Positions 1 through 60,065 of a stretch of DNA of 60,065 nt are shown here, piece after piece. Source of the stretch: Candidatus Andersenbacteria bacterium RIFCSPHIGHO2_02_FULL_46_16 (GTDB lineage: Bacteria > Patescibacteriota > Andersenbacteria > UBA10190); contig MHHQ01000032.1 in the NCBI GenBank assembly GCA_001817065.1, forward strand, positions 1-60,065. The letters are read 5' to 3'. Within the stretch, counting starts at the first letter, position 1. The number at the start of each line of letters is the position of its first letter. A program made the position numbers and the translations under genes. Below the pieces are notes generated by a model. It ran no database searches and was not told the origin of the DNA. It saw only the letters and a program-made list of their open reading frames with translations.

Positions 1-243
1 TTGTGTTTATGTGTAAACACTACAAATGTATCAAATCCTGCGTATTTAGGCTTGGGGATGAAGAATTAAGTGCGATTGGCCTAGAGGGACACCAAAGCGA
101 GGGACTACTGGATCAGGTCCGAACCGCTTTGATTGAAGAAAAGTTGATTACAGTTGTTTCTCAAACAATTCAAACACCCGATGTTTGAATAGCGTTACAG
201 TATACAGACAGTTTCAGATGTTTTCTACGGAGCATGGCTGACC

Positions 244-268
244 CTATTAACCTATTAACTCTATTAAC
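244..268. repeat. three tandem copies of CTATTAAC in intergenic DNA
   Basis: Read directly: ctattaac-ctattaac-t-ctattaac. Confidence 0.6.
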
Positions 269-405
269 TAAACTAATTCAAGACAATTCACGTCATTTCA
301 CGTTTTAAAAAAATAGGACGTTTCCGGACCCGTTCCGGGTATACGAAAGAATTGTTTTTTCGGATAAAAGCAGCCTTTACTCACCTACATTATGGTAATT
401 GTTGT

Positions 406-450
406 AATCGTATCAATATGATACGATTAGAGCACTTAAATGATACGATA
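406..450. promoter_or_regulatory. candidate operator: 23-bp palindrome AATCGTATCA-ATA-TGATACGATT (406-428) plus a third half-site TGATACGAT (441-449)
   Basis: Perfect inverted repeat read from the sequence. It ends a few nt before the start codon of a gene whose product has an N-terminal wHTH-like region. Confidence 0.35.
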
Positions 451-455
451 ATCAT

Positions 456-1511
456 ATGAACAAATTACCTCAAAAACACCAAGATATAATAAATATTTTT
501 CTGGAAAAAGGAACTATTCAATCATCTGACGTGCATGCTGAAATCACTAAAATGGGAGGAGACACTTCTCTAGTTACGGTCAAAAGAGCCCTGTCCGAAA
601 TGGTCACCGCAGGCGTTTTGGCTACCACCGGTTCCGGCCGATCCACCAGTTACAACATTACCGCGCTAGGTAGAATATCAGCAGATATTGATGCCAAAAA
701 GTATTGTTCATCTGAGCCCGATCAAAGACTTGGTTTAGATCGTTTTAATTTTGATCTCATATCATCGCTGCCATTTGACCTTTTCACTGCCGATGAATTA
801 AAGATTTTAAATGACGCAACCACAGAATATTTCAAGAGAACGAAGGACTTGCCGGCAACAATCCAGCAAAAAGAATTGGCACGATTGATCATTGAATTAT
901 CATGGAAATCATCCAAAATGGAAGGCAACACGTATACTCTACTTGATACGGAAAAATTGATTTTAGAGAATAAAGAAGCGCTTGGGCATAGTAAGCAGGA
1001 GGCGCAGATGATTTTGAACCACAAAGATGCCTTTAACTATATTCATCAAAATGTAGCGCAATTTAAAACAATCACTAGAAAAAATCTGGAGGAGTTACAT
1101 GCTATTTTAGTTAAAGACTTGAGCGTGGGTTTGGGCTTACGGTCAAAACCAGTCGGTGTCACTGGGTCAAAATATCTTCCCCTGGATAATATTCACCAGA
1201 TCGCCGAAGCTGTTGAGAGTCTTGAAATGGCCGTGCCTAGAATGCTCACTCCCTATGCCAAAGCTCTTGTTGCTCTACTTGGTATTAGCTATATCCAGCC
1301 TTTTGAAGACGGCAACAAAAGAACTAGCCGGCTCATGGCCAATGCTTTGCTGTTATCTCATGGCCTCGCCCCTCTTTCGTACCGTAGCGTTGATGAAAGT
1401 GAATATCGCGAAGCCGTCTTGGTATTTTATGAATTGAATTCAATTATACCGCTAAAAAATATTTTTATTGGCCAGTATACATTTGCCGCTCAAAACTACG
1501 CGGCTAAATAA
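456..1511 (+). CDS. Fic/DOC family protein with N-terminal wHTH-like domain; degenerate active site
   Basis: Fic core IQPFEDGNKRTSR versus the canonical HxFx(D/E)GNGRxxR. An inhibitory-helix-like SxxxEG motif (SSKMEGN) lies upstream. Confidence 0.85.
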   Translation: MNKLPQKHQDIINIFLEKGTIQSSDVHAEITKMGGDTSLVTVKRALSEMVTAGVLATTGSGRSTSYNITALGRISADIDAKKYCSSEPDQRLGLDRFNFDLISSLPFDLFTADELKILNDATTEYFKRTKDLPATIQQKELARLIIELSWKSSKMEGNTYTLLDTEKLILENKEALGHSKQEAQMILNHKDAFNYIHQNVAQFKTITRKNLEELHAILVKDLSVGLGLRSKPVGVTGSKYLPLDNIHQIAEAVESLEMAVPRMLTPYAKALVALLGISYIQPFEDGNKRTSRLMANALLLSHGLAPLSYRSVDESEYREAVLVFYELNSIIPLKNIFIGQYTFAAQNYAAK

Positions 1512-1558
1512 AACTGTGGTTCTTGGATAGGGATCAGTTGCCAAGAACCAAGTCGAAC

Positions 1559-1591
1559 TGCTCGCGGGGTCTGACCCGAACCGACAACCTA
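1559..1591 (-). repeat. degenerate copy of the 3' end (T-arm + acceptor) of the tRNA-Asn gene at 36464-36496; att-like direct repeat
   Basis: 31/33 nt identical, same orientation. No matching 5' acceptor strand or D-arm nearby. Confidence 0.6.
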
Positions 1592-1793
1592 AATCGGGCT
1601 CATGATTCATGAGTTTAATGCTTTAAATATAGCTTAGTAAAGCTAATAAGTAAAGTTAATTTGCCCGCAAATTGCCAGTTTTTCTTGTCAGATTTCATGA
1701 ATTGCTATTGATCTGAGTAATGACTTATGTATAATGTCAACATAACGAGGTCCGAGGACACCTCCCGTTAGGAGGGGCTCTCTACAAGAGAGC

Positions 1794-2351
1794 TTACTCG
1801 TCAACCTGACCGCCCACTAGCTGGGCGGTTATTTTATGCCTCACTTTTTTCCAGAGAGGCGTTGCTTTTCCTTTCGGGTTGTCATAATATGCTCGGGTTA
1901 CGCCAGCCAGCGCGTCCGCCAAGCGAATACCAGGCGAAGATTCATCGCGCAGCGTCTTAAGCTTTTTCACTGAAATGCCTTTATCGCGCAGTACTTTCTT
2001 AAGGCGCAACTCAACCCAGCGCGGTTTTTTGCCATCAACATAGATGGCCTTGAAGTCCTTTTCGATAAGCAGATATTGGGCTGACCATTCGAGCGCTTCG
2101 TCAGGACGGATAGGGTTGCGAAAGACAGCAACCTTAACTTGGAATGGCAGCTTGGCTACATCAGTAAGGAATGCGGCGCGTAATTTCCATGGCAGGTCAG
2201 TCCACTTAAAATGGCTGATATTGTGCTTCTTTTCGATAGCAATAATGGCCTTTTCAATCGCCTCAACATTTTCAAACTCGATGTAGGCCATTGCGAATGA
2301 GGAATGATCAACAGATTTGTGAATGCCAGACTCATCAATGAAAATTACCAT
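1794..2351 (-). CDS. DUF3800 family protein
   Basis: N-terminal VIFIDESG motif typical of DUF3800. Confidence 0.65.
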   Translation of the reverse strand: MVIFIDESGIHKSVDHSSFAMAYIEFENVEAIEKAIIAIEKKHNISHFKWTDLPWKLRAAFLTDVAKLPFQVKVAVFRNPIRPDEALEWSAQYLLIEKDFKAIYVDGKKPRWVELRLKKVLRDKGISVKKLKTLRDESSPGIRLADALAGVTRAYYDNPKGKATPLWKKVRHKITAQLVGGQVDE

Positions 2352-2398
2352 ATACGAACATTAGCAATCATAGCCACATTGTATCATTGTAAGAGGTT

Positions 2399-4588
2399 AT
2401 GGTAACGCGAAATAGCAGCGATAAAGATAAAATAACGCTCTACCGGTCATATTTTCGGGGACGTACTGACGTGTATGCTCGATATTGGAGAAATACCGAG
2501 GGAAAGTCCGGCTACGCTCCAGCACTTGATGGAAAACAACGGCCCCTAGTCCTAACTGATGCTGTCATTAAAGGACATTTATTAGGCATTGAGCTTGTTG
2601 GCGTTTACCTCCTGCTTCCTAACAACACAACGTATTTTCTCGCCGTTGATTTCGATGGTGAGAACTGGCTCGACGATGCATTGGCCGTCCAGAATACGGC
2701 GCAAAAACATAAGCTACCATCTCTTCTGGAGCGATCAAAGTCCGGCAACGGCGGTCATGTCTGGTTCTTTTTCGAGAACGCAATCCCTGCCTGGAAAGCA
2801 CGACAGGTGGGCAAACATTTGATTGCCCAAGCCCAGTTGACAAATAGCAAGTCGTTTGATCGTCTTTTCCCGAGCCAAGACGAACATACTGGCAAGGGAC
2901 TTGGAAACCTTATTGCCCTGCCGCTGAATGGCAAATATGTAAAAGAAGGCGCGACCGTATTTATCGATAAGGCAGGTGAACCCCTATCAGATCAATGGCA
3001 AGCATTATCCTCATACAAGAAAATCGGCGAGGCCGCTCTTGATAGGCTATTGAGCAACATCAAGATCACACCACCGAAGCCAAAAGAAGAGAGAAATAAT
3101 AGTGAAGACGCCCAGTCCACGATTCAAACATCCTCCAAGCCTCAGGCAAAATTAGTGCTCGGTAATCAAATCTACATCCCGCAAGCGTTCTTGCCAGATA
3201 AGCTGTATAAATTTGCCAAGCAAAACTGCAACTTCACGAATCCGCAGTATTACGAAATGCAGCGAAAGGGATATTCAACCTGGAAAACACCTCGGAGAAT
3301 TTATACCATTGATGTTCATGACGAGGGCATATCATTACCAGATGGATTCCTGACGCAACTCCAAAGCTTTGCTAACGAACAAAATATCAAGCTCGATATA
3401 GACGATCAACGTATTGTCGGTAAATCAATTACGTTTCGCACGTCCCTTAAGCTTAGTCCAGAGCAACAAAAAGTAGCCGCACAACTATTGAAGCAGGACC
3501 GGGTCGTTCTCGAGGCACCGCCCGGCTTTGGCAAAAGTATTGTTGCGCTGTATTGCATCAAGCGCCGCCGGCAACCAGCGCTCGTAATCGTTCACCGTAA
3601 ATCCCTACTTCATCAGTGGCGCAAACTGACTGAACAATGGTTTGAGTTGGAGAAAGGCGAACTTGGGATTATTGGCGATAGTAAGTGGAACCCTGGCAGT
3701 AAGCTTACAATCGCCTCCTACCAAACTTTAGCCCGCCGAGGTGTTGAGGAAATTGCCGACCAGTTTGGATTTGTTGTCATTGACGAGTGCCACCACACGC
3801 CAGCGCATACGTTCACAAAAGTACTGAAGCTGTTACCGGCAAAATATGTGTTAGGGTTGACCGCGACGCCGATTCGCAAGGACAAGCTTGATAAATTGAT
3901 TCCACTGTATATAGGGCCCATTACAACAAGTAGCAGTAAACAGGCAGAAATTACTGCCGCAGAAGACATGAACAAAGTACCCATCCGTGTTCACCTGCCG
4001 CGAACAGAGTTTGTTGCCCCCGACAAAAACGTAACATTCAACCAGCTTGGCAAGTTGCTCATATCCAATGAGAATCGCAATCAACAAATTGTAAGTGATG
4101 TTATAAATGCAATGCGCACGGGCGCAAAGTGCTTAATCCTCACCGATCGAGTTGCTCATGAAGAGAATCTGTTAAAACTGATTCGCCAGCAAATGAAATA
4201 TGTACACGCCACTGCCATCTCTGGCCAACTACGAAAGAAAGAGCGGGAAAAGCTTCTGAAACGTATTAAGCAACCGCGCTTTCAGTTGCTCATCGCCACA
4301 GGAAAACTGGTCGGTGAAGGATTTGATTGGCCAGAACTTAACCACCTCTTCCTCACTTTTCCTATTTCATGGAAAGGACGCCTCACACAATACATCGGCC
4401 GAGTACAACGGAAGGCCGAAGGAAAAGAAGACGCTCACGTGTATGACTACGTCGACTATGAAGTTCCCATGCTTCGATTGATGTATTTTAAACGTTTGCG
4501 AACCTATCGCGAATTAGGCTTGGTACGACAAAAGATTCGCACCGTTAAGCAGCCAATTGACGTTAATCAGCTATCAATGCTCCATTAA
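2399..4588 (+). CDS. archaeo-eukaryotic primase-polymerase (AEP) domain fused to an SF2 (DEAH-like) helicase
   Basis: FRGRTDVYARYW...GKSGYAP, VDFDGE and SKSGNGGHVWFFF (AEP motifs). Then APPGFGKS (Walker A), VIDECHH (motif II) and LTATP (motif III). Confidence 0.85.
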   Translation: MVTRNSSDKDKITLYRSYFRGRTDVYARYWRNTEGKSGYAPALDGKQRPLVLTDAVIKGHLLGIELVGVYLLLPNNTTYFLAVDFDGENWLDDALAVQNTAQKHKLPSLLERSKSGNGGHVWFFFENAIPAWKARQVGKHLIAQAQLTNSKSFDRLFPSQDEHTGKGLGNLIALPLNGKYVKEGATVFIDKAGEPLSDQWQALSSYKKIGEAALDRLLSNIKITPPKPKEERNNSEDAQSTIQTSSKPQAKLVLGNQIYIPQAFLPDKLYKFAKQNCNFTNPQYYEMQRKGYSTWKTPRRIYTIDVHDEGISLPDGFLTQLQSFANEQNIKLDIDDQRIVGKSITFRTSLKLSPEQQKVAAQLLKQDRVVLEAPPGFGKSIVALYCIKRRRQPALVIVHRKSLLHQWRKLTEQWFELEKGELGIIGDSKWNPGSKLTIASYQTLARRGVEEIADQFGFVVIDECHHTPAHTFTKVLKLLPAKYVLGLTATPIRKDKLDKLIPLYIGPITTSSSKQAEITAAEDMNKVPIRVHLPRTEFVAPDKNVTFNQLGKLLISNENRNQQIVSDVINAMRTGAKCLILTDRVAHEENLLKLIRQQMKYVHATAISGQLRKKEREKLLKRIKQPRFQLLIATGKLVGEGFDWPELNHLFLTFPISWKGRLTQYIGRVQRKAEGKEDAHVYDYVDYEVPMLRLMYFKRLRTYRELGLVRQKIRTVKQPIDVNQLSMLH

Positions 4589-5032
4589 CCCCGCCAGCGC
4601 CTCATCGCCCTTAATTAACCGAACAAGCACAAGCTCCAATTGTGGCTGCTCATCAACTAAATCCACTAGCAACTGTCTAAGTTCTTTATTCGATAGGCCT
4701 GCAAGCAATGTTTCGATTGGCTCGATTTCGATAAAACGACCGGGGTCAGAAATCCATGTTAGCAGCAACGCCGCCACATGCTTGCAACGGCCAACGCCAT
4801 CCTCAAAAGGACAAGTACAAACAGCTCCCTTAATTGTCTTTGGTTTACAAATTACGCGGACACTGTAGCTTTCTTCAGATCGACCCAAGCATCCAGCCTT
4901 AAGCACCAACCCAGTCTTGCGAGGATTGAAAATGGCGCCGTCCCGGTGATACTCACACCCCCGCCCAAAGACCTTATCTCCCACCCAGCGTGCAATTTGT
5001 GCTTCAGTAATGTGCGGACCAGATATCACCAT
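4574..5032 (-). CDS. SWIM zinc-finger protein
   Basis: CTCPFEDGVGRCKHVAALLL matches the CxC...CxH SWIM signature. Confidence 0.75.
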   Translation of the reverse strand: MVISGPHITEAQIARWVGDKVFGRGCEYHRDGAIFNPRKTGLVLKAGCLGRSEESYSVRVICKPKTIKGAVCTCPFEDGVGRCKHVAALLLTWISDPGRFIEIEPIETLLAGLSNKELRQLLVDLVDEQPQLELVLVRLIKGDEALAGLMEH

Positions 5033-5038
5033 ACCACG

Positions 5039-6001
5039 CTACCAGTTCTTAGCCTCTTGAGGACGTGCCCCGATAATCTCATCAAACGTATCCTCCGCAT
5101 AGTCAGTAACCATATTGTCATGACGCAAAATGTGGGAGGCCGCCTCTGCGTAACGACGCTGCTGCTCCGCTTTGTCTTTAACGCCATCACGGACCAGCAA
5201 CAAGTACGCCTCAAGATGCTTGCAGGCCATCTCCTCGAACGTCTCCGGACCGCCACCAAACTGGTGGAGATATTCTTGGAATCCACGAAACGCCAGCCAC
5301 TCAAGCTGTAGCATAGTATCCAAATCAACTTCAGCTTTCCAAGCCCGGCTCACAATGCTATTAACAGCCCGGCCAGAAATATCGCCGGGGATACCTTTGC
5401 GATAGATCTTTCCAATCGTCTCCCGCTCCATTTCTTTGATGTACTGGTGTTGACTGCTAGCCGTCCCGAGCAGGCGACTCTCCAGAAATGTCTTTGTATC
5501 GGGTGATATTTTATATAGGTCGCGCAGCAAATCGTTTTGTTTTTCTTTTGTCAGCTGATGAAATTTTTCCTTAACGCCGGCCAAGCCGCGCTTCGGCTGG
5601 CTTATTTTGGCTTCCTTTTTGGATTTTTCTCGACGAGCAGCGGCAAGAGCTGCCTCAACCCACTCCACAAGCACTAAACGATCATCAAGGATATCAGCGG
5701 GGACTTCCCAGAATGAGGTCAGCTTCGTCTGCTTTCCCTGACGCTGATACGAGAACGGCTTGCTGCCGTGCTGCTCAAATTGAAGACGACTCGTGTTGTC
5801 AGCTTTAAAGTACAAAGTGCCACGATCAATTAAACCAAACATCACATCTCTTTGATATACACCGTGACCACCGAACATACGACGAAGCACTATCCCAGGC
5901 ACATCGCGCAAGAGATCAGTTACAACATAATCTGAAAAGCTTGATACTTGGGTTCCCATAGAATTATGATGACAAATTCCGTAATAAGATGACAGTATCA
6001 T
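5039..6001 (-). CDS. TfoX N-terminal-domain protein with an uncharacterised helical C-terminal half
   Basis: RRMFGGHGVYQRDVMFGLIDRGTLYFKAD resembles the TfoX_N signature. Confidence 0.6.
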   Translation of the reverse strand: MILSSYYGICHHNSMGTQVSSFSDYVVTDLLRDVPGIVLRRMFGGHGVYQRDVMFGLIDRGTLYFKADNTSRLQFEQHGSKPFSYQRQGKQTKLTSFWEVPADILDDRLVLVEWVEAALAAARREKSKKEAKISQPKRGLAGVKEKFHQLTKEKQNDLLRDLYKISPDTKTFLESRLLGTASSQHQYIKEMERETIGKIYRKGIPGDISGRAVNSIVSRAWKAEVDLDTMLQLEWLAFRGFQEYLHQFGGGPETFEEMACKHLEAYLLLVRDGVKDKAEQQRRYAEAASHILRHDNMVTDYAEDTFDEIIGARPQEAKNW

Positions 6002-6190
6002 TTGCCGTGCAGTTCGAATCCGATCCCCGGTAGGGAATATTTTCTACAGAACCGTAAACGGAGAAGTTAACGATCACAAAAACACCGCCTGGACTTAAGC
6101 GGTGATTCTGTGCCTTGTAAGGCTGTTTTGTTTGATTTGTTCTGGTGAACTCTCTTGGATAGAGTCCGGTTGACCAGAACAAAAATGATA

Positions 6191-6227
6191 CGCTCGCCAC
6201 TTGGGTTTCGAACCCAAAATGAGACAC
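6191..6227 (-). other. tRNA 3'-half-like fragment (T-arm TTGGG-TTCGAAA-CCCAA + acceptor GTGGCGA-G), no 5' half
   Basis: Hairpin and acceptor-like tail read on the minus strand. No complementary TCGCCAC within 100 nt. Confidence 0.3.
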
Positions 6228-6427
6228 TAAGGACGGAAAATAAGAGGGTTTTGAGGGGTGTTTGGGACGGTGTATAGAACCAAAAATGAGACAGTTTGAG
6301 ACACTATATAGGACATGCATAAAAGTGACTTTTCTGACGAGTTAACTGCTCCTACATCCTCCCAAAACTAGCCTTCCATGCTGTTATATGAAACAATACA
6401 GTCTTTAAAACGACTGTCTCATTTTTT
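6217..6427. repeat. dispersed AAAATGAGACA(C/G)T motif: 6217-6229, 6282-6295, partial 6297-6306, inverted 6414-6427
   Basis: Read directly in a 516-bp non-coding gap. Confidence 0.55.
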
Positions 6428-6517
6428 AGTCAGGATCTACGGATTAGTCGGACAGTAAAATCCTTCAAAAAAATAGCTGATCCTTCAGCTAGAGACAATT
6501 TTCAAAGAAGCTACTGT

Positions 6518-7093
6518 TCAATTAGCATTGTCCATTTTTACAACCGATAGATTCGAACCTCTTTTTTCTAACTCTATAATTGCTCCATTGCCAATCTTTT
6601 CAAATTCACCTAATTCAAGTATTTCTCGAAATATAGAACGAATGGGCCCACCGTGTGTTACTATCGCAATCGTTTCGAACTTATTACCAGTGATTTTTGA
6701 AAAACATCTCATAATGCGGTCTCTAAAGTGGCTATATGTTTCAGCGCCCTTGACTGGATTTTCTCTATTAACAAGAATCTCCCCTAGTTTTCTATATTCT
6801 TCTTCTGGCTGATTTTTACCAAGTTTGACGTATGCACCATAGATATCCTGCTCATTTAAGTCATTTTCAACCCTGACTTGACAGTTTAATTTGTCGCCAA
6901 GAATTTTAGATGTTTCGCGCGCGCGAACTTTAGAACTAGAGAAGATTATTTGGATTTTGCTCCCAATAAGTTTCTCCGCAATTTCTTCGGCTTCTTGCAA
7001 TCCCCTGTCAGTAAGATGGTCATCATAATCTCCATCATATTTTTGTTTTATGTCTGAGGTGCTTTCTCCGTGTCGAATAAGATATATTTTCAT
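6518..7093 (-). CDS. histidine phosphatase (phosphoglycerate mutase-like) family protein
   Basis: N-terminal LIRHGES motif. Confidence 0.85.
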   Translation of the reverse strand: MKIYLIRHGESTSDIKQKYDGDYDDHLTDRGLQEAEEIAEKLIGSKIQIIFSSSKVRARETSKILGDKLNCQVRVENDLNEQDIYGAYVKLGKNQPEEEYRKLGEILVNRENPVKGAETYSHFRDRIMRCFSKITGNKFETIAIVTHGGPIRSIFREILELGEFEKIGNGAIIELEKRGSNLSVVKMDNAN

Positions 7094-7285
7094 AGCAGTA
7101 ATAATGGCTCAAAGTTGGAGTAAAATTGCGTATAACATCTCAGTATGTTTTAAGTCTAATATTTTGTTAGTCTATCACAGCTTATATGCACTTTATTTAA
7201 TAGTGCCTTAAACTATCCCATTTCGAAATTAACCGAACTGAGCCCGCACGACCTTAGCGAACTTTCGACTGGACTTCACAAAACG

Positions 7286-7585
7286 TTGCGGCACACTGTG
7301 CTTCCTATGCGATTTGATAGCCCCGAGGCTGATCTAATATTCACGGCGCTGGGTAATAAAACCAGACGGCGGATACTTCAGCGATTATCCCAAAAACCAG
7401 CTCGATCAATCTCCGAACTTGCCCGGGCGTTTGGAATTTCGAACACGGCTGCTTCGAATCAGATCAAGATTCTAGAGCAGGCAGAGCTTGTTATTCGCTC
7501 ACAGCGAGGAAAATACAACCACGTTATCCTAGCGCCTGAAAGAACTTTGGAAATCCTACTAGCTATTGCTTCACAATTTTCTTAG
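7286..7585 (+). CDS. ArsR/SmtB-family HTH transcriptional regulator
   Basis: ALGNKTRRRILQRL...ISELARAFGISNTAASNQIKILEQAELV. Confidence 0.8.
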   Translation: MRHTVLPMRFDSPEADLIFTALGNKTRRRILQRLSQKPARSISELARAFGISNTAASNQIKILEQAELVIRSQRGKYNHVILAPERTLEILLAIASQFS

Positions 7586-7865
7586 AGATAGCTCCAGTAA
7601 ACAACCGGTAGGCTGGTCTATTTTCTTTTTTGTAGATGGTCCTAACTCCAAGCATTTCCTTACACTTTGGACACGATAGTTTAGATGAAGACGATGAATC
7701 ACCCTGTATTCTGTTCAAGTAAAGTCGTTTAAGAATACCCGGACCATCTTTCTGATAACGAAATAAATTATGACCACAACTGGCGCAGGATAACCGCAAC
7801 ATCCGCGAGTACCCTCCTCGAGCTTTTAGGAACTTATCGTTTCTCACCGTTTTTTTGAATAGCAA
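7563..7865 (-). CDS. hypothetical zinc-ribbon protein
   Basis: CASCG...CPKC cysteine pairs; no family recognised. Confidence 0.4.
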   Translation of the reverse strand: MLFKKTVRNDKFLKARGGYSRMLRLSCASCGHNLFRYQKDGPGILKRLYLNRIQGDSSSSSKLSCPKCKEMLGVRTIYKKENRPAYRLFTGAISKKIVKQ

Positions 7866-8361
7866 TTAATTGACGGATAATCATTTCATCCCAGGAGTTA
7901 ATATTCTCTCCGGTAAAATCAAACCACACTTTCATAAAATCGCTACGCTCTAGTGTCCGCAGTTTCCCTATTTCCGGATCTTGTAGATAGATATTGTCTT
8001 TATCTAATCCAACTACCACTGAATAGTGACCATCCGGCACTTCCGAATCGCCATAATCAGCCCGACCGCGGGTAAACCAGTCAACAATAACGGGCACTTT
8101 TTTATCAAGCCAGAGTTGGATATCTTCAAACGATGCTTCTTTCTGAATTTCTACTTTAAAACCATACCTTTCCGCTGCTTTTTTTATCGATTTATCATCC
8201 GTACCCAAGTCAGGATCTCGCCCACACTCTTTAGCCACCTCTGCCTCAGTTTTCTCCACGCCATAATACGCCAGCACCATCTTCAAACTGGCTGGACCGC
8301 AGTAGCCGCCATGCAACGTTTCCTGAAATGGTTGGACATTAAGTAAATTAATTTGATTCAT
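7834..8361 (-). CDS. papain-like (C39-like) cysteine peptidase domain protein
   Basis: [17 protein letters not shown] motif, later His (DGHYSVV). Confidence 0.6.
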
Positions 8362-8770
8362 ATTTTTGAAAACCTTGTTTTATTGTATCGCGCATTCTGT
8401 CCGAGACGGGCGCTAAGTCGGCTAGCTCTTCTAGCTTAATCCAACGAAAATCCTGATGTTCAAAACTTAAAACAACTTTATTGTCTGCTTTTAACTCGCA
8501 GATAAAGGCGGTCGCATGCCTGTTCCATCCCTTCTCATTAACAAACGAGTAGTCATAATATCGTTTTACGGGGCTAACTGCTAAACCCGTTTCTTCTTTA
8601 ACTTCTCGCACTACCGCATCCTCGGGCGTCTCTCCTGGCTCAACGCCTCCGCCTACCAATTCCCAATAGCACGGTAAGAAATCGTCATCGGCAGCGCGGT
8701 GAGCCACTAAGACTTTGTCATCCTTGACTATAAAAGCATCTGCGCTAGTTATAACATTATCTTCGACCAT
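8348..8770 (-). CDS. NUDIX hydrolase
   Basis: Nudix box [24 protein letters not shown]. Confidence 0.9.
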
Positions 8771-8824
8771 ATGCTCATAAAACTACATTGCTCCTACGTG
8801 TTTATTAGGGTGAACTGTTCCATA

Positions 8825-9436
8825 TCAATTAAATCGTTTCCATGTCCCCTCCGTGATAACTTCCGGTTTTCCATCAACAACCTTCACAGCCGTTTGATCA
8901 TCTATGGCGTACAGGGGGGTTGTGATACCCCTTGCCACCTCATTAACTAATTCACCTGCTCTCGGAAAATACTGTGAGTTCATGTGAGGTACAACTAAAA
9001 AATCTACGAACCCTAAACCCTCATTAGTAGCGTCATCAATGATCGGCTCCTCATAAAGGCGCTGCATCTCTTTTTCACGAAGATTAGGGGCAACAACCAT
9101 ACTGCCTGCGCTAACGCCAACATAAACACGCGTTGTTAGTAGCGCAGGAAGAATGGTATCTAAACCTGATTTCCTGATCTGATCTATAAGATAGGACGTA
9201 TTGCCACCGCCCACCATAATCACATCAGCTTTTTCTAAACGGGACTGCCATACATCCCGTGATACGGCTGCAATGTCTACAATGTCCACTTCTTTAAAAC
9301 CAAGTTCATTGCATTTTGATAAATCGTTAATCAGCCATGACTTGTCCCCTTCAACTTTCGTACTAATTTCATCATCCCCAAAAGGCGCTGGAATGCCTTG
9401 CCAGCAACCGCTACCAAGAAAAGTAAGCTTCATCAT
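8825..9436 (-). CDS. S51 peptidase E-like (class I glutamine amidotransferase fold) protein
   Basis: ADVIMVGGGNTSYL and GVSAGS motifs. Confidence 0.7.
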   Translation of the reverse strand: MMKLTFLGSGCWQGIPAPFGDDEISTKVEGDKSWLINDLSKCNELGFKEVDIVDIAAVSRDVWQSRLEKADVIMVGGGNTSYLIDQIRKSGLDTILPALLTTRVYVGVSAGSMVVAPNLREKEMQRLYEEPIIDDATNEGLGFVDFLVVPHMNSQYFPRAGELVNEVARGITTPLYAIDDQTAVKVVDGKPEVITEGTWKRFN

Positions 9437-9500
9437 AGAACTTAGGTTGATCTATAGCTTAAGATTAGACGAAAACAGGCCATTATGACACGCTCATTCT

Positions 9501-10316
9501 ATGATTATTGACGCACATACTCACATCGGAGACATGGGTAAAGATGACCGTGTGGTGACCGTAGCTGATTTACTCGAGTCAATGGATGACGCGCATATTG
9601 ATATGTCTTTAATTCTCGCGAATGACATTATCGTACCGAATGATTGGCACGGCGTGACCGCTGATGATGTTCTAACCCAACGTGCAGAAAATGAGCGGAT
9701 AAAAGTAATCGGCAATATTTCCATCAGCCGAGATATCAAAGCTCAACTCATGCAACTCCAATCCCATATTGAAACTGGAGCCATCGTTGGGATTAAGATG
9801 TATCCTGGCTACGAAAACTTCGACTCCACAGACAAACGATTAATGCCGGTGTATGAGTTCTGCCAGAAATTGCATGTCCCCGTTATACTTCACACAGGAT
9901 TTCTCCTGCAGGGATCTTCTGGTATTCAAGAACAAGCTCATCCTAACAGTATTGGCAAGATTGCTACACTTTTTCCCGAGATCACCATAGTAATGGCTCA
10001 CTTTGGCAATCCTTGGACAATCGAGGCGGCTAAGATCATTGCACAACATCAAAACGTATATGCCGATCTTTCTGGGTTTTTTACGGAATATGATGAGCAT
10101 ATCTCATTAGATGAAAAGGCTGATTTTCAACAAAAAATGAAAGAATTTGTTCATATTACTGGCAATCTAAAAAAATGCCTTTTTGGTACTGATTGGCCGC
10201 TCTATAGCCAGAAGGAATACCTGGCGGCAATGCAAGAATTGCCGATGAATGATGAAGAGCGCGAGCTGGTGTTTTCGAAAAATGCGATTAAGGTATTTGG
10301 TCTCGAAAAGGAGTGA
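9501..10316 (+). CDS. metal-dependent amidohydrolase (TIM barrel)
   Basis: N-terminal IIDAHTHIG; later HTG and AHFG His motifs. Confidence 0.8.
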   Translation: MIIDAHTHIGDMGKDDRVVTVADLLESMDDAHIDMSLILANDIIVPNDWHGVTADDVLTQRAENERIKVIGNISISRDIKAQLMQLQSHIETGAIVGIKMYPGYENFDSTDKRLMPVYEFCQKLHVPVILHTGFLLQGSSGIQEQAHPNSIGKIATLFPEITIVMAHFGNPWTIEAAKIIAQHQNVYADLSGFFTEYDEHISLDEKADFQQKMKEFVHITGNLKKCLFGTDWPLYSQKEYLAAMQELPMNDEERELVFSKNAIKVFGLEKE

Positions 10317-11238
10317 TGGTGTATTTCTTTAATATCAGACAGGGACGATAGCCTTTTTTAGCTTCCCTTAATCCGGGCAGCCCAGCATCCTGCTCAAGGT
10401 TCAGGTAGCGACAACCACGAGCTGCTAGCGCTCGGGCTGTTTCCTGTCTCAAAAAAGGATAGATTCCTATAAATGAAGTAGCATCCGCTTTTTCAAAATG
10501 CAAGAGTGCGTATGACATGCCAACTACTTCGCTGATAGAAAATCCAATTAACTGGTTATCAACAAATACACCAATGGTGACAAGTTGAAACGACTTAGCA
10601 CTTTCCAGAAGGCGCTGGAATGGAAGAAACTCATCGACCTTCTCTGGCTCAAAGCCTTTCTGTTTTGCCCAGAACGAAAACAGTTCTTGGATCATCATTT
10701 GAACGTTGGGATTACCTAAATCACACTCATTCATGGTTGATCGATAAAGCTTGTGGAAACGATTTACAAAATTCTTCTTCCCTCGCAGTGAGCGACCTCC
10801 ATATGTCATGAGTTCGGGAATCGATAGAATATAATCAAAATTATTTGGGTCTTCCTTAATCGTAAACTGATCTGCTCTAATTCCTTGAATGCATTCCTCG
10901 GGTACTAAACGTAAAGTCTGCTTCTGGCCCTCACCATCAATAAAATCAAATAACTGGCCAAGGGCTTTTTGAGATATTTGATGGCCAAGAAATGAGTAAA
11001 AAGGCTCACCAGTAAAGTAGTCAGTAAATTTCACTATGAGGTTTTTATCGAGTTGGGAGAACTGCATCCCATTCTTTACATTCCAAATCCATAAACTGGT
11101 AAAATTGTAGTCTGAGTAAGGCAAAAAATCTTGCGTAAAGGATTCAATCGCAGACCGGTCTGCGAGCTCTATTTTTTTGAAATTTGGAAATTGAGGAATC
11201 ACGTTCGTCATACTATGGCAGTAATCACTATTTTTCAA
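10288..11238 (-). CDS. DUF2156 (MprF C-terminal, aminoacyl-tRNA transferase-like) domain protein, paralog 1
   Basis: FPNFKKIEL...PYSDYNFTSLWIWN...GEPFYSFLG; clear paralog of 23590-24498. Confidence 0.7.
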   Translation of the reverse strand: MKNSDYCHSMTNVIPQFPNFKKIELADRSAIESFTQDFLPYSDYNFTSLWIWNVKNGMQFSQLDKNLIVKFTDYFTGEPFYSFLGHQISQKALGQLFDFIDGEGQKQTLRLVPEECIQGIRADQFTIKEDPNNFDYILSIPELMTYGGRSLRGKKNFVNRFHKLYRSTMNECDLGNPNVQMMIQELFSFWAKQKGFEPEKVDEFLPFQRLLESAKSFQLVTIGVFVDNQLIGFSISEVVGMSYALLHFEKADATSFIGIYPFLRQETARALAARGCRYLNLEQDAGLPGLREAKKGYRPCLILKKYTITPFRDQIP

Positions 11239-11289
11239 ATAATTCGCTTTTCACTAGCCTAATGGCAGCTAATAAGGTAGTTTCAAAAA

Positions 11290-12366
11290 ATGAACGATAC
11301 CCCACCCATTGTGAATTCTTTTAATGAATGGGACCCCTTGGAGGAGGTTATTGTTGGCGTTATTGAGGGATCCACCATACCTGAATGGCATGTGACCCTT
11401 GAAGCAACTATGCCAAAAGAGCACCAAAACCTATTTCGCCAAAATGGCGGAAAATTATTCCCGGAGAGTCAAATATCTGCAGCTAAAAAAGAACTAGATG
11501 ATTTCTGCCACATACTAGAATCAGAAGGAGTTACTGTTCGCCGGCCTGATTCAACTTACTTTAATAAGCCATATTCTTCTCCGGAATGGACTGCTCAAGG
11601 TGGCTTCTATGCGGCGATGCCGAGAGACATATTACTAGTGATAGGTAATGAAATAATCGAATCTCCTATGGCGTGGAGATCCAGATACTTTGAGATTGTA
11701 GCCTACCGCTCTCTTCTAAAGGATTACTTTGAGAAGGGAGCAAAGTGGAGTGCGGGACCTAAGCCCTTGCTGAGTGACAGGCTTTATAATTATGACTACG
11801 GTAAAGACCCTAACCAGGATAAGTTAGAATACGCAATCACTGAACACGAACCTGTCTTTGATGCGGCCGATTTTCTACGGTGCGGAAAAGATGTCTTTGT
11901 GCAACAAAGCAATGTTACCAATCGGTTAGGTATTGAATGGTTACAAAGACACTTAGGGAGCACATACAGGATTCATACATTGCAGTTTGAAGACCAGCAT
12001 CCCATGCATATTGATGCAACTATTATGCCATTGGCCCCTGGTAAACTTCTCATCAATCCCGATAGAGTAAAGGAAATCCCTCCCATGTTTAAAGGCTGGG
12101 ATATTTTGCCTGCGCCTCGACCAGCTATCCCAGATGAACAACTGCTTTACTTTACAAGTAAATGGATCAGCATTAATGTTTTAATGCTTGATGAGAAAAG
12201 AGTGATTGTGGAGAAAAACGAACTACCATTAATAAGTTCCCTCAAACAGTGGGGATTTAAGGTAATCCTTTGTAGTTTCCGTAATTTTAATACATTTGGT
12301 GGCTCATTTCATTGCGCCACAGTAGACATAAGACGAAGAGGTACCCTCCAATCATATTTTGATTAG
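11290..12366 (+). CDS. amidinotransferase (glycine/inosamine amidinotransferase family)
   Basis: NEWDPLEEVIVG N-terminus and C-terminal GGSFHCATVDIRR (catalytic Cys). Confidence 0.85.
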   Translation: MNDTPPIVNSFNEWDPLEEVIVGVIEGSTIPEWHVTLEATMPKEHQNLFRQNGGKLFPESQISAAKKELDDFCHILESEGVTVRRPDSTYFNKPYSSPEWTAQGGFYAAMPRDILLVIGNEIIESPMAWRSRYFEIVAYRSLLKDYFEKGAKWSAGPKPLLSDRLYNYDYGKDPNQDKLEYAITEHEPVFDAADFLRCGKDVFVQQSNVTNRLGIEWLQRHLGSTYRIHTLQFEDQHPMHIDATIMPLAPGKLLINPDRVKEIPPMFKGWDILPAPRPAIPDEQLLYFTSKWISINVLMLDEKRVIVEKNELPLISSLKQWGFKVILCSFRNFNTFGGSFHCATVDIRRRGTLQSYFD

Positions 12367-12390
12367 TTCGAGACGCTTAAATTTACCAGA

Positions 12391-13596
12391 TCAAATTTTT
12401 CCAATTGCTCTCTCCAGTAAATCAATATCTCTTGTAACACAAATCCGTGTCCAAGAGCCTTCAATCATAGGATCAAGCATAAATGCCTCACTAGGATAAC
12501 TGGCTAAGCCTTTGTTCATATATTCCTTTACAAAATCTGATGCGGGAAGATCTTTGTAGTAGCGAAAGAAAACGCTATTACCGCCGTCGGGAGGAATGAC
12601 GTCTTTTATTTTCGGGTGACTCTTTAGTTTAGTAACTATACGTTTGTTGTACCGTTCTTGTAGGTTTCTATTATGCAAAATTGTTTCCGCATAGTCTGCA
12701 ATTTCTTGCTCTGAATAATACTTCAGATCAGCGTGTTTGGTTCCTGAAATTTCCTTGTAGCGTAATGCAATATCGAGAAGAAGTAGATAGTCTGAGATAA
12801 TGCCATTAGAAATATTTCTGACCATTTGAATTCTTTCAATGCTGGGGAGCAGTCTCTTGTCACCCACACAGTAACCGCAACGAATTCCAGTCATCCCTGG
12901 TCTATCTTTAGACGGACCAAAAAACTTTACATAGTTTTTATAGCTCCCATTGACCTCAGCGATATGGATTGGTTGTTTATCACTATACAGAGAATCAATA
13001 TAGATTTCATCAGACAATATGAAAAAATCATAGCGATGCGATAGCTTTACTAATTCAGCAACCCATTCACGAGAGAATGATTTACCTGTTGGGTTATTGG
13101 GATTAGAGAAAAGGACGGCCGCCGTTCTTCCATTCACAGCATTCTCTAGCTGCTCAACTGTCGGCAAATAATCATTATCACGTAAAGAATGGATTATAGT
13201 AGGTACTCCTTTCGCACTTTCAACCACGGAATGAAATATGGGGTACTCCGGCGAAAACAATATAACTTCTCGCTTATTATCGTCTAAGTTAAACACTGCT
13301 TGAAGCACAGGATATATAAGATTGCTAACCCCGCTTCCAATAAACGAAAAAGGTTGATCGCTTATGTTGCTTCGAGCTAGATACTTTTCATACTCAATCA
13401 CCAATTCTCTCAGGCGTTTAATGCCACCAAAGTCAGAATACGTTAGCCTGTGGTATTCAAATACCAAGTCAATGGCGCGTTTAAAGATTATGGGCATTTT
13501 AAATACGCGTGTATCATAGTCCATCCATTCCAGCCGTTCTAAGTCTTCAAATTCAAGAAATTTCTTCTCGTAGTCAAACATCCTTTTATAAATCAT
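12391..13596 (-). CDS. PLP-dependent aminotransferase, class I/II
   Basis: NPNNPTG and SKDRPGMTGIRCGY (PLP-Lys) motifs. Confidence 0.8.
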   Translation of the reverse strand: MIYKRMFDYEKKFLEFEDLERLEWMDYDTRVFKMPIIFKRAIDLVFEYHRLTYSDFGGIKRLRELVIEYEKYLARSNISDQPFSFIGSGVSNLIYPVLQAVFNLDDNKREVILFSPEYPIFHSVVESAKGVPTIIHSLRDNDYLPTVEQLENAVNGRTAAVLFSNPNNPTGKSFSREWVAELVKLSHRYDFFILSDEIYIDSLYSDKQPIHIAEVNGSYKNYVKFFGPSKDRPGMTGIRCGYCVGDKRLLPSIERIQMVRNISNGIISDYLLLLDIALRYKEISGTKHADLKYYSEQEIADYAETILHNRNLQERYNKRIVTKLKSHPKIKDVIPPDGGNSVFFRYYKDLPASDFVKEYMNKGLASYPSEAFMLDPMIEGSWTRICVTRDIDLLERAIGKI

Positions 13597-13610
13597 ATGG
13601 GAATAGCAAA

Positions 13611-14015
13611 TTATACATTCTTTTCAAACACGAAACCACGCCGAATTATTTTGACCTTAAATTTTCTGAGATCATACGTCGAAAACTCTCTTTTAATGGT
13701 ATCAATCGCAACTTTTGTTTTTGCCCATGTACTGCATGTAAAAAGGTCAATGGCGATATATTTCTCCTCCGGCCACGTATGAAAGGCAAGGTGAGATTCT
13801 GAAAGCAGATAAAAACCAGTCAATCCAAATCCTTTAAACTCATGAAATTCTTTTTTGATAACACTAAGTTGTGCACGGTGAACAACATTATCGATTTTCT
13901 GCCCGAATGTTGGTGAATAGTATAGTTCCTCTGGATAGTCCCCCAAAAAGATCTCAATCAGGGTATGATATCCGCGATTTTGATTATTTCTTCTCTTAGA
14001 AAAGATCTCTAACAT
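13611..14015 (-). CDS. speD: S-adenosylmethionine decarboxylase proenzyme (pyruvoyl, class 1)
   Basis: LSESHLAFHTWPE self-processing/active-site motif. Confidence 0.85.
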   Translation of the reverse strand: MLEIFSKRRNNQNRGYHTLIEIFLGDYPEELYYSPTFGQKIDNVVHRAQLSVIKKEFHEFKGFGLTGFYLLSESHLAFHTWPEEKYIAIDLFTCSTWAKTKVAIDTIKREFSTYDLRKFKVKIIRRGFVFEKNV

Positions 14016-14901
14016 AGCTGGCTGATTCTAAGCTTTTATTTTGGAAATTTGGGACAGTGAAAATGGATCGGAGATTCCGTGGAGTGATGAATTTTAGATC
14101 CATCTTGGAATTCATGAGTTTTTTAAATTGCCCTTCAGTCATATCTACGGGATTCAAGTGCTGATTGTTAGTGGCAAGCAAGAATCCCCAAGAACACTCA
14201 AAGAATGGTATATACGCCCGATAAGAAAAGACCTTAGTAAAAATATTTTGCATGAGTTTACTCATGGCTAAATGCTTGTGGTAGTGTATTTCGGTTAGCT
14301 CGGAAGAGTGCATAGCCAATATGCCGTTCGATTTTAACCTTCTTTTAATTAGTTCATAAAAATCAGCTTGTTTGTGAGCTTCCACCGCGCCAAGATTGAA
14401 AAAGTTGACATCAGTAATATCTGAAATTATCACATCGTATTGATTGTCTGTTCCTTTAAGGAAATCGCCTGCGTTTTTAAATTGTAAATGCACTTTCGGG
14501 TGGTTATACGAATTGTGATGCATTTCCTTAAGATGATTTTGAAATAGCTGAACTGCCTGACGATCAACATCAATAGCATCAATATTTTTGATAAATTCGT
14601 ACTTTAGTAACTCTCGCAAAGAAGCGCCCTCGCCAGCACCTAATACCAATATACGAAAATGGTCTGTGCGCTGGCTACAAACCATTGCAGGATGTACCAG
14701 ACATTCATGGTATATCCATTCATCTTTAACCGCGCTCTGTGGTATACCATCGATAAATAAGCACAATCCATAATCAAAGAGATCATAAATCTCTATCTTC
14801 TGAAAAGGTGTCTGCTCTTGCACTATAACTTCTTTAACCCGATGGCGGATTATCTCATTTGTACAGTAGGCATCTTCAGCCCATTCTTGCCGTAATAACA
14901 T
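13996..14901 (-). CDS. speE: spermidine synthase-like aminopropyltransferase
   Basis: ILVLGAGEGASLRELLK, DVIISD; N-terminal beta-hairpin domain (QKIEIYD). Confidence 0.8.
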   Translation of the reverse strand: MLLRQEWAEDAYCTNEIIRHRVKEVIVQEQTPFQKIEIYDLFDYGLCLFIDGIPQSAVKDEWIYHECLVHPAMVCSQRTDHFRILVLGAGEGASLRELLKYEFIKNIDAIDVDRQAVQLFQNHLKEMHHNSYNHPKVHLQFKNAGDFLKGTDNQYDVIISDITDVNFFNLGAVEAHKQADFYELIKRRLKSNGILAMHSSELTEIHYHKHLAMSKLMQNIFTKVFSYRAYIPFFECSWGFLLATNNQHLNPVDMTEGQFKKLMNSKMDLKFITPRNLRSIFTVPNFQNKSLESASYVRDLF

Positions 14902-14903
14902 TG

Positions 14904-15908
14904 CTAGTAGCTAGAATGAGGGTTAGCTCCAGTAATTGGTCGTGTCTGGAATATGTAGAGGTTCTTATCAGAAAAGGACCATTCAATGTCCTGAGGAGCT
15001 TGCATGACCTTTTCAATTCTTGATGCCGTTTTAGCAACAATCATAATCGCTTCTCCCGTGAGTTTTTGATTCTTCTGTTCTTCTTTATCTATATTCTTTT
15101 GTAGTTTCTTCCCTTTGTAACTAATGAGTTTTTTATTTTGAGAACCTTCCTCGATATCGATAATTATTCCTTTTCTCTTGTCGATCCAATATCTATCTGG
15201 TGTTACATCACCATGAACTAAAAGTTCACCAAGTCCCCAGATGGCTTCAATAACAATCAGATTGGAATCATGACTACCTGGATCTTTCGTAAAACATACC
15301 CCAGATACTTCACTATTGATCATTTGCTGAACAATCACGGCCATATCACTGGCAAAAGGCAAATTATGTTTATACGCGTACATCAACGCTCGGGGGGTGT
15401 AGAGAGATGCCCAACATTTCTTAATATGCTGCATGAGACCACTTGCATTGATAAAGGTGTAGGTATCGAATTCTCCTGCCCACGAGTGAGATTCTTGATC
15501 CTCGGAGGTCGCTGAGGATCGTACAGCTACATAGTTAGCATCAAGTTCTTGAAAAGCGGCATTAATTTCTTCCTCACCATGATGAGAAATTTCCAATTCT
15601 TCCACAAGTTCTCGTAAATTTTGAGACACGTAATCTACATTTTTCATTTTTGAATCTCGTAGCTCGGTAAGATGGCGATGTATTTTTCTATCTAATCCAT
15701 TTGAGGTTCTGATATCACTCAAAACTGTGGAAAGAACGACAAATCCATTCGGAACATCGATATGGTTAGTTACTAACGTTCCTAGGTTCAAGGCTTTGCC
15801 ACCTATCTTCTTTACGTCGAATTTATGTGCCTGCGCTAATGGTATAGTTACTTTTGCCATATCACATTGCCAATTAGATAATCGAAACCTTTGCATTAGT
15901 AGCATCAA
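14904..15908 (-). CDS. PEP/pyruvate-binding (PPDK_N, ATP-grasp) domain protein
   Basis: KIGGKALNLG, AVRSSATSED motifs. Confidence 0.8.
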   Translation of the reverse strand: MMLLMQRFRLSNWQCDMAKVTIPLAQAHKFDVKKIGGKALNLGTLVTNHIDVPNGFVVLSTVLSDIRTSNGLDRKIHRHLTELRDSKMKNVDYVSQNLRELVEELEISHHGEEEINAAFQELDANYVAVRSSATSEDQESHSWAGEFDTYTFINASGLMQHIKKCWASLYTPRALMYAYKHNLPFASDMAVIVQQMINSEVSGVCFTKDPGSHDSNLIVIEAIWGLGELLVHGDVTPDRYWIDKRKGIIIDIEEGSQNKKLISYKGKKLQKNIDKEEQKNQKLTGEAIMIVAKTASRIEKVMQAPQDIEWSFSDKNLYIFQTRPITGANPHSSY

Positions 15909-17043
15909 CCAGCAATTGCATGCCAGTTTTCAAGATCTTCGTTGCATAGGATGTTCCAACAATGCACGGTATCTTCATTTCTCGAGCAATTAAGGCTGCG
16001 TGAGAAGTTATGCCGCCTTCATCCGTAACGATAGCTGCTACATCTTTAAATACTGGGACTAGGTCTGGTGATGTCATAGGAGCCACTAATATACTGCCCT
16101 TCTCAAAGTCCTCTATAAATTTTCCATATTCCTCAGGAGTAGCAATAGAGGGCAACACCACGGCTTTGCCGATAACTTTTCCAGGATAAGCGGTCGAGCC
16201 TATAATCATATGTTCAGCTTGGCTGGGTAAAAAGGAGTTTCTAAAATCAGTAAATTGCCTACCAATAATTTCATTAACTTCAGTACCTTTGACGTGGAAA
16301 GCAAAGGAGTCCTTACGCTCATTTACAGTGTTGATATCAGGCTTTGTATTATTTAAGAGTAGATCTTTAAGTTCTCGGTAGTTAAGACTCGAAACTTGGG
16401 TCATCGCCAGATAGGATCTTCGGGCTGTTTCTTCCAGCAGAGCATCAGCGTAACGAGATGTGATTAAACTGTCTCGTTTTGCTTCAAATCGCTTCTTTGA
16501 TATCTCACCTAGAAGTTGGATTATGTGCTGAATCTCCTGATCAAGCGTCATACGCACTTCACCCCCCACTAATAGCTGAGCTTTTAGATACTCCTTTTTC
16601 TCCTTGTTCTTCTCCTGCTTATCTAAGAATTGGTCTACTTTCTTCTCAAGTAAGTCCAGATAATGCGGTTCTGTATAGCGATAGGAATACAAGAATCGCT
16701 TCATTAAGTTGAACAGTTCTTGATATAAAGCTAATAGGGCGCTATTGCTTGTTTTTTTGAGTGCTTGTTTTGAATAATGTTTCCTTTTCGCCTCTGTTTC
16801 TTTGGCGATATCCAAAAGATTTTTCTCAACATCAACATATTTATCTTGGACGAATAGAGACTCGCCAACCTTTCTTATCGTATCGATCTCTTGAGGAGTA
16901 GCATAGGCGCTGAGTTGGGTATGTTCGTACACTAGCACTCCTTCTTTTTGAAAATACGTTGGAGCAACCACGTTTTCTGTCCAGAGAAAGTCGATATAAC
17001 TTTCTCTCCAAAGAAAAACATATTCTTCTGCTGCCTTTTTCAT
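15874..17043 (-). CDS. protein with C-terminal PEP-utilising (swivelling phospho-His) domain
   Basis: GGITSHAALIAREMKIPCIVG. Confidence 0.8.
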   Translation of the reverse strand: MKKAAEEYVFLWRESYIDFLWTENVVAPTYFQKEGVLVYEHTQLSAYATPQEIDTIRKVGESLFVQDKYVDVEKNLLDIAKETEAKRKHYSKQALKKTSNSALLALYQELFNLMKRFLYSYRYTEPHYLDLLEKKVDQFLDKQEKNKEKKEYLKAQLLVGGEVRMTLDQEIQHIIQLLGEISKKRFEAKRDSLITSRYADALLEETARRSYLAMTQVSSLNYRELKDLLLNNTKPDINTVNERKDSFAFHVKGTEVNEIIGRQFTDFRNSFLPSQAEHMIIGSTAYPGKVIGKAVVLPSIATPEEYGKFIEDFEKGSILVAPMTSPDLVPVFKDVAAIVTDEGGITSHAALIAREMKIPCIVGTSYATKILKTGMQLLVDATNAKVSII

Positions 17044-18149
17044 AAATGTTGTGTTCGTACAATAAATTTCAGTTGGTTCGTTCTAACCAAATTAAACACA
17101 TCATAATTAGTCTCGGAAACTTTCTCGATTATTTTTCTTGATTGAGAGGCTGATATCTGATCAATATTAAGGTCGATATAAGCAACTCCTTCCTTAATAC
17201 TCACCTTTATCTTGTATGGCAGGACATGCCCTAAGACTTCTTGCAGAATTCCTTGCATGTTTTCTTGTCTGATTTTTACCCCATCTATCAGATAATGGGT
17301 TTTGCCAACCCGGCCACGTAGAATTAAGCGAGGATCCGTTAAACCACAGGAACATTTATCTCGCAGAATTTTTCCGGCATCGCCAGTGCAATACCGAATA
17401 ACAGGCTGTGCCTGACACATTAAATTAGTCATCACGATCTCGCCAAAGCTTCCATCAGGAATCAGTTTGTCACTTTTCAGAGACTTGATTTCCAAATAGA
17501 CTTTATCCTCGCGATAGTGATAGCCATTATGGTTTTTGCATTCCACGCCAATTACTCCTTCTGTCAGACCATAAGCATCAAATATCTCTGCATGATATAT
17601 TTTCTCTAACTTCGCTCTTTGTTTTTCGGTCATGGGTTCACCTGTAGTCTCTAGAATTTTGAAGTTCATCTTAGATAATATGTCGGCATATTCTTCAAGC
17701 TTTGAGGGCAGTGTGGAGATCACTGTTGGAGCAGTAGCATCCAACACTTCAGCAATTGCTTCTTTAGACCTTAAATCTATCGGTATTACAGAGTTACCAG
17801 CTGCAATATGACCAAGGCACGTAAGCGGTCCAACAGCCCAGAAAGAGTGATCCATCAGAACTGCCACTGTTTCGCCCCCAGCAATTCCTTCCACTTCACA
17901 AAACCATTTAATGTAATCAGCAGTATTTCGAATATCGCTTGAGTTGGAATAAAGTGCTTTAGGCTTCTTGGTTGTGCCACTCGTAAAATATACGCGTAAG
18001 TCATTCTCAAATCTGAAAAGTAATTCATTAATTTTTGTTTCAAGCACAGCCTCGCGCATGAAAGGCAAAGACCGTAAAAGAGTCGTGAAGTTCTTGCCCA
18101 AAACCCGCTCTCTCGCCTTATTTTCAATTTCGTTTAAAATCTGATTCAT
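17040..18149 (-). CDS. adenylate-forming enzyme, phenylacetate-CoA ligase / F390 synthetase-like
   Basis: FTSGTTKKPK; YGLTEG; PaaK-like size. Confidence 0.75.
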   Translation of the reverse strand: MNQILNEIENKARERVLGKNFTTLLRSLPFMREAVLETKINELLFRFENDLRVYFTSGTTKKPKALYSNSSDIRNTADYIKWFCEVEGIAGGETVAVLMDHSFWAVGPLTCLGHIAAGNSVIPIDLRSKEAIAEVLDATAPTVISTLPSKLEEYADILSKMNFKILETTGEPMTEKQRAKLEKIYHAEIFDAYGLTEGVIGVECKNHNGYHYREDKVYLEIKSLKSDKLIPDGSFGEIVMTNLMCQAQPVIRYCTGDAGKILRDKCSCGLTDPRLILRGRVGKTHYLIDGVKIRQENMQGILQEVLGHVLPYKIKVSIKEGVAYIDLNIDQISASQSRKIIEKVSETNYDVFNLVRTNQLKFIVRTQHL

Positions 18150-19540
18150 ACTCCCGAGCTTCTAAATTTTCTTAGATCACGAATTTCGACTTTTTTCTCT
18201 TGCGGTGGAGCATCCTTATTCATTGCTTGGATAATAATCGCTACGTTTGCATATCCTTCAAACATGACATCATTGAAATCCAACGATAACGTCCTGATAG
18301 CTTGGATTATCTCTTTAGTTAAAAGTTTTTTCTGCCTTTGTGTTGATACATCTTTTTCATTAAAGAAAACAGTAAATTCTATCAGATCTTTGCCGCCATT
18401 ATCGTCTTTGATCACAACATCACACTTTTGAATTTTGAGCTTGAGTCTGTCCAAAGCTTGTTCTACTTGATACGTATGGAGATTCACTCCTCCTGATATT
18501 TCGTAGTAGTCACTGTCTCTACCAGTCCACTGTAGTCTTGGCCAATCACTTCCGCATCTACATTTCTGGTAGTGAACCTTGCCACGATCTCCAACCTTAT
18601 ACCGAATAAGAGGAATTGCTTCCGAGGTTAAATTTGTTAATAAAATGGAACCCTCCAACTCGGTTGGTAAATAATTTTGAGGTTCAACCACTTCCACCAA
18701 TATTTGGTTAGGGTCAAAATGGTAGCCACATTGATACTGACACTCCATACCAACAAAACACTCGCTTGACCCATATGATGCCAGGAGATCAATATTGTAC
18801 TTGTCTTTATAGTAACCCCTTAGCTCGTCTGAAACGCGATCTCCTGAAATTATGACCTTCTCAATCGGTATTAGACTATCTTCCTCAATCGAACTTTCGA
18901 TAAACTTCAGAATACTAGGTGTTGTGGCTATTACATTAATATTCATTTGTTTAGCCTGATTCCATATATACCGCATGACATATTGGTCATTGCTAAGACC
19001 AGCGGGGAGAACATTGGACTCTAAAATATGAAAAGCATGCTGGGAAGAATGGCCAGCAGCCCAGGGGCCAAACGGTAATGCAATCCACACACTGTCAAAC
19101 TTCGTAATATTAGCAAGCCGGTAACAATTCGCGCGATATTCATTTCGGTCACGCCATTCTTTCTTGGTTACTGGAATAACTTTTGGCTTTTCGGTAGTGT
19201 CTCCAGTCAAAAAATAATAAGCGATATTATTCCGCTTAATAGACACGTTATTGTTTTCCAATAGTGACTTGTCAGCTGGTTTAAGTTTGAAGAAATCATC
19301 CCAACTAGCCGAACCCGCATCCCATATTCCTTTCCAGATCTGTTGATAATAACTAGAATTTTCGTGGGCTGCTTTCACCAATGACCATACGCTGGACAGA
19401 AGATGATCCTGATATGTTGTTTCGGATCTTAAATCAATATTCCTGTCACTTAATAAAATATCGTCCATAAGGCTAAAACTTGCATAGAATGTGGAATTTG
19501 GCAATATTGGCATACTATATAAAACCTGATATAGTCCCAA
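18146..19540 (-). CDS. second PaaK/F390 synthetase-like adenylate-forming enzyme (ATG at 19513 is the likelier start)
   Basis: LTGDTTEKPK, YGSSEC, RYKVGD motifs. Confidence 0.7.
   Translation of the reverse strand: MGLYQVLYSMPILPNSTFYASFSLMDDILLSDRNIDLRSETTYQDHLLSSVWSLVKAAHENSSYYQQIWKGIWDAGSASWDDFFKLKPADKSLLENNNVSIKRNNIAYYFLTGDTTEKPKVIPVTKKEWRDRNEYRANCYRLANITKFDSVWIALPFGPWAAGHSSQHAFHILESNVLPAGLSNDQYVMRYIWNQAKQMNINVIATTPSILKFIESSIEEDSLIPIEKVIISGDRVSDELRGYYKDKYNIDLLASYGSSECFVGMECQYQCGYHFDPNQILVEVVEPQNYLPTELEGSILLTNLTSEAIPLIRYKVGDRGKVHYQKCRCGSDWPRLQWTGRDSDYYEISGGVNLHTYQVEQALDRLKLKIQKCDVVIKDDNGGKDLIEFTVFFNEKDVSTQRQKKLLTKEIIQAIRTLSLDFNDVMFEGYANVAIIIQAMNKDAPPQEKKVEIRDLRKFRSSGV
19514..19535. promoter_or_regulatory. 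inverted repeat ACTATAT-N8-ATATAGT in the short divergent intergenic region
   Basis: Read directly between divergent starts 19513 (-) and 19551 (+). Confidence 0.3.
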
Positions 19541-19550
19541 AGATTACCAT

Positions 19551-20021
19551 ATGCATATCTATGTCACATCCGGCACGGGAACTGGCTCTACTCCATTAGC
19601 TGCGTTTGATGCGGCAGTTATGGCAGCCAGTGAATCAAACCATAATATGATTTATCTTTCTTGCTTTATTCCCCCCGGCAGTGTGATAGTACGTGCTCAA
19701 AACCCTCTTTTACTTAAGTCCTGGGGTCAGCGAATTTATGTTGTGATGTCGCGTCAAGATACCTCTGAGCTAGGACAGGAAGCTTGGGCTAGCCTGGGTT
19801 GGGTACAAGATCAGAGTGGGCGAGGAATGTTTGTTGAGCATCATGGAGGCAGTAAGGAGACTGTCCACAATGCCATTCAAGCCACTCTAAAGTTTATGAT
19901 TACAAGCCGTAAAATGGACTTTGGCCCAATTGAATATGAATTTACAGGTATCAAATGTGAAGACCAGCCAGTATGCGCCATAACAATGGCGGTGTACAAA
20001 ATTGAAAATTGGGAAAGTTAG
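19551..20021 (+). CDS. pdaD: pyruvoyl-dependent arginine decarboxylase family protein (Ser-Cys at the processing site)
   Basis: TSGTGTGSTPLAAFDAA...YLSCFIPPGS aligns with the ...ISSIMPPG self-cleavage region of PvlArgDC. Confidence 0.75.
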   Translation: MHIYVTSGTGTGSTPLAAFDAAVMAASESNHNMIYLSCFIPPGSVIVRAQNPLLLKSWGQRIYVVMSRQDTSELGQEAWASLGWVQDQSGRGMFVEHHGGSKETVHNAIQATLKFMITSRKMDFGPIEYEFTGIKCEDQPVCAITMAVYKIENWES

Positions 20022-20074
20022 TTCGGTAGCCTTAGATTAACTCTTTTTAGCACACCTTCCTTAGGCAGAGAGAA

Positions 20075-20551
20075 TTACTGAGAACTTTTTTCTTGTAAGT
20101 CTCTAATCTTTTTCTCTGCACCAGCGATATCTATAACTCCCTTCGCAACTGTAAATACATCCTCGGGAGTAGTTTTTGCTTTGACGATATAGTCAGCCGC
20201 CTGTAAGTCTCTTGCCCGGTCATGATCCTGCTTAGTGTCTAAGTTGGAGAAAATAATAACTGGAATATCTCTTATCTCCGGATCACCCTTCAACATAATC
20301 AAAAAGTTGAACCCGTGGTTCTTATCAACTTCGGTAACAGGTGTGTTTGGTTCTTTGCCAAGGATAAGGTCAAGCAGGATCACATCAGGTTTTTGCTCTC
20401 GGGCAATTTTATCGCCCTCGACTGTGTTTATAGCAGTAAGAAAAGTAATTTCCTCATGGGTACGAGCTGTCATCTCATACAGCTTAAGCAACATCGGATC
20501 GTCATCAATCATAAGGATCTTCCTTTTTGCTACACTTTTGGAATCAGTCAT
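20075..20551 (-). CDS. response regulator, receiver domain only
   Basis: ILMIDDD...PDVILLDL... Confidence 0.85.
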   Translation of the reverse strand: MTDSKSVAKRKILMIDDDPMLLKLYEMTARTHEEITFLTAINTVEGDKIAREQKPDVILLDLILGKEPNTPVTEVDKNHGFNFLIMLKGDPEIRDIPVIIFSNLDTKQDHDRARDLQAADYIVKAKTTPEDVFTVAKGVIDIAGAEKKIRDLQEKSSQ

Positions 20552-20577
20552 TGGTATTAGTTTAAAAATTATGAATA

Positions 20578-20982
20578 TTAAGAGGTCTGATTACTAAGGA
20601 ACTGATGAACACGCTCAACAATTTCTCGAGGCAGAAATTTTGCTTTCAAAATATAGTCAGCTGCTCCTAGCCGTTTTACTTCCTCCGCCATATCTCTTTC
20701 CCGTTTATTAGACAGGATAATTACCGGAATTTTTGCAGTTTCGGGATCTCCTTTAATTTTCTTCAAAACCTCTAGGCCGTCGAGATCTAATGTTCCCTCT
20801 AAAATAAGATCGAGCAATACGACATCAGGATGCTCTTTCTTTACAGTATCTATTCCTTCCTGAGCTGTAGCCACTGCTTTGAAATTGTTATACCCCAACT
20901 GTTTAAACTGAAAATCATACATGAAGCGATGCTGCTTGTTATCTTCTATCATCAGTATTTTAGAATCTGTGATTTCAGGCAT
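20578..20982 (-). CDS. response regulator, receiver domain only
   Basis: ILMIEDN...PDVVLLDL...K. Confidence 0.85.
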   Translation of the reverse strand: MPEITDSKILMIEDNKQHRFMYDFQFKQLGYNNFKAVATAQEGIDTVKKEHPDVVLLDLILEGTLDLDGLEVLKKIKGDPETAKIPVIILSNKRERDMAEEVKRLGAADYILKAKFLPREIVERVHQFLSNQTS

Positions 20983-20992
20983 AGGATTACGG

Positions 20993-22399
20993 CTAACGAG
21001 GTTGCTGTAAAGGAAGGGTTACCCTAACCGTGGTTCCTTTGCCAACCCCCTCACTCTCCAGCATAACACGTCCGTTATGTTCTTCGACAATCTTTTTGAT
21101 AATGAAGAGGCCTAAACCGCTGCCATCGGTAAACATTCGTTCTGACCGTTGCCCACGTACAAATTTGCCAAATAGTTTCGGTATTTCTACCGGATCAACG
21201 CCCATACCCGTATCCGTAATGGCGACTTCGATTTCATTGCCCATGAGAGTAGCTTTTACGGTCACGCCGCCTTTCTCGGTGTATTTTTCAGCGTTATCAA
21301 TAATGTTCAGAAACACCTGGCGTAAATATGCTGGATCAGCTTCTACCTTTGGCAACGGCTGGTCAGGCGTATTAAACACCAAGGATAATCCTTTTTTGTC
21401 GTAACTCAGTTTCAGAGTATTTACTGCTTCATCAATAATAGTTTCAACTTGGACTGATTCTATCTTAAAGTTAAGGCTGCCTCCTTCCAGCTCCATTGCA
21501 TCAAGCAGATCATTAACAATACTGTTGAGTTGAGTAGCACCACTGAACATGTTTTGTTGCAGCTCTCGGCGCTCTTCGGTGGGAAGCTTGTCAAATTCTC
21601 CTTTAGCCTGCATTTCCAATAATCCACGCAGGCTAGTAAGAGGAGTCCGTAATTGATGAGACGCTATATGCAAGAATTCGGTCTTGATATCCATTAATTC
21701 CTTCAGATGCTTATTAGCGCTACTTAACTGTCTAGTGGTGCGCTGCAAATCTTCATAAATTTTTGCCTTATACATAGCTAGCGAAGTGAGACTGACCACG
21801 CCCTCAATCGATTCATGTTCGTATTTACTTAATTCATGAAGATTTCGATCAGAGCTGAATGTAAGTTCGCCTAAGGCCTTCTGTTCAAAGAAGAGTGGAT
21901 ATATGACGGAGCTCTGTATTCTACCCATTACACTTTCGGCATCTGAATCCTTAAGCTGTTGCGTTAATTCACTTGGAAAAACACCGTCGATTGCTTTAAC
22001 AAAGACAGGCTCCCGTTGTGCTCCTGAAAGGATATGAACTGAAGCAAGAGAACTCGTTACTGGTGCTTGAAGAGTGCGCGGTGCAAAGTCATTTAGCGTA
22101 GCAGCTAGCTCGGGCTCAGAAGAAGCTAGAGCCAACCATTTCAATGTGTTAGTTTTCTCGTCAACGATGGCTACTGATACTATCTCGTAACTAAATTCAA
22201 CAGCAATAGCTAACACAATCTCTCTTGCCATATTGTCCATGCCAAGAGCAGAGAGCGATATTTCATCTAGTTTTCTCAGTAGGTCAAGCGTCTTAATACG
22301 CACTGCCAATTCCGCATTGCGTTTGTATAGCTCGCGATTAACCTCTTGAACATCTTCTGAGGTACCTTCAGTCTTGTCCTGATCTTCGGATGCTGTCAT
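20993..22399 (-). CDS. cytoplasmic sensor histidine kinase
   Basis: H-box ASHQLRTPL; N, G1 (DTGMG) and G2 (GSGLGL) boxes; no TM segment. Confidence 0.9.
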   Translation of the reverse strand: MTASEDQDKTEGTSEDVQEVNRELYKRNAELAVRIKTLDLLRKLDEISLSALGMDNMAREIVLAIAVEFSYEIVSVAIVDEKTNTLKWLALASSEPELAATLNDFAPRTLQAPVTSSLASVHILSGAQREPVFVKAIDGVFPSELTQQLKDSDAESVMGRIQSSVIYPLFFEQKALGELTFSSDRNLHELSKYEHESIEGVVSLTSLAMYKAKIYEDLQRTTRQLSSANKHLKELMDIKTEFLHIASHQLRTPLTSLRGLLEMQAKGEFDKLPTEERRELQQNMFSGATQLNSIVNDLLDAMELEGGSLNFKIESVQVETIIDEAVNTLKLSYDKKGLSLVFNTPDQPLPKVEADPAYLRQVFLNIIDNAEKYTEKGGVTVKATLMGNEIEVAITDTGMGVDPVEIPKLFGKFVRGQRSERMFTDGSGLGLFIIKKIVEEHNGRVMLESEGVGKGTTVRVTLPLQQPR

Positions 22400-22431
22400 A
22401 GAGAGCAGTTACCAATTCATACGCCCTCTAG

Positions 22432-22710
22432 CTATCGAAGAGCAGTTGGCAACTGGTCTTCAGGAATTTTTGCAATATAAGGACGGACAGCGTCTCGACA
22501 TACATCGCGAGACAACTGACCAAAAAGTCGTTCGTAGCGTCCAACAAGTGATTCAAGAACTGCTTTCACATCACCTTCTACATAGACCATGTGCGCAGTT
22601 GAATCAAGTCGTAAACCGGGAACTTTTCCAGCTTCTTTCCAAGCTATAGGACCAATAATGAGTTCCTGTTCTTTAATGATTTGAGTTGCAACTCGGTCTT
22701 TAATATCCAT
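22432..22710 (-). CDS. hypothetical protein
   Basis: ORF packed 3 nt from its upstream neighbour; no motif recognised. Confidence 0.4.
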   Translation of the reverse strand: MDIKDRVATQIIKEQELIIGPIAWKEAGKVPGLRLDSTAHMVYVEGDVKAVLESLVGRYERLFGQLSRDVCRDAVRPYIAKIPEDQLPTALR

Positions 22711-22713
22711 AGT

Positions 22714-23541
22714 CTAACTTTCATCAATCTTCTTAAACGTAACCCCCAACTGAATCAACCCTATAGCCATCAAGCAATATGAGACAAAATACATGTAGTC
22801 ATTTACCCCGCCCACATACCACTGTTCATTGCTGGCTTCATACAAGAATATAAAATCAGAAAAATATTGGACTATCAGAGCAACTAACAAAAAAGACATT
22901 GGTTCTCTCATCATTCCACCGAGTGCCTTTCTTGACGCCAGAAAAGCAATGGTTGCAATTGAAACGTATATTGCTTGCCCAAAGGGATAACCTAAATCAA
23001 GAAATACTTTCAGGGGTTGGCTCCAGTCAAATTCATATCCTCGCAAAAATAAGATATAGGAAAGACCTAATAGAATAAGAGGGATAATAATCGCTTGCGC
23101 CTGTCCCACTAAGGATCGCAACGAAAAATTAACTCTCAGAACTCGCGCAAGGAGTAGCACACCATATAGATAGAAAATGACGCTGCCAAAATACCCAACA
23201 TCTCCCATAGAAGGGTACGGAACTTCTATTCCTAAAACATATATATAATAAGCGTATGCTGCTTGACCGAACGTTTGTGCAAGTAATCCTAAAGAGAGAA
23301 CAAATAATGAACGACCAATAATACTCTTTAACCCCCCCCATTTATTCGAGATCAATAAACCAACTACGCCTCCAATTAACGAAATCCAAGGATAAATCAA
23401 AGTAAAGGCATTATTCTCAAAACCACTTGTTAAGTCTCTCCAGTAGATGGTGACCCACCATAAAGATAAGACAATAAACACACTCAGAATAAAACGGGCT
23501 ATCCAGCTTCCTTGAATCGTTTCAGAAAAACCCTTCCACAT
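22714..23541 (-). CDS. polytopic membrane protein (about 8 TM)
   Basis: Repeated hydrophobic spans. Confidence 0.6.
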   Translation of the reverse strand: MWKGFSETIQGSWIARFILSVFIVLSLWWVTIYWRDLTSGFENNAFTLIYPWISLIGGVVGLLISNKWGGLKSIIGRSLFVLSLGLLAQTFGQAAYAYYIYVLGIEVPYPSMGDVGYFGSVIFYLYGVLLLARVLRVNFSLRSLVGQAQAIIIPLILLGLSYILFLRGYEFDWSQPLKVFLDLGYPFGQAIYVSIATIAFLASRKALGGMMREPMSFLLVALIVQYFSDFIFLYEASNEQWYVGGVNDYMYFVSYCLMAIGLIQLGVTFKKIDES

Positions 23542-23589
23542 ACTAAAATAATAGCACTGGAATGCTTATAATGTCACTTTTTGTTAATT

Positions 23590-24498
23590 TTAATCAGTAG
23601 AGATACTGCTAATTACATATTTCCTCAAAAAACATACTGGCCTAAAGGCGGTTTTAGAATACCTTAACCCTGAAACCCCTAGATCTTGCTCGTAATTCAG
23701 CAGTGCACAACCCCGTGATATTAAAGCATCAGCAGTCGCTTGCATTAAGTAGGAATAAACTCCAGAAAAGTTGATATTAGCTTTTACAAAATGAGATATT
23801 GCATACCTACTAGTAAGCACTTCATTGATAGAAAATGCTACCGGTGACTTATCTACCAGTACGCCTATACTGATTAATTGAAAACTGTTCGTGGGGAATA
23901 ACAAGCGGGCCATAGCATCTTCTTCATTATCCAGTCGATAGCCTTTATTTTTTTCCCACTGCTGATTTAATTCTTGAACTATTTCCCGATCGCTTACCTT
24001 GGTTAAATCAAGAGCTACTACTTCAATGTTTTTATATTTCCGAGTAAAGCGATTCTTCATGTTACGCTGCTGCTCATAGCTACTGCCTTTGTACTCTCGC
24101 AACTTTTCCAAATCGTAGATGTAATCAAAATTACCTGGATCTTCGCTAACGGTGAAAGGATTAATTTTAACTCCTTTAATAGAATCTTCTGGTATAAGCA
24201 TTAGTGATGGAAGACGCCCCTCACTTATTACAAAAGCTATCAAACTCTCAATTGTGCTGTTAACATCGTGCCCCCCTAAAAATGAATAAAAAGGCTCGCC
24301 CGTAATATAATCATTAAACTTAATAACTAAGTTCTTATTAAGAAATGAAAAACAAGCTTCACCCTTCGTGTCCCAACTCCACAGGCTTGTAAAATTATAA
24401 TCAGAATAAGGAGGATATTGTTTTGTAAAATCCTCGATAACTTTCTTATCGGTAATTTCAAGTTTCTTAAACGTAGGAAATTCAGGAATCATTGCCAT
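23590..24498 (-). CDS. DUF2156 (MprF C-terminal-like) domain protein, paralog 2
   Basis: FPTFKKLEI...PYSDYNFTSLWSWD...GEPFYSFLG. Confidence 0.7.
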   Translation of the reverse strand: MAMIPEFPTFKKLEITDKKVIEDFTKQYPPYSDYNFTSLWSWDTKGEACFSFLNKNLVIKFNDYITGEPFYSFLGGHDVNSTIESLIAFVISEGRLPSLMLIPEDSIKGVKINPFTVSEDPGNFDYIYDLEKLREYKGSSYEQQRNMKNRFTRKYKNIEVVALDLTKVSDREIVQELNQQWEKNKGYRLDNEEDAMARLLFPTNSFQLISIGVLVDKSPVAFSINEVLTSRYAISHFVKANINFSGVYSYLMQATADALISRGCALLNYEQDLGVSGLRYSKTAFRPVCFLRKYVISSISTD

Positions 24499-24544
24499 TA
24501 TTTAAGGGTAACACTTAGGACTACAGTCATAAACACATGTTATG

Positions 24545-24581
24545 AAAAAACCTGAGGGCTCGAATGCGAACCGCTCAGGTT
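24545..24581 (-). terminator. rho-independent terminator
   Basis: Minus strand AACCTGAG-loop-CTCAGGTT followed by TTTTTT, just downstream of 24596-24997. Confidence 0.6.
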
Positions 24582-24595
24582 GACTCTCGCTTTGA

Positions 24596-24997
24596 TCATC
24601 CCGACTCCATGATCACAATGGCGACGATGGCCAAAATGATACCCGCCCACTTCTGAGCAGAAATATCCTCATGGAATACAAGATTGCTCACCGCAATGAT
24701 GAAAATGCAGTTTGAGAGCAAGAAAAGAATCACGCAGTGAGCCAGGGGACCCTTTTTCAACATGAGTAGAAAGAGGGTGAGGGCTACTACCCAAGACAGA
24801 TAGCCGCTTGCGATCAACCACCATTTCCCACCATGCTTAGCCCACTGGTTCAAAAGCGCATCACCAATACCTCCTACAAGCCCCGCCGAGATTGCCAGAA
24901 GATAGAATGCCCATCGAGGCATATCCATGGTAGATCTCCCGTTTTTGGTGCCAAATAAGAAAGAACGAACTGACTCCGCACAATACATGAGTCCCAT
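24596..24997 (-). CDS. small 4-TM transporter (SMR/EamA-half-like); likely start is the internal Met (MDMPRW...)
   Basis: Four hydrophobic helices, about 110 aa core. Confidence 0.5.
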   Translation of the reverse strand: MGLMYCAESVRSFLFGTKNGRSTMDMPRWAFYLLAISAGLVGGIGDALLNQWAKHGGKWWLIASGYLSWVVALTLFLLMLKKGPLAHCVILFLLSNCIFIIAVSNLVFHEDISAQKWAGIILAIVAIVIMESG

Positions 24998-25030
24998 TGA
25001 AGTGTCAATGGCCGTTGTGGTAAAAAATGC

Positions 25031-25390
25031 CTACCCTCGCTCTACTATCGTCGATTTGACACTCTGTGCTTGAAAATAAGTTTTTGAGAATTCTTCGGCT
25101 TTATTAGCATCAAAATCTTTACAGCTGAGTATATCAATAAAAGCTCGATTGCCGACCTCGTCTAAATGAACCGTCACGGAGGAGGTTTCAATAAATTGCA
25201 TGGCAGAGTACCCCTCAAGGTCACCTTGCCCAAATCGCTCAACGTAACATTCTCCTTGAGCAACCATATCAACTACGGTAACGACTTCGACTACGAATCG
25301 TTTTAGTCCTTCAGGGCTAATTAATTTGTCATGGTCACACCCAGCCAGATCAATGGCCAAGGACTTACCCCATGGCTTAATTTTATCCAT
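25031..25390 (-). CDS. S-adenosylmethionine decarboxylase-related (pyruvoyl) family protein, second copy
   Basis: FIETSSVTVHLDE...DILSC resembles the ES(S/H)..H processing motif. Confidence 0.55.
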   Translation of the reverse strand: MDKIKPWGKSLAIDLAGCDHDKLISPEGLKRFVVEVVTVVDMVAQGECYVERFGQGDLEGYSAMQFIETSSVTVHLDEVGNRAFIDILSCKDFDANKAEEFSKTYFQAQSVKSTIVERG

Positions 25391-25402
25391 GTATTAAATA
25401 TA

Positions 25403-25594
25403 CTAAAAATCGTTTATAAAAACACATATATCTGGATCAACAAGGCTACATCGTACGAATACCAGTACCAAACGCTCAGCTAAAAGACCTCCGTCAGTGC
25501 CTGTACCAGCAATTACTACGGTAGCCTGCGACAATCTTTCCTGTTCAGTAGGAGAGATAAGTCCAATATTTCGGCTGAATCTTGAATCATCCAT
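25403..25594 (-). pseudogene. N-terminal fragment of a ThiF/MoeB/E1-like adenylyltransferase
   Basis: RFSRNIGLI...VVIAGTGTDGG (Rossmann GxGxxG), terminated after 63 aa. Confidence 0.5.
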
Positions 25595-25805
25595 TTACTA
25601 TTAGCGTACTACTTAATAAGTACTACTTCTATTTATTTTGATTGTTTTCGTTCTTTTGCTTCTTCTGCCGTTTGTGGATTATTTCTTGCCGCACTAAATC
25701 AAATATCCGATTATATGCCGGTTGCAAACTAGCCTTAGCTTCAGGAGTATCTTCAAAATGGAAAGTAACTTTAGGAATTTTGATTTTCCGACGCATAACA
25801 ATAAC

Positions 25806-26711
25806 TTATTTTCCTCTTATACGGTCAACTTCCATTTGAATCCACTCATCTCCGGCAGCTTCAACTTCTTCATCGCTAAAAGGAATATCTGTCCACTCAA
25901 CTTCTCGATCATCTCCCCTTGCACACTGATCGGCTATTTTCTTTTCGATTGCGTTTATAAAACGGATAGTATTCGAAATATTATTAAAAATGAGAACGCT
26001 CTCGTTATCATTTAGGATCGGATTATCATGAGCAAAACTTTGGTTATTGCGTACGCCATTAAATGCTTCAAGGACTGAAATAGATGACTTCAAAATTCTC
26101 TCTGTCATTTCCGACTCAATCAGATTGTTTTCTTTCAAAAATTTTACATATCCACCAAACAAGCTATGTAATGGGACTTTTTTGTCATAGGAAATGGAAT
26201 GCTTTTCACTAAGCTCTCTAATATGCTTAACAACGAACGTGTGTAAACGATCCAGTGCGCCCGCAGGCTCATTATTTTCGATGCTCTCTCTAATTGATTT
26301 TGCCAACAACGAAAATGTTTCATCATCTGAGTTAGGCATAATTACATCAATATTTTCTATAGGACTATCTTTTTTCAAGCGCTCTAAAATTTTAAGACAG
26401 GCATCATAATATTCAGCCTTTGGATTCGACTCTGGAACCAACCTATTTATTTTGTTTGTAGATGCCCAATAATTCAATAGTTGTTCAAGAAATTTTGCGA
26501 CCAAAAAGTTTGGCTCTTTATCCCAGAATGCCCGTAATCGGTTAGCCTTTGATCCACTCCCATAGTTATATTTCTCGTCGTAGATTTCTACTCCCGTATG
26601 TTCAAGAACAAATTGCTCAAAAGTTCGATTACTAAAATCGATAACATATCCACTATTCATCCCAAATAGCTTCTCAAATTTTAGCTTTTCAATGCTTGAC
26701 AGGTCAGACAT
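25806..26711 (-). CDS. abortive-infection-like protein (Abi_C-type C-terminal domain)
   Basis: NGVRNNQSFAHDN resembles the Abi_C RN..aHG signature; the N-terminus resembles AbiJ-related N-domains. Confidence 0.5.
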   Translation of the reverse strand: MSDLSSIEKLKFEKLFGMNSGYVIDFSNRTFEQFVLEHTGVEIYDEKYNYGSGSKANRLRAFWDKEPNFLVAKFLEQLLNYWASTNKINRLVPESNPKAEYYDACLKILERLKKDSPIENIDVIMPNSDDETFSLLAKSIRESIENNEPAGALDRLHTFVVKHIRELSEKHSISYDKKVPLHSLFGGYVKFLKENNLIESEMTERILKSSISVLEAFNGVRNNQSFAHDNPILNDNESVLIFNNISNTIRFINAIEKKIADQCARGDDREVEWTDIPFSDEEVEAAGDEWIQMEVDRIRGK

Positions 26712-26717
26712 GGCGAC

Positions 26718-27278
26718 TTAGTTAACAAACCCAGTGAGTCTCTTAACCCCTTCTCTTATCTCTGGCAGCAGAGGATTTTCCGGCCAAGCCGACTCAAGAG
26801 CTTTTACTAACTTTTGCTGCTGAGCTAACTTCTCTTCCTTCGGCGCGTTGAATTTTTCAAACACCACATCACCTTGTTCCTCCCCATCATGAACAAGCTC
26901 CAACAGATTGTGCAGCACATCAGCTGATTTAAGCAGCAAAGCATCATGATTCATATCTTTTATATGGCCAAGCGCAATACGCTTGCGCGTCTCCCACGGC
27001 AGACCTTTATCTTCTTCTGTCACTGCCTTAACCAAATCCGCAACCGGTTCACCAAATTGTTCTTGTACATCATCCAGCTCAACATCACTATCCTCCACAA
27101 CATCATGAAGAATACCGGCGACTATTACGTCTTCACTGGCACCAACTTGCGAAAGAATTAATGCAACTGTTAGCGGATGTGTAATATAGGGAATATCCTT
27201 ACCTTTGCGTGTCTGTCCATCATGAGCCGTTATGGCAAAACGAATAGCCTTTTGGATTTTTCCACTATAGGCAATCAT
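26718..27278 (-). CDS. HD-domain hydrolase (RelA/SpoT-type HD_4)
   Basis: FAITAHDGQTRKG...PYITHPLTVA...ILHDVVEDS. Confidence 0.8.
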   Translation of the reverse strand: MIAYSGKIQKAIRFAITAHDGQTRKGKDIPYITHPLTVALILSQVGASEDVIVAGILHDVVEDSDVELDDVQEQFGEPVADLVKAVTEEDKGLPWETRKRIALGHIKDMNHDALLLKSADVLHNLLELVHDGEEQGDVVFEKFNAPKEEKLAQQQKLVKALESAWPENPLLPEIREGVKRLTGFVN

Positions 27279-27283
27279 GTGTG

Positions 27284-29971
27284 TTATTTGGAAAACAACC
27301 TAACAACTTCATCAAAATTTTTGAGCCTGTCCTTTTGCCATTCCTCCTGCTTTATATACAAAGCTTTATAAACCATCCTGGTTTGTCTGTTATTCACGTC
27401 TTCACACCAATTTTGTAGTCGTTCAAATTTCAGTTTATCATCTTCCTCTTCACGCCCTTTTGTCTCAACTATATAAACCGTCCTATCGTCAGTTTTTACA
27501 AAGAAATCGGGGTAATAGGTGGCGATAAAGCCCTGTGAATTTTTATACTCGATCCGTAGCGCACTGGCCTCTTTATTCTGGAAATTTTTTGAGAAGGAAA
27601 TTACATCATCACAATTTTCAATAAAGTCGGAGAACGTCAGTTCATAATCGCTATCACCAACAATCTTATTAAACACTGACTTTTTAGGAATTAGATAAGA
27701 CTTATCATTCACCACAAACGGTCGTGCATCACTGATCTTGATATAGTTCTTTATTTGAGTATCACCCATGTCCTGAACCGTCAGGTCGTTTATTGCCTGC
27801 TTGAATGAGTCCTTAATGAGGTGAATATATTCAACTTCCGACAGATTTCTCAAAGTATTCAGATCCGACAACTCCACCGGCTCATCAAACATGTTATTCT
27901 GTACAAATTCCTTTACTTTGCCAAATAGAATGTCGTAGCAACCAAACAAGCGCAGTTCTCGCATAATTGCTTGCGCGAAAAAGCCGATGACACTTTGATA
28001 GTCAGGTTCAATATCTCCACTCAATATGGTTGTATGATGAGTTACTTCATCCACGACATCTTTAAACACAATCTCTCTTTTTTCCTCATCAGAAAACGAC
28101 TTTACTTTGACTTTGGCATTACCAAAAGTAGCAACATTCAGTTCGGCTAGATTTTTATACTCCCGTTGTATTCTGGGTGACATTACTGGTAGCTCAATAT
28201 CCAGCTTGGATATATCCTTCTTAGGATTATCTTTGTCCACTTCAATAACCATAGGCGCGATTGGCTTTGCGCCAACGCCCATTGCTTTCTTTTCCAAAAT
28301 CACACCTTCACCCTTTATTGATTCAACGAAATCCATAAATGCTGGCGTGCCGACCACGCTCACATATTCTTCAACAGTATCGTCTCCAAAAAACATTCTT
28401 CTTAAACCTCGGCCTAATGTTTGTTCTGGTAAGATTTTTGATTCAGCGGCGTATGGTCTTAAACCCACAATGGTCGTGACATTCTTCACATCCCAACCTT
28501 CTTTTAACATCATGACAGAAATAATTACTTTATATGGACTTTCCCAACTATCTATGTTGTTGGCTAACTTCCTCAATATATCCAACTCCTCCTTATTCTT
28601 ACCGCTAACAGTTTCAGAAATTTCACCACTCTTATTAGTATGAATGGTTAAAACGGCATCCTTTAAATCCGCAAAGCTGGTTTCAATGTATTGAGCCACT
28701 TCATCACAATTCTTGGTATCATCCGTCATGATGAAAAGAATTGATTTTTTGCCTATAGGCTTAAGCGTCTCATACGTTTTGCGCCACTCTTCGATACCCA
28801 GATTGATGTAATCTCGGTATTTTTCACTAAACAACGGGCTTTGATTTTCTTTGAGTTTTCCGCGACTGGCCGCATCTGGCACAACTGGATTTTTTACAAT
28901 TCTCTGATGAATGGCCTCTACTAATGGATAGTCAGAAATTGTTTGCACAAAGATTGAACCATCATTTTTCTTTGGCGTTGCCGTAACATCTAACTGTAAA
29001 GCTAAGCCCGATCCTTTTTGTTTTAACCTGTTATCAATATCCAGGATGGACTTAAACCACGCCATCTTCTCGTCATGGATGTGATGTGCCTCATCATTAA
29101 TAACAATCAGCTCATCAATATCTCTTACGATCATACCGAGATCAACAGTCGAATCATTAGTTTTTGTCACGGGCTCATGACCCAAAAAGTATGCGGACGT
29201 ATCTTCATCATCCAGCCTCGGCTCTCTGACATCGCCTTCAAATACTCTGTGTATATTCGTCAAAAATATATTGCCTGTGTCAGACACATTCCTCAAGTTA
29301 TCTTGTAGATGTAGCGTGACTTGAAAATCATCCTGCCAATTTTGACCTTGATATCCATTATCCGGCAAAACTGGATCACTAAAAAATATCTTTAAGCCTT
29401 CAAAATCATTCTTGATTCTTTCGAAGACAATTACATTCGGCGTTATCAAAAGGAAGTTCTTAGCCAACTGAGAGTCCTGCTCGTATTTCTTATGAAAATA
29501 TGCCCAAGTAATCACCAGACTCATAACCTTTGTCTTGCCGGCACCAGTTGCCATTTTTATAACAAAACGCAACCAATCTTCAATAAACATGCCGGCACTC
29601 AATGCGCCTGTGGAGTTGTAGCGTATGAGATCATATTTATCTTTTACCTTTGCTACTTCGTACAACCAGACGACTGTTTCTAATGCTTCCCTTTGCGCAA
29701 AGTAATATCTAAAATGCGACGCAACACCTTCGTGATCGTACAAAACATGCTCTTCTTTAAACCACCAGTTAAGAAGTGCTTTTGATGTCTCACTCGCACC
29801 TTCATACTGTTTACCTCGCCATTCTTTTACCTTCTTGCGAAGCTCTGCCACAAGCGGTGGTAACAATTTATCATAGCCCTTTTCACGTAAATCTTCAGCT
29901 GCCGGAAACCACCGGATGCTCGGATCTAGTATCGCGTATGGGTCTTTGGGGAAATCTTTGTGGAGAGCCAT
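27284..29971 (-). CDS. res: type III restriction enzyme, Res subunit
   Basis: ATGAGKT, NDEAHH, C-terminal PDF...VETKG nuclease motif. Confidence 0.85.
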   Translation of the reverse strand: MALHKDFPKDPYAILDPSIRWFPAAEDLREKGYDKLLPPLVAELRKKVKEWRGKQYEGASETSKALLNWWFKEEHVLYDHEGVASHFRYYFAQREALETVVWLYEVAKVKDKYDLIRYNSTGALSAGMFIEDWLRFVIKMATGAGKTKVMSLVITWAYFHKKYEQDSQLAKNFLLITPNVIVFERIKNDFEGLKIFFSDPVLPDNGYQGQNWQDDFQVTLHLQDNLRNVSDTGNIFLTNIHRVFEGDVREPRLDDEDTSAYFLGHEPVTKTNDSTVDLGMIVRDIDELIVINDEAHHIHDEKMAWFKSILDIDNRLKQKGSGLALQLDVTATPKKNDGSIFVQTISDYPLVEAIHQRIVKNPVVPDAASRGKLKENQSPLFSEKYRDYINLGIEEWRKTYETLKPIGKKSILFIMTDDTKNCDEVAQYIETSFADLKDAVLTIHTNKSGEISETVSGKNKEELDILRKLANNIDSWESPYKVIISVMMLKEGWDVKNVTTIVGLRPYAAESKILPEQTLGRGLRRMFFGDDTVEEYVSVVGTPAFMDFVESIKGEGVILEKKAMGVGAKPIAPMVIEVDKDNPKKDISKLDIELPVMSPRIQREYKNLAELNVATFGNAKVKVKSFSDEEKREIVFKDVVDEVTHHTTILSGDIEPDYQSVIGFFAQAIMRELRLFGCYDILFGKVKEFVQNNMFDEPVELSDLNTLRNLSEVEYIHLIKDSFKQAINDLTVQDMGDTQIKNYIKISDARPFVVNDKSYLIPKKSVFNKIVGDSDYELTFSDFIENCDDVISFSKNFQNKEASALRIEYKNSQGFIATYYPDFFVKTDDRTVYIVETKGREEEDDKLKFERLQNWCEDVNNRQTRMVYKALYIKQEEWQKDRLKNFDEVVRLFSK

Positions 29972-29973
29972 GA

Positions 29974-30861
29974 TTATGATTTAGATATAGTAAAATCTCC
30001 AATTAAAACCTCGCCACATTCATTAAAAATCCCAACTCTTTTACCAAACATTGGTGGGTTTGTGATCTCTCCTAAAAAGTCACCATCCTTGAACATCTTC
30101 GCCTTTTCACTAGTAAACTCAACACGCACCCTGTGCCATTGATTATCTATTGTTCTCGTACCAAGAATTTTATTAAACCTCCAGTTTACACCCGGCCCCC
30201 CGTCCTTAATAAGGAATGCATCGGAATCTGCTGTTCTACCTTCAAATCGAGCCATATGCCAATTATCTTGTTTATCATCACAGAAAAAGACAATGTTCAA
30301 AACTGAATTCGGGGAAAGATATATATCACATTCAACAGTCCCCCTATCAATCTCCAAATCTTTAGCTATGAGGAAGCTATTAGTGGCCTGGGCGGGGTTT
30401 GCCATTGTGAGCTGAAGTCGTGGATGCCCCATATCAGAAAACAAAGAAGGTTGTCCAGTCTTTATATCCCACCTAGAAGCATCAATTGTATTTTTAGAGC
30501 TTGTAAAATTATCAGAAAATATACTAGAAGGTGAAGATAGACGATAACCACGTTTATCGCTACTAAAAAAGCTCATAAAAACAATTAAAGAGACTATTAG
30601 CCACAACCATTTCACGGGGCTTTGGGCATAAAGGAATGCAATGGAAATAACAAAAATAGTGAACCTCGTGTAGGGATGCATTATTTTGGATAATAACCAC
30701 TGTAAAACATTAGCCAATTTTGGATTTTGTCGATACAACCAATATTTAAATGGCTTAATTACCCAGTACACAAAAATGGTTATAATTATTGTAGCTATTA
30801 AAGTGCCCAGTGCGTTAGCTAGAGCGCTACTCCAAAACGCCTGATCTGTAAAATCGATCAT
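29974..30861 (-). CDS. membrane-anchored protein with C-terminal concanavalin-A/LamG-like (DUF1080-like) beta-sandwich
   Basis: 3-4 N-terminal TM helices. The C-terminal pattern ...WHRVRVEFTSEKAKMFKDGDFLGEI is typical of this fold (weak). Confidence 0.45.
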   Translation of the reverse strand: MIDFTDQAFWSSALANALGTLIATIIITIFVYWVIKPFKYWLYRQNPKLANVLQWLLSKIMHPYTRFTIFVISIAFLYAQSPVKWLWLIVSLIVFMSFFSSDKRGYRLSSPSSIFSDNFTSSKNTIDASRWDIKTGQPSLFSDMGHPRLQLTMANPAQATNSFLIAKDLEIDRGTVECDIYLSPNSVLNIVFFCDDKQDNWHMARFEGRTADSDAFLIKDGGPGVNWRFNKILGTRTIDNQWHRVRVEFTSEKAKMFKDGDFLGEITNPPMFGKRVGIFNECGEVLIGDFTISKS

Positions 30862-32981
30862 ATATTTACCTCGATTACTTTTGTCGTATCGTTTCCAAAA
30901 ATATCCACTACCTTTACAGCAACTTTATAAGTTCCTCTAGTCACTTCCTTAGATACGGAAGTGAGTTCAAGATTTCTATTCTTTTTTGTACGAAAACTCT
31001 GCCATTCATTATCAAATATATAGTCGCCAGTCCAAACTTCTTTTTCCTGCCCATTTTCTAGGATTGTTATTATTTCTTTCCTATCCGCAAAATTGAAATC
31101 CACCGCCCAATAATCAATCCAATCGCTCCACTTTTTAGTTAAAACTTCTTTTTCGACAAGATCGGTTTTCTTGTCTTTTGATATTTTCACCACTTGTCCA
31201 TTTTCTACTATCACTTTTACTCCCCCCGGCCGCAAAGTTTCGACTATTTCGCCCGCGTCGTCTTGATTATAGAAAACAGAAAAGTCAATCAGCTTGATTG
31301 AAAGCTCCTTTTTATTCACCCGCCCTTTCACAATCGGCTTTGCTTCAATAAACGCCACATCATAAAACTTCACTTGTCCTTTTTCTACCGCTTTCCTGTC
31401 GAATACTTCTCTTGGAATTATTCTAAAAGCAATATCGACGCCCTGATCCTTATACTGCGAAAAATCAAGCCCCATCTCGTAGTCAAAGCCCAAAACATCA
31501 ATCTTAGTGATTCCCTTCTCTTTGCACTCTGTCACAATATCTTGCACCAGTTTTAAAGAAACGGGAGTATTGATAGGTCCTACCGCGACAAGGCGATCTC
31601 TTTTCTTACCGATAACATTTACAAAAGATCCTACCGGCTCCGCTTTATACGCAGAAAGTATGAGTTTTACAAATTCTTTCTCTTTCCTTTCGGCTTGTTT
31701 TGATTTTTCTTCCGCTCGCAAATTGTCATTTGTTGCAAGGAAACTTTCTCTTTCGTATCTTCCGACATTCAAAATTTCAAATGCTCGAAAGTTCTTGCCA
31801 GCCTTTTTGAGCTCTCTCTGCACGCCGATTAGTCGTTTACGTGAAGTATGAATCCCAAATTTCCCCAAATCAGAGCCAATCCACTTTCTTCCTAATTTTT
31901 CTGCTACTCCCAACGTTGTGCCAGAACCACAGAAAAAGTCAGCGATGAGGTCGCCTTCGTTTGAAGAAGCTTCAATGATTCTCTCAAGTAGTTCTGTGGG
32001 TTTTTGAGTCGGATAATCGATACGCTCATCGGCGCTTGCATTGATATGTTGAATTGGCCATACATCACCAACTCGTTTACCACCCTCGTTCAGATATACT
32101 TTATATGCCTCTTTTCCGGCACGTTTTTGCCATCGAAACCATTTACCGCTTTCGTCCTGTTTATAATGAGAATCTTTTGTTCCGGCAGTCTCACTATATG
32201 CCTCACGCTGTTCGTTGAAAATCCATTTGCTGGATTTCGTGAACCAGTAAATATTGTCGTGAAGCGTTTGATAGCTATTACTGTTGGCAGTATAGCGTCT
32301 GTAGTACCAAATAATTTCATTTCTAAAATTATCTTTTCCAAATATCTCATCTAGGCACATTCTCATAAAACTATTCACTCTCCAATCGCAATGTACATAA
32401 ATACTTCCATCTTCCGCGAGCAAATCGTGCATGAGTTTTAACCGTTCATAAATCATCGCAATAAAACTATCCGCGCCTTTGCCCCAAGTGTCACGATAGG
32501 CGATTTCTTCTATAACTGACGGCTTTTTGGTAAAGCTTTCTTCGTCCTCGCCATCGCCGATTTTTATATCCATCGAAAAATCCGCCCCGACATCAAACGG
32601 CGGGTCAATGTAAATTAATTTCAATCCACCTTGTGCTTCTATTTCTTTGCGGAGCGGTCCATTCTTGAGGGAAGAAAGAATCAGCTTATTGTCTCCCCAG
32701 ATAAGTTTATTCGTCCATCCAGAAATCTGCCTTCCCGACATATCAAAAAGCGAACCCTGCGGATTCCCAAATTTACCATCACTTCTCGGCTCGTCTATTT
32801 GTTCAATAACCTGAAAAGGCAAGACGACATTCGTTACCTCATTTGTTTTTCCGTTCCAAACCAGCTCGACTTCTCGGTCATCATCAAAAAGCAAAAAGCG
32901 ATACTTTTCCGGAAGCGGCTTTCCGGCTTCCAAAAATTTTGCAATATCTCTTTTCTCGTTATCAGTAAGCTTCATAGTCAC
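30858..32981 (-). CDS. mod: type III R-M Mod DNA methyltransferase (beta-class N6A/N4C)
   Basis: IYIDPPF (motif IV) before DFFCGSGTT (motif I). Confidence 0.85.
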   Translation of the reverse strand: MTMKLTDNEKRDIAKFLEAGKPLPEKYRFLLFDDDREVELVWNGKTNEVTNVVLPFQVIEQIDEPRSDGKFGNPQGSLFDMSGRQISGWTNKLIWGDNKLILSSLKNGPLRKEIEAQGGLKLIYIDPPFDVGADFSMDIKIGDGEDEESFTKKPSVIEEIAYRDTWGKGADSFIAMIYERLKLMHDLLAEDGSIYVHCDWRVNSFMRMCLDEIFGKDNFRNEIIWYYRRYTANSNSYQTLHDNIYWFTKSSKWIFNEQREAYSETAGTKDSHYKQDESGKWFRWQKRAGKEAYKVYLNEGGKRVGDVWPIQHINASADERIDYPTQKPTELLERIIEASSNEGDLIADFFCGSGTTLGVAEKLGRKWIGSDLGKFGIHTSRKRLIGVQRELKKAGKNFRAFEILNVGRYERESFLATNDNLRAEEKSKQAERKEKEFVKLILSAYKAEPVGSFVNVIGKKRDRLVAVGPINTPVSLKLVQDIVTECKEKGITKIDVLGFDYEMGLDFSQYKDQGVDIAFRIIPREVFDRKAVEKGQVKFYDVAFIEAKPIVKGRVNKKELSIKLIDFSVFYNQDDAGEIVETLRPGGVKVIVENGQVVKISKDKKTDLVEKEVLTKKWSDWIDYWAVDFNFADRKEIITILENGQEKEVWTGDYIFDNEWQSFRTKKNRNLELTSVSKEVTRGTYKVAVKVVDIFGNDTTKVIEVNI

Positions 32982-32986
32982 AATTG

Positions 32987-33349
32987 CTATAATACATTTA
33001 GGTACTTAACAAAGAGATAAAGCAATACAAAATTACCCGCGTGGTACATGATACGATGCTGCCACTCTATGCGATTATCCGTTTTTTTACGTTTATCCTT
33101 ATCTTCGATTACTTCACTCTTAATCTCCTTGTGTATGCTGCGTAAATCTTTCTCAAAGTACCTCCATATCATTCCAGCCGTAGCATATAAGAAGAGTGCC
33201 CATATCTCATGGAAGTGTTGCCCTGTAACTAAGGAAATAAATACCAATACACTGGCAACAAAAATAATTAAAAAATATGGTGGCTTATCTTCGAGTAGCT
33301 TTCCGACATGATCCATAAATGCTTCAAACGACCCCATAATCAACTCCAA
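32987..33349 (-). CDS. small membrane protein (3 TM)
   Basis: Hydrophobic spans; overlaps its upstream neighbour. Confidence 0.45.
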   Translation of the reverse strand: MELIMGSFEAFMDHVGKLLEDKPPYFLIIFVASVLVFISLVTGQHFHEIWALFLYATAGMIWRYFEKDLRSIHKEIKSEVIEDKDKRKKTDNRIEWQHRIMYHAGNFVLLYLFVKYLNVL

Positions 33350-33672
33350 TACATCTTTACATCTGAAATCTGCTGTCTAATCTCATCACGGACAGCCTCG
33401 GCTTGTTTTGATAAAATCCACCGCTTGTCCCGCCCTCCCTGTACTTTGTCGAGATAGCCGTTGCGGTAAAGTGCGCCTAGGACAGCACCGGCTGCCTTGC
33501 CTTCAACGAAGTATTCAATTTTCTTCACCACGTCAGAGGTATTAAAGGAATCTTTTCTTAACTGCAAAATCGCGTACAAGGCTCTTTGTTGAGTTTCCGG
33601 AAGTTCATGAACCTTCTTTATTTCTTTGGTCATAAAATCATCTTCGCGCACCACAACTACCTTGTCAACCAC
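33340..33672 (-). CDS. small protein, possibly wHTH
   Basis: Size and helix pattern only. Confidence 0.35.
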   Translation of the reverse strand: MVDKVVVVREDDFMTKEIKKVHELPETQQRALYAILQLRKDSFNTSDVVKKIEYFVEGKAAGAVLGALYRNGYLDKVQGGRDKRWILSKQAEAVRDEIRQQISDVKMYWS

Positions 33673-33679
33673 TATTTAT

Positions 33680-34231
33680 TCACACCCCATGGGCCAAAAC
33701 CTTCAAGCCATTAATTCCTTCATAAAAAACCTTTGCCCATAAGTAGCGGTCAAAATTCCGCAGTGAACACCCTACTTCTATTGCCCTCTCTTTACATATT
33801 TGATTGTATGCCAAATAGGCTAATAAATTTTCTGACGGATTGCTTAGTACCACCTGACCAAGTGACTTGAGCGAAACTATGGCACGGTAATCAACTACTG
33901 TAAAATCATCCGGATAACATACAGCCAGAATGGCTGACGCCATCGGTAAACCAATAAATGAAATCTCAATTAGGAGTTTCACCTTATCCTCCAACGTTGG
34001 TTCTTTGGTTAAAGCAGCCGTTAAATCATGTACAGTGACGCCTTTAAGTAATAAACCTTGCTTAACCTTGGTTTTTGCCCGATTTGATTTCCAAATGACG
34101 ATTGCAAAGAATTCCTCCGGTTCAAGATAACCTCGGGATCGAAAATTCTCTGTGACCGTATTGAAAAGATAATCCTCAATAAAATAGTATTTGATAAAAT
34201 CTGCCTCTTTCCATTTATTAATCTCACTCAT
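33680..34231 (-). CDS. hypothetical protein, possible OGG/HhH-glycosylase-like fold (start taken at MSEINKW)
   Basis: FFAIVIWKSNR... and GLPMASAILAVCYPDDFTVVDYR recall OGG-fold proteins; weak. Confidence 0.35.
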   Translation of the reverse strand: MSEINKWKEADFIKYYFIEDYLFNTVTENFRSRGYLEPEEFFAIVIWKSNRAKTKVKQGLLLKGVTVHDLTAALTKEPTLEDKVKLLIEISFIGLPMASAILAVCYPDDFTVVDYRAIVSLKSLGQVVLSNPSENLLAYLAYNQICKERAIEVGCSLRNFDRYLWAKVFYEGINGLKVLAHGV

Positions 34232-35339
34232 CTTGTTCAGCCTCCAGAACATTCTTAATCCATAAACAAACCTCAAAGAATTTGCTCCGAGCTTCTTTGT
34301 CCGCCATGGTATTGAGGGACAGCTTAAACGCGCCGTTACCATCAACTTTATTCACATCAACCGTCGCATCCTTAATCAATTTCAAGCGTTCCAATATCTC
34401 CGCTCGCTTCCCTCGCTTGTCAAAAGGCGACGGGCAGTAATCACCCTGATGCCATGCATTCCATGAAACCAACGCATCTCCTGTAACTGAAAACGGATAG
34501 AATTTCTTTCCATCCTTGGAATCAAAACCAAGAACGAAAGAACCGCTTTGGTTAGTCATCCAGTAAATCCCGATATCATTGCTCTCTGCCCAATCAATAA
34601 TCTGTCGCGCGGCAGTCACTGCTTCTTCTCCGGATTCTGCTAAGCGCAGTTTAAATGAATCCCAGTCCCATTGCCTGCCAAGAGATTTCTTGGTGGGTAT
34701 GTCTTTTTTAACCTCGGCTCCGAATATACGAGGGATGATAATTTCGTAGGTGTCGTGCTTGTAGTACTCGAGCTCAACGGCATAAATATCAAACTGACTG
34801 TTTTGATTAACGTAGATGATCAAATCCTTAAGCCGGTCATCCAACTTATCCATCAATACGACGAAGTGGAAGATACCATCATTTAGATTAGAACGAACTG
34901 TATTTATTAAGGATTCAGTTTCCTCGTTCGGTAGTTGAAAAAAATCCTGAATTTTTTCCTGCGCTCTTGAGCCAAACACTTTTTGGGTGTGCTCATCGAG
35001 AATAGCAATGAATTCGTTAAAATTATTCGAGTGTTTCCAGAGAGCTGCCCCATAATCAAGCGCTTGGGCGATAACAGTACGCTTATCCGAATTTTTATAA
35101 AGTTTCGTCTCGATAATGTAAAGCTCACCATCAGCATCAATGCCAATCGCATCAATAGGACCGCTGGTAGTAGGAAATTCACGGGCTAAAGTTAGGAGAC
35201 GGATGTCTTCCTTAATATCATAGAGCGGGATGCTGTCCGGGTTTTCGTAAATATATTGTTGCAGACGATCTTCCTGATCAAAGGAAGATTTATCTACCTT
35301 GACTGCTTTCTGACCGTTTTGTGAGATGACAATTGCCAT
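34224..35339 (-). CDS. NucS/DUF91-like PD-(D/E)xK nuclease domain protein with a C-terminal extension
   Basis: EDRLQQYIYENPDSI...GPIDAIGIDADGELYIIETK. Confidence 0.6.
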   Translation of the reverse strand: MAIVISQNGQKAVKVDKSSFDQEDRLQQYIYENPDSIPLYDIKEDIRLLTLAREFPTTSGPIDAIGIDADGELYIIETKLYKNSDKRTVIAQALDYGAALWKHSNNFNEFIAILDEHTQKVFGSRAQEKIQDFFQLPNEETESLINTVRSNLNDGIFHFVVLMDKLDDRLKDLIIYVNQNSQFDIYAVELEYYKHDTYEIIIPRIFGAEVKKDIPTKKSLGRQWDWDSFKLRLAESGEEAVTAARQIIDWAESNDIGIYWMTNQSGSFVLGFDSKDGKKFYPFSVTGDALVSWNAWHQGDYCPSPFDKRGKRAEILERLKLIKDATVDVNKVDGNGAFKLSLNTMADKEARSKFFEVCLWIKNVLEAEQDE

Positions 35340-35372
35340 TGTGCTTATATAGTTTTCAGGTGTCAGGCACTT

Positions 35373-36023
35373 TTATATCTTTACCTTTGCGTCTCCACTA
35401 AAAACCAAGTGTGTCATATCCCAGTATAGGGTACTCAAAAGGGCTGTATCGGCTTTTGAAGTTTCGCTTGTAATTAACTTCCTGATATTTTTCCGAAATG
35501 CCTGGCGGCTATTATTACAAGCTGCTGAGACTGTATTGCCTTTAAGTAAAGAAATTGGAACTTGGGTAGCTGGTTCAAGAAATTTTTTGGCTACTTCATC
35601 ATGATGAGGCTTAGTCTGTTTGTCTCGATCCGTGTAGAAAATAAAATCGGTATTGTAGCCAACAAAAGCCTTAGCTCCCTGGTGCACACTTTCTGGACCA
35701 AGCTCGTTTGCAGCTTGGCAAGATAGGGCATACGTTACAGTATCTTGCAAAATCTTGGCGTTATCATCACTCCGAACAATAGCTACATTGTCCTGTCCAC
35801 AAACTTGATTACTACTGCCATGACCATTGAGAAAGATAAGATCAGGTTTAACTTTGCGCACAATACTTTCAAAATATTTCTTACAGGCACGTTTATTTTT
35901 TAAATCAGTGACTGAATGCCCTTTTTGTTGGACTTCATTGCTGAATTTTCCTGCATAGTAAGAAAGGTAGCGGGTAGTTAAGTCATGATTGGGACGAGTA
36001 ACTACAATCCGCTTAGTCGTCAT
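35373..36023 (-). CDS. hypothetical protein; possible clan CD (caspase/gingipain-like) His-Cys fold
   Basis: LIFLNGHGS followed 34 residues later by YALSCQAA, each after a hydrophobic strand. Confidence 0.3.
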   Translation of the reverse strand: MTTKRIVVTRPNHDLTTRYLSYYAGKFSNEVQQKGHSVTDLKNKRACKKYFESIVRKVKPDLIFLNGHGSSNQVCGQDNVAIVRSDDNAKILQDTVTYALSCQAANELGPESVHQGAKAFVGYNTDFIFYTDRDKQTKPHHDEVAKKFLEPATQVPISLLKGNTVSAACNNSRQAFRKNIRKLITSETSKADTALLSTLYWDMTHLVFSGDAKVKI

Positions 36024-36237
36024 AAAGAGCGCCTTCTTTTAATGCCCGCAAAAAACTCATTTCAACCTCGATAATCTTCTGTCCGACGCGATCGCCTTCT
36101 TCCACATGCTGGATAAGCTCATCTCTTTTATAACTACCGTCAGCTCCAATAGAAATCTCGCGATCAGCGGGTATAGCGCGTAACCGCGCCACAACCAGCT
36201 CTTTTATATCGTCTTGGGTTTCTTCTGGCACGATCAA
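36013..36237 (-). CDS. hypothetical small protein (74 aa)
   Basis: ORF overlapping its downstream neighbour. Confidence 0.4.
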   Translation of the reverse strand: MIVPEETQDDIKELVVARLRAIPADREISIGADGSYKRDELIQHVEEGDRVGQKIIEVEMSFLRALKEGALYDD

Positions 36238-36242
36238 TAAGT

Positions 36243-36422
36243 TTAAATAATTTCCAGGTTAGCTAGCTTTTCTAGAATTTGTCGGCCGCTTTCTGTGTCT
36301 TCAACAATCTCAAGATTGGCTACTCTCCACGTAATAGGCTCACCGTCCAAGACAACCACGACTTGGTCTCGTACATTAAGTGGCAAGTTGGCGTAGACTT
36401 TAAAAAATCTTTCCTTATCCAT
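36243..36422 (-). CDS. hypothetical small protein (59 aa, below the ORF-track cutoff): MDKERFFKVYANLPLNVRDQVVVVLDGEPITWRVANLEIVEDTESGRQILEKLANLEII
   Basis: Translated by hand; its stop lies 5 nt before the next start. Confidence 0.35.
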   Translation of the reverse strand: MDKERFFKVYANLPLNVRDQVVVVLDGEPITWRVANLEIVEDTESGRQILEKLANLEII

Positions 36423-36503
36423 GTAATAGGTAACTATTTTTAGTTAAAGAATATTTGACCATTTGCTCGCGGGGTCGGACTCGAACCGACAACCTAGTGG
36501 TTA

Positions 36504-37050
36504 CATGTAACCCATTATTTTCATAATGGCATGGACTATCTCATTCACCACACCTCTTTTGAGACATGGCGACCGGGCGCTTATGTAGGATTATTGTTGG
36601 GACTCACCTACTAGTCTCTACACCTTCCGAAAAACTAATACCCTTTTCGGCTTGGCTCGGGATTACCAGTTAAGGCTTCCCCGAATTCACCCAGTTATTC
36701 GATCCGCCTCTCGACGGAAAGCTGCGTTATACCAGCATGCAACTCTCTGTGACAATTAGCGCAAACAATTATGCACTTATCAACCTCTGCCTTGACTCTC
36801 ACCCACGAACGAGTTAATCCACTCAATCCCAATCCAAATTTCTTACTCGATTCGTCAATGTGGTGAAAGTCCAAACCAGCTGCACATTTATTATAGCCAC
36901 ACAGCATACATGCTCCGCCTTTGTATTCAACAGCCATAGCCTTAATCTTTCGTCGCCTCTTAGCCACAGCTTGTTTTATATACTCAGCACGGTCAGCATA
37001 AGTTCTTGTCTCTGGCATACACTTCATAGTATACCCGATCAACTTAATAC
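36504..37050 (-). ncRNA. group I intron, IC3-like (Azoarcus/cyanobacterial tRNA-intron type)
   Basis: Strings AAUUCGGGGAAGCCUUAA, CCCGAGCCAAGCC and GAAGGUGUAGAGACUAG, with P7 GACUA/UAGUC, a GAAA-capped hairpin and a terminal G. The 5' exon ends in U. Confidence 0.75.
36695..37027 (-). CDS. intron-encoded HNH endonuclease (ATG at 37027; alternative TTG at 37042)
   Basis: GGACMLCGY...FHHID...VCANCHRELH. Confidence 0.8.
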   Translation of the reverse strand: MKCMPETRTYADRAEYIKQAVAKRRRKIKAMAVEYKGGACMLCGYNKCAAGLDFHHIDESSKKFGLGLSGLTRSWVRVKAEVDKCIIVCANCHRELHAGITQLSVERRIE

Positions 37051-37217
37051 ACAGCCACTTGCTCTGCCATTGAGCTACCCGCGAATAAGGCCTGTTTCCA
37101 GGCCTGTCTCTGAATTATTGCTAACCCAGATATTTTTTAAAACTGTAAAGAACACACCTAAATAAATAGGTGTGTCAATTGTGGCTAATAAACTGGAAAA
37201 ATTCAAGCTCTAGGCCA

Positions 37218-38657
37218 TTAAAACTGGAAATAGATGAATTCTCGCCCCATCACCGGCGCATTCTCCGACATAAACACGTACAGCGCAACAAACAAGACTG
37301 CCGCACCATATACCATTTGATTGATCCGCGGCAACTTCAGCCAGAACAATAAATCCCTCCGTCGCCACTGCATAACCTGCGTTAGCAGCACAATCGCTAT
37401 TACCAGAGAAAAATATAAAACTTTATCGCTAAAGCCGGTCTTAATCTCCCAACTGGAAAACATCGCCAGCAGCATCTCGCCCGCCTGGCCCATAGACCTC
37501 GCCCGAAAAAACAGCCAGCCGATTGCCGCCAAGTGAAAAAATATGATCATCTTCCCAACCTACCATACCCGATACCTGTTCAACGTCTCTCCCCAAGCCT
37601 GTGGCCAAAACCGCTCCATCGCCCGATGCACAATCAAGAGCAATCCTTGGTAACCTCCCCATACCACAAACGTCCAAGCCGCCCCATGCCACAATCCTCC
37701 AAGCAGCATCGTAATCATCAAGTTCCGCTGTGTCTTCCCCCACCCGTGCCGATTGCCGCCGAGCGGAATATATAGATAATCCTTCAACCAAGTCGATAAA
37801 CTGATATGCCACCTCTGCCAAAACTCGCGCGCATTGCGGGAAAAGTATGGCAAATTAAAATTCAACATCAGCTCAAACCCCATCAGTTTCGCCAAGCCCC
37901 TGGCTATATCCGTGTACCCGGAAAAATCGCCGTAGATCTGCCAGGCAAAAGCGTACAACGCCAACCATACTTGCGGCCCGTTATATGGCCCGCCCGCAAA
38001 CACTGGCTCAACCAGCGTCGCCAAACTGTCCGCCACAATGACCTTCTTAAATAAACCCCAGCCAATCAAATACATCCCCTCAAAAACTTTCTGGTCGCTC
38101 AGCCGGCGCGGCCTCATCACTTGCGGTAATAATGATGTCGCCCGCTCGATCGGTCCCGCCACCAGCTGCGGAAAGAAAGCGACGAACAGGGCAAAATCAG
38201 TTAATTTTCTGGCCGGCTTAAGCTGACGACGATAAATATCGATCGTATAGCTCATCGTCTGGAACGTATAAAAGGAAATACCCACCGGCAATATGACATG
38301 CAGCGTGAACCCCTCCACCTGCCAGCCAAAGACGCTCACCAGCTCCACTAAACTATCATTGAAAAAATTGAAGTATTTAAAGAAGCCTAGAATCAGCAGA
38401 CTGGAGCCCATGCTCACCCACAATAGAATTTTTCGTCGCCGCGGCGTTTTGGCTTGATCTATTTTCAAACCAATCACATAATCGATGCCCGTCGACAGCC
38501 ATATCAGGGACAAGAACCGCCAATCCCATGACCCGTAAAAAATATAACTGGCGGCCAGTAGTAAATAATTCTGCCAGCGGTGCGATAAACATAAGTACAA
38601 CAAATACACAACGCTGAAAAACAAAAAGAACTCACTGGTGTTAAAAAACAGCGCCAT
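37218..38657 (-). pseudogene. MBOAT family O-acyltransferase (AlgI/DltB-like) interrupted by one in-frame TAG (37560-37562)
   Basis: ORFs 37560-38657 and 37218-37550 are in the same frame, and together they make a full-length MBOAT. The conserved RWHISLSTW...GGN region is in the first part. Confidence 0.7.
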
Positions 38658-38760
38658 TATATTTTTTCAATTCTATATGATGATAAACACATCTATGCAC
38701 CCTAGCCGGTTTTTATTCATTTGATAAGTCACGCAAACATCTTTAGTTTAAAAAGATTCT

Positions 38761-39963
38761 ATGCTAAGCACCCATTCACTACCGCACCTGCCTCCCGCTC
38801 GTTTTTGGTATCTGCCCTCCTTCTTTCTTTTCGTCATCGGCACCATCCTCGCCTTAGCTCAAAGTCCCCTGCCTGCTGCCTTAATTTTTCTTTTTATCCT
38901 CCTGGCCATCGCCCTTGTTTCTCGCTATTCGCCCCACCAACCACAAACCTCTGCCCATTCCGCATTTCATTTCCTTCTCATGGCACTGTTTTGCATCGCC
39001 CTTCCCTATCTGATCGAACTTACCCTGCGACTGAACGACACCAGCCGGCACCTTCCCCCCAACGGCATAGTTAACAGCACCTTATACACCTTCGGCCATG
39101 TCATCACCAACAATTCATACGGTTTCCGTGAACGGGAATTCGCCGTCCCTAAACCTCCCAACACCTACCGGATAATGGTACTGGGCGACTCTATGTCCTG
39201 GGGGGTCGGCGTACCTGTTAATGAACGCTACTCCAACTTTCTCGAAGATCTCTTGAATCAAAGCTCTCCTCCCCTTCATTTCGAAGTCCTTAACTTTGCT
39301 ACCCAAGCTGGCAACATTGCCGAGGAACTAGCCACCCTGCAAAAATATATTGATGTGGCGGAGCCGGACCAAATTGTCATTGGCTTTAATTTCGATGACA
39401 TCGATTCGGCCGACAACGTCATCGATCCAGAAAGCCGCCACTTAGCCGCCGAGTACAACCACCTCATCGATCCTTATTTAACTAAACTTCGCTTATATTA
39501 TCTTAGCGGCCAAACGGTTAAAGCCATCAAACAAGCCGCTACCCTGACCGGCTACATCCCCAATCAAACCGTTGAAGTACAACGACAACTCGCCGCCCAA
39601 AATGAAAATTTAGCCTCTTTTCAAAACACTCTCCAGCAAATTAAAGCTCTTTCCGACTCTCGCCGCCTTCCCCCGCCTATACTTGCGATTCTCGAACGCG
39701 GTCTCTATGCCGATCGTCCCACCGACTATGCTAATCCCGAGTCAGCCTTGCAAGCTATAATTGATCAACAAATTTTAGCGGAAAAAACTGCCCAGTCTGT
39801 CGGCTTTATCACCCAGCATCACCGTGAAGACATTGCCTCAGAGCTCAACAATCAAATTCTCTCCGTCAACGCAATCGACCATCACCCTTCCGTCGCCCTC
39901 CATCAGCTCTACGCTACTAAACTGCATACATCCGTCTTGGCAAATATGTCCTATGTCAGATAA
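38761..39963 (+). CDS. membrane-anchored SGNH/GDSL hydrolase-acyltransferase
   Basis: RIMVLGDSMSWGVG block I motif after N-terminal TM helices. Confidence 0.7.
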   Translation: MLSTHSLPHLPPARFWYLPSFFLFVIGTILALAQSPLPAALIFLFILLAIALVSRYSPHQPQTSAHSAFHFLLMALFCIALPYLIELTLRLNDTSRHLPPNGIVNSTLYTFGHVITNNSYGFREREFAVPKPPNTYRIMVLGDSMSWGVGVPVNERYSNFLEDLLNQSSPPLHFEVLNFATQAGNIAEELATLQKYIDVAEPDQIVIGFNFDDIDSADNVIDPESRHLAAEYNHLIDPYLTKLRLYYLSGQTVKAIKQAATLTGYIPNQTVEVQRQLAAQNENLASFQNTLQQIKALSDSRRLPPPILAILERGLYADRPTDYANPESALQAIIDQQILAEKTAQSVGFITQHHREDIASELNNQILSVNAIDHHPSVALHQLYATKLHTSVLANMSYVR

Positions 39964-41938
39964 TAATCAAATGGACAAACCAACTCTTTTTTCTCCGCCC
40001 AAAAGCTTTTCCGATGAGGCGAACATTACCGACGAAACTATCTACCAATCATCCGCCGCTAACCCCGAGAAATATTGGGCCGAGTGGGCTCAGCAGCTGC
40101 ATTGGTTTACCCCTTGGCACACTATCTTAGACTGGCAGCCGCCCCACGCTCGCTGGTTTGATGGCGGCACGCTTAACGCCTCGGTTAATTGCCTTGATCG
40201 TCACCTCTCTCCCCGTGCCCATCAACCTAATCTTTCCGACCATACCGCCATCCTCTGGGAAGGTGAACCCGGCGATGAGCGGCGTCTCACTTACCAAGAG
40301 CTACATCAACAAGTTAATTGCTTCGCCTCCGTCCTCCAGCAATTAAACATTAAGCCAAGCGATCGTGTGGTTATTTATCTTCCCATGTTGCCGGAATTAA
40401 TCATCGCTTGCTTAGCCTGCGCTCGTATCGGTGCAATTCATAGTGTTGTTTTCGCCGGCCTGGGTATCGATTCTCTCAGTCAGCGCATCAATGACCTGGC
40501 AGCAACTTTAGTCATCACCGCCGACTACAGCTGGCGCCGCGGCAAAAAACTGTTTCTAAAAAATACCGTCGACCGTAGCCTTAAAAACTGCCCTTCTGTT
40601 AAAAAAATTATTACTGTCACACGCGATCCTAACCAGTCCACTCCTACCTGTCACCTCTCCCCCAAACGAGATTTAATCTGGCATAAACTAATGTCCGCCG
40701 CCACCAACCACTACCCTCCCTCCCATCAAGCTGCCGAGGATATTCTCTTTGTCCTTTACACCTCCGGCACCACTGGCCGTCCTAAAGGTATCGTCCACAC
40801 AACCGGCGGATATTTAACTCAAGTTTACGCCACTACTAAATGGATACTGGACTTAAAACCCACCGACGTTTATTGGTGCACCGCGGATATCGGTTGGATT
40901 ACCGGCCATAGCTATGTCATCTATGGTCCCTTAATGTGTGGGGCGACAGTTTTTATGTACGAAGGAGCGTTTGATTTTCCCAACCAAACCCGCGTCTGGC
41001 AAATGATTGACCGTTATAAGATCTCTGTTTTTTACACCGCTCCTACCGCCATCCGCCAATTTATCCAGTGGGGGAAAAATTTGCCTGCCCTATCCGACTT
41101 AACCTCCCTGCGGTTACTTGGTTCGGTCGGTGAACCTATCAACCCTTCTACCTGGCACTGGTACCATCATTATATCGGCAGAGAGCGCTGTCCCATCGTT
41201 GATACCTGGTGGCAAACTGAAACCGGGGCTATTATGATTGCTCCCCTTCCCGGACTGACCAAATTGCCTCCGGGTTCAGCGACTCAACCTTTCCCCGGCA
41301 TCTCCACGGCCGTGCTAAATTCCGCCGGCCATTCGCTTCCGCCTAACCAGTCAGGTTCATTAGCAATCACCCAACCCTGGCCGTCCATGTTACGCGGCAT
41401 TTGGCATGACGAAGCAAGGTATCGCGACAATTATTGGTCCCAGTGGCATAACCAATCCTACTTTACAGGTGACGGTGCAAGACTTGACCAACAACACAAC
41501 TTTTGGTTGCTCGGCCGCATCGACGACGTCATCCAAGTCGCCGGCCATCGCATCAGTTCAACGGAAATAGAAAACGCATTAGTCAGTCACGCTGCTGTCA
41601 CTGAAGCAGCCGTTGTCAGTAAACCAGATGAGCTAAAAGGTGAAGCCGTTGTGGCCTTTGTCACTCTCCTGCCCAATCGCCGCCCCTCCCCTGCCTTAAT
41701 TAAAAGCATTACTAAGCGTGTTGCTGATCGTGTCGGACCAATCAACAAACCCGCTCAAATTATCTTCACGCCCCAGCTGCCTAAAACTCGCTCGGGAAAA
41801 ATTATGCGCCGTCTCTTACGTAATATTGCCGCCCACCAGCCTCTCGGCGATACCGCCACCCTAGCCGATCCCGCCGTTATCAGTCATCTGACCCAAGCGA
41901 CCAACTCTCCCTCTTCTAAATCCGCCCGGCACAAATAG
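39953..41938 (+). CDS. acs: acetyl-CoA synthetase
   Basis: YTSGTTGRPKG, WWQTETG, PKTRSGKIMRR. Start set at MSDNNQ because the upstream extension overlaps the previous gene. Confidence 0.9.
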   Translation: MSDNNQMDKPTLFSPPKSFSDEANITDETIYQSSAANPEKYWAEWAQQLHWFTPWHTILDWQPPHARWFDGGTLNASVNCLDRHLSPRAHQPNLSDHTAILWEGEPGDERRLTYQELHQQVNCFASVLQQLNIKPSDRVVIYLPMLPELIIACLACARIGAIHSVVFAGLGIDSLSQRINDLAATLVITADYSWRRGKKLFLKNTVDRSLKNCPSVKKIITVTRDPNQSTPTCHLSPKRDLIWHKLMSAATNHYPPSHQAAEDILFVLYTSGTTGRPKGIVHTTGGYLTQVYATTKWILDLKPTDVYWCTADIGWITGHSYVIYGPLMCGATVFMYEGAFDFPNQTRVWQMIDRYKISVFYTAPTAIRQFIQWGKNLPALSDLTSLRLLGSVGEPINPSTWHWYHHYIGRERCPIVDTWWQTETGAIMIAPLPGLTKLPPGSATQPFPGISTAVLNSAGHSLPPNQSGSLAITQPWPSMLRGIWHDEARYRDNYWSQWHNQSYFTGDGARLDQQHNFWLLGRIDDVIQVAGHRISSTEIENALVSHAAVTEAAVVSKPDELKGEAVVAFVTLLPNRRPSPALIKSITKRVADRVGPINKPAQIIFTPQLPKTRSGKIMRRLLRNIAAHQPLGDTATLADPAVISHLTQATNSPSSKSARHK

Positions 41939-41970
41939 ACCACAGCAGCTACCCTCCCCCTGAGTCGCCA

Positions 41971-43023
41971 TCAAACTGCTAATTTCATCTGTTGTGCTGC
42001 CTCTGCCACCACACTCTCTAACACATCAAAATGCCAATCGTCTCTGGCAATGGAATTTGACGTAAAGATTGGTACACCATCCGCGGCAAAAGATTCTATT
42101 GTCTCCGCTCGAGCTACGTTATGAGTTATCACCCCTGCTACTTGATCAATCCCGCTCTGCCGTAACTGCGCTATAGCCGCTGCAAACGTCTTGCCCGTAC
42201 TAATAATGTCATCCACAATAATGTGCTGTTTGTTCGTTTCATAAAACCCCTTAGGCATTTCCACCACTACCTCGGTGGCTGAACGACGCTGCTTATTCAT
42301 GACCAGATAAGACACCTTAAGTAGCGCTGCCAAATTACGCACCCTATTTTCCGCTCCCCGGTCCGGCGCCACCAAGACAACTTCTGTAAATTTTTCCTGC
42401 AAGAACAAAGCGATCGTCGCACGAAGTGACAGCTCGCTAACTTTTACTTCTCCCAAATATGGTCGCAGCACACTGTTGGCGCAGTGTAGGTCAATTGTCC
42501 ATAGTTCTCGTACCTGATTTTTTATCGCTGCCAGCATCGGCTCAGCACTTGTTACCACTCGCTCATTTCCCCACGGCAACGAACGAGCATAAGGGAAATA
42601 GGGCAGAACCAATCTTATCCCTGCCCGATTATATAAGACTTCGCAGCAGTGCCGTCAACCATAAAATTTGCGCATCCAGTGATTCCTGCCGGGAGAATTG
42701 GTAATACAGAGAAACATCATCTTCTCTCGCATCACCGGTTAAATGCATAGCTATGGAAGTCACATTATGAAATGCCACAAATATAGTGACGGGCCCTGTC
42801 GGCGCTGCACCCCCACCCGACGGCTTCGGCCTGCCAGGCGGGCAGCCTGCAGGCGCTCGGTGGGGGTCCCCCGCGCCGCCACCCGTTTATTTAAGAGTGG
42901 CATTTCATAATGTGACATCTATACTTCTCCGTCCGGAAAAACCTCGTGCTCTAATATCGCCACCCGAGCGCTCAACCGGTCAGCTAGCCTACGCGACTCT
43001 GACGTATTGCCAATAACCAACAT
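41971..43023 (-). pseudogene. prs: ribose-phosphate pyrophosphokinase, disrupted by a MITE and a frameshift
   Basis: N-terminus MLVIGNTSESRRLADRL...FPDGEV (43023-42922), then the insertion. The gene resumes VTSIAMHLTGDAREDDVSLYYQ...ALLRSL, shifts frame near 42630, then continues YNRAGIRLVLPYFPYARS...IIVDDIISTGKT. Confidence 0.75.
42759..42916. mobile_element. 158-bp MITE-like insertion, perfect 20-bp TIRs GTCACATTATGAAATGCCAC, GC-rich core
   Basis: TIRs at 42759-42778 and 42897-42916 read directly; the element interrupts the prs reading frame. Confidence 0.7.
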
Positions 43024-43089
43024 AGGAAACTAATTTATTTATTTTTTCTCTAACACCCGTCACTTGACCAGCCAGCCATACTCCATCAC

Positions 43090-43953
43090 TTACGGTTGTT
43101 CTTCCTCTGACGGTAACATTTGTAAGGCACCGACCGCTCCTCGATCTACCAGCACATCTTGAATCACTACTGGCTCTAGCGGATTATCTTGGGCATCCCT
43201 TTCCACCATCGATATTTTATCCACCACATCCATGCCTGCTTCTACAATTCCAAATGGCGTGTGTTTACCTTGCAGTGGCGGAGTTGACTGCGCCGTGATG
43301 ATAAAAAATTGGCTGCCGTTACTATCCGGACCGGAATTGGCCATGGCCAATATGCCTCTTTGCATCGGGAAAGACTCAAGCGACGTCGTATAACGATAAC
43401 CTTGTGCCTCATAGAATTGCTGCAAGGTCATATTCTTCGCCTCCTCGGGCAACTGTGCTGCCTGAGCGGGACCAACGGCGTCCGCTAGTAATTGTTTATC
43501 CAAACCATAACTCTGGGCATTAATCTCATCCTCAAACTGATAGCCCGGGCCTCCGGTACCATGCTTTGTCCGCTGCGATTGATCCTTCGAAAAAGGATCG
43601 CCGCCCTGAATCATGAAATCCGGAATTACCCGATGCCAAGTCGTTCCATCGTAAAAATTGTTCTCCGCCAGTTCAACAAAATTCCCCACTGTTTTCGGCG
43701 CACGACTACCGTCCAGCGCCAGCTTAATATCACCCAGCGATGTCTTCAATGTCACTCTCACCACCTGCTTAAGTGGTTGGACATCCTTTATTCCTGACGG
43801 CTTAGGCGGCCACGCTATCGTGTTGTCCACCGGACTACTGGCTGGCGGTAAATCTGTGTTCGTTGGTTTATTAGGATCAGGTCTAAATAAATATACCCCG
43901 CCCCCCGCCACTACCAACGCTAATAATATTATTAAAATGTGTGTTAGTTTCAT
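43090..43953 (-). CDS. cyclophilin-type peptidyl-prolyl isomerase with N-terminal TM anchor
   Basis: WHRVIPDFMIQGGDP, SNGSQFFI. Confidence 0.9.
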   Translation of the reverse strand: MKLTHILIILLALVVAGGGVYLFRPDPNKPTNTDLPPASSPVDNTIAWPPKPSGIKDVQPLKQVVRVTLKTSLGDIKLALDGSRAPKTVGNFVELAENNFYDGTTWHRVIPDFMIQGGDPFSKDQSQRTKHGTGGPGYQFEDEINAQSYGLDKQLLADAVGPAQAAQLPEEAKNMTLQQFYEAQGYRYTTSLESFPMQRGILAMANSGPDSNGSQFFIITAQSTPPLQGKHTPFGIVEAGMDVVDKISMVERDAQDNPLEPVVIQDVLVDRGAVGALQMLPSEEEQP

Positions 43954-44060
43954 CTAGGTATATAAACATAAATATTGCCAACTATACAACCTCGTACTGT
44001 CCATCCACCCCAGCCAACGCAAAAATAAGCCGGCCAGCATTAACCACACAGCCTAATAAA

Positions 44061-45431
44061 TTAATAATCTCGCAACTTCTTAACTTTATGATGATCCCTG
44101 ATTTTCTCCAGTGCCTTAGCTTCAATCTGTCTGATTCTTTCTCTCGTTACATCGAACTCGCGCCCTACTTCCTCTAACGTATGGCTCATCCCATCCTTTA
44201 AACCAAAACGCATCTCTAATATTTTCTGCTCGCGCGGCGTGAGGTCTGACAGGATCTCCATCACGTGCTCCTGCAAAATCTCCCGGCCGGCCGCTTGTTG
44301 CGGTGTTACCGCCTCTTCGTCTTCAATGAAATTCTTCAGCGCTGAGTCTTCTTCGTCATCGCCGACCGAGGCATCGATCGATACCGTTTCCTGCGAAATT
44401 CTCATGATGTGCCGCACTTTTTCTACCGGCAGTTCCATCTCAGCCGCAATTTCTTCCGGCAGGGGATCCCGTCCCAAATCTTGCAGCAGCCGTCTTTGCA
44501 CCTGCGAAAACTTATTGATTGTTTCCACCATATGCACTGGAATCCTGATTGTTCTCGACTGGTCAGCCAAAGCTCGCGTGATAGCTTGCCGAATCCACCA
44601 CGTCCCGTATGTAGAAAACTTATATCCCCGTCGATAATCGAACTTCTCGACCGCCCTGAACAATCCCATATTCCCCTCCTGAATCAAGTCCAACAAAGAC
44701 AAATTCTTGCGGCCGGTATATTTCTTCGCAATCGATACCACCAACCGCAGGTTTGCTTCTGCTAGCCTTTTGCGTGCTTCTGCATCCCCCTGTTCGATGC
44801 GCTTAGCCAGTTCCACTTCCTCATCCGCTGTCAGTAGCGGTACCTTACCAATTTCCCGCAAATACATCTGGACCGAATCACTGGAAATATTGCTGACATC
44901 AATCAGATTATCTAATTGCTTACTCTCATATTCCCGTTTCTTGGGTTTATTCGGCAAGGCATCCGGCATGCTGTAATCAATCAAGCTGTCCCGTGGCTCT
45001 TCTACTCTAATGCCCCGATCTTCTAGCTCTGAATAAATCGCTTCCAAGCCTTCAATGTTTTCTTCAATATTAGGCAGGGCATGTAATATTTCCTCTTCAG
45101 TCACAAAACTGGTTTGCCCCCCTTTTCTCAGCAATGCCACCACTGCCTCCAGCTTAACCACTTCGGCTGCCGGTATTCTTACTCCAGCCATGTCCCTGGT
45201 CCGCCCCTTCCGCCCTTTATGCAAAGCTTTCTTCGTTTTCTTACCCTTACCTGACTGTCCTTTGTTATTATTAACTAGCCTTCGCGCCTTCGTTTTGTTA
45301 GACACCTTTTTCTGACTAGTTGTCTTTATGCTCTTCACCTGTGCTTTAGCTACCACTCGACGCCCATGCCTATTCCCAGCCGCATTGTGATGCCCGCGCT
45401 TATTTTTAATATTTCTCTTTTTGCCTGGCAT
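44061..45431 (-). CDS. rpoD: RNA polymerase sigma-70 factor with basic N-terminal extension
   Basis: Region 2 [18 protein letters not shown]; region 4 [20 protein letters not shown]. Confidence 0.95.
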
Positions 45432-45470
45432 TGTGTCTAATACTGCATTGTACCCTAATTAATAAATCAC

Positions 45471-47228
45471 TTATAGGCTCACTTGGGATAGTTCCTGTCT
45501 TAAATCCTTAAACTTTCTTAATAACTCATTCCTTTCCTCAGTACCATCAGCTGCCAACTTCCGCTGCATAGTCGCCAGCTCACGTTCTAAAAAGTTTCGC
45601 TTAACCTTCCTAACCAAAGTCATTGCTTCCTTCTCAATACTTTCTTGTGAGTGTTGCGCCAATTCTTCACTCAAACGACGCAATCCTTCAGCCAAAGCTA
45701 ATTGATCAGCCGGTATCTTTTCTATCAATTGATCTGCTGTTAATTGGACCGCTATTTTATCCCCCGCCACCAGCCCATGAACTACGTTATACAACGCTTT
45801 TAGGTTATCAACAAGTATATATTCCTCCTTGACCTCATCCAGCACCATTTGCCTCACCGCCGGCCAGGCTAGCACAATACCCATTAACTGCTGCTCCGGT
45901 GAGATTAAAATATGCCTATTTGCCTCCGCCGGTTCATTTGCTGGCATTCCATACCCGCCCTGCTTCGCAGTTTGATCTAGTCTATCAATAACCATATATT
46001 CCGGCACATGTAAAATTTGCGCAATTTCCTGCACCATCTCCCCCAGATGCACCGGATTGGCTACCGCTTTTGCTATAGGTAATAACTCATCCAGACAACC
46101 TTCTATATCTCGCCCCTCGCTATGCTCCAGCCGATTCATTAAAGCCATGATAATTGATTGCGGTTCCCCAATGAGTTTCAGTAATTGCTCCTTATCAGCC
46201 AAAGCCATATCGGCCGGATCCGCACCACCCGGTAGCAAAATTAAACCGACTTTCATCCCTGCCGTCAATGCGTCCAGTGTGGCTGTTGTCGCTGCTTTCA
46301 CTCCAGGCGCATCCCCATCAAACAAAAAATGCAGATCATCAGTCAGTCGGCTGATTTGTCTTAGCGCTTCCTCCGTGAAAGCTGTACCGGAGCTGGCTAC
46401 TACATTTTTAATGCCGCTTTGCACCAGCATCACCACATCCATATACCCCTCCACTACAATGCAGGGTTGGCGCTGCCGCAAATTTTCCTTCGCCCGATTC
46501 AGGTTATAAACTATCCTTCTCTTCTCGTACAAACTCGTTTCTGGGGAATTGACATATTTACCCTCCTCACCGGTCGCGTGCCACGGTACAATTCTTCCCC
46601 CGAAAGCCACCACCCTATCCTGCAAATCCTCGATCGGAAAAATAATCCGTCCCCTAAACCGATCATACAACGTCCCTCGCGCACTCTCTCCCGCTACACC
46701 GGCCTCCAGCATTTCCCGCGGACTATAACCTTTGTGCCGCAAAAAATTCTGCAGAATATCCCAGCTCTTTGGAGCATAGCCAATACTAAATAATCTCATC
46801 GTCTCCTCCGTTACTCCTCGTTTTGCCAAGTACTCCTTGCTCTTTTTTCCAACTGACTGATTAATTAAAAGCTCATGATAAAACCGCGCCGTCAGCTCCA
46901 GTAGTTCATACAACCGCTGCCTTTTGTCACTGCTTCCCTTCGGCTGCTTTTTTAGCTCCACTCCTGCTCGGGCTGCCAGCATCTGCAAAGCCTCCCGAAA
47001 CTCAATTTGCTCGATAGTCTGAACAAAAGTTATTACATCCCCGCCTTTATTACACCCAAAACAGTGCCAAATCCCTTTACTTGGACTAACAATAAAAGAC
47101 GGTGTTTTCTCCTGGTGAAACGGGCACAACCCCTTAAAATGTTGGCCGACTTTTTTCAAAACCACCCGTTCTCCGACGATTTCCGCAATATCTAGCCGGT
47201 CTTTAATTATTTCCACTTCGTCACCCAT
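45471..47228 (-). CDS. dnaG: DNA primase
   Basis: Zinc ribbon CPFHQEKTPSF...CFGC; Toprim EGYMDV. Confidence 0.95.
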   Translation of the reverse strand: MGDEVEIIKDRLDIAEIVGERVVLKKVGQHFKGLCPFHQEKTPSFIVSPSKGIWHCFGCNKGGDVITFVQTIEQIEFREALQMLAARAGVELKKQPKGSSDKRQRLYELLELTARFYHELLINQSVGKKSKEYLAKRGVTEETMRLFSIGYAPKSWDILQNFLRHKGYSPREMLEAGVAGESARGTLYDRFRGRIIFPIEDLQDRVVAFGGRIVPWHATGEEGKYVNSPETSLYEKRRIVYNLNRAKENLRQRQPCIVVEGYMDVVMLVQSGIKNVVASSGTAFTEEALRQISRLTDDLHFLFDGDAPGVKAATTATLDALTAGMKVGLILLPGGADPADMALADKEQLLKLIGEPQSIIMALMNRLEHSEGRDIEGCLDELLPIAKAVANPVHLGEMVQEIAQILHVPEYMVIDRLDQTAKQGGYGMPANEPAEANRHILISPEQQLMGIVLAWPAVRQMVLDEVKEEYILVDNLKALYNVVHGLVAGDKIAVQLTADQLIEKIPADQLALAEGLRRLSEELAQHSQESIEKEAMTLVRKVKRNFLERELATMQRKLAADGTEERNELLRKFKDLRQELSQVSL

Positions 47229-47272
47229 CTTCTATAGTATTCACACTTACCGTATTCAATACAACGCTCCTT

Positions 47273-47821
47273 TCAATTGCTATTGTACTGTTCAATAAAA
47301 CTGCAGGGATCCTGCCACCATTTTGTCTTTGTTCTAAACTCTTCGATCCTTTTGTAGCCGGGCAAAACCACATCCCGCCAGGGACCACAGTAAATACCAA
47401 AATGTAAATGCGCTATTTCCCACCAGCCATTCTCCGGCGTCAATCGTTCTGCCACCACACCTAAAGTCTGTCCGCCGATTACAAAATCTCCTGTATTCAC
47501 CCGCAAATTCATTAGATGCCCGTAAACCGAATAGAATGTTTGAAAACCAGCACCATCTAGCTGATCGTTATTATGTCCCACCACCACTAACCCGCCCCAA
47601 TTCTTTTTCTTTTCACTCCCCGGACGTATCTCTGACCAAACTACTTCGCCATCCCCGATCGCCTTAACTTCCGTACCCACCACAGCCTGCACATCATCTC
47701 CTAAATGAGTAGCCCACAATAATATTTTGCGCCTCACTCGATCACGGAAATGATAACCGCCCACTTCATAGGGATCCACGGGTAGATTTAATTTAGGAGG
47801 AGAAGGGTATGCCATATGCAC
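47273..47821 (-). CDS. M23 family metallopeptidase
   Basis: HLGDD (HxxxD) and HLHFG (HxH). Confidence 0.8.
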   Translation of the reverse strand: MHMAYPSPPKLNLPVDPYEVGGYHFRDRVRRKILLWATHLGDDVQAVVGTEVKAIGDGEVVWSEIRPGSEKKKNWGGLVVVGHNNDQLDGAGFQTFYSVYGHLMNLRVNTGDFVIGGQTLGVVAERLTPENGWWEIAHLHFGIYCGPWRDVVLPGYKRIEEFRTKTKWWQDPCSFIEQYNSN

Positions 47822-47933
47822 TATCTACACTAAAATCATGCGTATTGCTATCCAGTTAACCTGCCTCATATTCATTCTCCCAGCATAAGACTCTGCCCGA
47901 TAAAGACAAACCTTATCTATCGCTAGAATATTT

Positions 47934-48794
47934 TTATTTTTGACAAACCGGACAATACACCGTACCGCGTCCACCGATCTTAACTCTCTTTAAAATCGTC
48001 TTGCATCGCACACACAGTTTCCCCGACCTGCCATATACTTTTAGCATTCTAACAAATTTACCCTCGCCGCCTAAGCCGTCCCGATAGCTATTAAATGTGG
48101 TTCCCCTTGCCGCGATTGCTCTTTTCAAAACATTAATGGCCGCTTTATGTAGTTTTACAATTTCCCTGTCTGTCACCTTATCCGCTCGGCGCATCGGCCG
48201 CACCCCCGCTAAAAAACATAGCTCATCTACATATATGTTACCCAGTCCAGCCACCCCCCGTTGATCTAATAAGACATTTTTCAAAGACGTTTTCCGTCCC
48301 CGTACCAGCCGTCGCAGCTTATCCGGCGTAAAGGCTTTGGATAACGGCTCTACCCCAAACCGCTTCACGACTTGTTCTAGCTGCTTGGCATTGACCAGCC
48401 GCATGTAACCAAACTGTCGCATATCATTAAAAAACAATCTCGCTCCATCCCCAAAAACTATCACCACGTGCGTGTACTTGTTAGGCAGTTCATCCCGCTT
48501 AACCCGCGGCTGACCATGACCGCCTCCTACTAATGTTTGTTTACTTTGATAGATCATCTGGCCAGTCATCTTCATATGTACCAACAACGACTTGTCGTCA
48601 GTCATTGAGAAAATTAGCAGCTTGCCCCGCCGCTTCACCCCCTGCACCAGTAATCCCCTCAAGTTTCGTTTAAACAGAGAAGTGCTGCCCCGCACCATTT
48701 TCTCCTTATTAACACTCACGTTTTTTACCCACTGACCACGTAGCAGCCGGTGTAAATCACGCCGCACAGTCTCCACCTCGGGTAATTCAGGCAT
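47934..48794 (-). CDS. mutM: formamidopyrimidine-DNA glycosylase
   Basis: MPELPEVE N-terminus, C-terminal CxxC...CxxC zinc finger. Confidence 0.95.
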   Translation of the reverse strand: MPELPEVETVRRDLHRLLRGQWVKNVSVNKEKMVRGSTSLFKRNLRGLLVQGVKRRGKLLIFSMTDDKSLLVHMKMTGQMIYQSKQTLVGGGHGQPRVKRDELPNKYTHVVIVFGDGARLFFNDMRQFGYMRLVNAKQLEQVVKRFGVEPLSKAFTPDKLRRLVRGRKTSLKNVLLDQRGVAGLGNIYVDELCFLAGVRPMRRADKVTDREIVKLHKAAINVLKRAIAARGTTFNSYRDGLGGEGKFVRMLKVYGRSGKLCVRCKTILKRVKIGGRGTVYCPVCQK

Positions 48795-49265
48795 ATAAAC
48801 TTGTTAACCTAACTTGATCCAACATAATAAAAAGTTAATCACCCCCCACTATACGAAAAACGCGTCTGGCCGTCCAACTGTCTCCTGCCTTACCCCGCGC
48901 TGGCTCTCTGCACTTCTTTCCCACTCCAGCATCCACGGCGTACGGCGTGAGTTCAACCTATTGTGTTATAAACTATTCAGTACGCAGTTAACTGTGGCAG
49001 AAAAAACCGTGATCGGTATTAATATTTTTTTGCTGTTCATCCTGCTCTTTATTCTTACCGCGCATTTTATAGTCGTAAAAAGTGGCATCGATCTTCGTAG
49101 CCGCCTTTCTCCTTCCCCCTACACCGCCCCAACAAAGCCTGACGCATCGAATAATGAGATCGATCCGTCATTGGACTCCAGGACTGACCCGCTAGTCGAC
49201 GTACCCCAACCAACCAAAGAGGAGGAAGTTAGTGCCGATCAACCGCGCGCATTAGACAATTAGAA

Positions 49266-50495
49266 AAGGTTACCGAAACCATCTCGTAACAACTCCTGCT
49301 ACCCGCGTCTAGCAATGTTAAAGATCTTACTCACCAGCGTATCAATTTCTTTGCGTAACACCAATGGGTTCAAGACTTCTTTTAAGGCAGTGAGCTCAGC
49401 TTTCACCTCATCACTAATCCTCTCGTCCGCCAGCGCGCGTTGGTACGGCGTCTGTGGTATGTCATACGTCCGGATATACCGTGAGCCAACTCGCTTCTTG
49501 GCAACACACTTCATCGTGGGCTGAAAGAAGTTCACAAACAAGCGCCAGGGTCCGGCATAGAGTTCGTTCATGAGCGTGATGGCTGCTGCCGTTTCAATAC
49601 GCGTGTACCCCAGGACTTTTCTAACTACCGTGTAATTCTTCTGCTCGATATGCGCATTGTCGTTTTTGTGATTGGGCCGTGAGCGGGTGAGCGCAATACC
49701 CTCGACATCACACCACGCTTTGCAGTGCCAGTTAATGAATTCGCTGCCAGTATCAGGATCCAATCCCAGCAGTGTCCAAGGCAGCCGCTCCCAAATGGTC
49801 TTAATACTTTCTAATGTCCGTTGCTGTCCCTTGTTTAATTGAGCCGTACATTCCGCCCACGTCGTCGTAATATCGGTGTAATTGACCGTGTAAGCCATGT
49901 TTCCGAGCAAGGTTGAGCCGCAGTGGACGACGGTATCAATCTCTCCAAAACCAGGGGCGGGATTATTCCAGGGTCCGCGACGAATGGGGATGATCTCTTT
50001 TAACTGAGATGGTTTGGTGGTGCTCTTCCCGCGGGGGTGCCGGGCTTTCTTGAAGCCGGCGATCCGATCTTTCATAGTGCCCATACTCATGTGCCGCAGT
50101 AGCCTAGTTGTTGCCGGAGTGTGCCGCCACATGCCGTCGCGCATGAGCGGTTCCAGGTAATCGGGGATGATTGGCTTAAGCCGCTCCGCACACAGCATAC
50201 CGCTCATCTCCCAAAGTTCTTCTAGGGCAGCTGTTACGGCGGGGCCGTACCTGGTTTTAGGGCCACGTTTACGAGATGGGCGGAGCGGATCTCTCATCTG
50301 CTCACGCTTCAAAGCACGCAGTACCGCTTTGCGGTGCATACCGGTATTGGCAGCTAATTCATCAAGGATTTTGGTTTTCGTGTGTTTGTCTGCCCCGAGG
50401 TAACGCTTCAGGGCGGCGCGTAAAAGTTCTTGTTTGGTAGTCATCGTCATAGGCTGACGATGGTAACAGGAATTACTGTCTAACCGAGAGAGCTA
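49266..50495. mobile_element. IS element with imperfect terminal inverted repeats (AAGGTTACCG core)
   Basis: AAGGTTACCGaAaCcaTCTCG at 49266-49286 versus the reverse complement at about 50475-50495 (10 core bp perfect, about 17/21 overall). Confidence 0.6.
49299..50450 (-). CDS. DDE (rve-type integrase core) transposase
   Basis: GEIDTV..., LDPDTGSEF..., NAHIEQKN (D, D, E) with an N-terminal HTH. Confidence 0.8.
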   Translation of the reverse strand: MTMTTKQELLRAALKRYLGADKHTKTKILDELAANTGMHRKAVLRALKREQMRDPLRPSRKRGPKTRYGPAVTAALEELWEMSGMLCAERLKPIIPDYLEPLMRDGMWRHTPATTRLLRHMSMGTMKDRIAGFKKARHPRGKSTTKPSQLKEIIPIRRGPWNNPAPGFGEIDTVVHCGSTLLGNMAYTVNYTDITTTWAECTAQLNKGQQRTLESIKTIWERLPWTLLGLDPDTGSEFINWHCKAWCDVEGIALTRSRPNHKNDNAHIEQKNYTVVRKVLGYTRIETAAAITLMNELYAGPWRLFVNFFQPTMKCVAKKRVGSRYIRTYDIPQTPYQRALADERISDEVKAELTALKEVLNPLVLRKEIDTLVSKIFNIARRG

Positions 50496-50526
50496 CGGTA
50501 ACCTTACTTACATCTCACCACCGTCT

Positions 50527-51618
50527 CTAAGTTTCTGCTCCAATTCGCTTATTCTCTGCTTCAATATAGCCCCTTATCTCTACAGGAGCCTTTACTAACA
50601 GTATTTCTGTCCACAGGTACGCTAACATGGATTCCGCCCCTCTATGCTTATTGACCCCGACAGTAAATAAGCCATCGTAACTAGCACCTTCTTTAATATC
50701 AGCCAGCGCCACCTTGCCCGTATTATGACCAAAAAACCATAGATACGGCGCTGCAACCTGCTCATCTGAAACGCGATCAGGATAAAGCCTGTAATAATCT
50801 AAAAGCCAATCAAACATTAACCCTGCTTCAATTGGCTGCTGATTATTCAATGATGGCTTACCGGCCTTCGCATACCAGCCATCGCTGCCAATCGGAATAA
50901 ACATATTATCGCGTATAGTAGAAGCAATTAAAAAACTGGCACCTTCTTCCAAGATGATGTCCTGTATGTTCCCATCAGGCTTCGGAGTTAATCTCAATAA
51001 AGCGTGTAAAAACAAGGCATTAGCATAAGTCATAACCGGCTCAAACCACGGCCATGTTGATGCTGCATTGCTCTGCCATAAACCCACTAAAGCCTTATAA
51101 CCTTTTTCTTGCAACCCCCTCACATACTTTGGCGCTTCACCAGCTTCAACAAACGCGGACCAAGCTATCAACGTTTCCGCCCATGCTCGTGGTGCGGTAA
51201 ATCTGCCTACTCGTTCCACCAAACTATCCAACATTTGCCTTGCCTCCCTGCAGCGCTGCACGTTCGTATCATGAATAATTACTTCAACACAGCAGCGTGC
51301 CACGCGCGCATACATGTCTTCCGATTCAGATTTCCTCGGTAGCCAGCGTCCGTCAACGTCCCGAAAGTTAATATAACTGCCTGGAGTGACCTGTGCATCA
51401 CGCAAAAACTGCCAACACGCCGCCAAAAAATTTTCTGCTTCCAACCGTTGCGAACCGGTTAATAAAGGCACCAGATGTACCAATAATTGAACTGCCCGCG
51501 CGTTGTCATCCGTGCAATATCCCTCGGACAATAAAGGATTATACGTATCAGCATGCTGGTATAATCCGTAAGACCCCATCAATCTGCTAAAATGCTTCAA
51601 CGAGAAATGAGCTTGCAT
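50527..51618 (-). CDS. hypothetical protein, possibly an alpha/alpha-barrel glycan-active enzyme
   Basis: No motif recognised; placed next to the GT4/GH130 genes. Confidence 0.4.
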   Translation of the reverse strand: MQAHFSLKHFSRLMGSYGLYQHADTYNPLLSEGYCTDDNARAVQLLVHLVPLLTGSQRLEAENFLAACWQFLRDAQVTPGSYINFRDVDGRWLPRKSESEDMYARVARCCVEVIIHDTNVQRCREARQMLDSLVERVGRFTAPRAWAETLIAWSAFVEAGEAPKYVRGLQEKGYKALVGLWQSNAASTWPWFEPVMTYANALFLHALLRLTPKPDGNIQDIILEEGASFLIASTIRDNMFIPIGSDGWYAKAGKPSLNNQQPIEAGLMFDWLLDYYRLYPDRVSDEQVAAPYLWFFGHNTGKVALADIKEGASYDGLFTVGVNKHRGAESMLAYLWTEILLVKAPVEIRGYIEAENKRIGAET

Positions 51619-51684
51619 AATACTACCGAGTATGGTAAATATAATTAGTTATATTGTCAAGCTACCACAACGTTTAGATTTCCC

Positions 51685-52935
51685 ATGCGCAGCATACAAC
51701 ACATTCTCACCCGCCAACAGAAACCACTAAATGTCATTTATGTATCCTCATACATCCCTCGTAAGTGTGGTATTGCTACTTACACTAAAGATCTGACTAA
51801 TGCGATCAATCTCATAAACTCTCATTCACTCGCGGAACTTCTTGTCGTTACCCCTTCGCATGAACATGATCTTCTAGACTATCCATGGGAAGCTAAATAC
51901 AAAATTAGACGAGACAACCTGGCTGACTATATAGCTGCGGCGGAATACGTCAACTCATCCCATGCCGACCTTGTGATGTTAGAACATGAGTTTGGTTTGT
52001 TTGGTGGCGAGTCCGGCGAATTCATTGTCCACTTCGCTGAAGCTCTCAATAAACCTCTCATCACTACTTTTCATACCGTACCTTCGAAGTACACTAGTGC
52101 GATGGCTAAAGTTTTACGAAGACTTGGTAAAAAATCAAGTGCCGTTACCGTCATGATGGATAATGTCGCCGATGAGTTAATCGGCCACTATCACATACCC
52201 CAGCGCAAAGTCGTCATTATCCCGCATGGAGTACCAGACTTACCTTTCAATTCGACCGAAAAGTATAAAGCGAAAAGGCGGCTCAGCGGCCGAATAGTTT
52301 TGGGTAACATCAACCTGCTTCATCACAACAAAGGTATTGAGTATGCCCTGGAAGCTGTCGCGTCAATTGCGCAGCACCATCCCGAAGTAATTTATGTCTG
52401 TATCGGTCAAACCCACCCCGAGGTCTTGCGGAAAGAAGGGGAGACCTATCGTAATTATCTAAAAAAACGTGTCCGTGAATTGAACATTAAAAAAAATGTT
52501 TTATTTATCAATAAATACTTGTCATTAAAAGAGCTTACCGAATGGCTTAAACTTATTGATATTTACATCACGCCCTATCTGGATCCCCAGCAAATTGCAT
52601 CTGGCGCGTTGGCGTACGCTATTGGCGCAGGCAAAGCTTGTGTTTCTACTCCCTATTTATATGCCAAAGAAGTCTTAGCCGATGGACGAGGCCTATTAGT
52701 ACCATGGCGAGACTCAGTCGCCTTAGCCAATACCGTCAATGAACTGTTAAGCAACCCTACTAAAAAACTGGAGATCGAAAGGAATGCTTATCAATACGGC
52801 CGTCTCATGACCTGGTCGCATGTTGGCAGTCAGCACCTAAATCTTTTCCACACTATTCTAGCCAGGACACCGCTTAAGCTGCCAGCAGTTTCTGATATAC
52901 CCCAAGATATCCCTCAACCATCTTCTCCACACTAA
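51685..52935 (+). CDS. GT4 family glycosyltransferase
   Basis: GT-B pattern; C-terminal E..G..LVP region. Confidence 0.75.
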   Translation: MRSIQHILTRQQKPLNVIYVSSYIPRKCGIATYTKDLTNAINLINSHSLAELLVVTPSHEHDLLDYPWEAKYKIRRDNLADYIAAAEYVNSSHADLVMLEHEFGLFGGESGEFIVHFAEALNKPLITTFHTVPSKYTSAMAKVLRRLGKKSSAVTVMMDNVADELIGHYHIPQRKVVIIPHGVPDLPFNSTEKYKAKRRLSGRIVLGNINLLHHNKGIEYALEAVASIAQHHPEVIYVCIGQTHPEVLRKEGETYRNYLKKRVRELNIKKNVLFINKYLSLKELTEWLKLIDIYITPYLDPQQIASGALAYAIGAGKACVSTPYLYAKEVLADGRGLLVPWRDSVALANTVNELLSNPTKKLEIERNAYQYGRLMTWSHVGSQHLNLFHTILARTPLKLPAVSDIPQDIPQPSSPH

Positions 52936-53881
52936 AATTATCCGCCACGTGCCTTCGGCAAGTTTCTCGATCAATCGACTTTATCCGACCAACCGCCGTC
53001 ACCGCTTCTTCCAAGGTTTGTACTAAAAATCCCGTAGCGCCGTCTTTAATTATTTCCGGCATACTGCCACGCGTCATAGCAATAACCGGCGTACCGCATG
53101 CCATCGCTTCAACCGGTGCTAGACCAAAAGGTTCATCAAAGTTAATTAAATGCAGCAACGCAATCGCATCTCCCAGTAGACGATCTCGCTCCTTTGGCCC
53201 CGCGTTTCCCACATAACGAATCTGCTGACCGTCAATCAATGGCTTTATTTCCTCCTCAAAATACTTCTTCTCCGGCGTAATCCCGGCCAACACTAAAGGC
53301 AGTTTCGTCTGCAATGCCACCTCAATCGCTTCCCGCGCTCCTTTGTCATGACTTATCCGACCAAAAAAAACCAAATACTGACCTGGTTCACTTTTGAAGG
53401 TAAATTGATTTAGATCAATGCCATGATATACCGTGGCGGCATATTTCAATTCCGGATGACGATCAGCAGTACTAATTGACACATATGCTACCCGATCATT
53501 GTATTTTTTATATGCAGGCAATATCTCTGCTGAGGAAAGACCATGAATAGTCGTCACCACCGGTACCGACACCAGACGACTATAAGTCAATGGTTGCCAA
53601 TCGTAGTGACTGTGAATTAGATCAAACTCATTCGCATGTTCAAAGGCTTCAGCTATATGCAAAACCTCCCAAACGCGAGCTCCTAGTGTACGCCCCTCTC
53701 CTACCGTGTCGGCGATAGCATGCAGCCGGCCCTTAGTTAGTGAATCACGACTAGCAAAAAGTGTGACATCCACGCCTTGCTTAACCAAACCTTCGGTAAT
53801 CAACGAAGCCACCAGCTCCCATGGACCATAGTGCTGCGGTGGTGTGCGCCAATGTATCGGCGCTAACATTGCTACTCGCAT
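52874..53881 (-). CDS. GT4 family glycosyltransferase
   Basis: MRVAMLAP...PPQHYGPWE; EPFGLAPVEAMACGTPV. Confidence 0.85.
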   Translation of the reverse strand: MRVAMLAPIHWRTPPQHYGPWELVASLITEGLVKQGVDVTLFASRDSLTKGRLHAIADTVGEGRTLGARVWEVLHIAEAFEHANEFDLIHSHYDWQPLTYSRLVSVPVVTTIHGLSSAEILPAYKKYNDRVAYVSISTADRHPELKYAATVYHGIDLNQFTFKSEPGQYLVFFGRISHDKGAREAIEVALQTKLPLVLAGITPEKKYFEEEIKPLIDGQQIRYVGNAGPKERDRLLGDAIALLHLINFDEPFGLAPVEAMACGTPVIAMTRGSMPEIIKDGATGFLVQTLEEAVTAVGRIKSIDRETCRRHVADNFSVEKMVEGYLGVYQKLLAA

Positions 53882-53882
53882 T

Positions 53883-54866
53883 TCACCAAATATCTTTTAA
53901 AGGTAAGACAGCTCGCCCCGTCACATAATCCGCTGCCCCATAGTAAATCCACAACTCATCATTCTTGACTACTGCTCCGCAAGAATAAACCACATTTGGC
54001 ACATACCCTTTCTTCTCCCAAGCCCTTTCTGGTTCGAGAATAGGACTAGAGTACCAAAGTAGCTTTGTCGGAGCATATCGATCCAGCAGCATCAAACCCA
54101 ACCGATAATGTCCTTGCTGATCAACCGCATGATATATCAAGAGATACCCTTGTTCACAAATTATTGGCTGTGAGCCCAAGCCAATCTTGTTCGATTGCCA
54201 CACTTCCGGTACCGGCCAAGTAATGGTTTGTGTATCGAACCAACTCATAAAATCATAAGTAAACGCCAACTTAAGCTCATGACGCTGCCGATAATAAAGA
54301 CCGAATGCTCCATTAATCTTTTCCGGCAACAGACAGCCATTCTTCGCTGGCACTTCTGGCAAAATTACATCATGCCGCACAAAACTTTTGAAATCTTTAG
54401 TCGTATGCATAGCGATCCTGACCCGCCATGGAATATAGTCCATCACCCCGCTAATATCCGAAACCGTACCCACCGCATGATATGAAGCAGCTGTATGAAC
54501 AATATAGTAAGTTCCATCAATCTCGGTAATACGAGGGTCTTCTATCCCTAACCGCTCATCCATATCCGTCGGATCTGTGTCGACCGCCGGTAATTCATAG
54601 CGGGTGAAATGGACACCATCATCACTCTTCGCTATACCTAATCGTGAAATTCTAAACTCGTCATAGGCGCGATAAATTAAAACTACTTTGTTATCATAAA
54701 TAGCTACCCCAGGATTAAAAGTGCCTTTCTTTTCCCACCAATACTGATTACCCTGACGTGGAGCAATAATCGGCTCATCCGGCTCCCGTTGCGCCTTTGG
54801 CAATACACGATAAGTCGCTGCTTCAGCTTTCCCTTCTTCCTTTAATTCTCCTGGATCAAAAGCCAT
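53883..54866 (-). CDS. GH130 family glycoside phosphorylase/hydrolase (DUF377)
   Basis: FNPGVAIYDNKVVLIYRA, EDPRITEIDG, YYGAAD. Confidence 0.8.
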   Translation of the reverse strand: MAFDPGELKEEGKAEAATYRVLPKAQREPDEPIIAPRQGNQYWWEKKGTFNPGVAIYDNKVVLIYRAYDEFRISRLGIAKSDDGVHFTRYELPAVDTDPTDMDERLGIEDPRITEIDGTYYIVHTAASYHAVGTVSDISGVMDYIPWRVRIAMHTTKDFKSFVRHDVILPEVPAKNGCLLPEKINGAFGLYYRQRHELKLAFTYDFMSWFDTQTITWPVPEVWQSNKIGLGSQPIICEQGYLLIYHAVDQQGHYRLGLMLLDRYAPTKLLWYSSPILEPERAWEKKGYVPNVVYSCGAVVKNDELWIYYGAADYVTGRAVLPLKDIW

Positions 54867-55021
54867 TAACTCATATTAACAATCTCAAGGTGCTTAGCAA
54901 CTACCCATCCCCCTTGGGGAAAAGGCCAGCACTCCCCATCCACTACCTGACTTATCGCTAACTTTGCTGCCAAATAATCAACACCCCTTCAATGCGTGCT
55001 GACGAAAATATTTTATTCCCA

Positions 55022-56359
55022 CTAAGCAATCACTTGTGGTATCACATCCCGTTTAAGCAACCAAGCCAAGATTATTGGCGGCACCACTGTGCTGACAATA
55101 ATCATAATCACGATAACCGAAAACAAATCGTCTGTTACCACTCCCAATGACCGGCCGATGGTGGCGAAAATAAGTCCTACCTCGCCGCGCGGCACCATTC
55201 CCCAACCCACTAGCCATTTCCTAACATCGCCAGCTACTGCTCCGGCTACAATTTTCCCAGCGAAGGCTACTACCGTAATTCCTAACGCAACCAGTAAAAC
55301 CGGACCATTCATCAGCGTTTCCAATTTAACTCCCATACCCGTCACGATGAAGAAGATAGGTACCAAGAAATAACCCAGTGGCTCAATTAGTGATTCGATA
55401 TTTCGCTCACCTTTGAAAAACCGAAAGTGAACCGGATCTAGCACTAGTCCTGCCGCAAACGCACCCACAATCGGCGCCAAACCGATCAAGCTAGCTATCC
55501 AAGCCAAAATTAAGCCAAAACTAATAGCTAATGTAAACTTCATGCCGCTGCCACTATGAATCCGGGAAAAAAGCTGGCCTAATCGAGGCGCAATTATTTG
55601 CCCTAGCACAATAGAGCCCACCAAAAAAAGGACTGCTTTCCCCGTAATTATACTGATCGCTCCAACACTGATAGCACCCACTGTCACAATAGCTGAAACT
55701 ACCGCGAGTATTATCAATCCCAAGACATCATCAATCACCGCTGCCCCTAATACTATCTGCGCTTCAGGCAAATCAAGCTTTTTCAAATCCTGAAAAACAC
55801 GCGCTGTGATTCCCACCGATGTGGCCGTCAACGCAGCCCCCAAAAACAGATAAGCGCTCGATGATAATCCCGGCATCAGCCACGGCCCCACCACATACGT
55901 TCCCAAAACAAATGGCACCACCACGCCAACACAAGCCACCAAGAATGCCCGAACCCCGACTGCGCCTAACTTCTTAATATTGGATTCCAAACCAATCTGA
56001 AACAACAGAATTACAACACCCAATTCAGCCAAGAAAGCAATAATCGGATCATGCATGATTGGCTCAAACATATGCAAACCCAGCATACCCAGGTTTCCTA
56101 ACACCACCCCGGCTAGCAATTCTCCCAGCACCGCTGGCTGCCCAAAACGTTCTACCAAACTGGAAAACTTAGCCACTAATAAAAGGATTGCAATCCACAG
56201 GAAAATTACCGCCGACGCCCCATGCGCGGGAGTGGACCCATCCTCGGGCAGAGAAAACGCGGCCGCCATGGCCAGCACTACCAATATTATTCCCAAATAA
56301 AACAATACTAGCGAACGCGAACCTACTTTACTTTGCGTAATCGAATCCAGTGACTTCAT
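55022..56359 (-). CDS. cation:proton antiporter (CPA2 family)
   Basis: About 12 TM; Kef/NapA-like LGELLAGVVLG N-terminus. Confidence 0.85.
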   Translation of the reverse strand: MKSLDSITQSKVGSRSLVLFYLGIILVVLAMAAAFSLPEDGSTPAHGASAVIFLWIAILLLVAKFSSLVERFGQPAVLGELLAGVVLGNLGMLGLHMFEPIMHDPIIAFLAELGVVILLFQIGLESNIKKLGAVGVRAFLVACVGVVVPFVLGTYVVGPWLMPGLSSSAYLFLGAALTATSVGITARVFQDLKKLDLPEAQIVLGAAVIDDVLGLIILAVVSAIVTVGAISVGAISIITGKAVLFLVGSIVLGQIIAPRLGQLFSRIHSGSGMKFTLAISFGLILAWIASLIGLAPIVGAFAAGLVLDPVHFRFFKGERNIESLIEPLGYFLVPIFFIVTGMGVKLETLMNGPVLLVALGITVVAFAGKIVAGAVAGDVRKWLVGWGMVPRGEVGLIFATIGRSLGVVTDDLFSVIVIMIIVSTVVPPIILAWLLKRDVIPQVIA

Positions 56360-56447
56360 TTAAATAACTAATTTTCGAATTACATTAGCGTAGACGGATA
56401 AATGAGATTGTCAATAATCACAATTATTTCTTTCTTCCCCGCCAATA

Positions 56448-56470
56448 TAAAAAGACGGACCATGTCCGCC
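56448..56470 (-). terminator. rho-independent terminator
   Basis: Minus strand GGCGGAC-ATG-GTCCGTC followed by TTTTTAT. Confidence 0.5.
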
Positions 56471-56605
56471 TACGCCCACCATCGGCGGGGCGAAAGCGGG
56501 ACAGATGAGTCAAGAACCAAATTGTAACAAGGTATCGAGGAGTTTTGAAAAGGTTCTTTGAGCGGGGGTTCAAAAGGCATGTCTCGTGTCTTATTTCAGG
56601 GAAAA

Positions 56606-56652
56606 ATGTTACAGAATGTTACAGTATAAAAAAGGAAGTCCAACTGTAACAT
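56606..56652. repeat. ATGTTACAG x2 direct (56606-56614, 56616-56624) + CTGTAACAT inverted (56644-56652)
   Basis: Read directly; a further TTGTAACAA lies at about 56522. Confidence 0.5.
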
Positions 56653-56663
56653 TTGATAATCTT

Positions 56664-57017
56664 CTACTTTATTTGCTCAACGCTCTGAATAGCATCAACT
56701 ATTCTCTGATTCAGCTCTTGTATTTGCTGCTCTAATTGGGGATGTTCGGCTTGCTTGCCAATCGCAATAACATTTTCATTGCGCCACACAAAATGAACCA
56801 AGCTCTCGGCAGCCACACCAAAGACCAGAGCATTTTTCTTTGCTTCATCAACTAAACCATCTTCGTTACGAAGATACGACTCTAGAAAAGCTTGTCCAAT
56901 TTCTGGATTTTTTCGGAGTTCAGACCATAATTTGGCAGCATCTTGACCAAGGAAACCAGCACCTTCAAATTCCCAATCAACAAACCGAACCGTGGATTCC
57001 CCCTCTTTAAAACCCAA
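56664..57017 (-). pseudogene. C-terminal fragment of an APH/choline-kinase-type phosphotransferase
   Basis: NILLGFKEGESTVRFVDWEFEG matches the N..(I/V)DWE region. The upstream frame closes with TAA and no HGD region is present. Confidence 0.55.
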
Positions 57018-57278
57018 TAAAATATTTTTAGTTGCCGCGGCGCGTCGAAGCGGAATTTACCCGCCATAGCGTCAGCGCAGGTGGGGCCTTCTTATCCCAA
57101 CGCGAATAACTCAATGTCATTCGCTCCTCTGCCTCGCAAAAATTCTTTTGGCTGCGGTGTTTTTTGGACAAAGGTCGAACTGAAATTGTCAGGTTAAACA
57201 AGAAAATATGGACGCCATGAATTAAAAAAGCCGATGAACATCAAGTATCCACCAACTTACACAGATTACTAAAACAAC

Positions 57279-58181
57279 TTACGCGTTGAGAGCCGAGGCC
57301 AGAATACCGCACAGTTGATCAACAGTGTGTTGATTGTTACCGACCACCAAGATGTCGTAATCCTCAATGGCACGTGGAGACACCTCAAGCAAATTGCGAT
57401 CTTCGGTCATACGAAATGCACGAGCAGCTCCACCAGCATTGCGAACCAGTTGAACACCCAACACATCTTGTGGCCCACCGATGGCGGACGTGATTGCACC
57501 TGCCATCTTATCATTCCCCTGGGCTAGAACAGCCTGGTGAAGACCGTTTGAGCCTGGCAGCAGCAGCCGATACGCGGACAATTCAATAAGTAGCTTGCCA
57601 GCCTGCTCGTTGGTCAGAATTTGGCGACCGGAGCGCTTAAAGCCCTGCGGCAAATCTAGACAGACCGCCGCGTTGTCGGACAAAGCTCCTTGCCACACCG
57701 TAATCTGACGCTCATTGCGAAACTGCCTGATAGTGAAGTCCCACGTTGCCGCATAAGATTGTCCGCTTCGAGTGTACCAGAGACGACCCGATGCCGGCTC
57801 GCCAATAGTACAGGCTAGCACGTGCTTGGTCTTAGTATCATAGGCGCCGAGAATGACTGTCGAAGTGGGCAGACCAATAGTAAAAGCTAGGGTGCCGTCG
57901 ATGGGATCGCCGTAAATGGTCACAACAGACTCTTCGTGTGAGGCACCGACGTCTTCAATGATGATGCGAACACTGGGAAAGTTATCACGAATATGAGCGC
58001 GCAGCACCTCACCACATTCACGGTCAACGACCGTGAGAAACGTATTGTCAGCACCCTTGATCGAAGCTTCCCCAATAGTCTTGTCGCGCAGTTGGTAGGC
58101 TCGAACAATATTCATACCATCGATGACAGCTTTGACACTCATCTGCTCGAATAGAGGAATATCGAACTGAGACATGGTCAA
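57279..58181 (-). CDS. inositol monophosphatase/FBPase-like family protein
   Basis: GDPIDGT motif. Confidence 0.7.
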   Translation of the reverse strand: MTMSQFDIPLFEQMSVKAVIDGMNIVRAYQLRDKTIGEASIKGADNTFLTVVDRECGEVLRAHIRDNFPSVRIIIEDVGASHEESVVTIYGDPIDGTLAFTIGLPTSTVILGAYDTKTKHVLACTIGEPASGRLWYTRSGQSYAATWDFTIRQFRNERQITVWQGALSDNAAVCLDLPQGFKRSGRQILTNEQAGKLLIELSAYRLLLPGSNGLHQAVLAQGNDKMAGAITSAIGGPQDVLGVQLVRNAGGAARAFRMTEDRNLLEVSPRAIEDYDILVVGNNQHTVDQLCGILASALNA

Positions 58182-58479
58182 CCTCCATAAAATTGCTGAG
58201 AGAACAAAAGAAGAACTGAACCATGAAATTTACGGTAAATAAAATGTTTTGTAAAGCTGCTCGTCTGCCGAACCAAATCTAGAACTGCATTGCTATGTTA
58301 CGAGAGCTGGTTTAGATACAAATTTAGGAATTAAAGATTGTTCTGTCCATCCTCTCAAATATCACTCTACCGAACCACATAAAATCGCAGGATTATTGAA
58401 CGGCAAAGCGGATAAGGCTATTGCTGACGCTATCAAAATTACTTGGCGGAGACGGGAGGACGCTTCGACAAGCTCAGCA

Positions 58480-58779
58480 TTACTTCCCACCCCCACTTTC
58501 AACAAGCCTAGAGCTTTTGCTTAATGCAATCAATGTTTGCTTGTCACTAGCTATGAGCGCTTTCTTCTTTGCGATAGACCAGCCTTTAACTTGTTTTTCT
58601 CGTTCTTTTGCCTTAGCGGGGCTTGAATATTGCTCTGTGCATACAAGCTGAAGATCAGAAAACTTCTTCGTGTAAAGTGAATACCCTGCTTGATGCTCAC
58701 TTATTCTTCTGACCACGTTATCGATGTATCCCACGTAAAAAGCTTTCTGATCGCAAAGAAGAATATAGACAACCCACAT
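58480..58779 (-). CDS. GIY-YIG nuclease superfamily protein (UPF0213-like)
   Basis: VVYILLCDQKAFYVGYIDNVVRRISEH. Confidence 0.8.
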   Translation of the reverse strand: MWVVYILLCDQKAFYVGYIDNVVRRISEHQAGYSLYTKKFSDLQLVCTEQYSSPAKAKEREKQVKGWSIAKKKALIASDKQTLIALSKSSRLVESGGGK

Positions 58780-58803
58780 ACATCTATTATGGCGTCAGCC
58801 CTG

Positions 58804-58827
58804 AGCCTGCCTGCCGGCAGGCAGGCT
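58804..58827. repeat. perfect 24-bp GC-rich palindrome AGCCTGCCTGCCGGCAGGCAGGCT
   Basis: Read directly, 25 nt upstream of the GIY-YIG start. Confidence 0.8.
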
Positions 58828-58957
58828 TGTCGAAGGGCGGGCTATGTGAGTTAGGTACCCGTACAGTTTAGTGTGTTGACGCTTTTATCGGAGGTCAAAT
58901 CGGAACAGGATTTGAGGCATGTGGGTTGGATTTCTGAGTTGCACGGTCTTAGTGTAA

Positions 58958-59920
58958 TTATTGCACTTCATCAGCTCGACCCATCCTATACATGCTTCGT
59001 CCAGTCTCTCCCAGTTCTATCTTCTTTAATTCCTCTCCGCGTATCGCTACCACATAATTTTCCTGTTCTGGATAATTGAAAGACACAACCCTCACCAAGG
59101 GTAAGTCATCGGCAGATAAGGGTTCTTTCCCATAAATTGAAAATATATGATTATCACCCTTCTTTTTAAATTCAAGATACAAAGAATCGATGCCGTATGC
59201 TTTATCAGCTAACAGAGAATTACGCAACGAACTACGGACAAATTCTTCTATGTTTCCCTTTTCTCCAGTATGGCCAATCATCACATAAGCATCATGCTCA
59301 AGAATACTTAATGCCTCGAGCCTGATATTCATTAATAGATCCGTAGCACACTCTGTTCTTCCTGTTTTTGCATTATATTTTATCTTGTCTGTTTCAAATT
59401 TACTGTAAGGGAATAATGGTTGCGTATATAATGGAGAATGATAACCAAATTTGTCTACCATTTTTTTATATTTACTGCTGTTTTTTTCGTCATGTTTTAC
59501 AAGTATATCTTGCATTGCAAATGCATTAGCAGAAATATCCCATCCAGACGCATCTAGTCTTCCACCCATAGCCCCAGTATCTCGCACAGCCCCTCTTAAT
59601 TCATTTTGCCGGTTTGCCATAGACGAATATCCAAGCCAACTCAAGTTTCGCGCAGCATCTGCCTTGCCTTTTTCTCTCACATCAAGTGCTTGGTACGCTT
59701 TTTTAGATAAGCCCCTATAAAAATCGTACGCGCCCGCAATAACGCGCTGGTTATGCCCATCATTCAATTTATCAATATCATGCCCATTCTCTGTATTGAT
59801 TCTAGTAAGGTTCGATAACACCTTCTCTATCGCTTCTTTTTCCGTGCTTTCTAAGCCATCTTCTGGTTTTTGCGGTGCGAATTCAGGTCCCCCGTTGAAT
59901 CTTGGAAGTTTTTCGCTCAT
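58958..59920 (-). CDS. hypothetical protein
   Basis: Long ORF, no motif recognised. Confidence 0.5.
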   Translation of the reverse strand: MSEKLPRFNGGPEFAPQKPEDGLESTEKEAIEKVLSNLTRINTENGHDIDKLNDGHNQRVIAGAYDFYRGLSKKAYQALDVREKGKADAARNLSWLGYSSMANRQNELRGAVRDTGAMGGRLDASGWDISANAFAMQDILVKHDEKNSSKYKKMVDKFGYHSPLYTQPLFPYSKFETDKIKYNAKTGRTECATDLLMNIRLEALSILEHDAYVMIGHTGEKGNIEEFVRSSLRNSLLADKAYGIDSLYLEFKKKGDNHIFSIYGKEPLSADDLPLVRVVSFNYPEQENYVVAIRGEELKKIELGETGRSMYRMGRADEVQ

Positions 59921-60065
59921 ATATTCAGAATAACATACTTATGGGCTTTTGAGGCATACGGGTCTGCCGATAATAAATACTCGCTGCGGTGTTTTTTGAT
60001 TGATGTTCGAACATTTTTTGACGAAAATCCGAATTCCGAAATTTAAAATCCAATCGCTCGGGCGG

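Follow-up and report, generated by a model that had tools for sequence, protein, structure and literature searches.

A tRNA-Asn(GUU) gene split inside its anticodon by a group I intron that carries an HNH endonuclease gene

Can a tRNA-Asn(GUU) gene whose halves are separated by DNA encoding an HNH protein still give rise to a tRNA, and what is the DNA between them? Such a locus lies on the minus strand of the window, as we call the whole 60,065-nt stretch of DNA that was analysed. Group I introns of bacterial tRNA genes, such as those of Azoarcus and Anabaena, are textbook ribozymes which are thought to be few in number, largely immobile and in most cases without an ORF. Here, the core of such a textbook tRNA intron is found in tRNA-Asn, inside the anticodon, together with a member of an HNH family of more than 1000 sequence clusters (Table 1).

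Table 1. Features of the split tRNA-Asn(GUU) locus. Paired percentages refer to an alignment of 72 homologs.
Feature	Position	Strand	Description
Promoter-like site	37114..37141	-	TTTAAA-16-AATAAT; candidate, ~30 nt ahead of the 5' end of the tRNA
tRNA-Asn(GUU) exon 1	37051..37084	-	TCGCGGGTAGCTCAATGGCAGAGCAAGTGGCTGT; acceptor 5' strand, D arm, anticodon stem 5' strand, loop C32-U35; ends in U35
Group I intron	36504..37050	-	547 nt; lies between nucleotides 35 and 36 of the anticodon
tRNA-Asn(GUU) exon 2	36466..36503	-	TAACCACTAGGTTGTCGGTTCGAGTCCGACCCCGCGAG; U36 A37 A38, anticodon stem 3' strand, variable loop, T arm, acceptor 3' strand, discriminator G
P1 5' strand	37049..37056	-	exon GGCUGU (37056-37051) + intron GU (37050-37049)
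Hairpin around the AUG	37014..37035	-	GGUAUAC (37035-37029) / GUAUGCC (37020-37014); AUG 37018-37016; predicted in the MFE fold
HNH endonuclease ORF	36695..37018	-	107 aa + stop; in P1 loop
Guide sequence / P1 3' strand	36720..36727	-	AC-GCAGCU
P2 hairpin	36703..36718	-	UCCGUC-GAGA-GGCGGA; GNRA loop; 95-100% paired
P3	36694-36688 / 36579-36573	-	89% paired; encloses P4, P5, P6, P6a, P7 5' strand and extra hairpin
P4	36684-36679 / 36662-36657	-	P4/P5 94% paired
P5	36676-36674 / 36667-36665	-	P4/P5 94% paired
P6	36656-36655 / 36623-36622	-	100% paired
P6a	36650-36644 / 36633-36627	-	78% paired
P7	36616-36612 / 36538-36534	-	3' strand UAGUC; 100% paired
Extra hairpin between P7 and P3'	36611-36607 / 36589-36585	-	67% paired (alignment-limited)
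P8, J8/7 and P7 3' strand	36534..36571	-	P8 36571-36561 / 36556-36546
P9 hairpin	36512..36529	-	CCAUUAU-GAAA-AUAAUGG; 79% paired

The split tRNA-Asn(GUU) gene

The two tRNA halves that the initial annotation had placed at positions 37084-37051 and 36503-36466 of the minus strand are correct to the base. ARAGORN in its default mode reports no tRNA in the whole 60-kb window. When the intron is deleted, as the annotation had proposed, it calls tRNA-Asn(gtt) with a perfect cloverleaf, and when long introns are allowed it reports 'tRNA-Asn (gtt) i(35,547)'. The junction also follows group I rules as claimed: exon 1 ends in U35, and the insert, whose first base is a G as well, ends in G36504. Exon 2 has no encoded CCA. 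The exon end CUGU is common to approximately 80 homologous loci. In its intron mode, ARAGORN frequently reads the junction of relatives wrongly, as 'tRNA-Thr(tgt/cgt)'; these calls were rejected, since on manual inspection all of them are tRNA-Asn in which CUGU is followed by an insert ending in G and then by UAA.

Since the same split is present at the same position in approximately 80 independent assemblies, it is not due to chance. This bears also on whether tRNA halves, ribozyme and HNH gene could have been joined by an assembly or binning error, which the origin of the sequence from a metagenome-assembled genome might suggest. The identical architecture, however, recurs in assemblies from different studies and assemblers, and a 92%-identical copy from an unrelated sequencing run (L205) has the same MBOAT gene upstream. 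As an explanation, such an artefact is extremely improbable.

Another reading is that the locus is a dead tRNA-Asn pseudogene with an inert insertion, and that an intact tRNA-Asn exists elsewhere in the genome. This would fit the failure of default tRNA finders to detect a tRNA here, but not the perfect cloverleaf kept by both exons, nor the fact that the same split tRNA-Asn occurs in approximately 80 genomes, many of them small and CPR-type. No second tRNA-Asn is present within the window. A candidate at positions 1561-1582, the other tRNA-Asn-like sequence in the window, was rejected because it is a 3'-end fragment consisting of the 3' 32 nt alone, with the 5' half missing. It is an att-like repeat, and a search for an integrase of the putative island found none.

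The promoter-like site upstream of exon 1 is a candidate for the pre-tRNA promoter; it is a consensus match only, and shuffled sequence gives as many matches. Because standard tRNA finders miss these split genes, tRNA-Asn would be reported as absent in many uncultured bacteria, and such false absences would lead to wrong inferences on genome completeness and codon usage.

Guide pairing and conserved fold of the ribozyme

The 547-nt insert is a group I intron. The Rfam covariance model RF00028 (Intron_gpI), with which the initial annotation had suggested a search, matches positions 36780-36512 of the minus strand significantly (57.3 bits, E = 6e-12, gathering score 50). This is the sole Rfam match within the window, and the scores reported for related loci range from 55 to 83 bits. 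The core strings quoted in the annotation, the P7 pairing GACUA/UAGUC and the GAAA-capped hairpin, which is P9, are all present in the insert. A P1/guide pairing, which had not been recognized by eye, nevertheless exists: the exon end GGCUGU has its partner in the guide GCAGCU (36725-36720), and the 5' splice site is marked by a U·G wobble that involves U37051. The sequence GCAGC is invariant in 72/72 aligned homologs (columns G5, C6, A7, G8 and C9), and the pairing table of the 72 loci shows the splice-site U·G alongside it. In the ORF-less relative L003, P1 is a simple hairpin, GGCUGU-GAGGUUAC-GCAGCU. Since the guide in the window pairs with the exon end, P1 spans the whole ORF, and the HNH gene thus lies inside the P1 loop. 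The P1 and P2 elements that Rfam places within the ORF (36780-36740) contain many non-canonical pairs; they were rejected as spurious and replaced by this guide and by P2 at 36718-36703. In the window copy, the P10 pairing (UGGU/ACCA, 5-nt spacer) is weak, and the omega-G is G36504, whose alignment column is nearly invariant.

The proposed P2-P9 fold was tested on a MAFFT alignment of the 72 homologs, which had not been fitted to the structure. In this alignment 83.7% of the cells are paired, compared to 33-47% when the partners are slid, and the covariation score is 0.44 versus 0.06-0.14. Both sides have changed in 46 of 59 pairs, and none of 500 shuffles reaches the observed value. P2, for which the 72 loci have 54 distinct 5' strands, shows double changes in all six pairs, P9 shows them in six of seven, and an A-U to U-A switch is found in P7 of 17 of the 72 sequences. 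P3 and P7 form the group I pseudoknot. Independently of the alignment, the MFE structure predicted for the entire intron (z = -4.5) contains P1, over approximately 320 nt, along with P2, P3, P4/5, P6a, P8 and P9; in it, the two exons also pair with each other as the anticodon stem. None of the 32 invariant ribozyme columns is altered in the window copy, which likewise retains the guide and the terminal G. Together with the compensatory changes that maintain the fold across the 72 loci, this argues against a dead tRNA-Asn gene, which we consider very improbable.

We would expect splicing in vivo to proceed as follows. In the pre-tRNA, the guide would pair with the exon end approximately 320 nt upstream to form P1 with its U·G at the splice site, and P2 to P9 would form the catalytic core. 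A guanosine would attack after U35, and the 3'-OH of U35 would then attack after the terminal G, ligating CUGU to UAA and restoring the loop CUGUUAA. The two halves of the anticodon stem may help to keep the exons together.

The initial description of the intron as Azoarcus-type is appropriate for the P3-P7 core, which shares GAAGGUGUAGAGACUAG, but not for the periphery and the insertion site. What is shared is a bacterial tRNA whose anticodon loop is interrupted, together with IC3 tRNA-intron core sequences. As measured on the Azoarcus-like introns of L152, L157 and L085, the J3/4-P4, P6 and J6/7-P7 strings (AAUUCGG.GAA, CCGAGCCAAGC, GAAGGUGUAGAGACUAG and AUAGUCC) are near-identical to those of the Azoarcus type, and P2 and P9 are likewise GNRA-capped. 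The 17-mer GAAGGUGUAGAGACUAG recurs in at least 120 genomes, in introns of tRNA genes such as Leu-UAA, CAU (including beta-proteobacterial ones) and Arg. In contrast, the Azoarcus intron is inserted after the anticodon of tRNA-Ile, whereas the present one lies between nucleotides 35 and 36, inside the anticodon of tRNA-Asn. Its P5 is minimal, with 3 bp and without the P5a extension found in the Azoarcus type, and its extra hairpin (36611-36585) is missing from the introns of L152, L157 and L085. Finally, it measures 547 nt compared to approximately 205 nt in Azoarcus because of the ORF in the P1 loop.

The HNH protein and a possible control of its expression

The ORF with the motif CxxC...CANCHRELH is indeed present in the intron. 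Its likely start is the ATG at 37018, in agreement with the deposited gene call and with the lengths of the homologs. That the intron-borne gene is of the HNH type, as had been claimed, is supported by profiles at the level of the family: 24 of 36 family members match Pfam HNH at E <= 0.01 (best 1.1e-6), while the window protein itself scores 17.6 bits against PF01844, below the gathering cut-off of 21.4. NCBIfam has no model for the 107-aa protein. The motif layout is His-His ... Asn ... His with two CxxC zinc knuckles. C37, C40, H52, H53, C86, N88, C89 and H90 are invariant and H94 is nearly so among 36 homologs of approximately 65% identity, and the window copy has lost none of the catalytic or zinc-binding residues. 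Searched against the PDB, the profile of the family aligns over residues 2-96 with the HNH domain of 6me0, a group II intron maturase (E = 1.8e-4), and also matches McrA (E = 0.064). The AF2 model (pLDDT 88) has a beta-beta-alpha arrangement. None of its Foldseek matches in the PDB is significant (best E = 0.24); 20 of the 23 weak matches are HNH nucleases, and the structural neighbours include the Gme HNH nickase. The protein also carries an N-terminal basic helix. A PD-(D/E)XK fold of the I-Ssp6803I type was rejected for the window protein, since it is HNH-type by motif and profile.

Relative to its closest relative, the ORF has a dN of 0.041 and a dS of 0.142 (dN/dS ~0.29 overall, lower in the core), and five of the seven amino-acid changes fall into the P2-encoded tail. 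These substitutions indicate that the ORF is under purifying selection. The 107-aa enzyme is small and probably monomeric, which makes nicking a plausible predicted mode of cleavage. With a beta-beta-alpha-metal fold and two CxxC zinc knuckles, it would most likely nick or cut intron-less tRNA-Asn near the insertion site, and repair of the cut allele would copy the intron in, which amounts to homing.

The 3' end of the ORF, its approximately 10 last codons (TQLSVERRIE) and the stop, is encoded by the guide, P2 and J2/3. Overlap of this kind is general in the family: of 65 intronic ORFs, 64 reach or pass the guide, and 53 extend past P2. Because the ORF runs through the guide and P2, translation and splicing exclude each other on one RNA molecule. 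This obligatory overlap makes for a clean system in which to examine how translation conflicts with ribozyme folding.

The hairpin around the AUG, as modelled in the MFE fold, may control the ORF at the level of translation or of transcription. An extended -10-like element, GnTATACT (TATACT at 37033-37028), overlaps with the 5' arm of the hairpin. This motif is conserved in eight CPR-type copies, and others have TGnTAnAnT-like elements; conservation is in sequence, not by covariation. No SD was found in these copies. As a generic sigma-70 scan did not flag the -10-like element, the internal promoter is one that we infer. The hairpin would sequester the AUG and keep the pre-tRNA untranslated, and the internal promoter in its 5' arm would give a near-leaderless mRNA without that arm, from which the enzyme could be expressed. 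The T4 td intron with I-TevI, whose expression control was described by Gibb and Edgell (2010; cited in the review PMC3984707 as ref. 35), is comparable in that translation of the intron ORF must be delayed or separated from splicing, as ribozyme folding suffers. Here, in contrast, the control elements are predicted ones and the host transcript is a tRNA precursor, not an mRNA.

Family distribution, probable mobility and known systems

With more than 1000 related proteins or sequence clusters in the family, the intron, judged by these relationships, is not a rare oddity. Essentially all sampled members are found at tRNA-Asn genes, and 78 of 83 loci have the intron at the same site. These loci come from Patescibacteria, Omnitrophota, Planctomycetota, Bacteroidota, Elusimicrobia and others, and the protein family also reaches some viral contigs. 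ORF-less introns occur in L002, L003, L016, L023, L040 and L082. A free-standing HNH gene adjoins an ORF-less intron in L016, L023, L082, L040 and the viral contig L242, and in L014 a free-standing copy occurs together with an intronic one. The short introns of L242 go undetected at the default filters of Rfam but score above the gathering score with permissive ones. Intron-less alleles with an identical 33-nt target are found in 29 species, and no HNH homolog lies near these 29 alleles. The presence and absence of the intron at identical targets, together with the ORF-less and free-standing states, is what one would expect of a homing element. Moreover, free copies keep vestiges of the guide-encoded tail (GITKIP, FAKLP) and short P1 loops keep ORF codons, suggesting that the HNH gene has moved out of the intron as well as into it.

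We think it probable that the locus is a self-splicing, mobile tRNA-Asn intron with a homing HNH endonuclease in its P1 loop and a proposed switch between translation and splicing. The main competing view accepts a self-splicing intron and a functional tRNA and holds that the HNH protein does not, or no longer, serve in homing, being a decaying passenger, a maturase or a nuclease with another role. Homing theory indeed predicts that endonucleases decay in a saturated population (PMC3984707), truncated or degenerate copies are known (the free copy of L082, the antisense copy of L160), and the HNH module is a widespread building block that occurs in many settings besides this one, phage tRNA arrays and two-module proteins among them. 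Against this view stand the intact, invariant catalytic and zinc-binding residues, the low dN/dS and the ~107-aa subfamily, nearly all of which is tied to tRNA-Asn genes, either within or next to them; the presence or absence of the intron at identical targets also fits active mobility. We consider this competing view unlikely, and a homing endonuclease is the reading we prefer.

In the searchable literature, which did not include the preprint of Nakagawa et al. (2025) on Patescibacteria tRNA introns, no account was found of a group I intron in tRNA-Asn or of a bacterial tRNA intron harbouring an HNH gene. The family occurs in several states (intronic, free-standing-upstream, free-standing-downstream, doubled, ORF-deleted and phage-borne), of which the window has the intronic form only. 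Tentatively, we suggest that it may be a previously undescribed mobile element spanning phyla, whose RNA is either spliced or translated and in which the 5' arm of a hairpin doubles as an internal promoter.

I-Ssp6803I, a PD-(D/E)XK nuclease, provides the one classical precedent for a homing endonuclease carried by a bacterial tRNA group I intron; here, in contrast, the nuclease is of the HNH type, and the tRNA and the insertion site differ. The initial annotation had rightly named this case: I-Ssp6803I resides in a cyanobacterial tRNA-fMet intron with an ORF of 150 codons (PMC5733544) and, as reviewed in PMC3984707 (ref. 105), targets the anticodon region. The only I-Ssp6803I-like ORF that we saw is in the initiator-tRNA intron of L161, where it lies 5' of the core and has a PYD...IQIK motif.

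I-HmuI, I-BasI and I-TwoI, nicking HNH enzymes of phage group I introns (refs 77 and 116 in PMC3984707), are likewise HNH-family endonucleases inside group I introns, a comparison made by type. They are larger, have separate DNA-binding domains and reside in phage protein-coding genes, whereas the present protein has 107 aa and its host gene is a cellular tRNA.

The free-standing endonuclease genes of the relatives, which adjoin ORF-less introns in the gene that is otherwise occupied by intronic copies, resemble collaborative (trans) homing and endonuclease-gene invasion (Zeng et al., 2009; Bonocora and Shub, 2009; both as reviewed in PMC3984707). The published cases concern phage protein-coding genes; here, a tRNA gene is involved, and the genomes are cellular ones from many phyla. 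As the family shows every stage of endonuclease-intron association side by side, the origin and decay of mobile introns would become testable outside phages. On the tentative reading given above, the states of the family would form a natural series on how endonucleases and introns join and part, as in collaborative homing, in cellular genomes.

The split tRNA-Asn and its ribozyme fold

The two halves of the tRNA-Asn are separated by a 547-nt insert that has a G at both termini and breaks the gene between U35 and U36 (standard numbering), inside the anticodon. ARAGORN in default mode finds no tRNA in the entire 60-kb window. It recovers a canonical tRNA-Asn(GUU) from the joined halves and, with long introns allowed, reports 'tRNA-Asn (gtt) i(35,547)' on the native sequence. 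Both the coordinates and the ARAGORN result on the joined halves agree with the initial annotation, which had proposed two halves 547 nt apart that fold once the insert is removed. Its assignment of the insert to group I was borne out by the covariance model: Rfam Intron_gpI scores 57.3 bits (curated threshold 50, E = 6e-12) and is the only Rfam family at its curated threshold within the window. Related intron loci reported by Rfam score 55-83 bits.

We drew P2-P9 on the window sequence and then counted pairs on a MAFFT alignment of 72 homologs, which was fitted to no structure. Standard pairs fill 83.7% of the cells in the proposed fold, compared to 33-47% when the partners are slid by 1-3 columns, and the covariation score is 0.44 versus 0.06-0.14. 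Both sides change in 46 of the 59 pairs of the P2-P9 fold, and none of 500 shuffles matched the observed pairing, covariation score or double-change cells. P2, P3, P4/P5 and P6 are 89-100% paired in this alignment, as is P7 (GACUA/UAGUC) at 100%, with an A-U to U-A switch in 17 sequences. P6a, P8, P9 and the extra hairpin reach 60-79%; MAFFT fails to align the variable tips of these elements, which lowers their figures.

The initial annotation had seen no P1/guide pairing by eye; one is nevertheless present, formed by GCAGCU and the exon end GGCUGU. An exact 40-mer from the core occurs in three CPR genomes. In L003, a Candidatus Andersenbacteria locus, the intron in the same tRNA-Asn is 229 nt long, lacks an ORF and starts GGCUGU|GAGGUUAC-GCAGCU-UCCGCAAGUAAUUGCGG, and L001, from another Andersenbacteria genome, has a 548-nt intron with the HNH ORF in place of the 8-nt loop of L003. 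This comparison therefore defines P1, with a U·G at the splice site. The window guide lies ~320 nt from the splice site, which places the ORF in the P1 loop. Among 72 homologous introns whose guide was located automatically, GCAGC is invariant and always opposite (N)GCUGU, and next to the guide there always comes a GNRA-capped P2 hairpin, with 54 different stem sequences in all. A thermodynamic fold of 36494-37062(-) (z = -4.5 relative to shuffles) independently gives the long-range P1 (GCUGU|GU with AC-GCAGC), P2, P3, P4/P5, P6a, P8 and P9, and also pairs the two anticodon-stem halves.

Only a few nt separate the tRNA 5' end from a perfect hairpin (AGGCCUG-GAAA-CAGGCCU), which is located 3' of a promoter-like TTTAAA-16-AATAAT and might either terminate the upstream gene or serve in processing of the leader.

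Features of the tRNA-Asn locus and the adjoining block (window positions)
Feature	Position	Strand	Remark
Promoter-like element	37141-37114		
Perfect hairpin	37086-37103	minus	
tRNA-Asn exon 1	37084-37051	minus	reads TCGCGGGTAGCTCAATGGCAGAGCAAGTGGCTGT
TATACT	37033-37028		
HNH start codon (ATG)	37018		
Intron_gpI match	36780-36512	minus	
Guide	36725-36720		GCAGCU
Extra hairpin	36611-36585		between P7 and P3'
tRNA-Asn exon 2	36503-36466	minus	reads TAACCACTAGGTTGTCGGTTCGAGTCCGACCCCGCGAG
Three ORFs, 59/74/216 aa	36013-36422 and 35373-36023	minus	immediately 3' of tRNA; first genes of putative island
Low-GC block	1591-36465		putative island
Type III R-M methylase	30858-32981		in block, defence-type
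ResIII helicase	27284-29971		in block, with the methylase
TOTE-AEP primase-helicase	2399-4588		in block, defence-type
DUF3800, HD-domain protein, Abi_C			in block, defence-type
Copy of tRNA-Asn 3' end	1559-1590	minus	~32 nt

The HNH protein and its overlap with the ribozyme

The ORF encodes 107 aa (MPETRTYADR...), its start being backed by the deposited gene call and by homolog lengths. The window protein scores 17.6 bits against Pfam HNH, below the threshold of 21.4. Evidence from the family nevertheless points to an HNH protein: C37, C40, H52, H53, C86, N88, C89 and H90 are invariant (H94 nearly so), 24 of 36 aligned homologs match Pfam HNH (best E = 1e-6), and a profile of the family hits McrA and, across residues 2-96, a group II intron maturase HNH domain (6me0, E = 1.8e-4). 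AlphaFold2 (pLDDT 88) models a strand-strand-helix unit and, at the N-terminus, a long helix that is basic; Foldseek returned no significant match for this model, and 20 of its 23 weak matches are HNH nucleases. We regard the protein as a divergent HNH in which ~25 residues are inserted between HH and CxxCH.

The family's conserved C-terminal 'TQLP..VEKRGELREA' is the translation of ACG-CAG-CUU (guide), P2, J2/3 and P3-P4, and 64 of 65 intronic ORFs end at or beyond the guide, 53 of them beyond P2. The closest relative, L205, shares the upstream MBOAT gene and 93% aa identity (dN 0.041, dS 0.142 for the HNH gene). Of the seven replacements, five affect codons 101-106, where they are compensatory P2 changes (UCCGUC/GGCGGA to CCACGA/UCGUGG). 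To complete the ORF, a ribosome has to unwind P1 and P2.

No Shine-Dalgarno was found upstream of the AUG in CPR-type copies, which carry a TGnTAnAnT element 7-11 nt 5' of the start (GGGTATACT in the window). In eight loci the AUG is buried in a hairpin (GGUAUAC/GUAUGCC) whose 5' arm is this same element; Omnitrophota and Planctomycetota copies have a 5' hairpin and GGAGGUG instead. We infer that in the full pre-tRNA the AUG hairpin would block translation, so that the ribozyme can fold, and that a transcript from the putative internal promoter, which would be devoid of the 5' arm and the 5' exon, would be translatable but not spliceable. Splicing, cleavage and this expression switch are predictions for the tRNA-Asn intron. 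For T4 I-TevI, a review (PMC3984707) cites Gibb and Edgell (2010) for efficient splicing requiring delayed translation of the intron endonuclease.

Distribution and states of the family

More than 1000 relatives of the protein remain at 90% clustering. Searched against a library of 50%-identity clusters, the profile detects 336 clusters at E <= 1e-30; at the looser cut-off of E <= 1e-3 there are 37,910, and two-module proteins are among the more distant of these. Proteins P0121, P0122, P0125, P0131 and P0152 (180-420 aa) carry two tandem HNH modules behind zinc-ribbon or HTH-like N-termini, and many of the strongest profile matches are of this kind.

The best 80 genome loci come from Patescibacteria, Omnitrophota, Planctomycetota, Bacteroidota/Ignavibacteria, Elusimicrobia, Methylomirabilota, MAGs labelled Gammaproteobacteria and one MAG labelled Nanoarchaeota, and essentially all lie at a tRNA-Asn gene split CUGU|...G|UAA. 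The majority of loci, including the window, have the ORF in the P1 loop. The intron is ORF-less in L002 and L003; a free-standing HNH gene lies directly upstream of an ORF-less intron in L016, L023, L082 and L242 (a 69.6-kb viral contig), and directly downstream in L040. The closest intronic copy is a different one for each of the free copies (64-69% identity). Some free copies retain a vestige of the guide-encoded tail (GITKIP, FAKLP), and the short P1 loops of ORF-less introns resemble leftover terminal codons (G-GCA-UAA-CGCAGC in L016), which suggests repeated movement out of the intron as well as into it. Intron-less tRNA-Asn genes with an identical 33 nt across the insertion site occur in 29 species, including Saccharibacteria and Peregrinibacteria, and the fetched loci of these species contain no HNH homolog. 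The distribution is that expected for a homing element, and it mirrors the collaborative-homing and endonuclease-invasion models, to date documented in phages (PMC3984707).

Two loci have unusual arrangements. In L014:1275-2289 (Candidatus Andersenbacteria STL-PAT2), one HNH gene stands free directly upstream of the tRNA-Asn and a tandem paralog sits in its intron, the two not being each other's closest relatives. In L020:1440-1943 (Candidatus Kerfeldbacteria MAG), a diverged 5'-exon remnant (..GGTAGAGTGGTCGGCTGT|ACATTG) precedes the HNH gene, followed by an intact intron-less tRNA-Asn whose anticodon stem differs beside the insertion site (CGCCUGUUAAGCG). As predicted for a ribozyme-free locus, Rfam shows only the intact tRNA; L020 may be an endonuclease that outlived its intron, next to a resistant allele.

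At least 562 viral loci (IMG/VR, L235-L314) encode relatives of the HNH module, mostly free-standing. Several lie inside dense phage tRNA arrays (L304, with ~20 tRNAs, L270, L254 and L297); in L242 the HNH gene is flanked by two group-I-split tRNAs, and in L235 the tRNA-Asn intron is complete and includes its HNH. Phages could plausibly carry the element from one phylum to another. Contigs binned as Nanoarchaeota include L040, with the tRNA-Asn intron and adjacent HNH gene, and L221, an intron-less allele. Group I introns are not found in Archaea, according to a 2014 review (PMC3984707); these contigs are either mis-binned CPR DNA or deserve a closer look.

Other tRNA introns and the adjoining putative island

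At least 120 species genomes contain the 17-mer GAAGGTGTAGAGACTAG, almost always within an intron-split tRNA. The host is chiefly tRNA-Leu(UAA), with CAU, Arg(CCU/UCU), Phe and others also represented, and the introns, 190-336 nt long, have no ORF. The beta-proteobacterial tRNA-CAU introns L152, L157 and L085 (204-223 nt) resemble the Azoarcus intron and served as its proxies in the comparison. Their J3/4-P4, P6 and J6/7-P7 strings recur in the window intron. However, their P7 runs straight to P3', whereas the window has the extra hairpin between; they have a P5 extension, which the window intron lacks, and are inserted after the anticodon rather than within it. The label 'Azoarcus-type' in the initial annotation thus fits the core, but not the periphery or the site: by resemblance, the core would be of the bacterial tRNA-intron (IC3-like) type.

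L097 (Bdellovibrionales MAG) and L160 have tRNA-CAU group I introns of ~620 nt with an HNH-module homolog on the antisense strand (43% identity over 87 aa, E = 2e-23; truncated in L160). Thus, tRNA introns with an HNH gene occur outside tRNA-Asn as well. L172 and L173 (Acetobacteraceae MAGs) have a different, ORF-less group I intron (285-295 nt) in tRNA-Asn(GUU), inserted after U36 (GUU|...G|AA) with a different guide, so tRNA-Asn hosts at least two independent insertion sites. In L161 (uncultured bacterium, CAYJSI010000011.1), a 639-nt group I intron interrupts an initiator-type tRNA (CGCGGGG...) after U33; the intron ORF (~150 aa, PYD...IQIK motif) looks like an I-Ssp6803I-type PD-(D/E)XK endonuclease outside cyanobacteria.

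Lui et al., 2021 (PMC8172020) briefly mention group I introns in CPR tRNAs, tRNAscan-SE 2.0 describes itself as not designed to detect them (PMC8450103), and both tRNA introns and the I-Ssp6803I precedent are listed in the 2014 review (PMC3984707). In the searchable full-text literature, excluding a 2025 Patescibacteria preprint cited in PMC12641178, we found neither a tRNA-Asn group I intron nor an HNH gene in a bacterial tRNA intron described. The observation is real and its initial interpretation is supported. Judged from sequence, the element is of a known kind, a mobile group I intron with a putative homing endonuclease; apparently new in the searched literature are the tRNA-Asn host, site 35/36, the P1-loop HNH overlapping guide and P2, and the very large cross-phylum family. 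The novelty of the 35/36 intron with its HNH is probable, although not certain.

At a distance of 34.9 kb downstream from the genuine tRNA-Asn 3' end lies its ~32-nt copy, with no adjoining 5' half; the 22-mer core of the copy has 2 mismatches (0 expected by chance). No integrase was found in the putative island, and its three first ORFs have no Pfam match. The block has a GC of ~0.40, compared to ~0.47 on the opposite side of the tRNA, and resembles an old genomic island that had integrated at this intron-bearing tRNA-Asn.
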